Positions 1 through 32,000 of a stretch of 32,000 nt of DNA are shown piece after piece. The DNA comes from an uncultured bacterium (lineage in GTDB: Bacteria > Auribacterota > JACPWU01). The translations under genes were made by a program, and so were the position numbers. Within the stretch, counting starts at the first letter, position 1, and every line of letters begins with the position of its first letter. The stretch lies in the NCBI GenBank assembly GCA_964640155.1, contig CAZXEQ010000003.1:284189-316188 (forward strand). The letters are read 5' to 3'. The notes below the pieces were generated by a model. That model searched no databases and was not told the origin of the DNA. It saw nothing but the letters and a program-made list of their open reading frames with translations.

Positions 1-472
1 ATTCATTGACATTAGGGATTGTAGCACTGAGGGCTAAGATTCGAATTTTTTGAGGGGTAAAAAGCAAAGATTCTTCCCAAACTGTCCCACGTTCTGGATC
101 ATCTAAATAATGCACTTCATCAAATATCACCCAGCCGGTTCTTTCAATGCGCTGATGACTTTCAAAAAGGCAATTTCGATAGATTTCTGCAGTCATGATC
201 AAAAGAGGTGCATCTTGATTGATAACAACGTCACCTGTAAGTATCCCGACACTTTCTCCATAGCGACCACGAAAGTCTCTATATTTCTGATTGCTAAGGG
301 CTTTGATAGGAGCCGTATAAATGACGCCTTGGCCCTCCGCCATTGCTTTTTCAATCACACGTTCAGCGATGAGGGTTTTTCCAGAACCTGTGGGGGCAGA
401 GATTAAAACAGAATGGCCTTTTTCTATCCACGCAATGGCTTCTTTTTGGAATTGATCTAATTCAAATGTCAT
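1..472 (-). CDS. Superfamily-2 DEAD/DEAH-box helicase (Ski2/HelY-like), N-terminal part; the gene runs off the left edge
   Basis: Open-ended, so absent from the ORF track. Hand reverse-complement translation from ATG 472-470 gives MTFELDQFQKEAIAWIEKGHSVLISAPTGSGKTLIAE (motif I), LLIMTAEI, WVIFDEVHYLDD (motif II DEVH) and LALSATIPN (motif III SAT). Confidence 0.85.
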   Translation of the reverse strand, partial: MTFELDQFQKEAIAWIEKGHSVLISAPTGSGKTLIAERVIEKAMAEGQGVIYTAPIKALSNQKYRDFRGRYGESVGILTGDVVINQDAPLLIMTAEIYRNCLFESHQRIERTGWVIFDEVHYLDDPERGTVWEESLLFTPQKIRILALSATIPNVNE

Positions 473-556
473 GGTTAACTCTTGGGTAGATTATACAGAA
501 GTTATGTGAACTTAGGTCCTGAATTCTTTTTACGTTTTCAAAGGGGGAAGGAAACA

Positions 557-2548
557 ATGAAAGATTCTGCACAATCCATTAATCAGAACGAGCCAATTTT
601 TTACCCACCATCAGATTTGAGCCAGAATGCTTATATCAAAAACCGAGAAGAATATGAGAAGCTTTATCAGCAATCCATTGAACAACCTGAAAAATTTTGG
701 GATGAGCAGGCTCAAGATAATTTGATCTGGTTTAAAAAATGGGAAAAGGTTTTTGAATATGATTTTTCGAAAATTGGGGAAGTAAAAACACCGTATGTTC
801 AATATTTTATCGGGGGGAAATTAAACGTTTCATACAATTGTTTAGATCGTCATTTAACAAGTTCCAGACGTGATAAGGCTGCGATTGTTTGGGTGGGTGA
901 AAACGAAGAAGAAAAGAGGATGCTGACTTATCAAGAGCTTTATACACTTGTCTGTCGTTTTGCCAATGTGCTCAAATCTCAGGGAGTCAAAAAGGGAGAC
1001 CGCATAACTATTTTTCTCCCCATGACTCCAGAGATTGTAGTGGCAGTGTTAGCTTGTGCAAGAATTGGCGCGATTCATTCCGTGGTCTTTTCAGCTTTTA
1101 GTGCAGAAGCGCTTAAAAGTCGTATTCAAGATTGTCAATCGAAGCTTGTGATTACATCTGACATCGGTTTTCATGGTGGAAAACAAATTGAATTAAAAGC
1201 AAAAGTGGATGAAGCTTTGCGTGATTGTCCAACGGTTGAACATGTCATTGTATACAATCGCGGAAATCAGAATGTTCAGATGCAAAAGGGCCACGATTTG
1301 TGGTGGCATGAGCTGATGAGCCAAACAAGTTTTTCTTCTGAATGCCCCGCTGAAGAAATGGACGCCGAAGATCCTCTTTTTATTCTCTACACCAGTGGTT
1401 CTACAGGAAAACCTAAGGGAGTTTTGCACACTTCTGGGGGATATCTTCTTTATGCCCATTTAACTTTTAAATGGGTTTTTGATGTGAAAGAGGAAGACCT
1501 TTTTTGGTGTACGGCTGACATTGGTTGGATCACAGGACATTCGTATGTCATTTATGGGCCTCTTTCCAATGGAGCAACTGTTTTGATATTTGAAGGAATT
1601 CCTACTTATCCTGAACCAAATCGTTTTTGGAAAATTATTGAAGACTATAAAGTCACTATTTTCTATACAGCCCCTACTGCGATTAGAGCTCTCATGAGAT
1701 TGGGAGATGAATGGCCCAATCAGCATGATTTATCTTCTTTGCGAATTTTGGGAAGTGTAGGAGAGCCTATTAATCCAGCCGCATGGTTATGGTATCACCG
1801 GGTGATTGGAAAGGAACGTTGTCCTGTGATAGATACATGGTGGCAGACTGAAACAGGTGGAATGATGATTACGCCTCTTGCGGGAGCTTTGCCAACCAAA
1901 CCAGGGTCTACCTCAAAACCTTTTTTTGGAATTGTTCCTGAAATTTTAAAATATGATGGCTCAAAAGTAGATACGAATGAAACGGGCTGTCTTGTGATTA
2001 CGAAACCTTGGCCGGGGATGCTTCGAGGCGTATATGGCGATCAAAAAAATGAAAGCATCAAAAAAGTTTATTTTTCACAATTGCCTGGAAAGTATTTTAC
2101 AGGGGATGGTTGCCGAGTTGATGAAGATGGTTTTTACTGGCTTCAAGGCCGCATCGATGATGTGATCAATGTATCAGGACATCGCATCAGCACAGCCGAA
2201 TTAGAGCATGCCTTGGTTTCTCATGAAAAGGTTGCAGAAACAGCCGTGGTTGCATTTCCTCATGATATCAAAGGACAGGGAATTTATTGTTTCGTGACTT
2301 TAAAAAAAGAACAAAAGGCATCTGTTGACCTTGAAAAAGAATTGATTAAACATGTTCGAAAAATGATAGGTCCTATTGCAAAGCCAGATAAAATTCAGTT
2401 TAGTGATGCCTTACCTAAAACAAGATCCGGAAAAATCATGCGACGTATTTTAAGAAAAATTGCAGAGGGAGAGATTGGATCTTTAGGAGATACTTCAACT
2501 CTAGCGGATCCTTCGGTAGTAGATGTGCTGGTGAAAGGGAGAAAGTAA
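557..2548 (+). CDS. acs: Acetyl-CoA synthetase (AMP-forming)
   Basis: ORF 482..2548. AMP-binding signature LYTSGSTGKPKGV, WWQTETGG, and C-terminal PKTRSGKIMRR typical of Acs. I prefer ATG 557 (MKDSAQ...), preceded by AAGGGGGAAGG, over the TTG at 482. Confidence 0.93.
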   Translation: MKDSAQSINQNEPIFYPPSDLSQNAYIKNREEYEKLYQQSIEQPEKFWDEQAQDNLIWFKKWEKVFEYDFSKIGEVKTPYVQYFIGGKLNVSYNCLDRHLTSSRRDKAAIVWVGENEEEKRMLTYQELYTLVCRFANVLKSQGVKKGDRITIFLPMTPEIVVAVLACARIGAIHSVVFSAFSAEALKSRIQDCQSKLVITSDIGFHGGKQIELKAKVDEALRDCPTVEHVIVYNRGNQNVQMQKGHDLWWHELMSQTSFSSECPAEEMDAEDPLFILYTSGSTGKPKGVLHTSGGYLLYAHLTFKWVFDVKEEDLFWCTADIGWITGHSYVIYGPLSNGATVLIFEGIPTYPEPNRFWKIIEDYKVTIFYTAPTAIRALMRLGDEWPNQHDLSSLRILGSVGEPINPAAWLWYHRVIGKERCPVIDTWWQTETGGMMITPLAGALPTKPGSTSKPFFGIVPEILKYDGSKVDTNETGCLVITKPWPGMLRGVYGDQKNESIKKVYFSQLPGKYFTGDGCRVDEDGFYWLQGRIDDVINVSGHRISTAELEHALVSHEKVAETAVVAFPHDIKGQGIYCFVTLKKEQKASVDLEKELIKHVRKMIGPIAKPDKIQFSDALPKTRSGKIMRRILRKIAEGEIGSLGDTSTLADPSVVDVLVKGRK

Positions 2549-2555
2549 AGATTAA

Positions 2556-3893
2556 ATGCCACTAAGCATGATAGTTGTCATTGCCTGCCTTATGAGGTCT
2601 GTTTTAGCTCTTGTTGCTTTTCTTTTCACAAAAGATCTCTCTATTTTCTATTCACCTGATACAAAATCCTATCTTCAACTTGCTCAAAATCTTATTTTAA
2701 ATGGGCGGTTTGGAATAGAGGGTCTTCCTGAAATTGTTCGTACGCCGGGTTATCCTATTTTTTTAATTCCTGGAATTTGGGTGGGACATGTTGAATGGGT
2801 GACGTTGACTTTGCAAATTCTTTTGAGCGGAGTAAGTGTTTATCTTGTTTATAAAATTACTTTTTTAATCTTTGAAAATGAAAAAATCTCAAAATCTTCA
2901 GCTTCGTTCTATGCAATTGAACCCCTGAGCGTTTTATATGCTATAAAACTTTTACCTGAAACATTTTTTACGACTGCTATTCTTGTTTTTCTTTATTTTA
3001 TAATATCTTTTTTAAAGACGAATCGACCTCTGTTTATTCTTATTTCTGCGATAGCTCTGTCTCTTTCTGTCTATATCAAGCCTATTAGTTGTTTTCTTTC
3101 TTGGACGATGATATTGATTCTTGGGGTATATTTTTTAATGAAAAAACAATTTAGTCGCTTGAAGTATCTTTTTCTCTTTGGTGTGATTTGCATTGGGTTT
3201 ATGGGTGTTTGGGAATTTAGAAATTATAAGTTAGCAGATTATTCAAAGTTTTCTGCCATTCAGGATGTGAATCTCTATTTTTATCAGGGAGCTTCTGTGA
3301 CTGCTCGAGTTTCCAATACCTCCTTTTATAAAATGCAAAATGAGATGGGATACCATGACGAAGAAATTTTTTTAAAACGAAATCCAGAGTATGTAAGATT
3401 AAATAAGGCACAAAGATATAAAAAAATGGGTGAGGAGGGCATAAAAATATTATTGCAACATCCGATGATTTATATGGCGATTCATATCAAAGGAATGCTT
3501 CGAACTTTATTAGATCCTGTCGCTGTTGAATATTTAAAGTTATTTAAGCAATATCCCGTATCTGGAGAATTGTTAGGGGAAGTTGTAGATCGAGGTATTC
3601 TTAAAACTTTTTTTCATTTGTTAAGAAAAAGTCCTCTTGCTTTTTGGAGCCATGTTTTTTTAGGTGGAATCCTTTGTTTTTATCTTGTCCTCTCGTTGTT
3701 AGGATTCTTAAAAGCTAGATGCGACAGTTACGGAGTTTATTTTTCTATTTTAATGATGATGTCACTTTATTTTTGGATTCTTTCAGGAGGACCTCAAAGT
3801 TTAGGGCGCTTTCGACATTCTATTATGCCAATTGTGTGTATGATGGCAGGATTGGGATGGGAGAAATTAAAAAAGAAGAATTTTACTGCATGA
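2556..3893 (+). CDS. Polytopic membrane glycosyltransferase, GT-C fold (ArnT/PMT, GT39-like)
   Basis: 445 aa with many hydrophobic segments. The N-terminal loop (SPDTKSYLQLAQNL...GRFG...RTPGYPIFL) resembles ArnT/PMT-family loops. It is 8 nt after the acs stop, and its stop overlaps the next start (ATGA). Confidence 0.55.
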   Translation: MPLSMIVVIACLMRSVLALVAFLFTKDLSIFYSPDTKSYLQLAQNLILNGRFGIEGLPEIVRTPGYPIFLIPGIWVGHVEWVTLTLQILLSGVSVYLVYKITFLIFENEKISKSSASFYAIEPLSVLYAIKLLPETFFTTAILVFLYFIISFLKTNRPLFILISAIALSLSVYIKPISCFLSWTMILILGVYFLMKKQFSRLKYLFLFGVICIGFMGVWEFRNYKLADYSKFSAIQDVNLYFYQGASVTARVSNTSFYKMQNEMGYHDEEIFLKRNPEYVRLNKAQRYKKMGEEGIKILLQHPMIYMAIHIKGMLRTLLDPVAVEYLKLFKQYPVSGELLGEVVDRGILKTFFHLLRKSPLAFWSHVFLGGILCFYLVLSLLGFLKARCDSYGVYFSILMMMSLYFWILSGGPQSLGRFRHSIMPIVCMMAGLGWEKLKKKNFTA

Positions 3894-4219
3894 AAACCAT
3901 TTTACTTTTAACAATATCCAATATTTTTATGACTTTTGCTTGGTACGGTCATCTTAAGTTTAAACAATCCGCTCTTTGGAAGGTGATTATCATTAGTTGG
4001 TTGATTGCTTTTGCAGAATACTGTTTTCAGGTTCCGGCCAATCGTATAGGGCATGCTTCTTTTACTGCTGCGCAACTTAAGACCATTCAAGAAGTGATTA
4101 CTTTGGTCGTATTCTGTATTTTTTCAGTTCTTTATTTGAAAGAGCCTTTGAAATGGAATTATGTTGTAGGTTTTACCATGATTATTGGGGCCGTCTTTTT
4201 CATCTTTAAAAAATGGTAA
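3890..4219 (+). CDS. Small DMT-superfamily membrane protein (DUF486 family)
   Basis: The internal start MKTILLLTISNIFMTFAWYGHLKF matches the DUF486 N-terminus as I remember it (~110 aa, 4 TM). ATG 3890 overlaps the upstream TGA (ATGA). The 3719 start in the track would overlap the previous gene by 170 nt. Confidence 0.7.
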   Translation: MKTILLLTISNIFMTFAWYGHLKFKQSALWKVIIISWLIAFAEYCFQVPANRIGHASFTAAQLKTIQEVITLVVFCIFSVLYLKEPLKWNYVVGFTMIIGAVFFIFKKW

Positions 4220-4229
4220 ATTTATTCAG

Positions 4230-5291
4230 ATGAAAAAGCTTATTGAAAATAGAATTAGTAAGGCGCTTGAAAATAAAGTTTTTCCAGGCTGTGTGATTGG
4301 TGTTGTTGATCATAAAGGACAAAGATTCGTTTGGCCGTTTGGTCAGTATACGGATGAGAAAAACTCAAAATCTATCTCAAGCGATTCTATTTTTGATGTA
4401 GCTTCTATCACTAAAGCAATTCCGACTGCATCTCTGGCTTTAAAATTAATTGAAGAAAAACTTATTAAGCTTAATGATCGGGTAGCTGATTTTATTCCTG
4501 AACTTAAGAATTCCTATCGAGATGAAATTAAAATATCTCACTTATTAACTCAAACATTAGATTATGGTGTTAGGCTTTCGTCTTATAAGGATAAAACCGC
4601 AGATGAAATTCTAGAAATTATTTTTGGGTTTGAGTTAAAAAGTAAGCCTGGTACAAGATTTTCTTATTCCAATGCAACCAGTATTCTTTTAGGGCTTGTT
4701 ATTGAAAGCATTAAAGGGATTAAATTAGATCTTTTGGCTCGTGACTATTTTTTTGATCTTTTAAAAATGAGAGACACAACTTTTCATCCTCAACAGCTGG
4801 ATAAAGAAAGGGTTGTGCCTACAGAAAGAGATCCTTGGAGAGGGCGTGTTGTGCATGCAGAGGTTCATGATGAAAGTGCGTTTCTACTTAGTCAAAAGGG
4901 TGTTGTGGTTGGCTCAGCGGGTTTATTCTCGACTGTTTCAGATCTTCTAAACTTCTTAGAAATGCTTTTGCGTGGAGGCATGCTTGCTGGAAATAAGATT
5001 TTTTCTGATAAAACTATTTCTTTGTTAAATCAAAACTGGCTTCAAGGGCTTTCTGAAGAAACAAGTTTAGGATGGGAGCTTAATCAAAAATTTTATATGG
5101 GTCAATTATCATCAGATCAGACGATAGGGAAAACAGGCTTTACAGGTTGTTCTTGCGTGATTGATTTTAAAAAAAATAAGGCGTTTGTGCTTTTATCCAA
5201 CTATACTTATCCGCATCGAAAGCCGAATTCTAGTTTAATTCATGAAGTTAGAAGAGATATTGCGGATATTGTTTGGGAGAATAACTTTTAG
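4230..5291 (+). CDS. Serine hydrolase, beta-lactamase / PBP fold (class C-like)
   Basis: All three motifs are present: SITK (SxxK), YSN (YxN) and KTGFTG (KTG). I prefer ATG 4230 (MKKLIENRI) over the 4185 start, which overlaps the previous gene. Confidence 0.8.
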   Translation: MKKLIENRISKALENKVFPGCVIGVVDHKGQRFVWPFGQYTDEKNSKSISSDSIFDVASITKAIPTASLALKLIEEKLIKLNDRVADFIPELKNSYRDEIKISHLLTQTLDYGVRLSSYKDKTADEILEIIFGFELKSKPGTRFSYSNATSILLGLVIESIKGIKLDLLARDYFFDLLKMRDTTFHPQQLDKERVVPTERDPWRGRVVHAEVHDESAFLLSQKGVVVGSAGLFSTVSDLLNFLEMLLRGGMLAGNKIFSDKTISLLNQNWLQGLSEETSLGWELNQKFYMGQLSSDQTIGKTGFTGCSCVIDFKKNKAFVLLSNYTYPHRKPNSSLIHEVRRDIADIVWENNF

Positions 5292-5333
5292 TAAGAAGTT
5301 TTTAGAGATTTCAACTTGTATATAGGAGCTGTT

Positions 5334-5993
5334 ATGGACTGGATAAAGAGTTTTATTGATTTTTTTCTTCATTTAGATCATCACCTGCAAGCGGTTATTT
5401 CTCATTGTGGAGTTTGGACTTATGTCATTCTTTTTTTAATTGTTTTTTGTGAAACGGGATTGGTAGTAACTCCGATCCTTCCAGGTGACTCTTTACTTTT
5501 TGCAGCAGGTGCTTTTGCTGCAACAGGTTCATTTGAGATTAAAATTTTAATTGGTCTTCTTTGCATTGCTGCAGTTTTGGGCGATACCTTAAATTATTGG
5601 ATTGGTTTTTTATTGGGGCCCAAGGTGTTTCATAAAGAAGAAAGCTGGTTTCTAAAAAAGAAATATTTAGATCGAACACATCAGTTCTATGAAAAGTATG
5701 GAGCCCAAACCATTATTCTTGCTCGTTTTGTTCCTATTGTGAGAACATTTGCTCCTTTTATTGCTGGAATTGGGCGTATGAAATATGGGAAATTTTTTGC
5801 ATATAATGTGATAGGAGGTATTTTTTGGATATTGCTCTTTGTGTTGGGCGGTTATTATTTTGGTAATTTACCTGTTGTGAAGAAAAATTTTACATTAGTG
5901 ATTCTCGCTATTATTGTTATCTCGATCCTTCCAGGAGTGATTGAATATTTGAGACATCGCAAGAAGCGAGAGGCTGGATATACAACGAAGTAG
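5334..5993 (+). CDS. DedA family (SNARE-associated) inner-membrane protein
   Basis: [19 protein letters not shown] and [14 protein letters not shown] motifs, ~220 aa, multi-TM. ATG 5334 is preceded by TAGGAG; the track start at 5316 is a TTG. Confidence 0.85.
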
Positions 5994-6070
5994 TGCCGAT
6001 CTTTAAAAGAAAATAATAAAAAGGTGCAACGAAGTAGTGACGATTCTTAAAAAGTAATAATAGAGAGGCA
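5983..6070. repeat. Tandem direct repeat, 2 x ~44 nt; copy 1 contains the last codons and stop of the DedA gene
   Basis: Copy 1, caacgaagtagtgccgatctttaaaagaaaataataaaaaggtg (5983-6026), aligns with copy 2, caacgaagtagtgacgattcttaaaaagtaataatagagaggca (6027-~6070). The first 13 nt are identical and the rest is diverged. Confidence 0.75.
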
Positions 6071-6161
6071 CAATAACGGCCTGTACAAGTTCGAGATTTT
6101 TGTGTATTTTCTTCGGGAAAGTCGAGAATAGGAAACCTATAGTTTTCTTTCTTGAGAGGAA

Positions 6162-6183
6162 CAAAAGCTTCGAAGAAATTTTG
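6162..6183 (+). repeat. Conserved tRNA leader box, copy 1 (caaaagcttcgaagaaattttg), ending 8 nt before tRNA-Arg(UCG)
   Basis: 21/22 nt identical to 6439..6460, at the same 8-nt distance from the tRNA 5' end. Contains the 8-nt palindrome cttcgaag. Confidence 0.8.
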
Positions 6184-6190
6184 TGAGGAT

Positions 6191-6264
6191 GCGCCCGTAG
6201 CTCATTCGGATAGAGCGATTGGCTTCGAACCAATAGGCAGCAGGTTCGATTCCTGCCGGGCGCA
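6191..6264 (+). tRNA. tRNA-Arg (anticodon UCG)
   Basis: Hand-folded cloverleaf: gcgcccg/ta/gctc-attcggata-gagc/g/attgg-cTTCGaa-ccaat/aggca/gcagg-ttcgatt-cctgc/cgggcgc/a. 74 nt, no encoded CCA. Confidence 0.88.
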
Positions 6265-6335
6265 CGAGTTTCGATAAAAAAGTCATAAACTAGTGGGAGT
6301 TGAGGGGGGAATAAAGTTTGGAATTTTATAATAAT

Positions 6336-6407
6336 GCCCCCATAGCTCAACGGATAGAGTACTAGCCTCCGGAGCTAGTGGTGCAGGTTCAATTCCTGCT
6401 GGGGGCA
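6336..6407 (+). tRNA. tRNA-Arg (anticodon CCG)
   Basis: Cloverleaf: gccccca/ta/gctc-aacggata-gagt/a/ctagc-ctCCGga-gctag/tggt/gcagg-ttcaatt-cctgc/tgggggc/a. 72 nt, no encoded CCA. Confidence 0.88.
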
Positions 6408-6438
6408 CGAAGCGCTATAATTACTTTTTTGCAAGGAG

Positions 6439-6460
6439 CAAAAGCTTCGAAGAAGTTTTG
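6439..6460 (+). repeat. Conserved tRNA leader box, copy 2 (caaaagcttcgaagaagttttg), ending 8 nt before tRNA-Arg(UCU)
   Basis: See 6162..6183. Confidence 0.8.
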
Positions 6461-6467
6461 ACATGAC

Positions 6468-6541
6468 GCGCCCGTAGCTCAGTTGGATAGAGCATCTGCC
6501 TTCTAAGCAGAGGGTCACAGGTTCGAATCCTGTCGGGCGCA
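6468..6541 (+). tRNA. tRNA-Arg (anticodon UCU)
   Basis: Cloverleaf: gcgcccg/ta/gctc-agttggata-gagc/a/tctgc-ctTCTaa-gcaga/gggtc/acagg-ttcgaat-cctgt/cgggcgc/a. 74 nt. The acceptor stem is identical to that of tRNA-Arg(UCG). Confidence 0.9.
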
Positions 6542-6596
6542 CGAATTTTTGAAAAAATGAGTGCCATAATCCTTACATTAACGAAAGGATTCGAAT

Positions 6597-6691
6597 GGAG
6601 GCGAGCGCCTCCTGTGGAGGAAAAGCGAGGGCGGGAGCCCGAACGAAAGCGAGCCGGCTGGCCGACCGAAGTCCCGAAGGGACGTAGGCGC
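6597..6691. other. GC-rich (about 70% G+C by hand count) structured insert of unknown nature, in a ~36% GC genome
   Basis: Local hairpins are visible: ggaggc-gagc-gcctcc (6597-6612), gtccc-gaa-gggac (6671-6683), and an upstream AT-rich hairpin aatcctt...aaggatt (6568-6591). The motifs gcgag and ccgaa recur. No ORF of meaningful size. Confidence 0.5.
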
Positions 6692-6709
6692 CGAATCCTG
6701 TCGGGCGCA
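6692..6709 (+). repeat. Orphan 18-nt copy of the tRNA-Arg(UCU) 3' end (T-loop to discriminator); att-like direct repeat
   Basis: cgaatcctgtcgggcgca at 6692-6709 is identical to 6524-6541 inside tRNA-Arg(UCU). No matching 5' acceptor strand or T-stem partner lies upstream, so this is not a complete tRNA. Confidence 0.85.
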
Positions 6710-6774
6710 AAAATTTAGAGTGTAGAGCTAGTGCATAGTATTAGAGTTAAAGCAGAGTTTTTCTCTATTTTGAC

Positions 6775-6852
6775 GGTGGGTGTAGCTCAGCTGGTTAGAG
6801 CGTCTGACTGTGGCTCAGAAGGCCGGGGGTTCAAGTCCCCTCACTCACCCCA
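6775..6852 (+). tRNA. tRNA-His (anticodon GUG), with the extra G-1 and an encoded CCA
   Basis: g(-1)/gtgggtg/ta/gctc-agctggtta-gagc/g/tctga-ctGTGgc-tcaga/aggcc/ggggg-ttcaagt-cccct/cactcac/c/cca. G-1 and discriminator C73 are bacterial tRNA-His identity marks. Confidence 0.9.
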
Positions 6853-6920
6853 AGATTTTTTAAGATAAATCAGATAAGATTTTATGTAGTATAGTAGTGG
6901 TTTTAGCAATAGGAGATACA

Positions 6921-7526
6921 ATGAAACTTAAGTTCTTAAATATTCTAGTGGTTTTTATGCTGAGCTTTATAGAGGTTCAATTAAATGCAGATGAATCAAC
7001 TCAGACTCTTAAGAAGTTGGTTTCTAAACTTAAAGAATTTGAACATTTGGCGCTTGATTTTAAGGATGCTGTAGATATAGGAGAATTGAAAACAGTAAAA
7101 AATCTTTGTTTTAAATTATCTCGATATACAGGGCTTAGCACAGACCTTAATAAAATTGCGGGGCAAATAGAAAAATCACAAGTAGAAGTTCAAAAAATAA
7201 ATACTGAATTAGATGATTACAAAGCTCAAATGGCACAACTACAAGCTAAAAATCAGGAATATGAAAGTCAATTGCAAGAGACTCAGTCCAAGCTTAGCCA
7301 GGCAGAGTTAGATTTATCAACGTGTCGCTCTCAAATGACTTCGTCTCAGGGTAGTGAAAGTAGTTTAAGATTTCAGATTCAAGATTTGAGATCTCAACTT
7401 GATCGCATGCAGAGCAACTACATGAATTGTCAAACAAACCTGTCAAATGCACAGATGGATTTGAAGAATTATCAGGATAAGTCTTCGAATGCCGGAGCTT
7501 CTGCTTCAGAAAAAAGTTTGTCCTAA
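6921..7526 (+). CDS. Secreted Q/S-rich coiled-coil protein, function unknown
   Basis: ATG 6921 follows TAGGAGATACA. The signal-peptide-like N-terminus is MKLKFLNILVVFMLSFIEVQLNA. It is followed by heptad-like Q/L/E/S-rich sequence (QLQAKNQEYESQLQETQSKLSQAELDL...). I recognise no family. Confidence 0.6.
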   Translation: MKLKFLNILVVFMLSFIEVQLNADESTQTLKKLVSKLKEFEHLALDFKDAVDIGELKTVKNLCFKLSRYTGLSTDLNKIAGQIEKSQVEVQKINTELDDYKAQMAQLQAKNQEYESQLQETQSKLSQAELDLSTCRSQMTSSQGSESSLRFQIQDLRSQLDRMQSNYMNCQTNLSNAQMDLKNYQDKSSNAGASASEKSLS

Positions 7527-7555
7527 AATTAATCTATTATATAAATGTAAAAAGA

Positions 7556-7584
7556 TTGATTTGCCTGATTTTTTTCGTTATAAT
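7556..7584 (+). promoter_or_regulatory. Near-consensus sigma70-type promoter (TTGATT - 17 nt - TATAAT)
   Basis: TTGATT at 7556-7561, a 17-nt spacer, and TATAAT at 7579-7584, about 85 nt upstream of the EIIA-like ATG at 7670. Confidence 0.6.
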
Positions 7585-7669
7585 CCCTCTTGCTTAGTGT
7601 TTCATTCTTCTTTCTAAGTTTAGGGAATCATCTAGAGAGTCCATATGATTGGCTTTCAGGAGGGGAGAA

Positions 7670-8134
7670 ATGGCAAAAACTACGGAAATACGTCTAAGCA
7701 AGATGCTTTCAGAAGAAAGAGTTGTTGATCTTATTTCGTCAAAGAAAGATAGTGTCATCAAAGAACTTACCCAAGTGATGAGTACCTCCAAAGCTGTAGG
7801 GCATAAGATAAATTTTTATAAAGCCATTGTCGAAAGAGAGAAAATTGTTAGTACGGGAATTGGTATGGGGATTGCCATACCTCATGCAAAAGAGGAAAGT
7901 GTTTCTGATTTTGTTCTAGCGATTGGGCGTAGGCCTGAAGGGCTTGATTTTGAATCTTTAGATGGTCAACCAGCACAACTTATTTTTATGGTTGCTGCGC
8001 CTAATAAACAAAATGACGATTTTCTTCGTGTTTTATCAAAAATAGTTCTTGTTCTTAAGAATCAGAAATTTCGAAAAAAAATTTTAGAGGCTAGATCTCC
8101 TTCCGAAGTAGTGCAACTCTTTAAGGATAAGTAA
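7670..8134 (+). CDS. PTS EIIA type-2 domain protein (PtsN / EIIA-Ntr-like regulator)
   Basis: Family layout: LSEERVVDL...KDSVIKELTQVM...AIVEREKIVSTGIGMGIAIPHAK (phospho-His site)...LIFMVAAP...FLRVLSKIV. ATG 7670 follows CAGGAGGGGAG. Confidence 0.82.
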   Translation: MAKTTEIRLSKMLSEERVVDLISSKKDSVIKELTQVMSTSKAVGHKINFYKAIVEREKIVSTGIGMGIAIPHAKEESVSDFVLAIGRRPEGLDFESLDGQPAQLIFMVAAPNKQNDDFLRVLSKIVLVLKNQKFRKKILEARSPSEVVQLFKDK

Positions 8135-8478
8135 TGACTAAAAATGAATGTTTTCTCTTAATCGTTTCTGTTTATCAGGATAAGTGCTCCGAAGATGTTT
8201 TGGTTGCTTTGACGGAAAGCGGTGTTAAAGATGTTATGACTTTGACGGGAGCCAATGAAACAAGACGTCTTCCTCAAAATATTCCTCTCTTCGCAGGATT
8301 TAAAAATAGCCTGGGTAAGACGTCTCCTATGAGTAAAATATTTTTGGGAGTTGTTAATGATCCAGAAGTTCCCAAAGCAGTTTTAGCAAATCTTAAACAT
8401 GCGGATATTGATTTTTTGGGAGAAGATTTAGGGGCTATTCTTTTGCTGCCATTGCATACAGCTCATTTACCTTCATAG
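8134..8478 (+). CDS. Small hypothetical protein with a possible PII-like (beta-alpha-beta x2) fold
   Basis: 114 aa. Its start overlaps the EIIA stop (TAATG). The pattern FLLIVSVY..SEDVLVALTESGVKDVMTLTG / long loop / KIFLGVV..PKAVLANLK / AILLLPL resembles PII/ferredoxin-like topology. This is inference only. Confidence 0.45.
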   Translation: MTKNECFLLIVSVYQDKCSEDVLVALTESGVKDVMTLTGANETRRLPQNIPLFAGFKNSLGKTSPMSKIFLGVVNDPEVPKAVLANLKHADIDFLGEDLGAILLLPLHTAHLPS

Positions 8479-8480
8479 CG

Positions 8481-9578
8481 TCAATTCTTAGCTTCAAATA
8501 CACCTTCACTTAAGTATTGATCAGTAGTTTCTGCATCAGGAAAGTCATACCCTAGTCCTTTGCGCCAAACCTCGCTTGATTCCATGCATAAATACATGGG
8601 GACAATACCACCACAATCACGAATCCACCTGGATATTTTGCGATACATTTCCAAGCGTATCATTTTGAGATAACGAAGTTTCCCATCTGTCCCTGGGATA
8701 AATTCTTCATAGAGATAACTACTTTTGGGGAATTTTTCTTGAGCAATTTCTTTAAGATTCCCTAAAAGTCTTAATCCTCCCAAACTGATCCATTTGATTT
8801 GTTTGGGTCGAATGTGTTTGAAAAGGGATTGAATCAGCTCTTGATAATCTTGTTCCCATTCAGGGTAAAAGAGCAGAGGCTCTAAATGAAAACTTAAAGG
8901 ATAGCCCCATTCTTGACAAATACGAGCTGCCGCAAGTCTTTCTTCAATGTTAGGTGTTTTTAATTCTTCTTGATGTGCCATTTTTTTTGTGTTTAAAGAC
9001 CAAGAAACAATGGTTCGTCCTTGATGATCTAGATCTTGTAGGTTTTCAATTTGAATGGATTTCGTTTTAAGTTCAATACACGCTTTTTGAGTTTTTGCGA
9101 AGAAGGGGACAACATATTTAGAAAATTCAGTGATATGGTCGTGAGAAAGACTATCACTCAATTCACCTGTTCCAATGCGAAATTGTGTTTTAGGGCTTGT
9201 TGAGAAAATGCCTTCCAGCTCATTAAACATGTCATTCAAATTTGCATAAATGATGAGAGGAGGGCTATTGAGATAGCTTTGAAGCACACAATAAGTACAT
9301 TCATAATTACAATTACTTGCCGATTCTAGAATGAAATACCCGCAACATAAGGAATCTTTTGCCCCCGGGCACGCTTTTAAGAAATGACCTTTTTGTTTTG
9401 CAATGACAAGTACTTCTTTGCCTTGTTTATCTGTAAGTGAAGAGAATTGACTTTCTAAAGGTCCAGTGAAGTATTGAGGAGTCAAATGAGGTAGATTTTT
9501 AATCACACTTTGAGTGAGGGGTTCATTTAAAACAGATTCTTCGATAAATAGAGATTTAGGAGAGTATGATTTCGCCAT
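8481..9578 (-). CDS. Radical SAM protein, spore-photoproduct-lyase (SPL) family
   Basis: CX3CX2C cluster motif CNYECTYC. The overall layout parallels B. subtilis SplB as I recall it: FIEESVLNEPL ~ YIEPRALEYPL; LVIAKQKGHFLK ~ LVIGVRKTLKF; WGYPLSFHLEPLLFYPEWEQDY ~ AGYPLGFIVAPIYIHEGWEEGY. Confidence 0.8.
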   Translation of the reverse strand: MAKSYSPKSLFIEESVLNEPLTQSVIKNLPHLTPQYFTGPLESQFSSLTDKQGKEVLVIAKQKGHFLKACPGAKDSLCCGYFILESASNCNYECTYCVLQSYLNSPPLIIYANLNDMFNELEGIFSTSPKTQFRIGTGELSDSLSHDHITEFSKYVVPFFAKTQKACIELKTKSIQIENLQDLDHQGRTIVSWSLNTKKMAHQEELKTPNIEERLAAARICQEWGYPLSFHLEPLLFYPEWEQDYQELIQSLFKHIRPKQIKWISLGGLRLLGNLKEIAQEKFPKSSYLYEEFIPGTDGKLRYLKMIRLEMYRKISRWIRDCGGIVPMYLCMESSEVWRKGLGYDFPDAETTDQYLSEGVFEAKN

Positions 9579-10548
9579 CTTCAGCCGTGAGTTTAAAAAG
9601 GTTATTGATATGTTCTTTTAAGTTTTCTTTGTTGAGTAATTCAAGACCTGCTTCATATTCATGCATATTTTTGAAGCGGAATTGTATCAGATAGTCTGTT
9701 GTTTCGAAATAGGGAGGATTTTGAAGTTGAAGCTGAGGAGGCAATTTAAGTTCTTTTTTTATGTTTTTAAATTCTTCTTCTAACTGTGATAAACGGGGAA
9801 ATCGTATTTTACGAAGTTCTAACTCGAGACGAGACCATTTTTGCGACGATGTCCAGGTGGGCTGGATCAAAATCTCTTTTAAATTAGGTTGTTCAAATAG
9901 TTTTGAAGGTTCTAGCCCCGTTTTTTTGAAAATTTCCCAACATAATTCCAAAAATAATTTTTGAGGGTTCATTCCCATTTTTAAATCGTGAATAATACCT
10001 AGAAGAATTTTTTGGTCTATCTCTGAAAATTTCAGTAAACGTCCAGCACTATCAACCTGGAGAATTCCTTTGGAAACAAAGTCTTTCGCTTGAGAAGATA
10101 ATTTTTGTAGCGAAAGAAATTCATGAAACATGCTTTCTTTGATAGGCAAGTCAAGAAGCGGAAAACAATCTTTTAATATCTTTTCCAAAGAGATTTTAAA
10201 TCGATTTTGTAAGAGAGTTAAAACATTTGATTTTTCGATGGGATTTAACTTTCTTGTAGCAAGATTTTCTAAGAGTTGGATTTTTAGACCATCTAACTCG
10301 GAGATTTCATCTTTTTCATAAACAATCACAGGAAGATTTTGTTTTGGATTAAGTTCATAAGCAATCTGAATTCTTCTGTTTCCCGTAATGAGGATGTATT
10401 CCGATGCGGATTGCATGATTTGTGGGTAATGTGTTACTCCAATGCTTTGAATCGATTCTTTGAGCTCGCCAGGAATAGAACCGTAATTGAAGTTAAAAGG
10501 AGTTTTGATCTGTATTAATTCAGTTAAAGAAAGAGATGCGATTTTCAT
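9556..10548 (-). CDS. ParB N-terminal (ParB/Srx) domain protein with a novel ~200-aa C-terminal region
   Basis: ELKESIQSIGVTHYPQIM...YILITGNRRIQIAYEL (GxRR arginine patch) and KLNPIEKSNVL (start of the ParB HTH region). No ParA is adjacent. Overlaps the upstream GT2 by 4 nt (ATGA) and the downstream SPL gene by 23 nt. Confidence 0.7.
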   Translation of the reverse strand: MKIASLSLTELIQIKTPFNFNYGSIPGELKESIQSIGVTHYPQIMQSASEYILITGNRRIQIAYELNPKQNLPVIVYEKDEISELDGLKIQLLENLATRKLNPIEKSNVLTLLQNRFKISLEKILKDCFPLLDLPIKESMFHEFLSLQKLSSQAKDFVSKGILQVDSAGRLLKFSEIDQKILLGIIHDLKMGMNPQKLFLELCWEIFKKTGLEPSKLFEQPNLKEILIQPTWTSSQKWSRLELELRKIRFPRLSQLEEEFKNIKKELKLPPQLQLQNPPYFETTDYLIQFRFKNMHEYEAGLELLNKENLKEHINNLFKLTAEDGEIILS

Positions 10549-11372
10549 AAAAGGCTTTTTTCTAATTTTTCAGATTTAAGTTGATATTCAGCATACTCTT
10601 GCATTCTATCTCTTTTAAGGCAACCCTGCGCATAGATTTTACTTTTTTCTTTAATCTGTTCTTCAACCGCTGTTTTCTGACAAAGAGTTATCTTAGGATC
10701 TAAAATAATTTTTTCAAGAGCTTGTACACGAAATTTATCCATTCCAAAGAACTTTTTTGAAAGCTGGTCTGAATGTCCCCCTCTTTTAATGATAAGGGGC
10801 TCAGGGATGAAATGAACGGGGTAATGGAGGGTGCTTCTGAGCCATAAGTCATAGTCTTCACAGGCAGGAAGTGTTTCATCAAAGAGCCCTATTTTTTCAA
10901 AAACACTTCTATGAATCATCACAGAAGAAGGACTGATGAGACATAATTCTAAACATCTTTCAAAAATCCATCCTCCAGATTTTTGATGGCGTTTACCTTG
11001 ATTAACCCGTTTTCCATTTCTAATCCAAACTTCTTCTGTGTGAAAAATAAAAATTTCAGGATATTCTTGAGCAACCTGAAGTTGAATGAATAGCTTCTCA
11101 GGCTTCCATAAATCATCTGAATCAAGAAAGCAGATCCATTCACTTGTTGCTATTTTAAGTCCTGTATTTCTTGCTGAACTTACTCCTTGATTGTTTTGAT
11201 GAATATAAATAATCTCTGGAAATAATCTTATGATTTCAGCAGTATGATCAGTAGATCCATCATCCACTACAATGATTTCATGAGGAAATCGTTTTTGATT
11301 GAATACAGATTCGAGTGCTTCTTTTAGAAAATCTGCTCGATTGTAGGTTGGAATGATAAGGCTTGTTTTCAT
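10545..11372 (-). CDS. Glycosyltransferase family 2
   Basis: N-terminal SLIIPTYNRADFLKEALESVFNQ, VVDDGSTDHT, and the DxD-type motif FLDSDD. GT-A fold signatures. Confidence 0.85.
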   Translation of the reverse strand: MKTSLIIPTYNRADFLKEALESVFNQKRFPHEIIVVDDGSTDHTAEIIRLFPEIIYIHQNNQGVSSARNTGLKIATSEWICFLDSDDLWKPEKLFIQLQVAQEYPEIFIFHTEEVWIRNGKRVNQGKRHQKSGGWIFERCLELCLISPSSVMIHRSVFEKIGLFDETLPACEDYDLWLRSTLHYPVHFIPEPLIIKRGGHSDQLSKKFFGMDKFRVQALEKIILDPKITLCQKTAVEEQIKEKSKIYAQGCLKRDRMQEYAEYQLKSEKLEKSLL

Positions 11373-11556
11373 AGTTATGAATTGATTTTAATGGATGTTG
11401 ATTCTTAAGTTTTTTAGTGGCTTATTATAGGGATTAACGATGCTCAAGAAAAGGGGGTTTTAAATTTATTAAAGCGCTGTTATTTTCTTGCCAATATACA
11501 AGATGTTGTGGTAACTTTTCGTTAAATCCACTGAATGTAGTATGTAAGGGGGGTGT

Positions 11557-14500
11557 ATGTACTTAAAAAAACTGGAACTTCTTGGTTTTAAATCATTTGC
11601 AGACAAAACGGTTATTGATCTAGAATCAGGCGTTACGGCCATTATTGGGCCCAATGGGTGCGGAAAAAGCAATGTTGGAGATGCACTTAGATGGGTTTTT
11701 GGTGAGCAAAATCCTCGTATTTTGCGTGGAACTCAGATGGAAGATGTTATTTTCAATGGAACCGATATCCGTAAAGCCATTGGACGTGCAGAAGTTTCTG
11801 TAACTTTTATCAATGACGATAAAGCCCTCCCTGTTGATTATCATGAGGTGACTATAACCCGCCGATTATTTCGATCTGGAGAAAGTCAATATTTGTTGAA
11901 TCAGACTCCTTGTCTTTTGCGCGATATTCGTGAACTTTTTATGGGGACAGGTATTGGAACTAATGCGTACTTCTTTCTTGAACAGGGAAGAATTGACATG
12001 GTTTTGAGTGCAAAGCCAGAAGATCGTCGCGCTGTTTTTGAAGAAGCAGCAGGGATTATGAAGTTTAAGGTTAAAAAGAAAGCTTCTCTTCAAAGATTAG
12101 AATCGACAGATGCTAATTTAATTCGTCTTGCAGATATTATTCGTGAAGTAAAACGTCAAATTATTTCTTTAGAGCGCCAAGCAGGGAAGGCGCGGCGTTA
12201 TCAAGAAGCACGAGATGAGTTAAAACAATTAGAGTTAAAAGTTTCACGCGTTGAATTTGAAGAGCGTTCCAAAGAGTTTGAACAAAGGATTCAAGAATTA
12301 GAAAAGGGAACGCAATTAAAAGATTCTCTTCAATCAGAAGTAGGGATTTTAGAGGCAAAAATTGAAGAGGTTGAAAAAAGTCATCAGGCTATTTTTGATG
12401 AACTTCACCAGCTAGAAAAACAAGACTTAGATCTTTATCATCGCATTGAAACAGCAACGGGTGAGGTGCAGCTTTTAAAAGAAAGACTTTCTGAGTTTGA
12501 AACACGACTTGTTTCGGATGGGCAAGATATTGAACAGGCTCGAAAAAGGCTAGATGAATTAAAAAATCAATTGGTGACCGAAGAGGAAAATAGAAATAAA
12601 TTTCATGATTCCTATAAAGATCAAAAAGCACAACTTCAGCAAAAGAAAACAGGTCTTGAGGATGTGGTGAGACTTTTTGAACAAAGTCAAGAGGGCTTGA
12701 ATTCAGCTAAAGCCCAGTTGATTGATTTAAAGCAACAAGAAGCACAATTTAATAATCAACTCATGGTGCAACATCATCGTCAAAAAGATTTGGTATTAAG
12801 ACAAGAAAAATTAATTACTGAGCAAGAAAAGTTAGCGCTTCATATTAAAGAAAAAGAGAATGAAAAAGCTCAATGTCAAACTAATAACACGAGTGTAGAT
12901 CAAGAAGTTGAAGCTGCTCGCCAAAATTTGAAATCATGTCTTGAAGAAAAGGAAAAAATTGAGTCCGAATTGCTTGCATTTTCTCAAGCGCTAGAAAAGG
13001 AAAAAGAAAAACTTTTAACCAATACGGCTCGCCGTCAGGTCGCCATGGAATTTGGCGCTCTTTCAACATCATCGAATTTTTCAGGCGTGGATACTCTTGT
13101 TCATGCGGTGATGGAAATCCCTCATCAGTATCAAAAGGCTATGAAGGCATGTTTGGGGATTAAACTAGGAGCTATTATCAAAGAAAATCGAAATTTGATT
13201 GAAAGAAGAAATCAGTCTGTTTTTCTTGCGCTGGATGCACAAGTTCAAACCACTGTTGCTGAAAGTCTTTCGTCTCTTCCAGGCTTCATTGGCTATGCAT
13301 CAGAACTTGTTCGGTACTCTGATAAATACCGTAATGCTGTACGGGCTTTATTGAAAGATTTGGTGATTATTCGTGATTTTGAATCATTGAAACAAATTGA
13401 TAATCAGTGGCTAGGTCGTTTTCGTTTTGTAACTTTAGAAGGTGATTTTATTGATTATGATGGAACTTGGTCTTTCAATGGAATTTCAGAAGAAGCCCCT
13501 TTGGATTTTGCTTCACTTGAAAGCGAAATTAATGCATCTACTCAGAAGATGAAAGAAATTCAGTTGTTGAAAACTCCCGTAGAAAGCAAATTATTGAAGT
13601 TAAAAGAAACTTTAGTTCAGGCTCAAAGTCTTTTAAGAACCAAGGAGCTTGAATTAGCCAATGTGGGGGGACATCTGGAAAGATTGGTAGGAAAAGCGAA
13701 AGACCTCGAAGAAGAAAATTGGAGTTTACTAAAAGAAAAAGAAGATCTTGAAAAGGAAATGACAGAATTGGGAGTGATGATCAGTCATATTTCTGAAAAT
13801 CTGGCTTCTGTTTTAGAGAAAAGTAAGAACTTATCCTTTCAGATTGAAGAAAAAGAAAAAGAAGTGACGAGTTTGTCTGAGCAAAAAGAAGCGGCTTTGG
13901 TGGAATTGGCTGAAGTCAAAGTGTTGAGTCGCTCTATTGAGGAAGAAGAAAAACGTTTTCAAACTAGAATTTCAGAGCTGCAAGAGGCTTTTCAAGAAGC
14001 AGAAAGGCTTATCACAAAGCGTGCAGAAGATGTTTTGAGTAACACAAAAAAGAAAGAAGAAAGTCAGCTTAGATTACAAAATCTTACAGAGGAAATTACT
14101 CGTCGCACAGAAGAGCGAGAAGCCTCAAAGAAAAAAAGTTTAGAAATAGCCCAGCAAGTCGAAGGTATTACAAAAAGCCTTCAGTTGGATAGAGAAACAT
14201 TGGGTCGTCAAATTCAAGAGCTTGCTCGATTAAGAGAAGAAATTTCTAATCTTGAGATTAAAAAAGCTCAAGCTGAAATTCAGAAGCAAAATATTGCACA
14301 AAGAATGAAAGAAAAATACGAGATTGATTTATCTACAATTCCTTTGGAGATAGAAGGTTTTGTTTTGGGAGATGTTCAGCAGAAGATCGTAGAGCTTCAA
14401 GAAAAACTTCGCCAAATGGGAGAAGTAAATTTGGTTGCTATTCAAGAGTATGATGAACATAAATCTCGCTATGAATTTTTGATGAAACAACAAGAAGATT

Positions 14501-15051
14501 TGGTTAACTCCAAAGAAGATTTAGTTCGAGCGATTCAGAAGATAAATGCAACGACAAAAGAGATGTTTGTAGAAACGTTTCAAAAAATTCAAGGTACATT
14601 TAACGAGCTTTTCAGGAAGCTTTTTGGTGGAGGTCGAGCGGTTCTTCAATTGACGGACGAAGGGGATGTTTTAGAGTGTGGAATTGAAATCTCTGCACAG
14701 CCCACCGGAAAAAAATTGCAGGCTATTTCACTTCTATCGGGGGGTGAGAGGACTTTAACGGCGGTTGCTTTGCTTTTGGCTATTTTTAAGGTTCGCCCAA
14801 GTCCCTTTTGCATGATGGATGAAATGGACGCGGCTTTGGATGAATCTAATATTTTGAGATTCCTTTCTCTCTTGGATGATTTCAAAGCTATGACACAATT
14901 TATTCTTATTACCCATAATAAGAGAACGATTGGTGTTGCAGATATTATCTATGGCGTGACGATGGAAGAGTCCGGAGTTTCTAAGCTTGTTTCCATTCGT
15001 ATGGCAAAGGATAAAGAAAAGACAGAGGATGCTGCACTTGTTGCAGGGTGA
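11557..15051 (+). CDS. smc: Chromosome segregation protein SMC
   Basis: 1164 aa. N-terminal KLELLGFKSFADKT...GPNGCGKSN (Walker A), long coiled coils with a central hinge, and C-terminal LSGGERTLTAVALLLAIF (signature) plus FCMMDEMDAALD (Walker B). Confidence 0.95.
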   Translation: MYLKKLELLGFKSFADKTVIDLESGVTAIIGPNGCGKSNVGDALRWVFGEQNPRILRGTQMEDVIFNGTDIRKAIGRAEVSVTFINDDKALPVDYHEVTITRRLFRSGESQYLLNQTPCLLRDIRELFMGTGIGTNAYFFLEQGRIDMVLSAKPEDRRAVFEEAAGIMKFKVKKKASLQRLESTDANLIRLADIIREVKRQIISLERQAGKARRYQEARDELKQLELKVSRVEFEERSKEFEQRIQELEKGTQLKDSLQSEVGILEAKIEEVEKSHQAIFDELHQLEKQDLDLYHRIETATGEVQLLKERLSEFETRLVSDGQDIEQARKRLDELKNQLVTEEENRNKFHDSYKDQKAQLQQKKTGLEDVVRLFEQSQEGLNSAKAQLIDLKQQEAQFNNQLMVQHHRQKDLVLRQEKLITEQEKLALHIKEKENEKAQCQTNNTSVDQEVEAARQNLKSCLEEKEKIESELLAFSQALEKEKEKLLTNTARRQVAMEFGALSTSSNFSGVDTLVHAVMEIPHQYQKAMKACLGIKLGAIIKENRNLIERRNQSVFLALDAQVQTTVAESLSSLPGFIGYASELVRYSDKYRNAVRALLKDLVIIRDFESLKQIDNQWLGRFRFVTLEGDFIDYDGTWSFNGISEEAPLDFASLESEINASTQKMKEIQLLKTPVESKLLKLKETLVQAQSLLRTKELELANVGGHLERLVGKAKDLEEENWSLLKEKEDLEKEMTELGVMISHISENLASVLEKSKNLSFQIEEKEKEVTSLSEQKEAALVELAEVKVLSRSIEEEEKRFQTRISELQEAFQEAERLITKRAEDVLSNTKKKEESQLRLQNLTEEITRRTEEREASKKKSLEIAQQVEGITKSLQLDRETLGRQIQELARLREEISNLEIKKAQAEIQKQNIAQRMKEKYEIDLSTIPLEIEGFVLGDVQQKIVELQEKLRQMGEVNLVAIQEYDEHKSRYEFLMKQQEDLVNSKEDLVRAIQKINATTKEMFVETFQKIQGTFNELFRKLFGGGRAVLQLTDEGDVLECGIEISAQPTGKKLQAISLLSGGERTLTAVALLLAIFKVRPSPFCMMDEMDAALDESNILRFLSLLDDFKAMTQFILITHNKRTIGVADIIYGVTMEESGVSKLVSIRMAKDKEKTEDAALVAG

Positions 15052-15063
15052 TAGTATTGAATC

Positions 15064-17595
15064 ATGACTCGTCAAAAAATATCCATCCGTGGTGCGCGAG
15101 AACATTTCTTAAAAAACATCAATTTAGATTTACCCCTCCATGAATTAATCGTCGTTACGGGTGTCAGTGGTTCAGGCAAATCCTCTCTTGTGGTTGATAC
15201 GCTTTATCAAGAAGGTCGCAGGCGATATTTAGATTTTGTTTCGGAAGATATGCGGGGCTGGATAGGGGATATTTCTAAACCTGATGTGGATTCTATTGAA
15301 GGGCTTCCCCCTGTTTTTCTTGCGGGACAAGACCGTTCAAAAATAAACAAACGCTCGACGGTTGGAACGCTTGTTGAAGTTCAAGATCTCTTAAGACTTC
15401 TTTTTTCTCGAATCGGAGATATTTTTTGTTATCACTGTCAGAAAAAGCTTAAACGCTATACTTCTCATGAGATTGTTAATGAGCTCTTGAGTCAATTTGA
15501 GAACGAATCTTTTCTTGTATTAGCACCTGTTGCTTCAGAAACATCTCTAGATCGATGGAGAAAAGAAGGATTTGTAAGAGCCCGAATTGATGGAAGAAAC
15601 TTTGATTTAAATGAACCAGAAATTCCTACAGGCAAAGATGTTGAAATTGTTGTTGATCGAATCCTCATCAAACGGCAAGAACGTGCACGTTTAACAGAAT
15701 CTGTTGAAATGGCATTGAAATACGGGAGTGGAGTCGTTCATTTCTTTTCTGAAAATCTTTCTAAAAACTTATTTTTTTCGAATGATTATCGCTGTTTAGA
15801 CTGTCAGCTTCTTTTTGGAAATCTTCCGCCTTCCTCGTTTTCATTTAATAGTCCATATGGAGCGTGTGAACGTTGTCATGGGTTGGGTTTGATGACAGCG
15901 AATAGCAAAGCTACTATGCCTACTTGGCAGTACCGGTCCTCTAAAATATCAATCAAAGGTACTGAATCTGAAAAAGTATGTTCCATGTGTGATGGAAAAC
16001 GTCTAAATCCAGAGGCTTTAGCTGTTCGTTTGGGAGATTGTAATATTTTTGAGCTAGGAGAAAAAAATATTCAAAGTCTCCTGATTTTTTTTAAAGAATT
16101 TAAACCTGGGGGAGAGTTTCAATTTAAGATTTGGAAAGAAATTTCTAAAAAGATTATTGAACGATTAAATCTTCTAATAGAAATGGGGCTTGCTTATCTT
16201 TCTTTGAATCGCAGGGCAACGACTTTATCGTCAGGGGAACTTCAGCGAGTAAGATTAACTTCTCATATGGCTTCGGGGTTGGTGGAGGTAGTTTATATTT
16301 TAGATGAACCTACCTTAGGTTTGCACCCAAGAGAAATCAATCTTTTATTAAAAATTCTATTTAAAGTACGTGATCAGGGGAATACGGTTATTGTGATTGA
16401 ACATGATGAAACTGTGATTCGCTGTGCTGACAAAATTGTAGAATTGGGAGTTGGGGCAGGGCCTGATGGAGGAATGATTGTTGTTGAAGGCTCAATAAAT
16501 AATATCCTTGCTTGCCCACAATCTTTAACCAGGCGTCTTCTTAGAAACTCCATTGAAATGGGCATGTCCCAGCAGGAAGTGAAACCTAAAGTATTTCTAG
16601 AGATTCAAGGGGCTTGTGTCAATAATCTAAAATCAATCAATGTTCAAATACCGCTTGGAGTTTTTTGTTGCATTACGGGAGTGTCAGGTTCGGGTAAAAG
16701 CAGTCTTGTTTATGATGTAGTGGTTAAATTATTGAACCCAAAGATAAAATCTTCAGAAAAGAAAAAACTTTGTAAGGGTATACAGGGACAAGAGCAAATA
16801 GATCAATGCATTGTTGTTGATGCTATTGAAATGGGAAGAAGCCCACGTTCAATTACGGCAACCTATAGTAATGTTTTTGATGAAATTCGAGAGCTTTTCA
16901 CAAAAGGTTCTGAAAGTCGGATGCGAGGGTATACAAAAGATCGATTCAGTTTTAATGTAAAAGGAGGTCGGTGTGAAGCATGTTTGGGTCAAGGCATTCG
17001 TCAAGTTGAGATGACGTTTTTACCTGATTTTGAGATGTCTTGCGATGTTTGTTTGGGAGAGCGTTATAATCCAGAGACATTGGAAGTGAAATTTAAGGGT
17101 AAAAATATTGCTGAAGTTTTGAAAATGACGGTTCAAGAAGCAGTTGATTTTTTTAAAAATATTCCTGGTGTCAGCCGCAAGTTAGAACCTTTGATTGAGT
17201 TGGGCTTGGGATATTTAGCTCTTGGACAAAGCGCGTTTAGTTTTTCGGGCGGAGAAGCTCAGAGACTAAAATTAGCTGTTTTTCTTGCAAAACAAACAAA
17301 AAGACACACACTTTTTGTTTTTGATGAACCTACCCGAGGGCTTCACTTGGCCGATATTGCTTCTTTGATGAAAATTCTATTTCGGCTGAGAGATGAAGGA
17401 CATTCGGTGTTGGTGATTGAGCATCATTTGGCCGTGATTGAACAAGCAGATCATGTGATTGATTTGGGGCCTGGAGCAGGTGAAGAGGGAGGAACTATTA
17501 TTGCTCAAGGATCGCCGCAAGCCATTGCTCAGGAGAAAAAATCTATAACAGGGTCTTTTTTGAAGTCGCGATGGCAGGCTCTTAGGAAGACTTAG
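15064..17595 (+). CDS. uvrA: Excinuclease ABC subunit A (UvrA), short form
   Basis: Two ABC modules (GVSGSGKSSL twice; LSSGELQR / FSGGEAQR; ILDEPT / VFDEPT). Cys4 modules are CYHC..CLDC, CERC..CSMC and CEAC..CDVC. 843 aa versus about 940 for canonical UvrA. Confidence 0.9.
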   Translation: MTRQKISIRGAREHFLKNINLDLPLHELIVVTGVSGSGKSSLVVDTLYQEGRRRYLDFVSEDMRGWIGDISKPDVDSIEGLPPVFLAGQDRSKINKRSTVGTLVEVQDLLRLLFSRIGDIFCYHCQKKLKRYTSHEIVNELLSQFENESFLVLAPVASETSLDRWRKEGFVRARIDGRNFDLNEPEIPTGKDVEIVVDRILIKRQERARLTESVEMALKYGSGVVHFFSENLSKNLFFSNDYRCLDCQLLFGNLPPSSFSFNSPYGACERCHGLGLMTANSKATMPTWQYRSSKISIKGTESEKVCSMCDGKRLNPEALAVRLGDCNIFELGEKNIQSLLIFFKEFKPGGEFQFKIWKEISKKIIERLNLLIEMGLAYLSLNRRATTLSSGELQRVRLTSHMASGLVEVVYILDEPTLGLHPREINLLLKILFKVRDQGNTVIVIEHDETVIRCADKIVELGVGAGPDGGMIVVEGSINNILACPQSLTRRLLRNSIEMGMSQQEVKPKVFLEIQGACVNNLKSINVQIPLGVFCCITGVSGSGKSSLVYDVVVKLLNPKIKSSEKKKLCKGIQGQEQIDQCIVVDAIEMGRSPRSITATYSNVFDEIRELFTKGSESRMRGYTKDRFSFNVKGGRCEACLGQGIRQVEMTFLPDFEMSCDVCLGERYNPETLEVKFKGKNIAEVLKMTVQEAVDFFKNIPGVSRKLEPLIELGLGYLALGQSAFSFSGGEAQRLKLAVFLAKQTKRHTLFVFDEPTRGLHLADIASLMKILFRLRDEGHSVLVIEHHLAVIEQADHVIDLGPGAGEEGGTIIAQGSPQAIAQEKKSITGSFLKSRWQALRKT

Positions 17596-18241
17596 TGTTT
17601 TTCTTTTCTTCAATTTTTATTTCGGATGGAATTTCAAAAATTTCATCGTTAATAGGGGAGGTTTCATCTAATGAAATAGCAGTTTTAGTTATTTTTAAAG
17701 GGCTTTGAATTTCCCATTTCAAAATCAAATCTTTCCATTGCCAGACTTTCATTTTTAGTACTTTATTTTCAATGTTAATTACGTTGCATTCTTTGTCTAG
17801 AATTGTTTCTTTTTCTAGTGATTGAGATGGAATTTCCGGAGAGAGGCCAGAGAGAATTTCCCATTTAAAAACTTTCTTTTCTTCAGACGACATTTGGGTA
17901 AAATTTTTCTTAAAGCGGTTGGGTATTTGAGTTGCGTACTTTTGATTCAAATCTACAACGATAATATCAGTTCCTTTGATGATAGAAAGTAAGTCGATTG
18001 CAATAGCTGAATTGTTTTCAGGAGTTTTGATGCTAATGATGGAGCGAATCTTATTTTCTTTGATATAAAGCTCTTCACTACCACTGCCTTCTCCTTCAAT
18101 TTGATAATGAATTTGGACATGGGGTGGAAAAGGATATTCTTCAGCTAAAAGGGGTTTTGCTTCAAATAAAATGCAGAAAAGGAAAAAAATCCCTCCAGCT
18201 TTTACAAAGCTCATTTTTCTAGAGATGTTCATAGGTGACAT
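17582..18241 (-). CDS. Hypothetical secreted protein
   Basis: ORF 17582..18268 begins with TTG. In-frame ATGs lie at 18241, 18232 and 18214, ahead of a signal-like segment (KMSFVKAGGIFFLFCILFEAKPLLA). The start is uncertain. The 3' end overlaps the uvrA 3' end by 14 nt (convergent). No family recognised. Confidence 0.5.
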   Translation of the reverse strand: MSPMNISRKMSFVKAGGIFFLFCILFEAKPLLAEEYPFPPHVQIHYQIEGEGSGSEELYIKENKIRSIISIKTPENNSAIAIDLLSIIKGTDIIVVDLNQKYATQIPNRFKKNFTQMSSEEKKVFKWEILSGLSPEIPSQSLEKETILDKECNVINIENKVLKMKVWQWKDLILKWEIQSPLKITKTAISLDETSPINDEIFEIPSEIKIEEKKNTKSS

Positions 18242-18364
18242 TTCAAGTTGAACATTCAATCCGATCAAATTTGATTATAGCAAAAAAACTTGCCAGAATG
18301 AAACAATAGAATATTCTCTTTTCTTATAGCCCGTTTCACTCTATACTCTTTTCCTAACTCCATC

Positions 18365-20812
18365 ATGAGACGGTTGTTATTTCTCCTTTTGTTTATTGTT
18401 TATGGGACATCTTTATTCGCTTTTCAAGAAGAAGAAAGCGATCTGTTTTACCTTGCCAAAAGAGCCTATCAAGACAAGCTTTATTACATTTCACAAAGAC
18501 AACTAGAGAAATTTGTAAGCGAATATCCTGCGTCTAGAAAAATGGACGAGGCGCGACTTCTTTTAGGAAAAGTTCTTTATTCTCAAGAACGTTATGATCA
18601 GGCCATTGGACAATTAGATTTCTTGATGCGTCGATACCCTAAAAGCTTTTTTCGCTATGAAGCACTTTATTGGTTAGGAGAAAATTATTTTAGAAAAAAA
18701 GAGTATTTAAAAGTGATTGAGATGTTTTCGGGGTTAGATTTGCAAGCGCTTTCACCTCTTTTGAAAACATATGCCTTAAGCACCAAAGCATGGTGTCATG
18801 CTCAATTGAGATCTTGGAAAGAAGCAAAAGAAATTTTTGGGAAACTTTCCCAAGAAGCGATAGATGCTTTGATACAAGAAGAAGCTTTTTTTATGATTGC
18901 AAAGTGTGATTTAGAATTGGGGGCTCATTCAGAGGCAATTCAAGGATTTATGCAATATATTGAAAAATTTCCCAAAGGAGTTCGTTTAGCGGATGCTTAC
19001 TTTTGGATGGCCGAGTCAAAATATTGGCAAGGGCAGTACTTTGGGGCGATCAAAGACTATCAAAAGGCTTTAACCTTATCTCCTCAGGGAGAATGGGTGG
19101 CGGATGCGTTGTATGGGATTGGATGGAGTTATTTTAATGTGAAAGATTATGTGAGTGAAGCGCGTGTGTTTGAACAACTCCAGAAGGTCTATATCGATAA
19201 TCTTTATCAAGAAGAGGTAACATTAAAGATTGCTGAAGCCTATTTACAACTTCAAAACTTTTTAAAGGCAGGAGTTCAACTTGAAAGTTTTTTGAAGCTT
19301 TATCCACATTCTGAAAAAATATGTGAGGCGATGGAAAAGCTGGGATTTGCTCAATTAAGTCAAGATCATGTGCAAGATGCAATAAGTACATATCAAAAAA
19401 TGCTTCAAACCTGTGAATTCGCAAAGGCAAAAGCTCAAGCACATTATGGATTGGGAGCTTGTTTTTTTAAATTAAAAAAGTACACCTTAGCTCAAAAGCA
19501 CTTCAAGCTATGTCAGGATTTTTCAGATTTAGATGAATTAAAGGCAGAATGCCAGAAGAGAATTGGAGATGTTTTTTATGCCCAGAAAAAATATCATCGT
19601 GCCATTAAAAAATATAAAATTATTTTAACACTTTTTCCTAAAACTAAACAAGTGTCAGACGCTTTATACCAAATTGGAAACTGTTTTTTGAAGGCAGCAG
19701 AATTTGATCAGGCTATTGGAACTTATGAGATTTTAATTGAAAATCATCCAAAAAGCCTTTGGCGGGAACATGCTTTAATGAAAAGAGCATGGGCATATTT
19801 TAGAAAAGGAGAGTATCCATTTTCTATTCAAAACTATCAAAGAATTTTAGATGAGTACCCTAAGAGTGTTTTTCGTGAAGAAGCCATGTTTAAGATTGGA
19901 AATGCTTATTTTAATATGGGGAAGTATGCCAAGGCCTGTGAAGATTATGATTGGCTTCAGGTGAAATTTCCTTCCGGCATCTATGCGCAGCGCGCACTCT
20001 ATGAAACGGGATGGTGTGAATTTAGACAAAATCATTGGGATGAGGCTAAGAAAAGATTTCGGCTTTTTGTTGCAAAATATCCTGATCATAAACTTGCGGC
20101 TGACGCACTTTTGCGTATCGCAGAAGTTTTTTTTAATGAAAACAAATTTGAAGAAGCAGAGAAAGTTTTTCTTGAAATTAAAAAACAATATTCTCACTCA
20201 GACGTGTCAGACGAAGCATTGTTTTTTTTAGGGAAAAGCTATTTTCAATCTCAAAAATATGATTTAGCAAAGGAATCTTTTGAAGAACTTATCAAAAGTT
20301 ATACCCAAAGCGAGTGGCTGATAGAAGCCAAATTTTACATGGGAGAATGTTTCTTTGCCAAAAAGGAGTATGCCCAGGCTCTCGAATGTTATCAAAATTT
20401 TTCTCAAGAGTTTAAAGGAACTTTTTTAGAAATGGAAGCGGTTGAGAGATGCGGAGATTGTCAGTATTTAATGGACCAATATGATATGGCTGCTCAAACT
20501 TATCGGAATACATTTCAAGCTGGGAAAAGTGTCAGTGGTCTTTATAAAATGGGGAAATCATTGCGAAAACTAGGTCGCTTAGAAGAAGCCATTGATTGTT
20601 TCTCTAATATTATTTATAACCATGCGAGTGAAAAACCGTGGGTTGAAAGAGCGTTGTTTGATGCTGCAGAATGTCATGAGACTTTGGGACATTATGATCA
20701 AGCAAAAATCCTTTATCAAAAAGTGATTGAGTTAGAATTTCCACGAAAAGAAGAGGCTTTGAAAAGAATTCACAGGGTTGATGAGGAATTGATTTTGCAG
20801 CTTCAAAAATAG
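18365..20812 (+). CDS. Large tetratricopeptide-repeat (YbgF/BamD-like TPR) protein with a signal peptide
   Basis: 815 aa. The N-terminus is MRRLLFLLLFIVYGTSLFA. Repeats such as A.Y..G..Y....Y..A...F..L...YP.S recur more than 15 times. Confidence 0.8.
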   Translation: MRRLLFLLLFIVYGTSLFAFQEEESDLFYLAKRAYQDKLYYISQRQLEKFVSEYPASRKMDEARLLLGKVLYSQERYDQAIGQLDFLMRRYPKSFFRYEALYWLGENYFRKKEYLKVIEMFSGLDLQALSPLLKTYALSTKAWCHAQLRSWKEAKEIFGKLSQEAIDALIQEEAFFMIAKCDLELGAHSEAIQGFMQYIEKFPKGVRLADAYFWMAESKYWQGQYFGAIKDYQKALTLSPQGEWVADALYGIGWSYFNVKDYVSEARVFEQLQKVYIDNLYQEEVTLKIAEAYLQLQNFLKAGVQLESFLKLYPHSEKICEAMEKLGFAQLSQDHVQDAISTYQKMLQTCEFAKAKAQAHYGLGACFFKLKKYTLAQKHFKLCQDFSDLDELKAECQKRIGDVFYAQKKYHRAIKKYKIILTLFPKTKQVSDALYQIGNCFLKAAEFDQAIGTYEILIENHPKSLWREHALMKRAWAYFRKGEYPFSIQNYQRILDEYPKSVFREEAMFKIGNAYFNMGKYAKACEDYDWLQVKFPSGIYAQRALYETGWCEFRQNHWDEAKKRFRLFVAKYPDHKLAADALLRIAEVFFNENKFEEAEKVFLEIKKQYSHSDVSDEALFFLGKSYFQSQKYDLAKESFEELIKSYTQSEWLIEAKFYMGECFFAKKEYAQALECYQNFSQEFKGTFLEMEAVERCGDCQYLMDQYDMAAQTYRNTFQAGKSVSGLYKMGKSLRKLGRLEEAIDCFSNIIYNHASEKPWVERALFDAAECHETLGHYDQAKILYQKVIELEFPRKEEALKRIHRVDEELILQLQK

Positions 20813-20823
20813 GGGGGATTTTT

Positions 20824-22377
20824 ATGGGGTATAGAAAACAAATTCAACGGTTTTTATTTCTTCATGTGTTTTTTTTGTCTTGTATGTTTTTTTCTGCTTT
20901 TGCCGAGGAGAAGTCAGGGCTTGAGCTTCCAGAGGTTACCATTCTTGGGAAAGATGTTTCTGAATTTCAATATGCCGGCTCTTTTACACATTCAAAAGAA
21001 GCCGGAGAAAAGGAAGAAATTCGAGAATTAGAACGACCTCTTCAAACGATGGATCAAACTGGAAAAACTTCATTTAAAAATTTTTCTACCACTGCAGGTC
21101 GATATGGAACCCTCATTGCAGGTGCTGATTTAGGCGGTATGGAAAAAAACATGGATTATCTTTTTCAAATGAAATATGCAAGAACAGATGGTTATCGAGA
21201 TCATGCAGAGGAAGAATTGATTAATCCTTTGGGTTCCGTGGGTATTCAACTTAAAAATGATTTACGTGTTACAAGTGATTTTAGTTTTTTTCATAAACAG
21301 ATGGATTTACCGGGTCAGGTTACAGCTCCAACTTCTTTAGCAACACGGGAGAATCAGTCTGTTGACTACGAAGGGGGTGTAGAGTTATATCCATTTCCAG
21401 AACAACGGTTGAAAGCCTCTGTTTTTGGAACATTGTCCAGAACGGATGAAGATCCTTTGGAAGAAAGCTTTGATGACCATTTTTTTGGTTTTTCAGCAGA
21501 GATTATGGAAAGTATTTTTAAACTTGGTCTGGAATTTTGGTCAGAAGAATTAGAAAATTTTTATTCTTATCAAAAAATTTCAGGTTTCGCAGGTGTTTCT
21601 GGATGGGAAATTTCTCCAGGTTTGATCTGGGAAAGCTTATTTTGTGTTGATTATTATGAAGGTGAACCTATTCGAGTTGATCCTAAGGTGTCGTTGATGT
21701 GTTTTGTGACGGATCAACTATCATTGTCTTTAAATATTTATCAAAAAATGAAAGTGAGGAGCTGGAGTGAGTCATATCTTTCTGAATATTATGTAGAAGG
21801 CAATTTAACAGAACTGAGGCCTCAAAGAACACTAGGAGGAGATCTAACTTTTTCATATCTCGTTAAAGAGGGTTTTACAACTTCTCTGGCGTTTTTTGGA
21901 GAAAAGGTAAAGAACTTTTATATGTGGCAAGATGTTGATGAGAATGGTTTGTTTACTTTGGAAAACCATCCGGAAGTTTCAATTTTGGGTTTACGGCTTG
22001 AGTTGCAAATAGAAATTTTTAAGTCATTGGTGGGTGTTTCACGATTTACTTTTAGGAATATTCAGGGAGAGGAGTCAGGGTTTGAAAGGGTTCCTTATGT
22101 TCCTGAGCTCAAAGGAGAATGGGGATTGGAATGGAAAAGTCAAAGTGGATTTGGAGTGGGAACTAATTTATCTTATCTGGGAAGACAATTTGTTGGACCT
22201 CAAGGATACGATCAAATTGATGAATATGTTTTATGGGATATGAATGGATTTTATCAGTGGCACAATGCAAAGTTTTTTGTGAAGGTTTTGAATGTTCTTG
22301 ATCAAAGATATGATATCTTTGAAGGGTATCCTGGGCCAAATACACAGTATCAGTTTGGAGTGAATTTAGAGTTTTAG
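20824..22377 (+). CDS. Outer-membrane beta-barrel, TonB-dependent-receptor-like but apparently without a plug domain
   Basis: Signal peptide, alternating beta-strand pattern, TBDR-like barrel entry (GRYGTLIAGADLGG...DYLFQMKYARTDGYRDH), and a C-terminus ending YQFGVNLEF (terminal Phe). Only about 60 residues separate the signal peptide from the barrel. Confidence 0.65.
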   Translation: MGYRKQIQRFLFLHVFFLSCMFFSAFAEEKSGLELPEVTILGKDVSEFQYAGSFTHSKEAGEKEEIRELERPLQTMDQTGKTSFKNFSTTAGRYGTLIAGADLGGMEKNMDYLFQMKYARTDGYRDHAEEELINPLGSVGIQLKNDLRVTSDFSFFHKQMDLPGQVTAPTSLATRENQSVDYEGGVELYPFPEQRLKASVFGTLSRTDEDPLEESFDDHFFGFSAEIMESIFKLGLEFWSEELENFYSYQKISGFAGVSGWEISPGLIWESLFCVDYYEGEPIRVDPKVSLMCFVTDQLSLSLNIYQKMKVRSWSESYLSEYYVEGNLTELRPQRTLGGDLTFSYLVKEGFTTSLAFFGEKVKNFYMWQDVDENGLFTLENHPEVSILGLRLELQIEIFKSLVGVSRFTFRNIQGEESGFERVPYVPELKGEWGLEWKSQSGFGVGTNLSYLGRQFVGPQGYDQIDEYVLWDMNGFYQWHNAKFFVKVLNVLDQRYDIFEGYPGPNTQYQFGVNLEF

Positions 22378-22409
22378 AAATTTATTTTAGCTAAAGAGGA
22401 GAAAAAACA

Positions 22410-23018
22410 ATGTTTTTAATTTTACAAAAAGGTGGACCTGTGATGATTCCTATTATCATGGGATCCATTTTAGCTGTAGCGATTGTGATCGAGCGTATGA
22501 TTCATTTTCACCGTGCTCAGATCGATACAGAAAAGTTTATGTTAGGGATTAAAAATATTTTAAAAAAGGGGAACTTTGTAGAAGCTGTTTCTATTTGTGA
22601 AAGTACTCCAGGTCCTATCGCGCATATTTTAAAAGAAGGAATATTACATCATGATGAGAGTAAGGAAAAAATAAAGGAAGCTATGGAGGAGGCGGGCCTT
22701 CATGAAATTCCTCGTTTAGAAAAAAATCTTTCTGTTCTTGCAACGATTGCTCATGTTGAGCCGCTTTTGGGTCTTTTGGGTACGGTGACAGGAATGATTA
22801 AGTGCTTTATGAAAATTCAACAGTTGGAAGGGATGGTTAATCCTGGGGATCTTGCTGCAGGTATATGGGAAGCTTTGATTACGACTGCGGCAGGCTTAGT
22901 CGTAGCAATACCTACCTATGTTGCTTATAACTACTTGGTTTCAAGGGTGCAAAGTTTTGTGGTAGAGATAGAAAAGAGTTCAAATCATTTGATCAAAATT
23001 TTGGAAGAACAAGGGTAA
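22410..23018 (+). CDS. exbB: MotA/TolQ/ExbB proton-channel protein
   Basis: 202 aa, 3 TM, conserved EPLLGLLGTVTGMI and AEALITTAAGL-like motif (WEALITTAAGLVVAIP). RBS AAAGAGGAG. Confidence 0.88.
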   Translation: MFLILQKGGPVMIPIIMGSILAVAIVIERMIHFHRAQIDTEKFMLGIKNILKKGNFVEAVSICESTPGPIAHILKEGILHHDESKEKIKEAMEEAGLHEIPRLEKNLSVLATIAHVEPLLGLLGTVTGMIKCFMKIQQLEGMVNPGDLAAGIWEALITTAAGLVVAIPTYVAYNYLVSRVQSFVVEIEKSSNHLIKILEEQG

Positions 23019-23025
23019 TTTTGTT

Positions 23026-23433
23026 ATGCGATTTAAGATGAATGTTAAAATTGAAAATCGGCCTATTGATATTACACCTCTTGTTGACGTTGTTTTTCAA
23101 TTGATCATTTTTTTTATGCTCTCTTCAAGCTTTGTGATGCAACCGGGTATTAAAGTAGAACTTCCTAAGGTTCATTTACCTGTGTCTGAGAAGCCAACAG
23201 GTTTAACAGTGGTCATTCGTCGAGATGGGAAAATCTTCTTTAAAGATCAAGAAATTGCTTTGGGTCAACTTGGGAAAGCCTTGAATTTAGAAAAAGGGGG
23301 AAGAAAATGGGAACTTTTGATTGTTAAGGCTGATCAAAAGGCTCTTCATGGAAGGGTGGTTGAAGTTATGGGAATTGCAAAGGACATGGGTTTTTCTAGG
23401 ATTGCGATTGCGACTAAGCCTGATCTTGGATAG
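23026..23433 (+). CDS. exbD: ExbD/TolR biopolymer transport protein
   Basis: 135 aa, with IDITPLVDVVFQLIIFFM and a periplasmic domain (LLIVKADQKALHGRVVEVMGIAKDMG). Confidence 0.88.
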   Translation: MRFKMNVKIENRPIDITPLVDVVFQLIIFFMLSSSFVMQPGIKVELPKVHLPVSEKPTGLTVVIRRDGKIFFKDQEIALGQLGKALNLEKGGRKWELLIVKADQKALHGRVVEVMGIAKDMGFSRIAIATKPDLG

Positions 23434-23447
23434 CGAGAAAAAATAAA

Positions 23448-24122
23448 ATGTTAAAATCTCAGAATAAAGTTTTTCAATTTACTTTTTTTGTTTCTATTTT
23501 CTTCCATGCGCTTGGGTTTGGACTTATTCGGATTAAAGGGGTTGAAGCAAATGTCAATGGAGCCTATGTGGAAGTGGGGCTTTTTGAAGCAGGATGGCAA
23601 GAACCTTTTGTTGATCTTCCTGGGCGTGATGGAAATGATCAAGAAGAATTTTTAGAAATTCCGCGGCATTTACGATTTTCTACAAGTCAAGAAGAGCATT
23701 CTTTAATACAGCAAACCCCTTATCTTAATCTTCCTGAAATAAAGCAAAAGGATGATTCATCTCTAGAGTCTTTAGATGAAGAAAACAAGAACGAATCTTT
23801 TGATGAGAGTTCCAGTAGAAAAGCGACTACGAAGCAGATGATTGAGGGGCCCGCTGCCAGTCGATCAGTTCTCGTAAGTAAATATCCTTCTTATCCTGAA
23901 TGGGCCCAGCGTTATGGGCTTGAATTTGAAGTAAAGCTTAAATTTTGGATTCTTGCAAATGGAGAAATAGGGATGGTTGCCATTGAGAGATCTTCAGGTT
24001 ATCCAGAGATGGATGCGCAAGTTGTCCAGGCTATGAAGCGGTGGCGATTTAATCCTGCTGAAGGAAATTTACAAAGTACGCAGTGGGGGACTATTTTGTT
24101 TAAATTTAGATTAGAGTCCTGA
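23448..24122 (+). CDS. tonB: TonB-family energy transducer (N-terminal anchor plus C-terminal TonB_C domain)
   Basis: N-terminal TM (FQFTFFVSIFFHALGFGLI), an acidic linker, and a C-terminus YPEWAQRYGLEFEVKLKFWILANGEIGMVAIERSSGYPEMDAQVVQAMKRWRFNP that matches the TonB_C pattern. Confidence 0.8.
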   Translation: MLKSQNKVFQFTFFVSIFFHALGFGLIRIKGVEANVNGAYVEVGLFEAGWQEPFVDLPGRDGNDQEEFLEIPRHLRFSTSQEEHSLIQQTPYLNLPEIKQKDDSSLESLDEENKNESFDESSSRKATTKQMIEGPAASRSVLVSKYPSYPEWAQRYGLEFEVKLKFWILANGEIGMVAIERSSGYPEMDAQVVQAMKRWRFNPAEGNLQSTQWGTILFKFRLES

Positions 24123-24132
24123 AAGGCGAAGA

Positions 24133-24369
24133 ATGTTTGAAGTAGATTTATCAACGGCATTTTTTATATATTTAACAATCACTTTGATGGGCATTTTATG
24201 TGCCTGGATTTATTTTGAATATCGTAAAAAGGCGAAGCGTTTTAATCCATTGGAAAAAATCATATTTCGATGTAGAATCTGTGCTCATTCTTATGTGGTT
24301 TCGAAGGATGAATCCTTTTCGAAATGTCCGCAATGCGGAAGTATTCATGATATAGAAAGAAAGTCCTAA
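24133..24369 (+). CDS. Small membrane-anchored zinc-ribbon protein
   Basis: 78 aa. One N-terminal TM (AFFIYLTITLMGILCAWIYF), then CRIC...CPQC (Cys4 ribbon). It is 10 nt after the tonB stop. Confidence 0.55.
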   Translation: MFEVDLSTAFFIYLTITLMGILCAWIYFEYRKKAKRFNPLEKIIFRCRICAHSYVVSKDESFSKCPQCGSIHDIERKS

Positions 24370-24437
24370 GTAATAAGTTTTAAGTTATAAGTTTATAAAG
24401 TTTTGTTTTTTACTTACGACTTAGCACTTATGACTTG
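24367..24437. repeat. Heptad-phased inverted repeat array A: 4 x TAAGTnn, 15-nt spacer, 4 x nnACTTr
   Basis: Left arm: taagtaa|taagttt|taagtta|taagttt (24367-24394). Right arm: ttactta|cgactta|gcactta|tgacttg (24410-24437). The left arm begins at the stop codon of the Zn-ribbon gene. Confidence 0.8.
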
Positions 24438-24463
24438 GAACTGTTAATTGTAAGGAGAAAGAT

Positions 24464-25624
24464 ATGGGAGAGTGGATTGGTATTGGTAAGAAAGCTAGAC
24501 GTTGTTATGGTTTTGATGAAATTGCACTTGTGCCGGGAGAGATTACTCTTAATCCAAATGAAGTTGATTTATCATGGAGCGTTGCGGGCAGGCGATATGA
24601 AGTTCCAATTATTGCAGCTGCCATGGATGGTGTTGTCGATTGCAAATTTGCAATCGAGATGGGACGCTTGGGAGGCATTGCAGTTCTTAATTTAGAAGGC
24701 GTTCAAACACGTTATGAAAATCCATCTGATGTATTGGATGAAATTTCAAAGTCGACTCCAGAAAAAGCAACACAGCTTGTTCAAGGTTTATATTTAGAAT
24801 CTATTAAAGAAGAGCTTGTTGCAAAACGGATTAAGGAAATTAAATCTGCAGGAGTTCCTGCGGTTGTTTCGTCTATTCCTCAAAGGGCTGAAAGATTTTG
24901 CCAGATTGCTCAAGATGCAGGTGCTGATATTTTTGTGGTTCAATCTACAGTTACAACTGTAAAACATATTTCAAAAGAATATAAGACACTTGATTTCGAA
25001 AAATTTTGCAAACAAGCAAAAATCCCTGTTATTGTGGGAAATACAGTTTCATATAAAACAGCTGTGAGCTTGATGGAAACAGGTATTTCAGGCTTATTCG
25101 TTGGAATTGGACCTGGCGCGGCTTGTACTACGCGAGGTGTTTTAGGAATTGGAGTTCCTCAAGTAACAGCGATTGTTGATTGTGCTGCAGCTAGAGATTT
25201 TTATTTTAAACAAACAGCTCGTTATGTTCCCATCATTGCAGATGGAGGCATGAGTGTGGGTGGGGATATTTGTAAGGCGATTGCATGTGGTGCAGATGCA
25301 GTAATGGTCGGAAGTGCTTTTGCAAAAGCCAAAGAAGCTCCAGGTCGTGGTTTTCATTGGGGAATGGCAACTCCTCATGCAAATCTTCCTCGAGGTACGC
25401 GCATTCAGGTTGGGACAACAGGAAGTTTAGAGCAAATTCTTTATGGGCCTGCTCAGTTTGATGATGGATCTCAAAACTTAGTGGGTGCTTTACGAACAGC
25501 TATGGGAAATCTTGGTGCAAAAAATATTCGTGAAATGCAATTGACGGAAGTTATTATTGCTCCTGCGATTCAAACAGAAGGAAAGATTTTCCAAAAGGCT
25601 CAAAGAGTTGGAATGGGAAAATAA
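24464..25624 (+). CDS. IMP dehydrogenase-related protein, GuaB3 type (no CBS/Bateman insert)
   Basis: 386 aa. GKKARRCYGFDEIALVPGE resembles the N-terminus of GuaB3-type proteins. Catalytic-loop-like GIGPGAACTTRGVLGIGVPQ and IADGG are present. The CBS pair found in canonical GuaB is absent. RBS TAAGGAG. Confidence 0.8.
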   Translation: MGEWIGIGKKARRCYGFDEIALVPGEITLNPNEVDLSWSVAGRRYEVPIIAAAMDGVVDCKFAIEMGRLGGIAVLNLEGVQTRYENPSDVLDEISKSTPEKATQLVQGLYLESIKEELVAKRIKEIKSAGVPAVVSSIPQRAERFCQIAQDAGADIFVVQSTVTTVKHISKEYKTLDFEKFCKQAKIPVIVGNTVSYKTAVSLMETGISGLFVGIGPGAACTTRGVLGIGVPQVTAIVDCAAARDFYFKQTARYVPIIADGGMSVGGDICKAIACGADAVMVGSAFAKAKEAPGRGFHWGMATPHANLPRGTRIQVGTTGSLEQILYGPAQFDDGSQNLVGALRTAMGNLGAKNIREMQLTEVIIAPAIQTEGKIFQKAQRVGMGK

Positions 25625-25627
25625 ATC

Positions 25628-25758
25628 GGGGATTAGTGGATTGGGGATAGTAATCGGAAGAAATGCTGCTAGTATTTCTAAGTTGTTGATTATATACAAT
25701 CTAAGCTCCTTTTTGTTTTAGTATTTTACTATTCACTATTTACAAACCACTGATCACA
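25628..25758. repeat. Heptad-phased inverted repeat array B (AGT-phased left arm, 5 x nnnnACW right arm)
   Basis: Left arm: ggggattAGTggattggggatAGTaatcgg (25628-25657), with the AGT cores 14 nt apart. Right arm: ttttact|attcact|atttaca|aaccact|gatcaca (25724-25758). The arms can pair (gattagtggattgg vs the reverse complement gatcagtggtttgt...). Confidence 0.65.
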
Positions 25759-25766
25759 GTCTCTAT

Positions 25767-27323
25767 ATGGCACTTAAAAATTTAGAAAAAGAATTTATTG
25801 CTATTTTAGATTATGGCTCGCAATACACTCAATTGATTGCGAGACGAATTCGTGAGAACTCTGTTTTTTCAAAGATTTTCCCATACAACTTTCCTGTGTC
25901 TGAGCTCAAACGACTAAAACCTAAGGGAATTATTTTGTCTGGAGGGCCTTCCAGTGTTTATCAGGATAAAGCTCCAGGTTGTGACGTTGGGATTTTTAAT
26001 CTTGGAATTCCTGTATTAGGCATTTGCTATGGTATGCAGTTGATGGCTCATTCTTTAGGAGGAAAAGTAATCGCGGCTGCCAAAAGAGAGTATGGGAAAG
26101 CCGATCTTTTAATTGATTCTCATGAAACAATTTTTGAAAATGTTCAATCGCCCAGTGTAGTTTGGATGAGTCATGGCGATCAAGTCACTCAAACTTTAAA
26201 TGGGTTTAAAGTTTTAGCCCATACCTCGAATACCTCCATTGCAGCCATGGGGGATGCTCACAAAAAATTATATGGCCTTCAGTTTCATCCTGAAGTTGTG
26301 CACACTCAGCAAGGTCTTGAAATCTTAAAAAATTTTCTTTTTAAGATCTGTGAATGTTCAAAGAAATGGACGATGCAATCTTTTATAAAAAATTCTATCG
26401 ATGATTTAAAAAAACAGATTGGGAATGAGCAGGTTATTTGTGGGTTAAGCGGCGGGGTAGATTCAGGAGTAACAGCTAAATTGATTCATGAAGCAGTTGG
26501 AGATCAGCTTATTTGTGTTTTTGTGAATAATGGGCTTTTAAGACTTGGAGAAGCCGAGAAAGTAATTAGTACTTTTCGCGACCATTTTCGCATTCGACTT
26601 GTATATGCTGATGCTACAAAGAGTTTTCTAGATGCTTTAAAAGAAGTGACAGATCCTGAATTAAAGAGAAAGAAAATAGGGGAAAAGTTTATTCGTGTTT
26701 TTGAAGAGGAAGTTAGAAGGCTTGGAAAAGTTAAATTTCTTGCTCAAGGAACATTATATCCAGATGTAATCGAGAGTGTTTCAGCATTTGGTGGCCCATC
26801 CGCAACGATTAAAACGCATCACAATGTCGGAGGTTTGCCAAAGGATTTATCTTTTGAGTTAGTCGAACCTTTGAGGGATTTGTTCAAAGACGAAGTCAGA
26901 CTTCTGGGAAAAGAGCTTGGCATGAGCGATGAGATTTTAGGTCGTCAACCTTTCCCCGGGCCTGGACTTGCCATACGTATTCTTGGGGAAGTCACAGACG
27001 ACAGGCTTAAAATTTTAAGAGAAGCCGATTTAATTGTCATGGAAGAGATTAAACGAAATAATCTTTATCATAAAATCTGGCAATCTTTTGCTGTTCTTTT
27101 GCCGATTAAAACAGTGGGTGTGATGGGAGATGAACGCACGTACGAGAATGTGATTGCTTTGAGAGCTGTGAACAGTTTAGATGGTATGACAGCAGATTGG
27201 GTTCGACTTCCGTATGATTTATTAGAATGTATTTCAAATCGAATTATCAATGAAGTGAAGGGGGTTAATCGGGTTGTGTATGATATTAGCTCAAAACCTC
27301 CAAGCACCATTGAGTGGGAATAA
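25767..27323 (+). CDS. guaA: GMP synthase (glutamine-hydrolysing)
   Basis: 518 aa. GATase domain (GICYGMQ, HPEV), PP-loop SGGVDS, and C-terminal dimerisation domain ending PPSTIEWE. Confidence 0.95.
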
Positions 27324-27333
27324 AAAATAGATA

Positions 27334-27419
27334 TAAGTCATGAGTCGTAAGTAATAAAAAATATATGTATTTCTTGTAAACTTAAGACTTATAACTTATC
27401 TCTTATCTCTTACGACTGT
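27334..27419. repeat. Heptad-phased inverted repeat array C: 3-4 x TrAGTnn, spacer, 6 x nnnCTTA-type
   Basis: Left arm: taagtca|tgagtcg|taagtaa|taaaaaa (27334-27361). Right arm: aaactta|agactta|taactta|tctctta|tctctta|cgactgt (27378-27419). The right arm ends 5 nt before the dnaE ATG. Confidence 0.8.
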
Positions 27420-27424
27420 ATTAT

Positions 27425-30400
27425 ATGAAACCAGAATTTGTCCACTTACATCTTCATTCAGAATATAGCATTTTGGATGGAGCTGCCCGCCACGAAGATT
27501 TAATTAAAAAAGTCAAAGATTTGGGGATGACCGCTGTTGCTCAAACGGATCATGGCAATCTTTTTGGAGCCATTGAGTTTTATGACGCGGCAAAAGAAAT
27601 AGGTGTCAAACCCATCATTGGCTGTGAGACATATATCAGCCCTGGTAGTCGTTTTGAAAAGAAAAGTCATAACATTAAAGAAGCTTCTTATCATCTCATT
27701 CTTTTAGCTAAAGATAAAACGGGTTATGAGAATTTGATGAGACTTTCGAGCATGGCTTATTTAGAAGGTTTTTATTATCGCCCTCGCATCGACAAAGAAA
27801 TTCTCCAAAAGTACTCCAAAGGGTTGATGGGTTTATCGGGCTGCTTAAAAGGGGAAATCAATGATGTTTATTTGAGCGGAAGAGAGGAAGAGGCCGAAAA
27901 AACAATTGGAATTTATCATGAAATTTTTGGAAAAGGTAATTTCTACTTAGAGCTTCAAGATCATGGTATCCCAGATCAAATCAAAGTGAATCGATGGCTT
28001 ATAGAACAGTCAAAGAAACAGAACATTCCTTTGATTGCAACGAATGACTGTCATTATGTACATCAAGAGGATCATGAATCTCATGATATTTTGTTGTGTG
28101 TTCAGACGGGAAATGTTGTATCAGATCAAGATCGGATGCGTTTTTATAATGATCAGTTTTTTATCAAGAGTCCTCAAGAAATGCTCGAACATTTCAAAGA
28201 AGTACCTTCTGCTATAAAGGCAACTGTTGAAGTCGCAGAGAAATGTAATTTGGAACTTAAGTTTAATGAAATGCATTTACCGCAATTCACTCCCCCCGTA
28301 GGTAAAACTCAAAGGGAACTTTTAAGAGAACTATGTGAAGCAGGAGCTCTTGCTCGCTATGGGATAGTTAAACCCGAGATTCGAGATCGATTAGAGTTTG
28401 AACTTAAAACCATCGAAGATATGAATTTTGTGAGTTATTTCTTAATTGTTTGGGATTTTATTCAATTTGCAAAAAAGAATGATATTCCTGTTGGCCCTGG
28501 GCGAGGTTCTGCAGCCGGAAGTTTGGTGGCATATGCCTTAGAGATCACAGAAATGGATCCTTTAGCCTATGGTCTTATCTTCGAGCGCTTTCTTAATCCA
28601 AGTCGAATCACCATGCCAGATATCGATATTGATTTTTGTGATGAGAGAAGAAGCGAAGTTATTGAATATGTGACTAAAAAGTACGGAGCAGATAATGTCG
28701 CTCAGATTATTACTTTTGGTACTTTAGGCGCCAAAGCTGTTATTCGAGATGTAGGGCGTGTGATGGGCCGCCCCTATAACGAAGTAGACCGAATTGCAAA
28801 ACTTGTTCCACTAGGACCAAAAATTACACTTAAAGATGCCCTTGAAACAGATCAAGAATTTCGCAAGCGATATGAAGAGGAAGAAGATGTCAAGACTCTG
28901 ATTGATAAAGCATTTAAACTGGAAGGCATGGTTCGAAATGTTTCTACTCATGCTGCTGGTATTGTTATTTCTGAGCGGCCTCTTTGCGAATTCGTTCCTC
29001 TCTATAAAGCAACAGGGGGTGAAGTCACTACACAGTACCCTATGGAAGCTATTGAAAAAATTGGTCTTTTGAAAATGGACTTCTTAGGCTTGAGAACACT
29101 GAGTGTTATCCATGATTCCATTAAAATTATTGAACGCACAAAAAATAAAGCAATTGATTTGCTAAAAATTCCTTTGGATGATCCAAAAACTTTTGCATTA
29201 CTCAATCGAGGGCAGACCGTAGGTGTATTCCAGCTAGAATCCACAGGTATGCGTGATTTAGCGAAACGAATTCGAATTGATCGCTTTGAAGATTTGATTG
29301 CTCTTGTGGCGCTTTTTAGGCCAGGTCCCATGCATATGGTTGAAGATTTTATTGCACGAAAACATGGGAAAGTGAAAGTTCAATATGATCATCCTTTGCT
29401 TGAAACAATTTTAAATGAAACCTATGGCATTATGCTTTATCAAGAGCAGGTTATGACTGTTGCGAAGGTAATGGCTGGATTTTCTCTAGCCCAAGCAGAT
29501 AACTTACGACGCATTATGGGCAAGAAAATTGCTCATAAAATGGGGGAGCAAAAAAATATTTTTGTGGATGGGAGCTTAAAAAATGGAATATCAAAAGCGA
29601 TTGGTGAAAAAGTTTTTGATTTGATGGCCTATTTTTCAGGATATGGATTTAATAAATCTCACAGTGCAGCATACGCTTTAATTGCTTATCGTACAGCTTA
29701 TTTAAAAGCAAATTTTCCTGTAGAGTATATGGCAGCCCTGCTTTCAACTGAAATGGGGAACACAGACAAATTGGTAAAATATATCAATGAATGTCGTGAT
29801 ATGGGAATTCAAGTACTCCCTCCAGATGTAAATGAAAGTTTTAGAAAATTTACTGTTGTGGAAGGAGCTATACGGTTTGGTTTAGCTGCAGTTAAAAATG
29901 TGGGCGAAAATGTTGTAGAATCTGTTATTGAAGAAAGAAATAAGGAAGGAAGATTTGAATCTTTTTATAGCTTTTTGGAACGCGTAGATCACAAAGTAGC
30001 GAATCGAAAGCTTTTAGAAAGCTTAATTAAATGTGGTGCTTTTGATTCTTTTAAAGTGAAAAGAAGCCAATTAATGGCCGTTTTAGATCAAGCTTTAGAG
30101 TCTTCATCAAGAGTAAAACAAGATCAAATGCGAGGACAAGCCTCCCTTTTTGATGTGTTAGGGACAGAACATGCGAATCAACATCGGAGCATTATTTTAC
30201 CGGACATTGCAGAATGGGATGAAGAAAAAATCCTTTCATTTGAAAAAGAACTTTTGGGTTTTTATGTAACAGGACATCCTTTGAACCGTCATCAAGAAAT
30301 TTTAAAGTTTTATACAGCAGATAGTACAGAAACCCTTTTGGAGCATAAAGATGGAGATGAAGTTGTTTTGGGGGGAGTTTTAGGAAAAGTTCAGATTAAA

Positions 30401-30907
30401 ATGACTAAAAAAGGTGATAAAATGGCCATTCTGACTTTCGAAGACTTAGAAGGTATGGTGGAGGCAGTTATTTACCCTAAGATTTTTGAGAAAATATCTG
30501 GAAAAGTTAAAGAAGATTTTATTTGTTTTCTTGAAGGAAGACTTGAACTCAAAGAAGATATGGCTAAAATTATTGTAAATGATGTCGTTTCTTTGGAAGA
30601 TGCTCCTAAAAAATATTCTAAATCGATTCACATTGATATACCCGAAAAGGCTCAAGCTCAAAAGTTGGATCAGCTTTGTCAGGAGCTTCTTCAAGAGAAA
30701 GGAGAATGTCCCGTTTTCTTGAATTTTTCTTTTCCAGATAGAGGCAAAGTGGTGATGTCAACAGCTCCAAAATTTAAAATACATCCGTCTGCTAAAGTTA
30801 TTCATCGGTTAAAAGAAATTTTTGGAAATGAAGCAGTTGTTTTAAAAAAAGTAGTTATTCAGCATTCAACACCCCCTAAGCGTTGGGGGAACTTTCAGAA
30901 CAATTGA
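27425..30907 (+). CDS. dnaE: DNA polymerase III alpha subunit
   Basis: 1160 aa. N-terminal PHP domain (FVHLHLHSEYSILDGA), Pol III alpha core (MPDIDIDF, FNKSHSAAYA), and a C-terminal OB-fold region. Confidence 0.95.
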   Translation: MKPEFVHLHLHSEYSILDGAARHEDLIKKVKDLGMTAVAQTDHGNLFGAIEFYDAAKEIGVKPIIGCETYISPGSRFEKKSHNIKEASYHLILLAKDKTGYENLMRLSSMAYLEGFYYRPRIDKEILQKYSKGLMGLSGCLKGEINDVYLSGREEEAEKTIGIYHEIFGKGNFYLELQDHGIPDQIKVNRWLIEQSKKQNIPLIATNDCHYVHQEDHESHDILLCVQTGNVVSDQDRMRFYNDQFFIKSPQEMLEHFKEVPSAIKATVEVAEKCNLELKFNEMHLPQFTPPVGKTQRELLRELCEAGALARYGIVKPEIRDRLEFELKTIEDMNFVSYFLIVWDFIQFAKKNDIPVGPGRGSAAGSLVAYALEITEMDPLAYGLIFERFLNPSRITMPDIDIDFCDERRSEVIEYVTKKYGADNVAQIITFGTLGAKAVIRDVGRVMGRPYNEVDRIAKLVPLGPKITLKDALETDQEFRKRYEEEEDVKTLIDKAFKLEGMVRNVSTHAAGIVISERPLCEFVPLYKATGGEVTTQYPMEAIEKIGLLKMDFLGLRTLSVIHDSIKIIERTKNKAIDLLKIPLDDPKTFALLNRGQTVGVFQLESTGMRDLAKRIRIDRFEDLIALVALFRPGPMHMVEDFIARKHGKVKVQYDHPLLETILNETYGIMLYQEQVMTVAKVMAGFSLAQADNLRRIMGKKIAHKMGEQKNIFVDGSLKNGISKAIGEKVFDLMAYFSGYGFNKSHSAAYALIAYRTAYLKANFPVEYMAALLSTEMGNTDKLVKYINECRDMGIQVLPPDVNESFRKFTVVEGAIRFGLAAVKNVGENVVESVIEERNKEGRFESFYSFLERVDHKVANRKLLESLIKCGAFDSFKVKRSQLMAVLDQALESSSRVKQDQMRGQASLFDVLGTEHANQHRSIILPDIAEWDEEKILSFEKELLGFYVTGHPLNRHQEILKFYTADSTETLLEHKDGDEVVLGGVLGKVQIKMTKKGDKMAILTFEDLEGMVEAVIYPKIFEKISGKVKEDFICFLEGRLELKEDMAKIIVNDVVSLEDAPKKYSKSIHIDIPEKAQAQKLDQLCQELLQEKGECPVFLNFSFPDRGKVVMSTAPKFKIHPSAKVIHRLKEIFGNEAVVLKKVVIQHSTPPKRWGNFQNN

Positions 30908-30940
30908 AGTTCCATGGACAACGGGTCTATGGGAGGCTTC

Positions 30941-30970
30941 CTTGCCGCAATACTGGGCAAGATATTATTT
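30941..30970 (+). terminator. Possible weak intrinsic terminator after dnaE
   Basis: cttgcc (30941-46) and ggcaag (30956-61) form a 6-bp stem with a 9-nt loop, followed by atattatttt. The stem is short, so confidence is low. Confidence 0.35.
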
Positions 30971-31001
30971 TGCAGGCGTTAGCGCGCCAATCCCCGAAGA
31001 G

Positions 31002-31028
31002 TAATCCACAGAGTTATTCTGTGGATTA
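31002..31028. promoter_or_regulatory. Perfect 11-bp-arm palindrome / hairpin 33 nt upstream of purB
   Basis: taatccacaga-gttat-tctgtggatta. No U-tract follows (atctcgtagcgg), so it is not a classical terminator. It could be an operator or an RNA element. Confidence 0.4.
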
Positions 31029-31060
31029 TCTCGTAGCGGAACTAAACTTTTAAGGACACT

Positions 31061-32000
31061 ATGATTGAACGATATTCTACATCTGAGATGAAGGCGCATT
31101 GGAGTGAAGAAAAAAAATTAGGCCTCTGGTTAGAAATTGAAGTTTTGGCTGTTGAGGCATTGGTTAAGCTGGGGGAGGTTCCGCAGGCGGATTTTCAAAA
31201 GATTAAAAAAGGCGCACAATTTCAACTTAAGCGTGTTGCGGATATCGAGAAAAGCGTAGACCATGATGTTATTGCTTTCCTTACAAATGTTTCTGAAAAT
31301 ATTGGCCCTTCCGGCCGTTTCATGCATTTTGGAATGACATCATCCGATGTTTTAGATACGTCTCTTGCTGTTTTGATGGGGGGAGCAATCGATATTTTGA
31401 TGGAGGATTTTCTTCAGCTTATTGAAGTGGTGAAAGCCCAAGCGGTAGAGCATAAACATACAGTGATGATTGGGCGGTCTCATGGAGTACATGCAGAGCC
31501 AACAACATTTGGGTTAAAGATGGCGCTTTTTCTTGATGAGCTTTATCGCAATATGGACCGACTTGTGGCTGCAAAAAAAATTATAAGTTATGGGAAAGTT
31601 TCGGGTGCAGTAGGGACTTATGCAAATATTGATCCTCGTGTAGAAGAATATGTCTGTAAAAAATTAAAATTAACTCCAGCACCTGTAAGCAGTCAAATTA
31701 TTCAAAGAGATCGCCATGCTCAGTATATGAATGCTTTAGCTTTGGTTGGATGCTCTCTGGAAAAATTTGCCTTAGAAATACGTAATCTTCAAAGAACGGA
31801 AATTCAGGAAGTGGAAGAGCCTTTTGGTAAAGATCAGAAAGGTTCGTCTGCAATGCCTCATAAGCGTAATCCCATTACTTGTGAGCGGGTGTGTGGTCTT
31901 GCGAGAATTTTGAGAGGCTATGCTTTGGCTACAATGGAGAACGTGGCCTTATGGCATGAAAGAGATATTACACATTCATCAGTTGAACGAGTGGTGATTC
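31061..32000 (+). CDS. purB: Adenylosuccinate lyase, N-terminal ~313 codons; runs off the right edge
   Basis: Open-ended, so absent from the ORF track. Hand translation from ATG 31061 gives MIERYSTSEMKAHWSEEKKLGLWLEIEVLAVEA...HFGMTSSDVLDT...GRSHGVHAEPTTFG...GSSAMPHKRNPITCE (fumarate-lyase signature SSxMPxKxN). RBS TAAGGA. Confidence 0.9.
   Translation, partial: MIERYSTSEMKAHWSEEKKLGLWLEIEVLAVEALVKLGEVPQADFQKIKKGAQFQLKRVADIEKSVDHDVIAFLTNVSENIGPSGRFMHFGMTSSDVLDTSLAVLMGGAIDILMEDFLQLIEVVKAQAVEHKHTVMIGRSHGVHAEPTTFGLKMALFLDELYRNMDRLVAAKKIISYGKVSGAVGTYANIDPRVEEYVCKKLKLTPAPVSSQIIQRDRHAQYMNALALVGCSLEKFALEIRNLQRTEIQEVEEPFGKDQKGSSAMPHKRNPITCERVCGLARILRGYALATMENVALWHERDITHSSVERVVI

Follow-up and report, generated by a model that had tools for sequence, protein, structure and literature searches.

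A candidate family of small folded elements with target-matched arms at the tRNA T-loops of Auribacterota and Omnitrophota

Introduction

The 3' ends of tRNA genes are the commonest landing sites of mobile DNA, and a direct repeat of a tRNA 3' end that starts in the T-loop is the classic footprint of a tyrosine integrase. To our knowledge, the systems that target tRNA 3' ends all depend on an integrase gene borne by the element. In the 32,000-nucleotide stretch of DNA analyzed here (hereafter, the window), which DedA homologues place among MAGs of the PVC group, such a repeat encloses a short GC-rich block immediately behind a tRNA-Arg(UCU) gene. A sequence-only reading of this stretch had offered three explanations for the block: a scar left by the deletion of an integrative island, a miniature non-autonomous element, or a small structured RNA co-transcribed with the tRNAs. 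We here ask which of these the block represents, relying on its relatives in other genomes and metagenomes.

Results

A GC-rich block framed by two copies of a tRNA 3' end

The tRNA-Arg(UCU) gene is intact, and its 3' end, cgaatcctgtcgggcgca, is found at 6524-6541 and again at 6692-6709 with 0 mismatches over 18/18 nt (0.00 matches expected in shuffles), confirming the exact duplication that had been read from the sequence. A weak extension of this repeat reaches 25 nt (23/25 matching). Some 150 nt separate the two repeats, and the element as a whole measures ~170 nt. Its parts, all on the + strand, are listed below (L002 is the nearest related contig).

6468-6541/2, + strand: target gene, tRNA-Arg(UCU), intact (ARAGORN; Rfam tRNA model, 76.5 bits)
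6524..6541, + strand: repeat 1 (DR1), from T-loop C56 to discriminator A73 of tRNA-Arg(UCU), exact 18-mer
6542..6584, + strand: element spacer, 96-98% identical to the orthologous L002 copy
6564-6582, + strand: conserved CCATAATCCTTACATTAAC in the spacer, a motif that the Arg-UCG and Arg-CCG copies of L002 share
6567-6573, + strand: partial T-loop-like AATCCTT in the spacer
6585..6595, + strand: anti-arm AAGGATTCGAA, reverse complement of tRNA-Arg(UCU) T54-N64
6596..6692, + strand: structured core (covariance model R1, 84.5 bits)
6600-6606 with 6649-6655, + strand: helix P_a, with a central tandem G.A
6608-6612 with 6616-6620, + strand: helix P2
6616-6629, + strand: invariant motif GGAGGAAAAGCGAG
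6629-6640, + strand: hairpin P_b
6659-6667, + strand: invariant motif TGGCCGACC
6660-6667 with 6687-6692, + strand: helix P3
6671-6683, + strand: hairpin P_c
6692..6709, + strand: repeat 2 (DR2), the displaced tRNA-Arg(UCU) 3' end, whose first 8 nt are predicted to form stem P0 with the anti-arm

The 97-nt core (6596-6692) reaches 70% G+C in a window of ~36-37%, in line with the block of ~70% G+C in AT-rich DNA that had been pointed out earlier. Immediately beside the core, the anti-arm contains an 8-nt exact inverted match to the tRNA; in our model its partner is either repeat 1 or, in P0, the first nucleotides of repeat 2. The genes of the window are housekeeping genes only, and Pfam scans of all its large ORFs found no encoded integrase or other recombinase in the 32 kb, as the sequence-only reading had stated. 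A scan for promoters and terminators found neither on the + strand around the window copy. The GC skew is positive across the window, the + strand being G-rich throughout and therefore the lagging-strand template, a position that suits single-strand mechanisms.

Relatives of the block in other sequence data

A motif scan of metagenome contigs retrieved 40 loci, and true relatives of the block were present on ~20 contigs, several of them duplicates of one another. In total, 17 distinct related copies were found in metagenomes and MAGs. Ten of these lie immediately behind a tRNA gene (Arg UCU/UCG/CCG, Leu-CAG, Glu-UUC, Met-CAU (two) and Val-CAC (two)), two more (L023/L050) carry the 3' end of an intron-containing tRNA, and the remaining five occupy non-tRNA sites on contigs of 57-70% G+C (L021, L022, L053, L059 and L060). 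Contig L021 belongs to Omnitrophota, as its LexA shares 88% identity with the LexA of a Candidatus Omnitrophica MAG. A covariance model trained on 14 copies also matched three that lay outside the training set: L043 1979-2121 (58 bits), L039 2466-2574 (44 bits) and the second L050 copy (76 bits).

The family is sparse. Copy number is low (one per 32 kb in the window), and no copy was found in 75 kb of related Omnitrophota DNA; because of this, recent mobility is not demonstrated. A scan of species-representative genomes returned L002 alone (as L015), plus 13 chance matches in GC-rich genomes. Three versions of the element, used as BLAST queries against plasmids and phages, gave nothing meaningful, and two pattern scans of viral contigs found no element. 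Omnitrophota loci reached through LexA neighbours, in which we looked for filled and empty sites, were non-syntenic and held no copy. A long hairpin with TGGCCGACCGA at L004 9050-9252 is not recognized by the covariance model and was rejected as a member.

None of the 4227 Rfam models matched the core, in the window copy or its GC-rich relatives, at E-values up to 10; the only Rfam matches in these loci were tRNA, tmRNA, RNase P and a group I intron, and none fell on the core. On this ground a fragment of an rRNA or of another gene was rejected. We found no description of such an element in the literature. The sequence-only reading had made a discrete element depend on further copies, on covariation and on the block not being a piece of a known gene, and what was found on all three points favours one.

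A common layout with arms that follow the target

All tRNA-linked copies share one layout: repeat 1, a spacer or cargo, the anti-arm, a core of ~100 nt, and repeat 2. In 12/12 of them the identity of the repeats begins at T-loop C56, and repeat 2 directly abuts the ...GGCGC that ends the core. The repeats measure 17-44 nt and may extend over the acceptor strand and the CCA and, in L039 Met, over as much as 24 nt of trailer. In sequence, the anti-arm corresponds to T54 to ~N65 of the cognate tRNA in reverse complement and thus differs with each tRNA, reading CAGCAGGAATTGAA in L002 Arg-CCG (14/14 by direct reading; 12-nt exact match), GGACTCGAA in L039 Met and GAGGGATTTG in L029 Leu. It lies directly 5' of the core, with 6-12 nt of exact match (7-14 nt by direct reading), in 10/12 tRNA-linked copies; in the larger L039 Val copy it is found further upstream, and extra hairpins stand between it and the core.

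Since TTCAATT and TTCGAGT are not palindromes, the anti-arm is truly an inverted and not a direct copy of the target. Its complementarity also covers T54 and T55, 2 nt to the left of the repeat boundary. Three of the Omnitrophota copies at non-tRNA sites (L021, L022 and L059; this reading leaves out L053 and L060) follow the same plan, with unrelated 8-13-nt repeats ~37-40 nt upstream of the core and inverted arms of 6-9 nt. The element is therefore a conserved scaffold between two target-derived arms, and in the model the core is closed by a stem in which the anti-arm pairs with the first part of repeat 2.

Filled and empty sites in the closest relatives

The nearest relative of the window, L002 (GCA_041906865.1, labelled Candidatus Auribacterota), has a DedA 92% identical to that of the window in a syntenic locus. 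In L002 a homologous GC-rich block follows 3/3 tRNA-Arg genes, each block ending in the 3' end of its own tRNA (the one behind Arg-CCG in caattcctgctgggggca). The window has the element behind UCU alone, its Arg-UCG and Arg-CCG sites being empty, and the more distant outgroup L004 has no element behind its tRNA-Arg genes. The Arg-UCG and Arg-CCG sites are thus filled in L002 and empty in both the window and L004. Neither an excised circle nor an empty tRNA-Arg(UCU) site in a sister strain was seen among the loci compared; the tRNA-Arg(UCU) gene of L004 is interrupted, a matter separate from the element.

The sequences around the L002 Arg-CCG copy bear on how it arose. Its repeat 2 and the following flank (gggggcA cgaagcgctataatt) equal the uninterrupted site of the window, and its repeat 1 has a discriminator G and the flank cgaagcaccataatc, which is common to other element copies. 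These polymorphisms appear to split as in attL and attR, as they should if the tRNA 3' end had arrived with the element. The crossover position that they imply differs between the L002 Arg-CCG and Arg-UCG copies, a difference that a fixed cleavage site can accommodate only on the assumption of subsequent gene conversion. In L043 the tRNA-Met gene ends in ...gggcccaTTA and has no CCA, with repeat 2 retaining the CCA and the native terminator. In L029, 12 nt past repeat 2, there is a truncated second left end, comprising the anti-arm and the first ~20 nt of the core.

Identity between the window and L002 varied along the locus as follows.

Element core: 96.9%
Element spacer and anti-arm: 96-98%
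Flanking genes: 86%
Neighbouring intergenic spacers: 78-90%
Stretch past repeat 2: unalignable

The paralogous copies within L002 appear clearly more diverged than the orthologous pair of window and L002, in an unquantified comparison. As the element is conserved above its flanks, it is under selection or was recently exchanged, and is not decaying as a scar would. Such high conservation between two species could equally reflect a function for the host.

An array of elements with cargo

Seven contigs (L023, L050 and L061-65) have an identical arrangement in which a tRNA is followed by a 216-aa ORFan, an element with its repeat, a 983-aa ORFan with a 158-170-aa ORF, and another element with its repeat. 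The cargo thus amounts to 1 kb and 4 kb (L023/L050), and cargo between repeats was seen in this one organism only. Pfam assigned no significant domain to the cargo proteins (there were sub-threshold matches for the 216-aa ORF only), and the 983-aa protein has 0 homologues among 5.8 billion proteins, so that a search for further arrays through it returned none. No match of the Phage_integrase type was found within 10 kb of the L023/L061 array, and none of the loci examined encodes a recombinase, transposase or reverse transcriptase near any copy. Each of the two copies in L023/L050 lies ~30 nt past a strong intrinsic terminator of the gene upstream.

The core has a conserved and covarying fold

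Folded singly, the window element is unexceptional (z = -1.8 for the + strand and -1.5 for the - strand), and the evidence for structure is therefore comparative. Helix P_a has 7 bp and occurs as GCCACGC/GCGUGGC, GCCGUGC/GCACGGC, GCCCCGC/GCGGGGC, GCUUUGC/GCAAAGC and GCGCAGC/GCUGCGC; the window lineage has GGC-GA-GC/GC-GA-GCC, with the variants GAC.../...GUC and GCU.../...AGC, so that covarying pairs stand on both sides of a tandem G.A. P2 takes the form CCGACC nnnn GGGAGG with a tandem G.A, or, in the window type, the fully paired CCUCC UGU GGAGG. The hairpins P_b and P_c vary in sequence and length. P3, formed by GGCCGACC and GG(G)CGCC, is invariant and for that reason untestable by covariation. 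Around these helices stand conserved junction nucleotides, with the invariant motifs GGAGGAAnAGYGAG, CGARYG and UGGCCGACC and with loops of the GNRA type.

In an alignment fitted to the model structure, by which the counts are somewhat inflated, P_a and P_b together were paired in 80.4% of cases against 62.0% after shuffling (0/500 shuffles as high; slid controls, 27-34%), with changes on both sides in 9/11 pairs; for five helices the values were 83.6% against 73.2% (0/500; slid controls, 34-38%), with both-side changes in 12/22 pairs. The helices also show in a plain MAFFT alignment and, for nearly all copies, when each is folded by itself. P_c in particular is a hairpin of differing sequence in the minimum-free-energy fold of nearly every one of the 16 copies, and is partly formed in L002 3587-3683. 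The core thus appears, from these comparisons, to be a structured functional nucleic acid whose helices have been kept through compensatory changes.

The + (tRNA-sense) strand is the more stable in 16/16 copies, by a mean of 5.4 kcal/mol, the G.U and G.A pairs becoming C.A and C.U on the opposite strand. The folding strand is therefore the + strand, either as RNA or as single-stranded DNA.

The stems listed by the sequence-only reading fared unequally. Its AT-rich hairpin AAUCCUU/AAGGAUU (6567-6573 / 6586-6592) is present in the minimum-free-energy fold, and its gtccc/gggac hairpin (6671-6683) is P_c, which is kept as a hairpin among the relatives. The cctcc segment had been allowed a ggagg partner on either side, and comparison supports just one of these, the + strand pairing of 6608-6612 with 6616-6620. 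The ggaggc/gcctcc stem forms only when the window sequence is folded on its own and competes with the conserved helices, and gac-cgaa-gtc is no conserved hairpin, as it straddles the junction of two helices.

Several other identities for the block were rejected. A 53-aa ORF at 6557-6718 is unlikely to be coding, as hairpin lengths differ among copies by non-multiples of 3 and changes are compensatory. The acceptor stem GUGCC/GGCGC of a tRNA-like gene is not conserved in other copies; a tRNA primer-binding site on the minus strand lacks the TGG that would match the CCA end; and a group I intron remnant is excluded, the core being too small and unrelated. Three Omnitrophota copies abut gene starts, as a minus-strand 5'-UTR riboswitch would, but gene arrangement differs in L021 and the + strand folds better in every copy.

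Discussion

A site-specific element at the tRNA T-loop

The reading that we favour, with confidence that is evenly balanced, is that the block at 6542-6709 is a cargo-less, non-autonomous, site-specific insertion element that belongs to an Auribacterota/Omnitrophota family. Among the explanations proposed from the sequence alone, the miniature non-autonomous element is thus the best supported, through presence and absence at two sites, the polymorphisms resembling attL and attR, and the cargo array. The element appears to have entered tRNA-Arg(UCU) at the T-loop, between T55 and C56, and to carry a tRNA 3' end of its own, which would keep the tRNA intact (repeat 1) and leave the other 3' end ~150 nt downstream (repeat 2). 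The folded end of the element, in which a conserved scaffold bears arms derived from the target, probably serves as a recombination or guide module.

We propose that a small circle would contain the repeat, the spacer or cargo, the anti-arm and the core, and that its + strand would fold, as single-stranded DNA or as RNA. The duplex of anti-arm and repeat would imitate the T-loop and T-stem of the target, with the conserved core capping it, and an enzyme supplied in trans would recombine the folded strand with the tRNA gene. A single strand exchange at T55/C56 would then yield a tRNA with repeat 1, the spacer or cargo, the anti-arm, the core and repeat 2. Folding is invoked because a double-stranded attachment site leaves an inverted arm 100 nt away without a role. 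The closing stem of 7-14 bp is short for the site of a two-monomer recombinase; alternatively, the same fold might act as a guide RNA whose two arms read both strands of the target. On this model, the junction of an excised circle or of a tandem copy would read ...GTAGGCGCCGAATCCTGTCGGGCGCACGAATTTTTGAAAA (core, repeat, then spacer), and an empty site would read tRNA ...CGAATCCTGTCGGGCGCAAAAATTTAGAG.

Comparison with known systems

The copies share several traits with islands and prophages whose tyrosine integrases target tRNA genes. Each of the 12 tRNA-linked copies has a direct repeat of the tRNA 3' end from the T-loop onwards, the element provides a new 3' end in place of the old one (L002 Arg-CCG and L043 Met), one site has been occupied repeatedly (L023/L050), and L029 has a truncated second copy. 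Unlike such islands, the family has no integrase gene, in the window or in the cargo-bearing loci (Pfam); the window has 150 nt between its repeats and no kilobase cargo, which was found (1 kb and 4 kb) in L023/L050 only; ten different tRNA genes all have the junction at C56; the core of ~100 nt is conserved and structured; and the inverted target copy lies 100 nt away from the repeat and would have no role in a double-stranded attP. The element therefore behaves like a tRNA-targeting integrative element, yet has neither the integrase nor the size of an island, and it contains a novel conserved structured module.

Integron cassettes and attC sites, among them attC clusters that have no integrase, are similar in that one or more ORFan genes precede an imperfect palindromic site that folds strand-specifically, units are in tandem beside a fixed entry point, and empty units exist. 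The resemblance is one of form, however: there is no intI, the interval 6542-6712 has no RYYYAAC/GTTRRRY boxes or GTT triplet (its arms being AAGGATTCGAA and CGAATCCT), the entry point is a tRNA T-loop, and the arrays seen hold at most 2 units. The family lacks the core sites of attC, and its conservation pattern is the opposite one, the arms of attC being conserved and its centre variable, whereas in this family it is the centre that is conserved and the arms that vary with the target.

A folded strand-exchange topology is known from the attP of CTX-phi as well as from integron attC sites. As in folded single-stranded attP sites of the CTX-phi type, which are used by XerCD, inverted arms ~100 nt apart can anneal within one strand and imitate the target duplex, and one strand exchange would give the order repeat, body, inverted arm, loop, repeat. 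Here, in contrast, the target is a tRNA gene and not dif, there are no phage genes, and the loop is a conserved fold of several helices; the resemblance is of topology only.

Members of IS200/IS605 and their miniature derivatives are likewise small and rich in hairpins, have one active strand, and contain an internal segment complementary to the flanking target; the window element also lies, as they do, on the lagging-strand template (positive GC skew). They differ in having no target duplication and guides of 4-5 nt, as against a duplication of 17-44 nt and an arm of 7-14 nt in the family, whose loci have no TnpA/TnpB gene and are not matched by the IS605-related and HEARO models of Rfam. Rickettsia palindromic elements, Correia elements and REP/BIME sequences are similar in being ~100-150 nt long, structured, non-coding, non-autonomous, and placed between genes and beside RNA genes. 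Those elements are high-copy and have fixed ends, unlike this low-copy, site-specific family with its target-matched arms.

Other explanations for the block

The strongest competing explanation, though we regard it as somewhat unlikely, is that the core is a structured non-coding RNA useful to the host, part of the tRNA operon transcript and released from it by tRNA processing. The stem of anti-arm and repeat 2 would then only close the fold and keep the anti-arm off the upstream tRNA, with the repeat a trace of the spread of the RNA gene; possible roles include a protein-binding or catalytic RNA, a source of tRNA 3' fragments, or a regulator of tRNA maturation. Fixed junction nucleotides, covarying helices, GNRA-type loops and tandem G.A pairs are the usual pattern of a functional RNA, the tRNA-sense strand is favoured in 16/16 copies, the element invariably points the same way as a highly transcribed tRNA gene, and the 97% identity between two species is like that of a tRNA and unlike that of the spacers. 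Such an RNA would be co-transcribed, there being no + strand promoter or terminator around the window copy. However, repeats of 17-44 nt that include the acceptor strand, CCA and trailer exceed what pairing needs and therefore require a duplication at the DNA level, and the element is dispensable behind 2/3 tRNA-Arg genes of the window genome. The position of the L023/L050 copies downstream of strong terminators, the lack of a consistent orientation to neighbouring genes among copies in GC-rich genomes, and the absence of an Rfam match even at relaxed thresholds also speak against it. A role as a co-transcribed RNA would in any case be compatible with the block being a miniature element.

The remnant of a tyrosine-integrase island at tRNA-Arg is a markedly weaker candidate, which we consider improbable. 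On that reading the two 18-mers would represent the cores of attL and attR, and a deletion would have removed the interior, leaving ~150 nt of functionless foreign DNA. The confirmed direct repeat is indeed the classic integrase footprint, the composition of the interior looks foreign, and the polymorphisms at L002 Arg-CCG split as attL and attR would. Against this, 17 independent copies, drawn from two candidate phyla, retain the same core of ~100 nt beside repeat 2, with a constant junction to C56, and random deletions would not spare one and the same piece each time. Copies behind at least 8 other tRNA genes carry the 3' end and inverted T-loop of their own tRNA, the core shows compensatory changes, and the element, with 97% identity, is conserved far better than its neutral flanks. 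No remnant of an integrase was found in any locus, so that the link to tyrosine integrases made by the sequence-only reading is not shown, and its deletion scar is disfavoured.

We regard a local duplication or an assembly artefact (slipped or chimeric assembly over three similar tRNA-Arg genes) as having a negligible chance of being correct, for although tRNA-Arg units are repeated in the window (137 nt at 77% identity) and one independent assembly breaks inside tRNA-Arg(UCU), the same element sequence is present in the independent Logan assembly SRR8893623 (L001), and orthologous and paralogous copies occur in an NCBI MAG and in many JGI/ENA contigs.

Implications

We return to the site-specific insertion element as the preferred reading. 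Whether its relatives form an undescribed family of small folded elements, with a fixed T-loop insertion position in the tRNA genes of Auribacterota and Omnitrophota, is a claim to which we give about equal weight for and against. In contrast to the known integrase-bearing systems at tRNA genes, this family is without an enzyme of its own. For annotation, partial tRNA copies of this kind should not be taken for ordinary island scars.

A conserved folded core with arms that vary with the target has the look of guide-based or structure-based recombination sites. A bolder version, which we put forward as doubtful, is that the core serves as scaffold to a programmable integration module, active as folded single-stranded DNA or as a guide-like RNA, whose arms, one complementary and one identical to the target, specify the site at which an enzyme of Omnitrophota and Auribacterota would insert small gene cassettes, at tRNA T-loops and elsewhere. 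If true, such a module would be a means of cassette capture distinct from integrons, XerCD-dependent elements and the bridge-RNA elements of IS110. If the core is instead co-transcribed with the tRNAs, it would represent a new, widely conserved class of structured RNA that is absent from Rfam. If the fold is a recombination substrate or a guide, it would point to an unknown enzyme and to a new form of cassette capture in two poorly known candidate phyla.

A left-flank hairpin and a large ORF between element copies

In three contigs that carry the GC-rich element at non-tRNA sites (L053, L059 and L060; 55-63% G+C, and probably Omnitrophota), the left flank of the element is a hairpin made up of repeat 1, spacer and anti-arm. 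A large, divergently oriented gene has its ribosome-binding site and its start codon within this hairpin; the products measure 760, >478 and 1914 aa. All three products share an N-terminal ...SP...AGLE(E/Q) motif.

A large ORF also lies between two element copies in the array contigs L050 and L023:

L050 7925-10876 (= L023 8904-11888): 983-aa ORF, flanked by two element copies

The ORF is identical in seven contigs from several samples. Its product carries no Pfam domain, and a search among 5.8 billion proteins returned no homologue except the protein itself.

Repeats in the window

Two further kinds of repeat occur in the window, the first of which is a short unit present in tandem and as a third copy:

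Window 5983-6070, 8104-8135: 44-nt unit CAACGAAGTAGTGCCGATCTTTAAAAG..., repeat families D3 and D8

The tandem copies are found 3' of the DedA stop codon and the third where the PTS EIIA gene ends; the unit may be either a short intergenic repeat or a terminator module. The second kind (families D1 and D4) includes the Arg-UCG and Arg-UCU units (window 6144-6280 and 6421-6557), which are 77% identical over 137 nt, with the similarity covering the tRNA and about 45 nt of upstream leader. Diverged copies of the leader motif AAAAGCTTCGAAGAARTTTTG appear at window 8182-8202 and 14017-14037 (76-81% identical to the family reference copy), and this motif may represent a promoter or processing signal.

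Hairpins, palindromes and inserts at tRNA genes of other contigs

Directly upstream of tRNA-His, the more distant relative L004 contains a 200-nt GC-rich, near-perfect hairpin (9050-9252; dG -118 kcal/mol, z = -14.7) that shares TGGCCGACCGA and GAGAGCGCC with the element core. The covariance model of the element does not recognize this hairpin; it could be a remote relative or a rearranged one. Behind both tRNA-Arg genes of L004, at the place of the GC-rich element of the closest syntenic relative, L002, are palindromes:

L004 7700-7795, 7870-7935: AT-rich palindromes of GCGGATT repeats

The tRNA-Arg(UCU) orthologue of L004 (7968-8300) is itself split in the anticodon loop by an insert of ~250 nt (ctgccttc / insert / taagcag); ARAGORN did not detect the split gene, and the Rfam group I intron model scored below gathering on the insert. 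In a different tRNA, at L023 7431-7693, the insert is identified by Rfam as a group I intron.

A much smaller hairpin occurs in L002 and is absent from the window:

L002 2935-2955, 3071-3089, 3686-3705: mini-hairpin of ~19 nt, tccgccgaaggcgggcatg and variants

It is inserted at the identical position of repeat 2 in two element copies, and the Arg-UCG copy also has it in its 5' arm. The mini-hairpin looks like a second insertion-prone hairpin, smaller still than the element.

Follow-up and report, generated by a model that had tools for sequence, protein, structure and literature searches.

In phages, ParB homologues activate their cognate thymine dioxygenases specifically on dsDNA (PMC13229309). 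DNA bases are glycosylated by enzymes of the GT-A fold, in pathways that are accompanied by ParB annotations (bioRxiv 10.1101/2023.12.21.572611). Judged by analogy, these phage pathways of ParB-dependent thymine dioxygenases and GT-A enzymes seem to be the closest in logic to the gene trio described here, in which a ParB-like gene lies between the genes for a GT2 glycosyltransferase and for a radical-SAM protein with the fold of spore photoproduct lyase (SPL), and the trio would be their anaerobic counterpart. The phage 5mYOX systems with GT-A or GT-B enzymes have in common with the trio a ParB homologue, an enzyme predicted to act on dsDNA pyrimidines and a glycosyltransferase. They differ in that the enzyme of the trio is an SPL-fold radical-SAM protein and not an Fe(II)/2OG dioxygenase, that its ParB, unlike those of the phages, retains a DNA-binding HTH domain, and that the trio belongs to cellular chromosomes and does not occur in viral collections. 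Our preferred reading, to which we give a probability of roughly 0.35, is that the three genes encode an oxygen-independent, ParB-assisted modification of DNA pyrimidines ending in glycosylation.

Two further groups of described systems invite comparison. DndB and DpdB, accessory proteins of the ParB/Srx type, are also ParB-superfamily proteins encoded with DNA-modifying enzymes, whereas the ParB-like protein of the trio is much nearer to true ParB and Noc, including the HTH. None of the three proteins matched a PADLOC model at E<=0.01, and there were no Dnd or Dpd components near the loci. The SOS-linked SplB-like 'photolyases' (COG1533) are LexA-regulated and occur with ImuB-C, DUF4130 or UDG (PMC3765255, PMC8565304). 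They too are radical-SAM proteins of the SPL family, occur in bacteria that do not form spores and are presumed to act on DNA, but those papers mention neither a ParB nor a GT2 as a partner, and none of the 80 loci that we examined had ImuB-C, DUF4130 or UDG partners. The trio had no match in plasmid, phage, viral-contig or defence-system collections, and we found no paper on a combination of ParB, SPL-like radical SAM and GT2; an earlier, sequence-only reading had likewise named no described system of this composition.

The locus and its distribution

The three genes lie on the minus strand of the window, i.e. the whole stretch of 32,000 nucleotides that was analysed, and are tightly packed: the gene for the GT2 (GT-A fold) glycosyltransferase at 10545-11372 (275 aa), that for the ParB-family protein at 9556-10548 (330 aa) and that for the SPL-fold radical-SAM enzyme at 8481-9578 (365 aa). 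As the sequence itself shows, the ATGA at 10545-10548 holds both the stop of the GT2 gene and the start of the ParB-like gene, and the 3' end of the ParB-like gene overlaps the SPL-like start by 23 nt (9556-9578), with the ParB-like TAA at 9556-9558 and the SPL-like ATG at 9576-9578. The ORF list and the reverse-strand sequence confirm the coordinates and overlaps reported before, and all the motifs quoted at that time (ITGNRRIQIAYEL, LNPIEKSNVL and CNYECTYC, i.e. CX3CX2C) were found. An identical 23-nt overlap is present in two related loci (L003 and L005), and an overlap or a gap of <=40 nt in ~39 of 58 related loci, with starts called mechanically. The GT2 gene is separated from a divergent smc gene by 184 bp (11373-11556), which are, by position only, the presumed promoter region of the operon; a sigma-70 scan gave sites no more numerous than in shuffled sequence. 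The smc adjacency also occurs in the Chlamydiae locus L005.

Linkage was followed in 69 genomes of the SPL-like clade (40-82% identity) with enough upstream sequence. The ParB-like gene was directly upstream of the SPL-like gene, on the same strand, in 51 of the 69 loci, an orthologous GT2 was adjacent in 26, and the full trio was present in 20, from records labelled Chlamydiae, Cytophagia, Desulfobacterota, Pseudomonadota and Binatia. The ParB-SPL and GT2-SPL pairs reach further, into Acidobacteriota, KSB1, Omnitrophota and others. ParB-like and SPL-like genes occur without a nearby GT2 in 31/69 loci, GT2-SPL pairs exist also where the ParB-like gene is absent, and the SPL-like gene had neither partner adjacent in only 12/69. 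Co-occurrence thus extends well beyond close relatives, and the SPL-like gene is not mostly solitary. The host record labels are mostly of anaerobic lineages.

The neighbourhoods are of a housekeeping kind, not mobile or defensive. In some lineages, genes for UvrD/PcrA, SSB, a DEDDh exonuclease or SMC/UvrA-like proteins are found in synteny with the block, and in Desulfobacterota, the one lineage with such a neighbour, the block adjoins a gene for a GH57 glucan enzyme. Among the annotated window ORFs and the recurrent neighbours there was no Fe(II)/2OG 5-methylpyrimidine dioxygenase (TET/JBP).

The ParB-family protein

By itself, the ParB-like protein of the window is below Pfam detection and scores 30 bits against TIGR00180 parB_part (3.7e-7; cutoff 58). 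The profile of its family matches solved ParB, Noc and Spo0J chains at E=1e-23 to 1e-16, with values of 1e-23 to 1e-22 for M. xanthus ParB, Noc and Spo0J and of 1e-23 for M. xanthus ParB itself, and its AF2 model (pLDDT 92.8) matched ParB, Noc and KorB in Foldseek. Profile alignment and conservation place a ParB N-terminal nucleotide-binding domain, detected as PF02195 in 40/48 family members, at residues ~1-100 (10249-10548, minus strand). It aligns with the GERR and ENLQR motifs of M. xanthus ParB, and the GxRR and [DE]NLxxR motifs are conserved in the family; in the window protein, GNRR is G56-R59 (10372-10383) and ENLATR carries N95 and R99. G56, R59, N95, R99 and E105 are invariant or near-invariant across the family, and R58 is also conserved. 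In contrast, the hydrolysis residues Q52 and E93 of M. xanthus ParB are not conserved, being H and N in the window protein. The nucleotide specificity of ParB proteins is not predictable from sequence (PMC12704722).

The resemblance to ParB does not end with the N-terminal domain. The HMM alignment to ParB and Noc continues through profile positions 200-231, and Foldseek matched the Noc DNA-binding domain 6y93 with a target TM of 0.77-0.82, which together delimit a ParB/Noc-type HTH DNA-binding domain at residues ~101-230 (9859-10248, minus strand); PF17762 was detected in 20/48 family members. The sequence-only reading had recognized the N-terminal domain with its GxRR patch and the start of the HTH region, correctly, and had left a C-terminal region of ~200 aa unassigned; since the HTH spans ~100-230, only the last ~100 aa deserve that description. 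These form a family-specific domain (residues ~231-330; 9559-9858, minus strand) modelled as a helical hairpin, two strands and two helices at pLDDT 80-97. Its conserved motifs are RxPxLS, LKLPP and PPxFE, and its conserved residues include R249, P251, E257, P270/P271 and E282. No PDB, BFVD or Pfam match to it was found, and the canonical C-terminal dimerisation domain of ParB (PF23552), whose place it takes, was absent from all 48 family members searched. The ~100-aa C-terminal domain is new.

Thus, while the trio protein shares with the CTP-dependent clamps ParB, Noc and KorB the motif-bearing N domain followed by a ParB-type HTH, it departs from them in the replaced C-terminal domain, in the hydrolysis residues and in its setting, which is that of radical-SAM and GT2 genes rather than segregation genes. 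No ParA-type ATPase was present among the annotated ORFs of the window or the recurrent neighbours in related loci, a search of a plasmid collection for relatives gave no match at 1e-5, and a parS-like site or shared palindrome was not found near the loci. The earlier description of the protein as an orphan stands as far as ParA is concerned and fails otherwise, in that its family comprises ~1150 clusters at 50% identity. It is not a member of a known partition family: it has neither ParA nor the ParB C-terminal domain nor a plasmid match.

The SPL-fold enzyme

The third protein matches the SPL family PF20903 (E=8.9e-31, 107 bits; cutoff 27), and its AF2 model aligns in Foldseek with SPL from G. 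thermodenitrificans (Gt; 4fhc/4fhf) over ~350 columns, N-terminal domain included, at TM 0.74-0.81 and E=5e-24, the next-best radical-SAM enzyme being at 6e-4. The SPL-like layout noticed before extends to the whole SPL fold. The CX3CX2C cluster noticed with it is also confirmed, and its cysteines C90-x3-C94-x2-C97 (CNYECTYC, 9288-9311, minus strand) are invariant in 84/84 members of the clade. Tyr96 is kept, as are the SAM contacts (S194 and K173, equivalent to Gt S195 and K174) and the phosphate contacts (R270 and K300, equivalent to Gt R273 and K309).

Against these likenesses to SplB (4FHC-4FHG, TIGR04070) stand an identity of 22-25% and a series of changes at residues described for the Gt enzyme, the contact residues, Tyr98 and the clostridial SPL cysteine all being taken from PMC3467042. 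The protein clears the cutoff of only the broad Pfam family and of no equivalog (TIGR04070, 116 bits, cutoff 400; TIGR03886, 64 bits, cutoff 437). Val98 stands in place of SPL Tyr98, a position which in the 84 clade members is I in 40, V in 26, Y in 15 and F in 2, and the position of the H-atom donor Gt Cys140 (Cys141 in Bacillus) is an invariant Glu139. The Gt base contact R193 is S/A192, Gt E268 lies in an SPL-specific insertion, and the hairpin tip Arg304/Tyr305 is replaced by x-D298. A cysteine-rich loop, C70...C78-C79 (KACPGAKDSLCCGY, 9342-9371, minus strand), carries a CC-containing insertion of 6-7 residues relative to SPL. The extra cysteines are near-invariant in the clade (C70 in 82 of 84, C78 in 81, C79 in 84 and the distal C331 in 83), with C221 present in 73. 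C70 aligns to clostridial SPL Cys77 and Gt Ser76 in two alignments and is one residue off in a third. Finally, the trio has neither SplA nor a sporulating host, and its partners are the ParB-like protein and GT2. The protein is thus unlikely to be a true SP lyase: the base-contact residues, Tyr98 and Cys140 are missing, and four extra near-invariant cysteines are present.

A related activity is nearly as likely as modification, even if it must itself be called doubtful: a light-independent, SPL-like radical-SAM lyase for a pyrimidine lesion of non-sporulating cells. The lesion could be SP-like or another cross-linked or saturated pyrimidine dimer, perhaps from dehydrated or condensed DNA, with a sliding ParB-like clamp that would deliver or stimulate the enzyme and a GT2 that would be accessory or unrelated. 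The entire SPL fold with its SAM and phosphate contacts argues for such a repair enzyme, as do the 15/84 members that keep Tyr98, the fact that Cys70 falls within the loop which carries the H donor of clostridial SPLs (PMC3467042) and the SplB-like COG1533 genes in the SOS regulons of several non-sporulating phyla (PMC8565304, PMC3765255), although the latter have other partners (ImuB-C, DUF4130/UDG) and may lie outside the SPL-like clade. The housekeeping context and the synteny described above for some lineages would also suit it. However, the residues in contact with the SP bases have not been retained, ParB-type clamps are not known to take part in lesion repair, and repair leaves unexplained a GT2 clade that accompanies the enzyme at 53% mean identity in 26/69 loci, including loci without the ParB-like gene.

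Glycosyltransferase, gene linkage and a proposed pathway

The GT2 is assigned by PF00535 (E=1e-36, 126.8 bits; cutoff 23.3), carries the motifs DSDD and EDYD and has a ~70-aa helical C-terminal extension; against NCBIfam equivalogs, every match was far under its cutoff. The GT2 proteins encoded with the SPL-like gene in 28 loci form, together with it, a single orthologous clade with a mean identity of 53% across phyla; members score 300 bits or more, whereas the sole other GT2 in the loci scores 79. The earlier reading had left it open whether the GT2 was functionally linked or a passenger of the operon; the fact that this clade stands beside the SPL-like gene even without the ParB-like gene speaks for the former, and the GT2 is not a passenger.

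It matches chondroitin synthase, TarP and PglI best, and the normal acceptors of GT2 enzymes are not DNA, from which a reading without DNA as the substrate may be derived: the ParB-like protein would be a KorB-like nucleotide-gated regulator or an NTP-using enzyme of the Srx/ParB fold, and the SPL-like protein and GT2 would act on a glycoconjugate, a nucleotide-sugar or RNA. KorB is a ParB-family repressor, and 8qa9 was among the fold matches; ParB/Srx folds include kinases and sulfiredoxin, although such matches were weak, and the block has a GH57 neighbour, but in Desulfobacterota only. We consider this reading improbable. The radical-SAM protein has a single close structural relative, a DNA enzyme, whose phosphate-binding residues are retained as R270 and K300, and the position of the ParB-like gene between both enzyme genes, with start/stop overlaps, suggests stoichiometric co-production and not a regulator, for which a conserved operator-like palindrome at the loci was not found either.

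A chance gene order of particular lineages without common function, as three common superfamilies and the normally tight packing of small genomes might suggest, deserves next to no credence. The analysis of neighbourhoods contradicts it: many phyla share the order and orientation amid unrelated flanking genes, the GT2 and ParB-like partners each form a specific orthologous clade and are not arbitrary members of their families, and the pairwise distances of partner proteins correlate (Pearson 0.89 for both pairs). The linkage of the three genes is real and old, and, with homologues that recur together and a ParB-like protein outside the partition families, the interpretation of the locus as one system is supported. 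Of the three findings that the earlier reading had listed as arguments against a system, none was obtained.

To return to modification of DNA pyrimidines, the linkage, the folds and the residue conservation are observed, and a DNA substrate, a recruiting role for ParB and all of the chemistry are inferred. The three genes would encode one chromosomal DNA-directed pathway, in which the ParB-family protein loads onto duplex DNA as a nucleotide-gated clamp and, by analogy with the phage ParBs, may target or activate on DNA the radical-SAM enzyme with which it would be co-made by translational coupling. The enzyme would then flip a pyrimidine out of the duplex, and the 5'-deoxyadenosyl radical would abstract a hydrogen atom. 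Because the base pocket is unlike that of SPL and four extra near-invariant cysteines are present, a pyrimidine transformation other than SP splitting seems indicated, and C70, C78, C79 and C331 might provide an auxiliary Fe-S or redox site. GT2 would pass a sugar to the product, and overall DNA bases would be hypermodified after replication and without need of oxygen. The mostly anaerobic host labels fit a radical-SAM route instead of an O2-dependent one, and the loci without a nearby GT2 imply that glycosylation is not obligatory or that the GT2 is encoded elsewhere.

Several observations weigh against modification. Housekeeping contexts are unusual for bacterial DNA hypermodification, and no nuclease, reader or restriction partner was found linked to the trio. 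To judge from the alignments, the invariant cysteine in the clostridial H-donor loop would suit a lyase or a repair mechanism better. The ParB hydrolysis residues are not conserved, and a parS-like site was not found near the loci. For GT2 enzymes, moreover, lipid-linked or protein acceptors are the rule.

A more specific form of the modification pathway, unlikely in our estimate, is that bacterial chromosomes carry a glycosylated, base-J-like pyrimidine made by the SPL-fold enzyme, the GT2 and the clamp along an oxygen-independent route. The SPL-fold enzyme would activate the C5-methyl or C6 of thymine in duplex DNA, for which the same four cysteines may build an auxiliary Fe-S or thiol site; the ParB-type clamp would set the chromosomal location by loading and spreading, and GT2 would add the sugar. 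If this were true, it would mean a housekeeping, epigenetic-type DNA hypermodification common to many anaerobic phyla.

Arrangement, conservation and setting of the three genes

The sequence-only reading had described three consecutive, tightly packed minus-strand genes, and both the ORF list and the reverse-strand sequence bear this out: GT2 (10545-11372, 275 aa), a ParB-like gene (9556-10548, 330 aa) and a gene for a radical-SAM protein resembling spore photoproduct lyase (SPL, or SplB; 8481-9578, 365 aa), here called SPL-like. In the reverse-strand sequence the GT2 and ParB-like genes have ATGA at 10545-10548 in common, the ParB-like gene overlaps the SPL-like ATG by 23 nt (9556-9578), as had been claimed, and each of the peptide motifs quoted in that reading (ITGNRRIQIAYEL, LNPIEKSNVL and CNYECTYC) was found. 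Scanning the operon for promoters and terminators gave no more sites than shuffled sequence did, an inverted-repeat scan of 8000-11800 gave just two weak palindromes and no parS-like site or operator, and a palindrome census across all related loci found no palindrome in common.

A first search found an SPL-family gene directly downstream on all three contigs looked up, on one of which the ParB-like protein is just 29% identical to the query, and in one Chlamydiae MAG with unrelated flanks GT2 lay upstream as well. We next searched bacterial assemblies, one genome per species, with an SPL-like clade alignment, took 80 loci, searched the ORFs of each for the three families by HMM and counted the arrangement in the 69 loci with at least 2 kb upstream. 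The full trio was present in 20 of these 69, the ParB-like and SPL-like genes in 31, GT2 and the SPL-like gene in 6, and the SPL-like gene by itself in 12; the 80 loci are the best 80 of at least 593 matches in a phylogenetically uneven sampling, and the percentages describe the SPL-like clade, not all SPL-family genes. That the genes might co-occur only among close relatives, or that the SPL-like gene might mostly stand alone, had been named as arguments against a system; trios or pairs were found in many phyla, and the SPL-like gene is mostly accompanied. The gene order was invariably GT2, ParB-like, SPL-like on the same strand, and the ParB-like stop and SPL-like start overlapped or were separated by at most 40 nt in about 39 of 58 cases, with starts called mechanically. 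Trio labels were Chlamydiae, Cytophagia, Desulfobacterota/Thermodesulfobacteriota, Pseudomonadota and Binatia; the ParB-SPL pair was additionally seen in Acidobacteriota, KSB1, Deferribacteres, Clostridia and Neomarinimicrobiota, and the GT2-SPL pair in Omnitrophota and Desulfobulbaceae. Over the loci GT2 averaged 53% identity, the SPL-like protein 45% and the ParB-like protein 29%, and the pairwise distances of the partners correlate (Pearson 0.89 for both pairs). In a reverse look-up of divergent ParB-like members, two of three had no adjacent SPL gene.

The window resembles a chromosome segment of low GC (~36%) with housekeeping genes (acs, a tRNA cluster, ptsN-like EIIA, smc, uvrA-like, tolQ/tolR/tonB, guaB, guaA and dnaE), and its nearest homologues carry Chlamydiae MAG labels. 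The four tRNA genes (Arg-TCG, Arg-CCG, Arg-TCT and His-GTG; 6191-6852, plus strand) account for a local rise in GC. A plus-strand block at 6897-8478 starts with a coiled-coil protein of 209 aa, whose N-terminus is hydrophobic and which weakly matches type III secretion SPAM/YscO, and continues with the PtsN-like EIIA (7649-8134) and a 114-aa ORF without a family (8134-8478), whose start codon shares 1 nt with the EIIA stop; all three genes also lie downstream of the SPL-like gene in the related locus L003. The smc gene (11557-15051) is divergent from GT2 both in the window and in L005, from a second Chlamydiae genome with proteins 48-70% identical to those of the window, and L001, a third Chlamydiae locus, has different flanks. 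Directly after smc in the window comes a UvrA-like protein of 843 aa (15064-17595, plus strand) with the UvrA interaction domain and two ABC ATPase halves; canonical UvrA is longer, and this protein may be a UvrA paralogue. Canonical ParB loads SMC in other bacteria, and the GT2/smc adjacency may or may not carry meaning.

Flanking genes vary by lineage. Seven Desulfobacterota trio loci (L016, L027, L033, L036, L039, L044 and L067) have a ~113-aa lysine-rich Rho_N (HeH) protein directly upstream of GT2, in most cases with a GH57 glucan enzyme before it; the small protein may bind nucleic acid and belong to the module as a fourth member confined to this lineage. Downstream of the SPL-like gene, Desulfobacterales and Syntrophobacterales have an SNase-family nuclease that is hydrophobic at its N-terminus and ends in a Cys-rich tail (L054, L055, L058-L060, L069, L070, L074, L078, L080 and L083), with a PAS-DEDDh exonuclease preceding it in three loci, and about 11 Acidobacteriota loci have genes for a UvrD/PcrA helicase and a TPR protein upstream, transcribed divergently. 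Such lineage-specific DNA-related neighbours also include SSB and, in two Chlamydiae loci, smc with the uvrA-like gene; these DNA-related neighbours may reflect no more than synteny. Three Desulfobacterota loci, L036 (3634-4194), L039 (7047-7598) and L052 (7095-7673), have an IS200/Y1-transposase-like gene shortly after the SPL-like gene, and L001 has an unrelated Y1_Tnp gene downstream (9016-9960). Searches of plasmids and phages with the SPL-like clade gave no match other than true splB (~24% identity), viral contigs gave nothing, no PADLOC defence-system model matched any of the three proteins, and PHROGs returned generic ParB and GT matches only; on these searches we set aside a mobile or defence origin.

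The three protein families

The ParB-like window protein by itself has zero Pfam matches and a TIGR00180/Noc match below threshold. The ParB domain previously seen in it was recovered with the family alignment, which matches solved ParB, Noc and Spo0J chains (E=1e-23 to 1e-16); PF02195 is carried by 40 of the 48 family members and PF17762, the ParB HTH domain, by 20. In its AF2 model (pLDDT 92.8, pTM 0.83), residues ~1-100 match the nucleotide-binding domain of M. xanthus ParB (CTP-bound), B. subtilis ParB, Noc and KorB, and residues ~101-230 match the HTH DNA-binding domain of the same structures. The C-terminal region of about 200 aa that had matched nothing recognised therefore shrinks to about 100 aa; these last residues form a separate conserved domain (motifs RxPxLS, LKLPP and PPxFE), for which no counterpart was seen in Pfam, PDB or BFVD. 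The family conserves GxRR (G56, R58, R59) and [DE]NLxxR (N95, R99, E105), while at the positions of the M. xanthus ParB hydrolysis residues Q52 and E93 it has H/N and a variable residue, respectively; nucleotide binding is therefore likely. According to a recent survey, neither sequence nor AF3 predicts NTP specificity (PMC12704722). No ParA gene was seen among the annotated ORFs of the window or the recurrent neighbours in the related loci, in line with the ParA partner already noted as lacking, and no homologue was found in plasmids; with the canonical C-terminal domain also lacking, a plasmid or chromosome partition ParB was ruled out. Close homologues were few in a word-indexed search; an exhaustive profile search at E<=1e-30 gave 1150 clusters at 50% identity, and the 150 clusters among the matches listed were all ~320 aa and matched full length.

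The SPL-like protein passes PF20903 (107 bits, cutoff 27) and scores 116 bits against the SPL equivalog TIGR04070, below its 400-bit cutoff. The SPL-like layout earlier perceived in it holds in three dimensions, its AF2 model (pLDDT 84.5) superposing on G. thermodenitrificans (Gt) SPL over ~350 columns (TM 0.74-0.81, E=5e-24; the runner-up radical-SAM structure had E=6e-4). Residues were mapped by aligning the protein with SplB of Gt, Bacillus and Clostridium in HMMER and hhalign, roles were taken from the structural paper (PMC3467042), and conservation was counted in 84 clade members; the C-terminus was unalignable to SPL by sequence alone, and hhalign to Bacillus SplB placed the hairpin, not Tyr339. 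Kept from SPL are the cluster cysteines, Tyr96, the SAM ligands S194 and K173 (Gt S195 and K174) and the bridging-phosphate binders R270 and K300 (Gt R273 and K309). Gt Cys140 is replaced by an invariant Glu139, the base contact R193 by S/A192 and the hairpin tip R304/Y305 by x-Asp, Gt E268 falls in an insertion present only in SPL, and the Tyr98 position (window codon 9285-9287, minus strand) is Ile in 40 members, Val in 26, Tyr in 15 and Phe in 2. A true SP lyase was ruled out by the score below the equivalog cutoff, the mostly changed Tyr98 and the loss of base contacts and hairpin tip; the enzyme would still act on a flipped-out nucleotide in a phosphodiester context, other than spore photoproduct. 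The clade also gains a 6-7-residue insertion with C78-C79 and the cysteines C331 (83/84) and C221 (73/84), and may have room for an additional Fe-S or thiol site. An invariant C70 aligns with Gt Ser76 in two alignments and one residue off in a third; Ser76 is the position of the alternative H-donor cysteine in clostridial SPLs (PMC3467042).

Two residues covary with gene content. Pro295 of the hairpin motif PGxDGK (window codon 8694-8696, minus strand) occurs in 47/58 loci with an adjacent ParB-like gene and 3/19 without, a lead that phylogeny confounds, and Tyr at position 98 is found chiefly in ParB-SPL loci without GT2 (13/37), for which phylogeny may account.

The GT2 protein matches PF00535 (E=1e-36) and reached no NCBIfam equivalog cutoff, and against phages it gave generic GT2 matches only. 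The GT2s linked in the loci form a single orthologous clade (at least 300 bits), the sole other GT2 there scoring 79 bits. Isoelectric points of the three families were not discriminating.

Candidate functions and their meaning

Full-text literature searches returned no description of a ParB, SPL-like and GT2 combination. Orphan ParB-CTPase-fold proteins occur broadly, and the main text of their survey makes no mention of radical SAM, SPL or glycosyltransferase (PMC12704722). Phage thymine dioxygenases act on dsDNA only with a cognate ParB homologue (PMC13229309); phage GT-A-fold enzymes glycosylate DNA bases, and ParB annotations co-occur with the dioxygenase in those pathways (bioRxiv 10.1101/2023.12.21.572611).

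The analysis establishes the linkage, folds and residue patterns of the trio. Beyond these we infer DNA as the substrate, a part for ParB and the chemistry, in a DNA-directed pathway to which we give a probability of roughly one in three: a ParB-type clamp would bring the SPL-fold radical-SAM enzyme to duplex DNA, or activate it there, and the product would be glycosylated by GT2. The trio would be a counterpart, independent of oxygen, to the phage ParB-dioxygenase-GT pathways, which fits its mostly anaerobic hosts, and this reading covers all three genes. Nearly as likely, and itself tentative, is a function in DNA repair. It is favoured by the setting among housekeeping genes, by the cysteine conserved in the H-donor loop and by precedent: SplB-like COG1533 genes, with other partners, belong to SOS regulons of non-sporulating phyla (PMC8565304, PMC3765255). 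Repair leaves GT2 unexplained. A function away from DNA, with the ParB-like protein as a regulator, is improbable, and chance adjacency of the three genes is excluded for practical purposes.

All three components are members of known superfamilies, and a ParB partner for a DNA-base enzyme already has phage precedent; what appears undescribed is the composition, the wide distribution, the changes in the SPL active site and the new domain at the ParB C-terminus. Should the module act on DNA in the proposed way, a ParB-type nucleotide switch would for the first time be seen in cells, and not only in phages, as the partner of a DNA-base enzyme, the SPL radical-SAM fold would acquire a second reaction, and bacteria might have their first DNA-directed GT2. 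The conservative outcome would likewise be new: a light-independent repair lyase, assisted by ParB, whose lesion is not the spore photoproduct. Since the ParB-like family is large (~1150 clusters) and the module occurs in many little-studied, mostly anaerobic phyla, one biochemical study would annotate thousands of genes. In aerobes and phages, pyrimidine C5 chemistry is the work of O2-dependent TET/JBP enzymes, and the module offers a concrete test of how anaerobes could do it.
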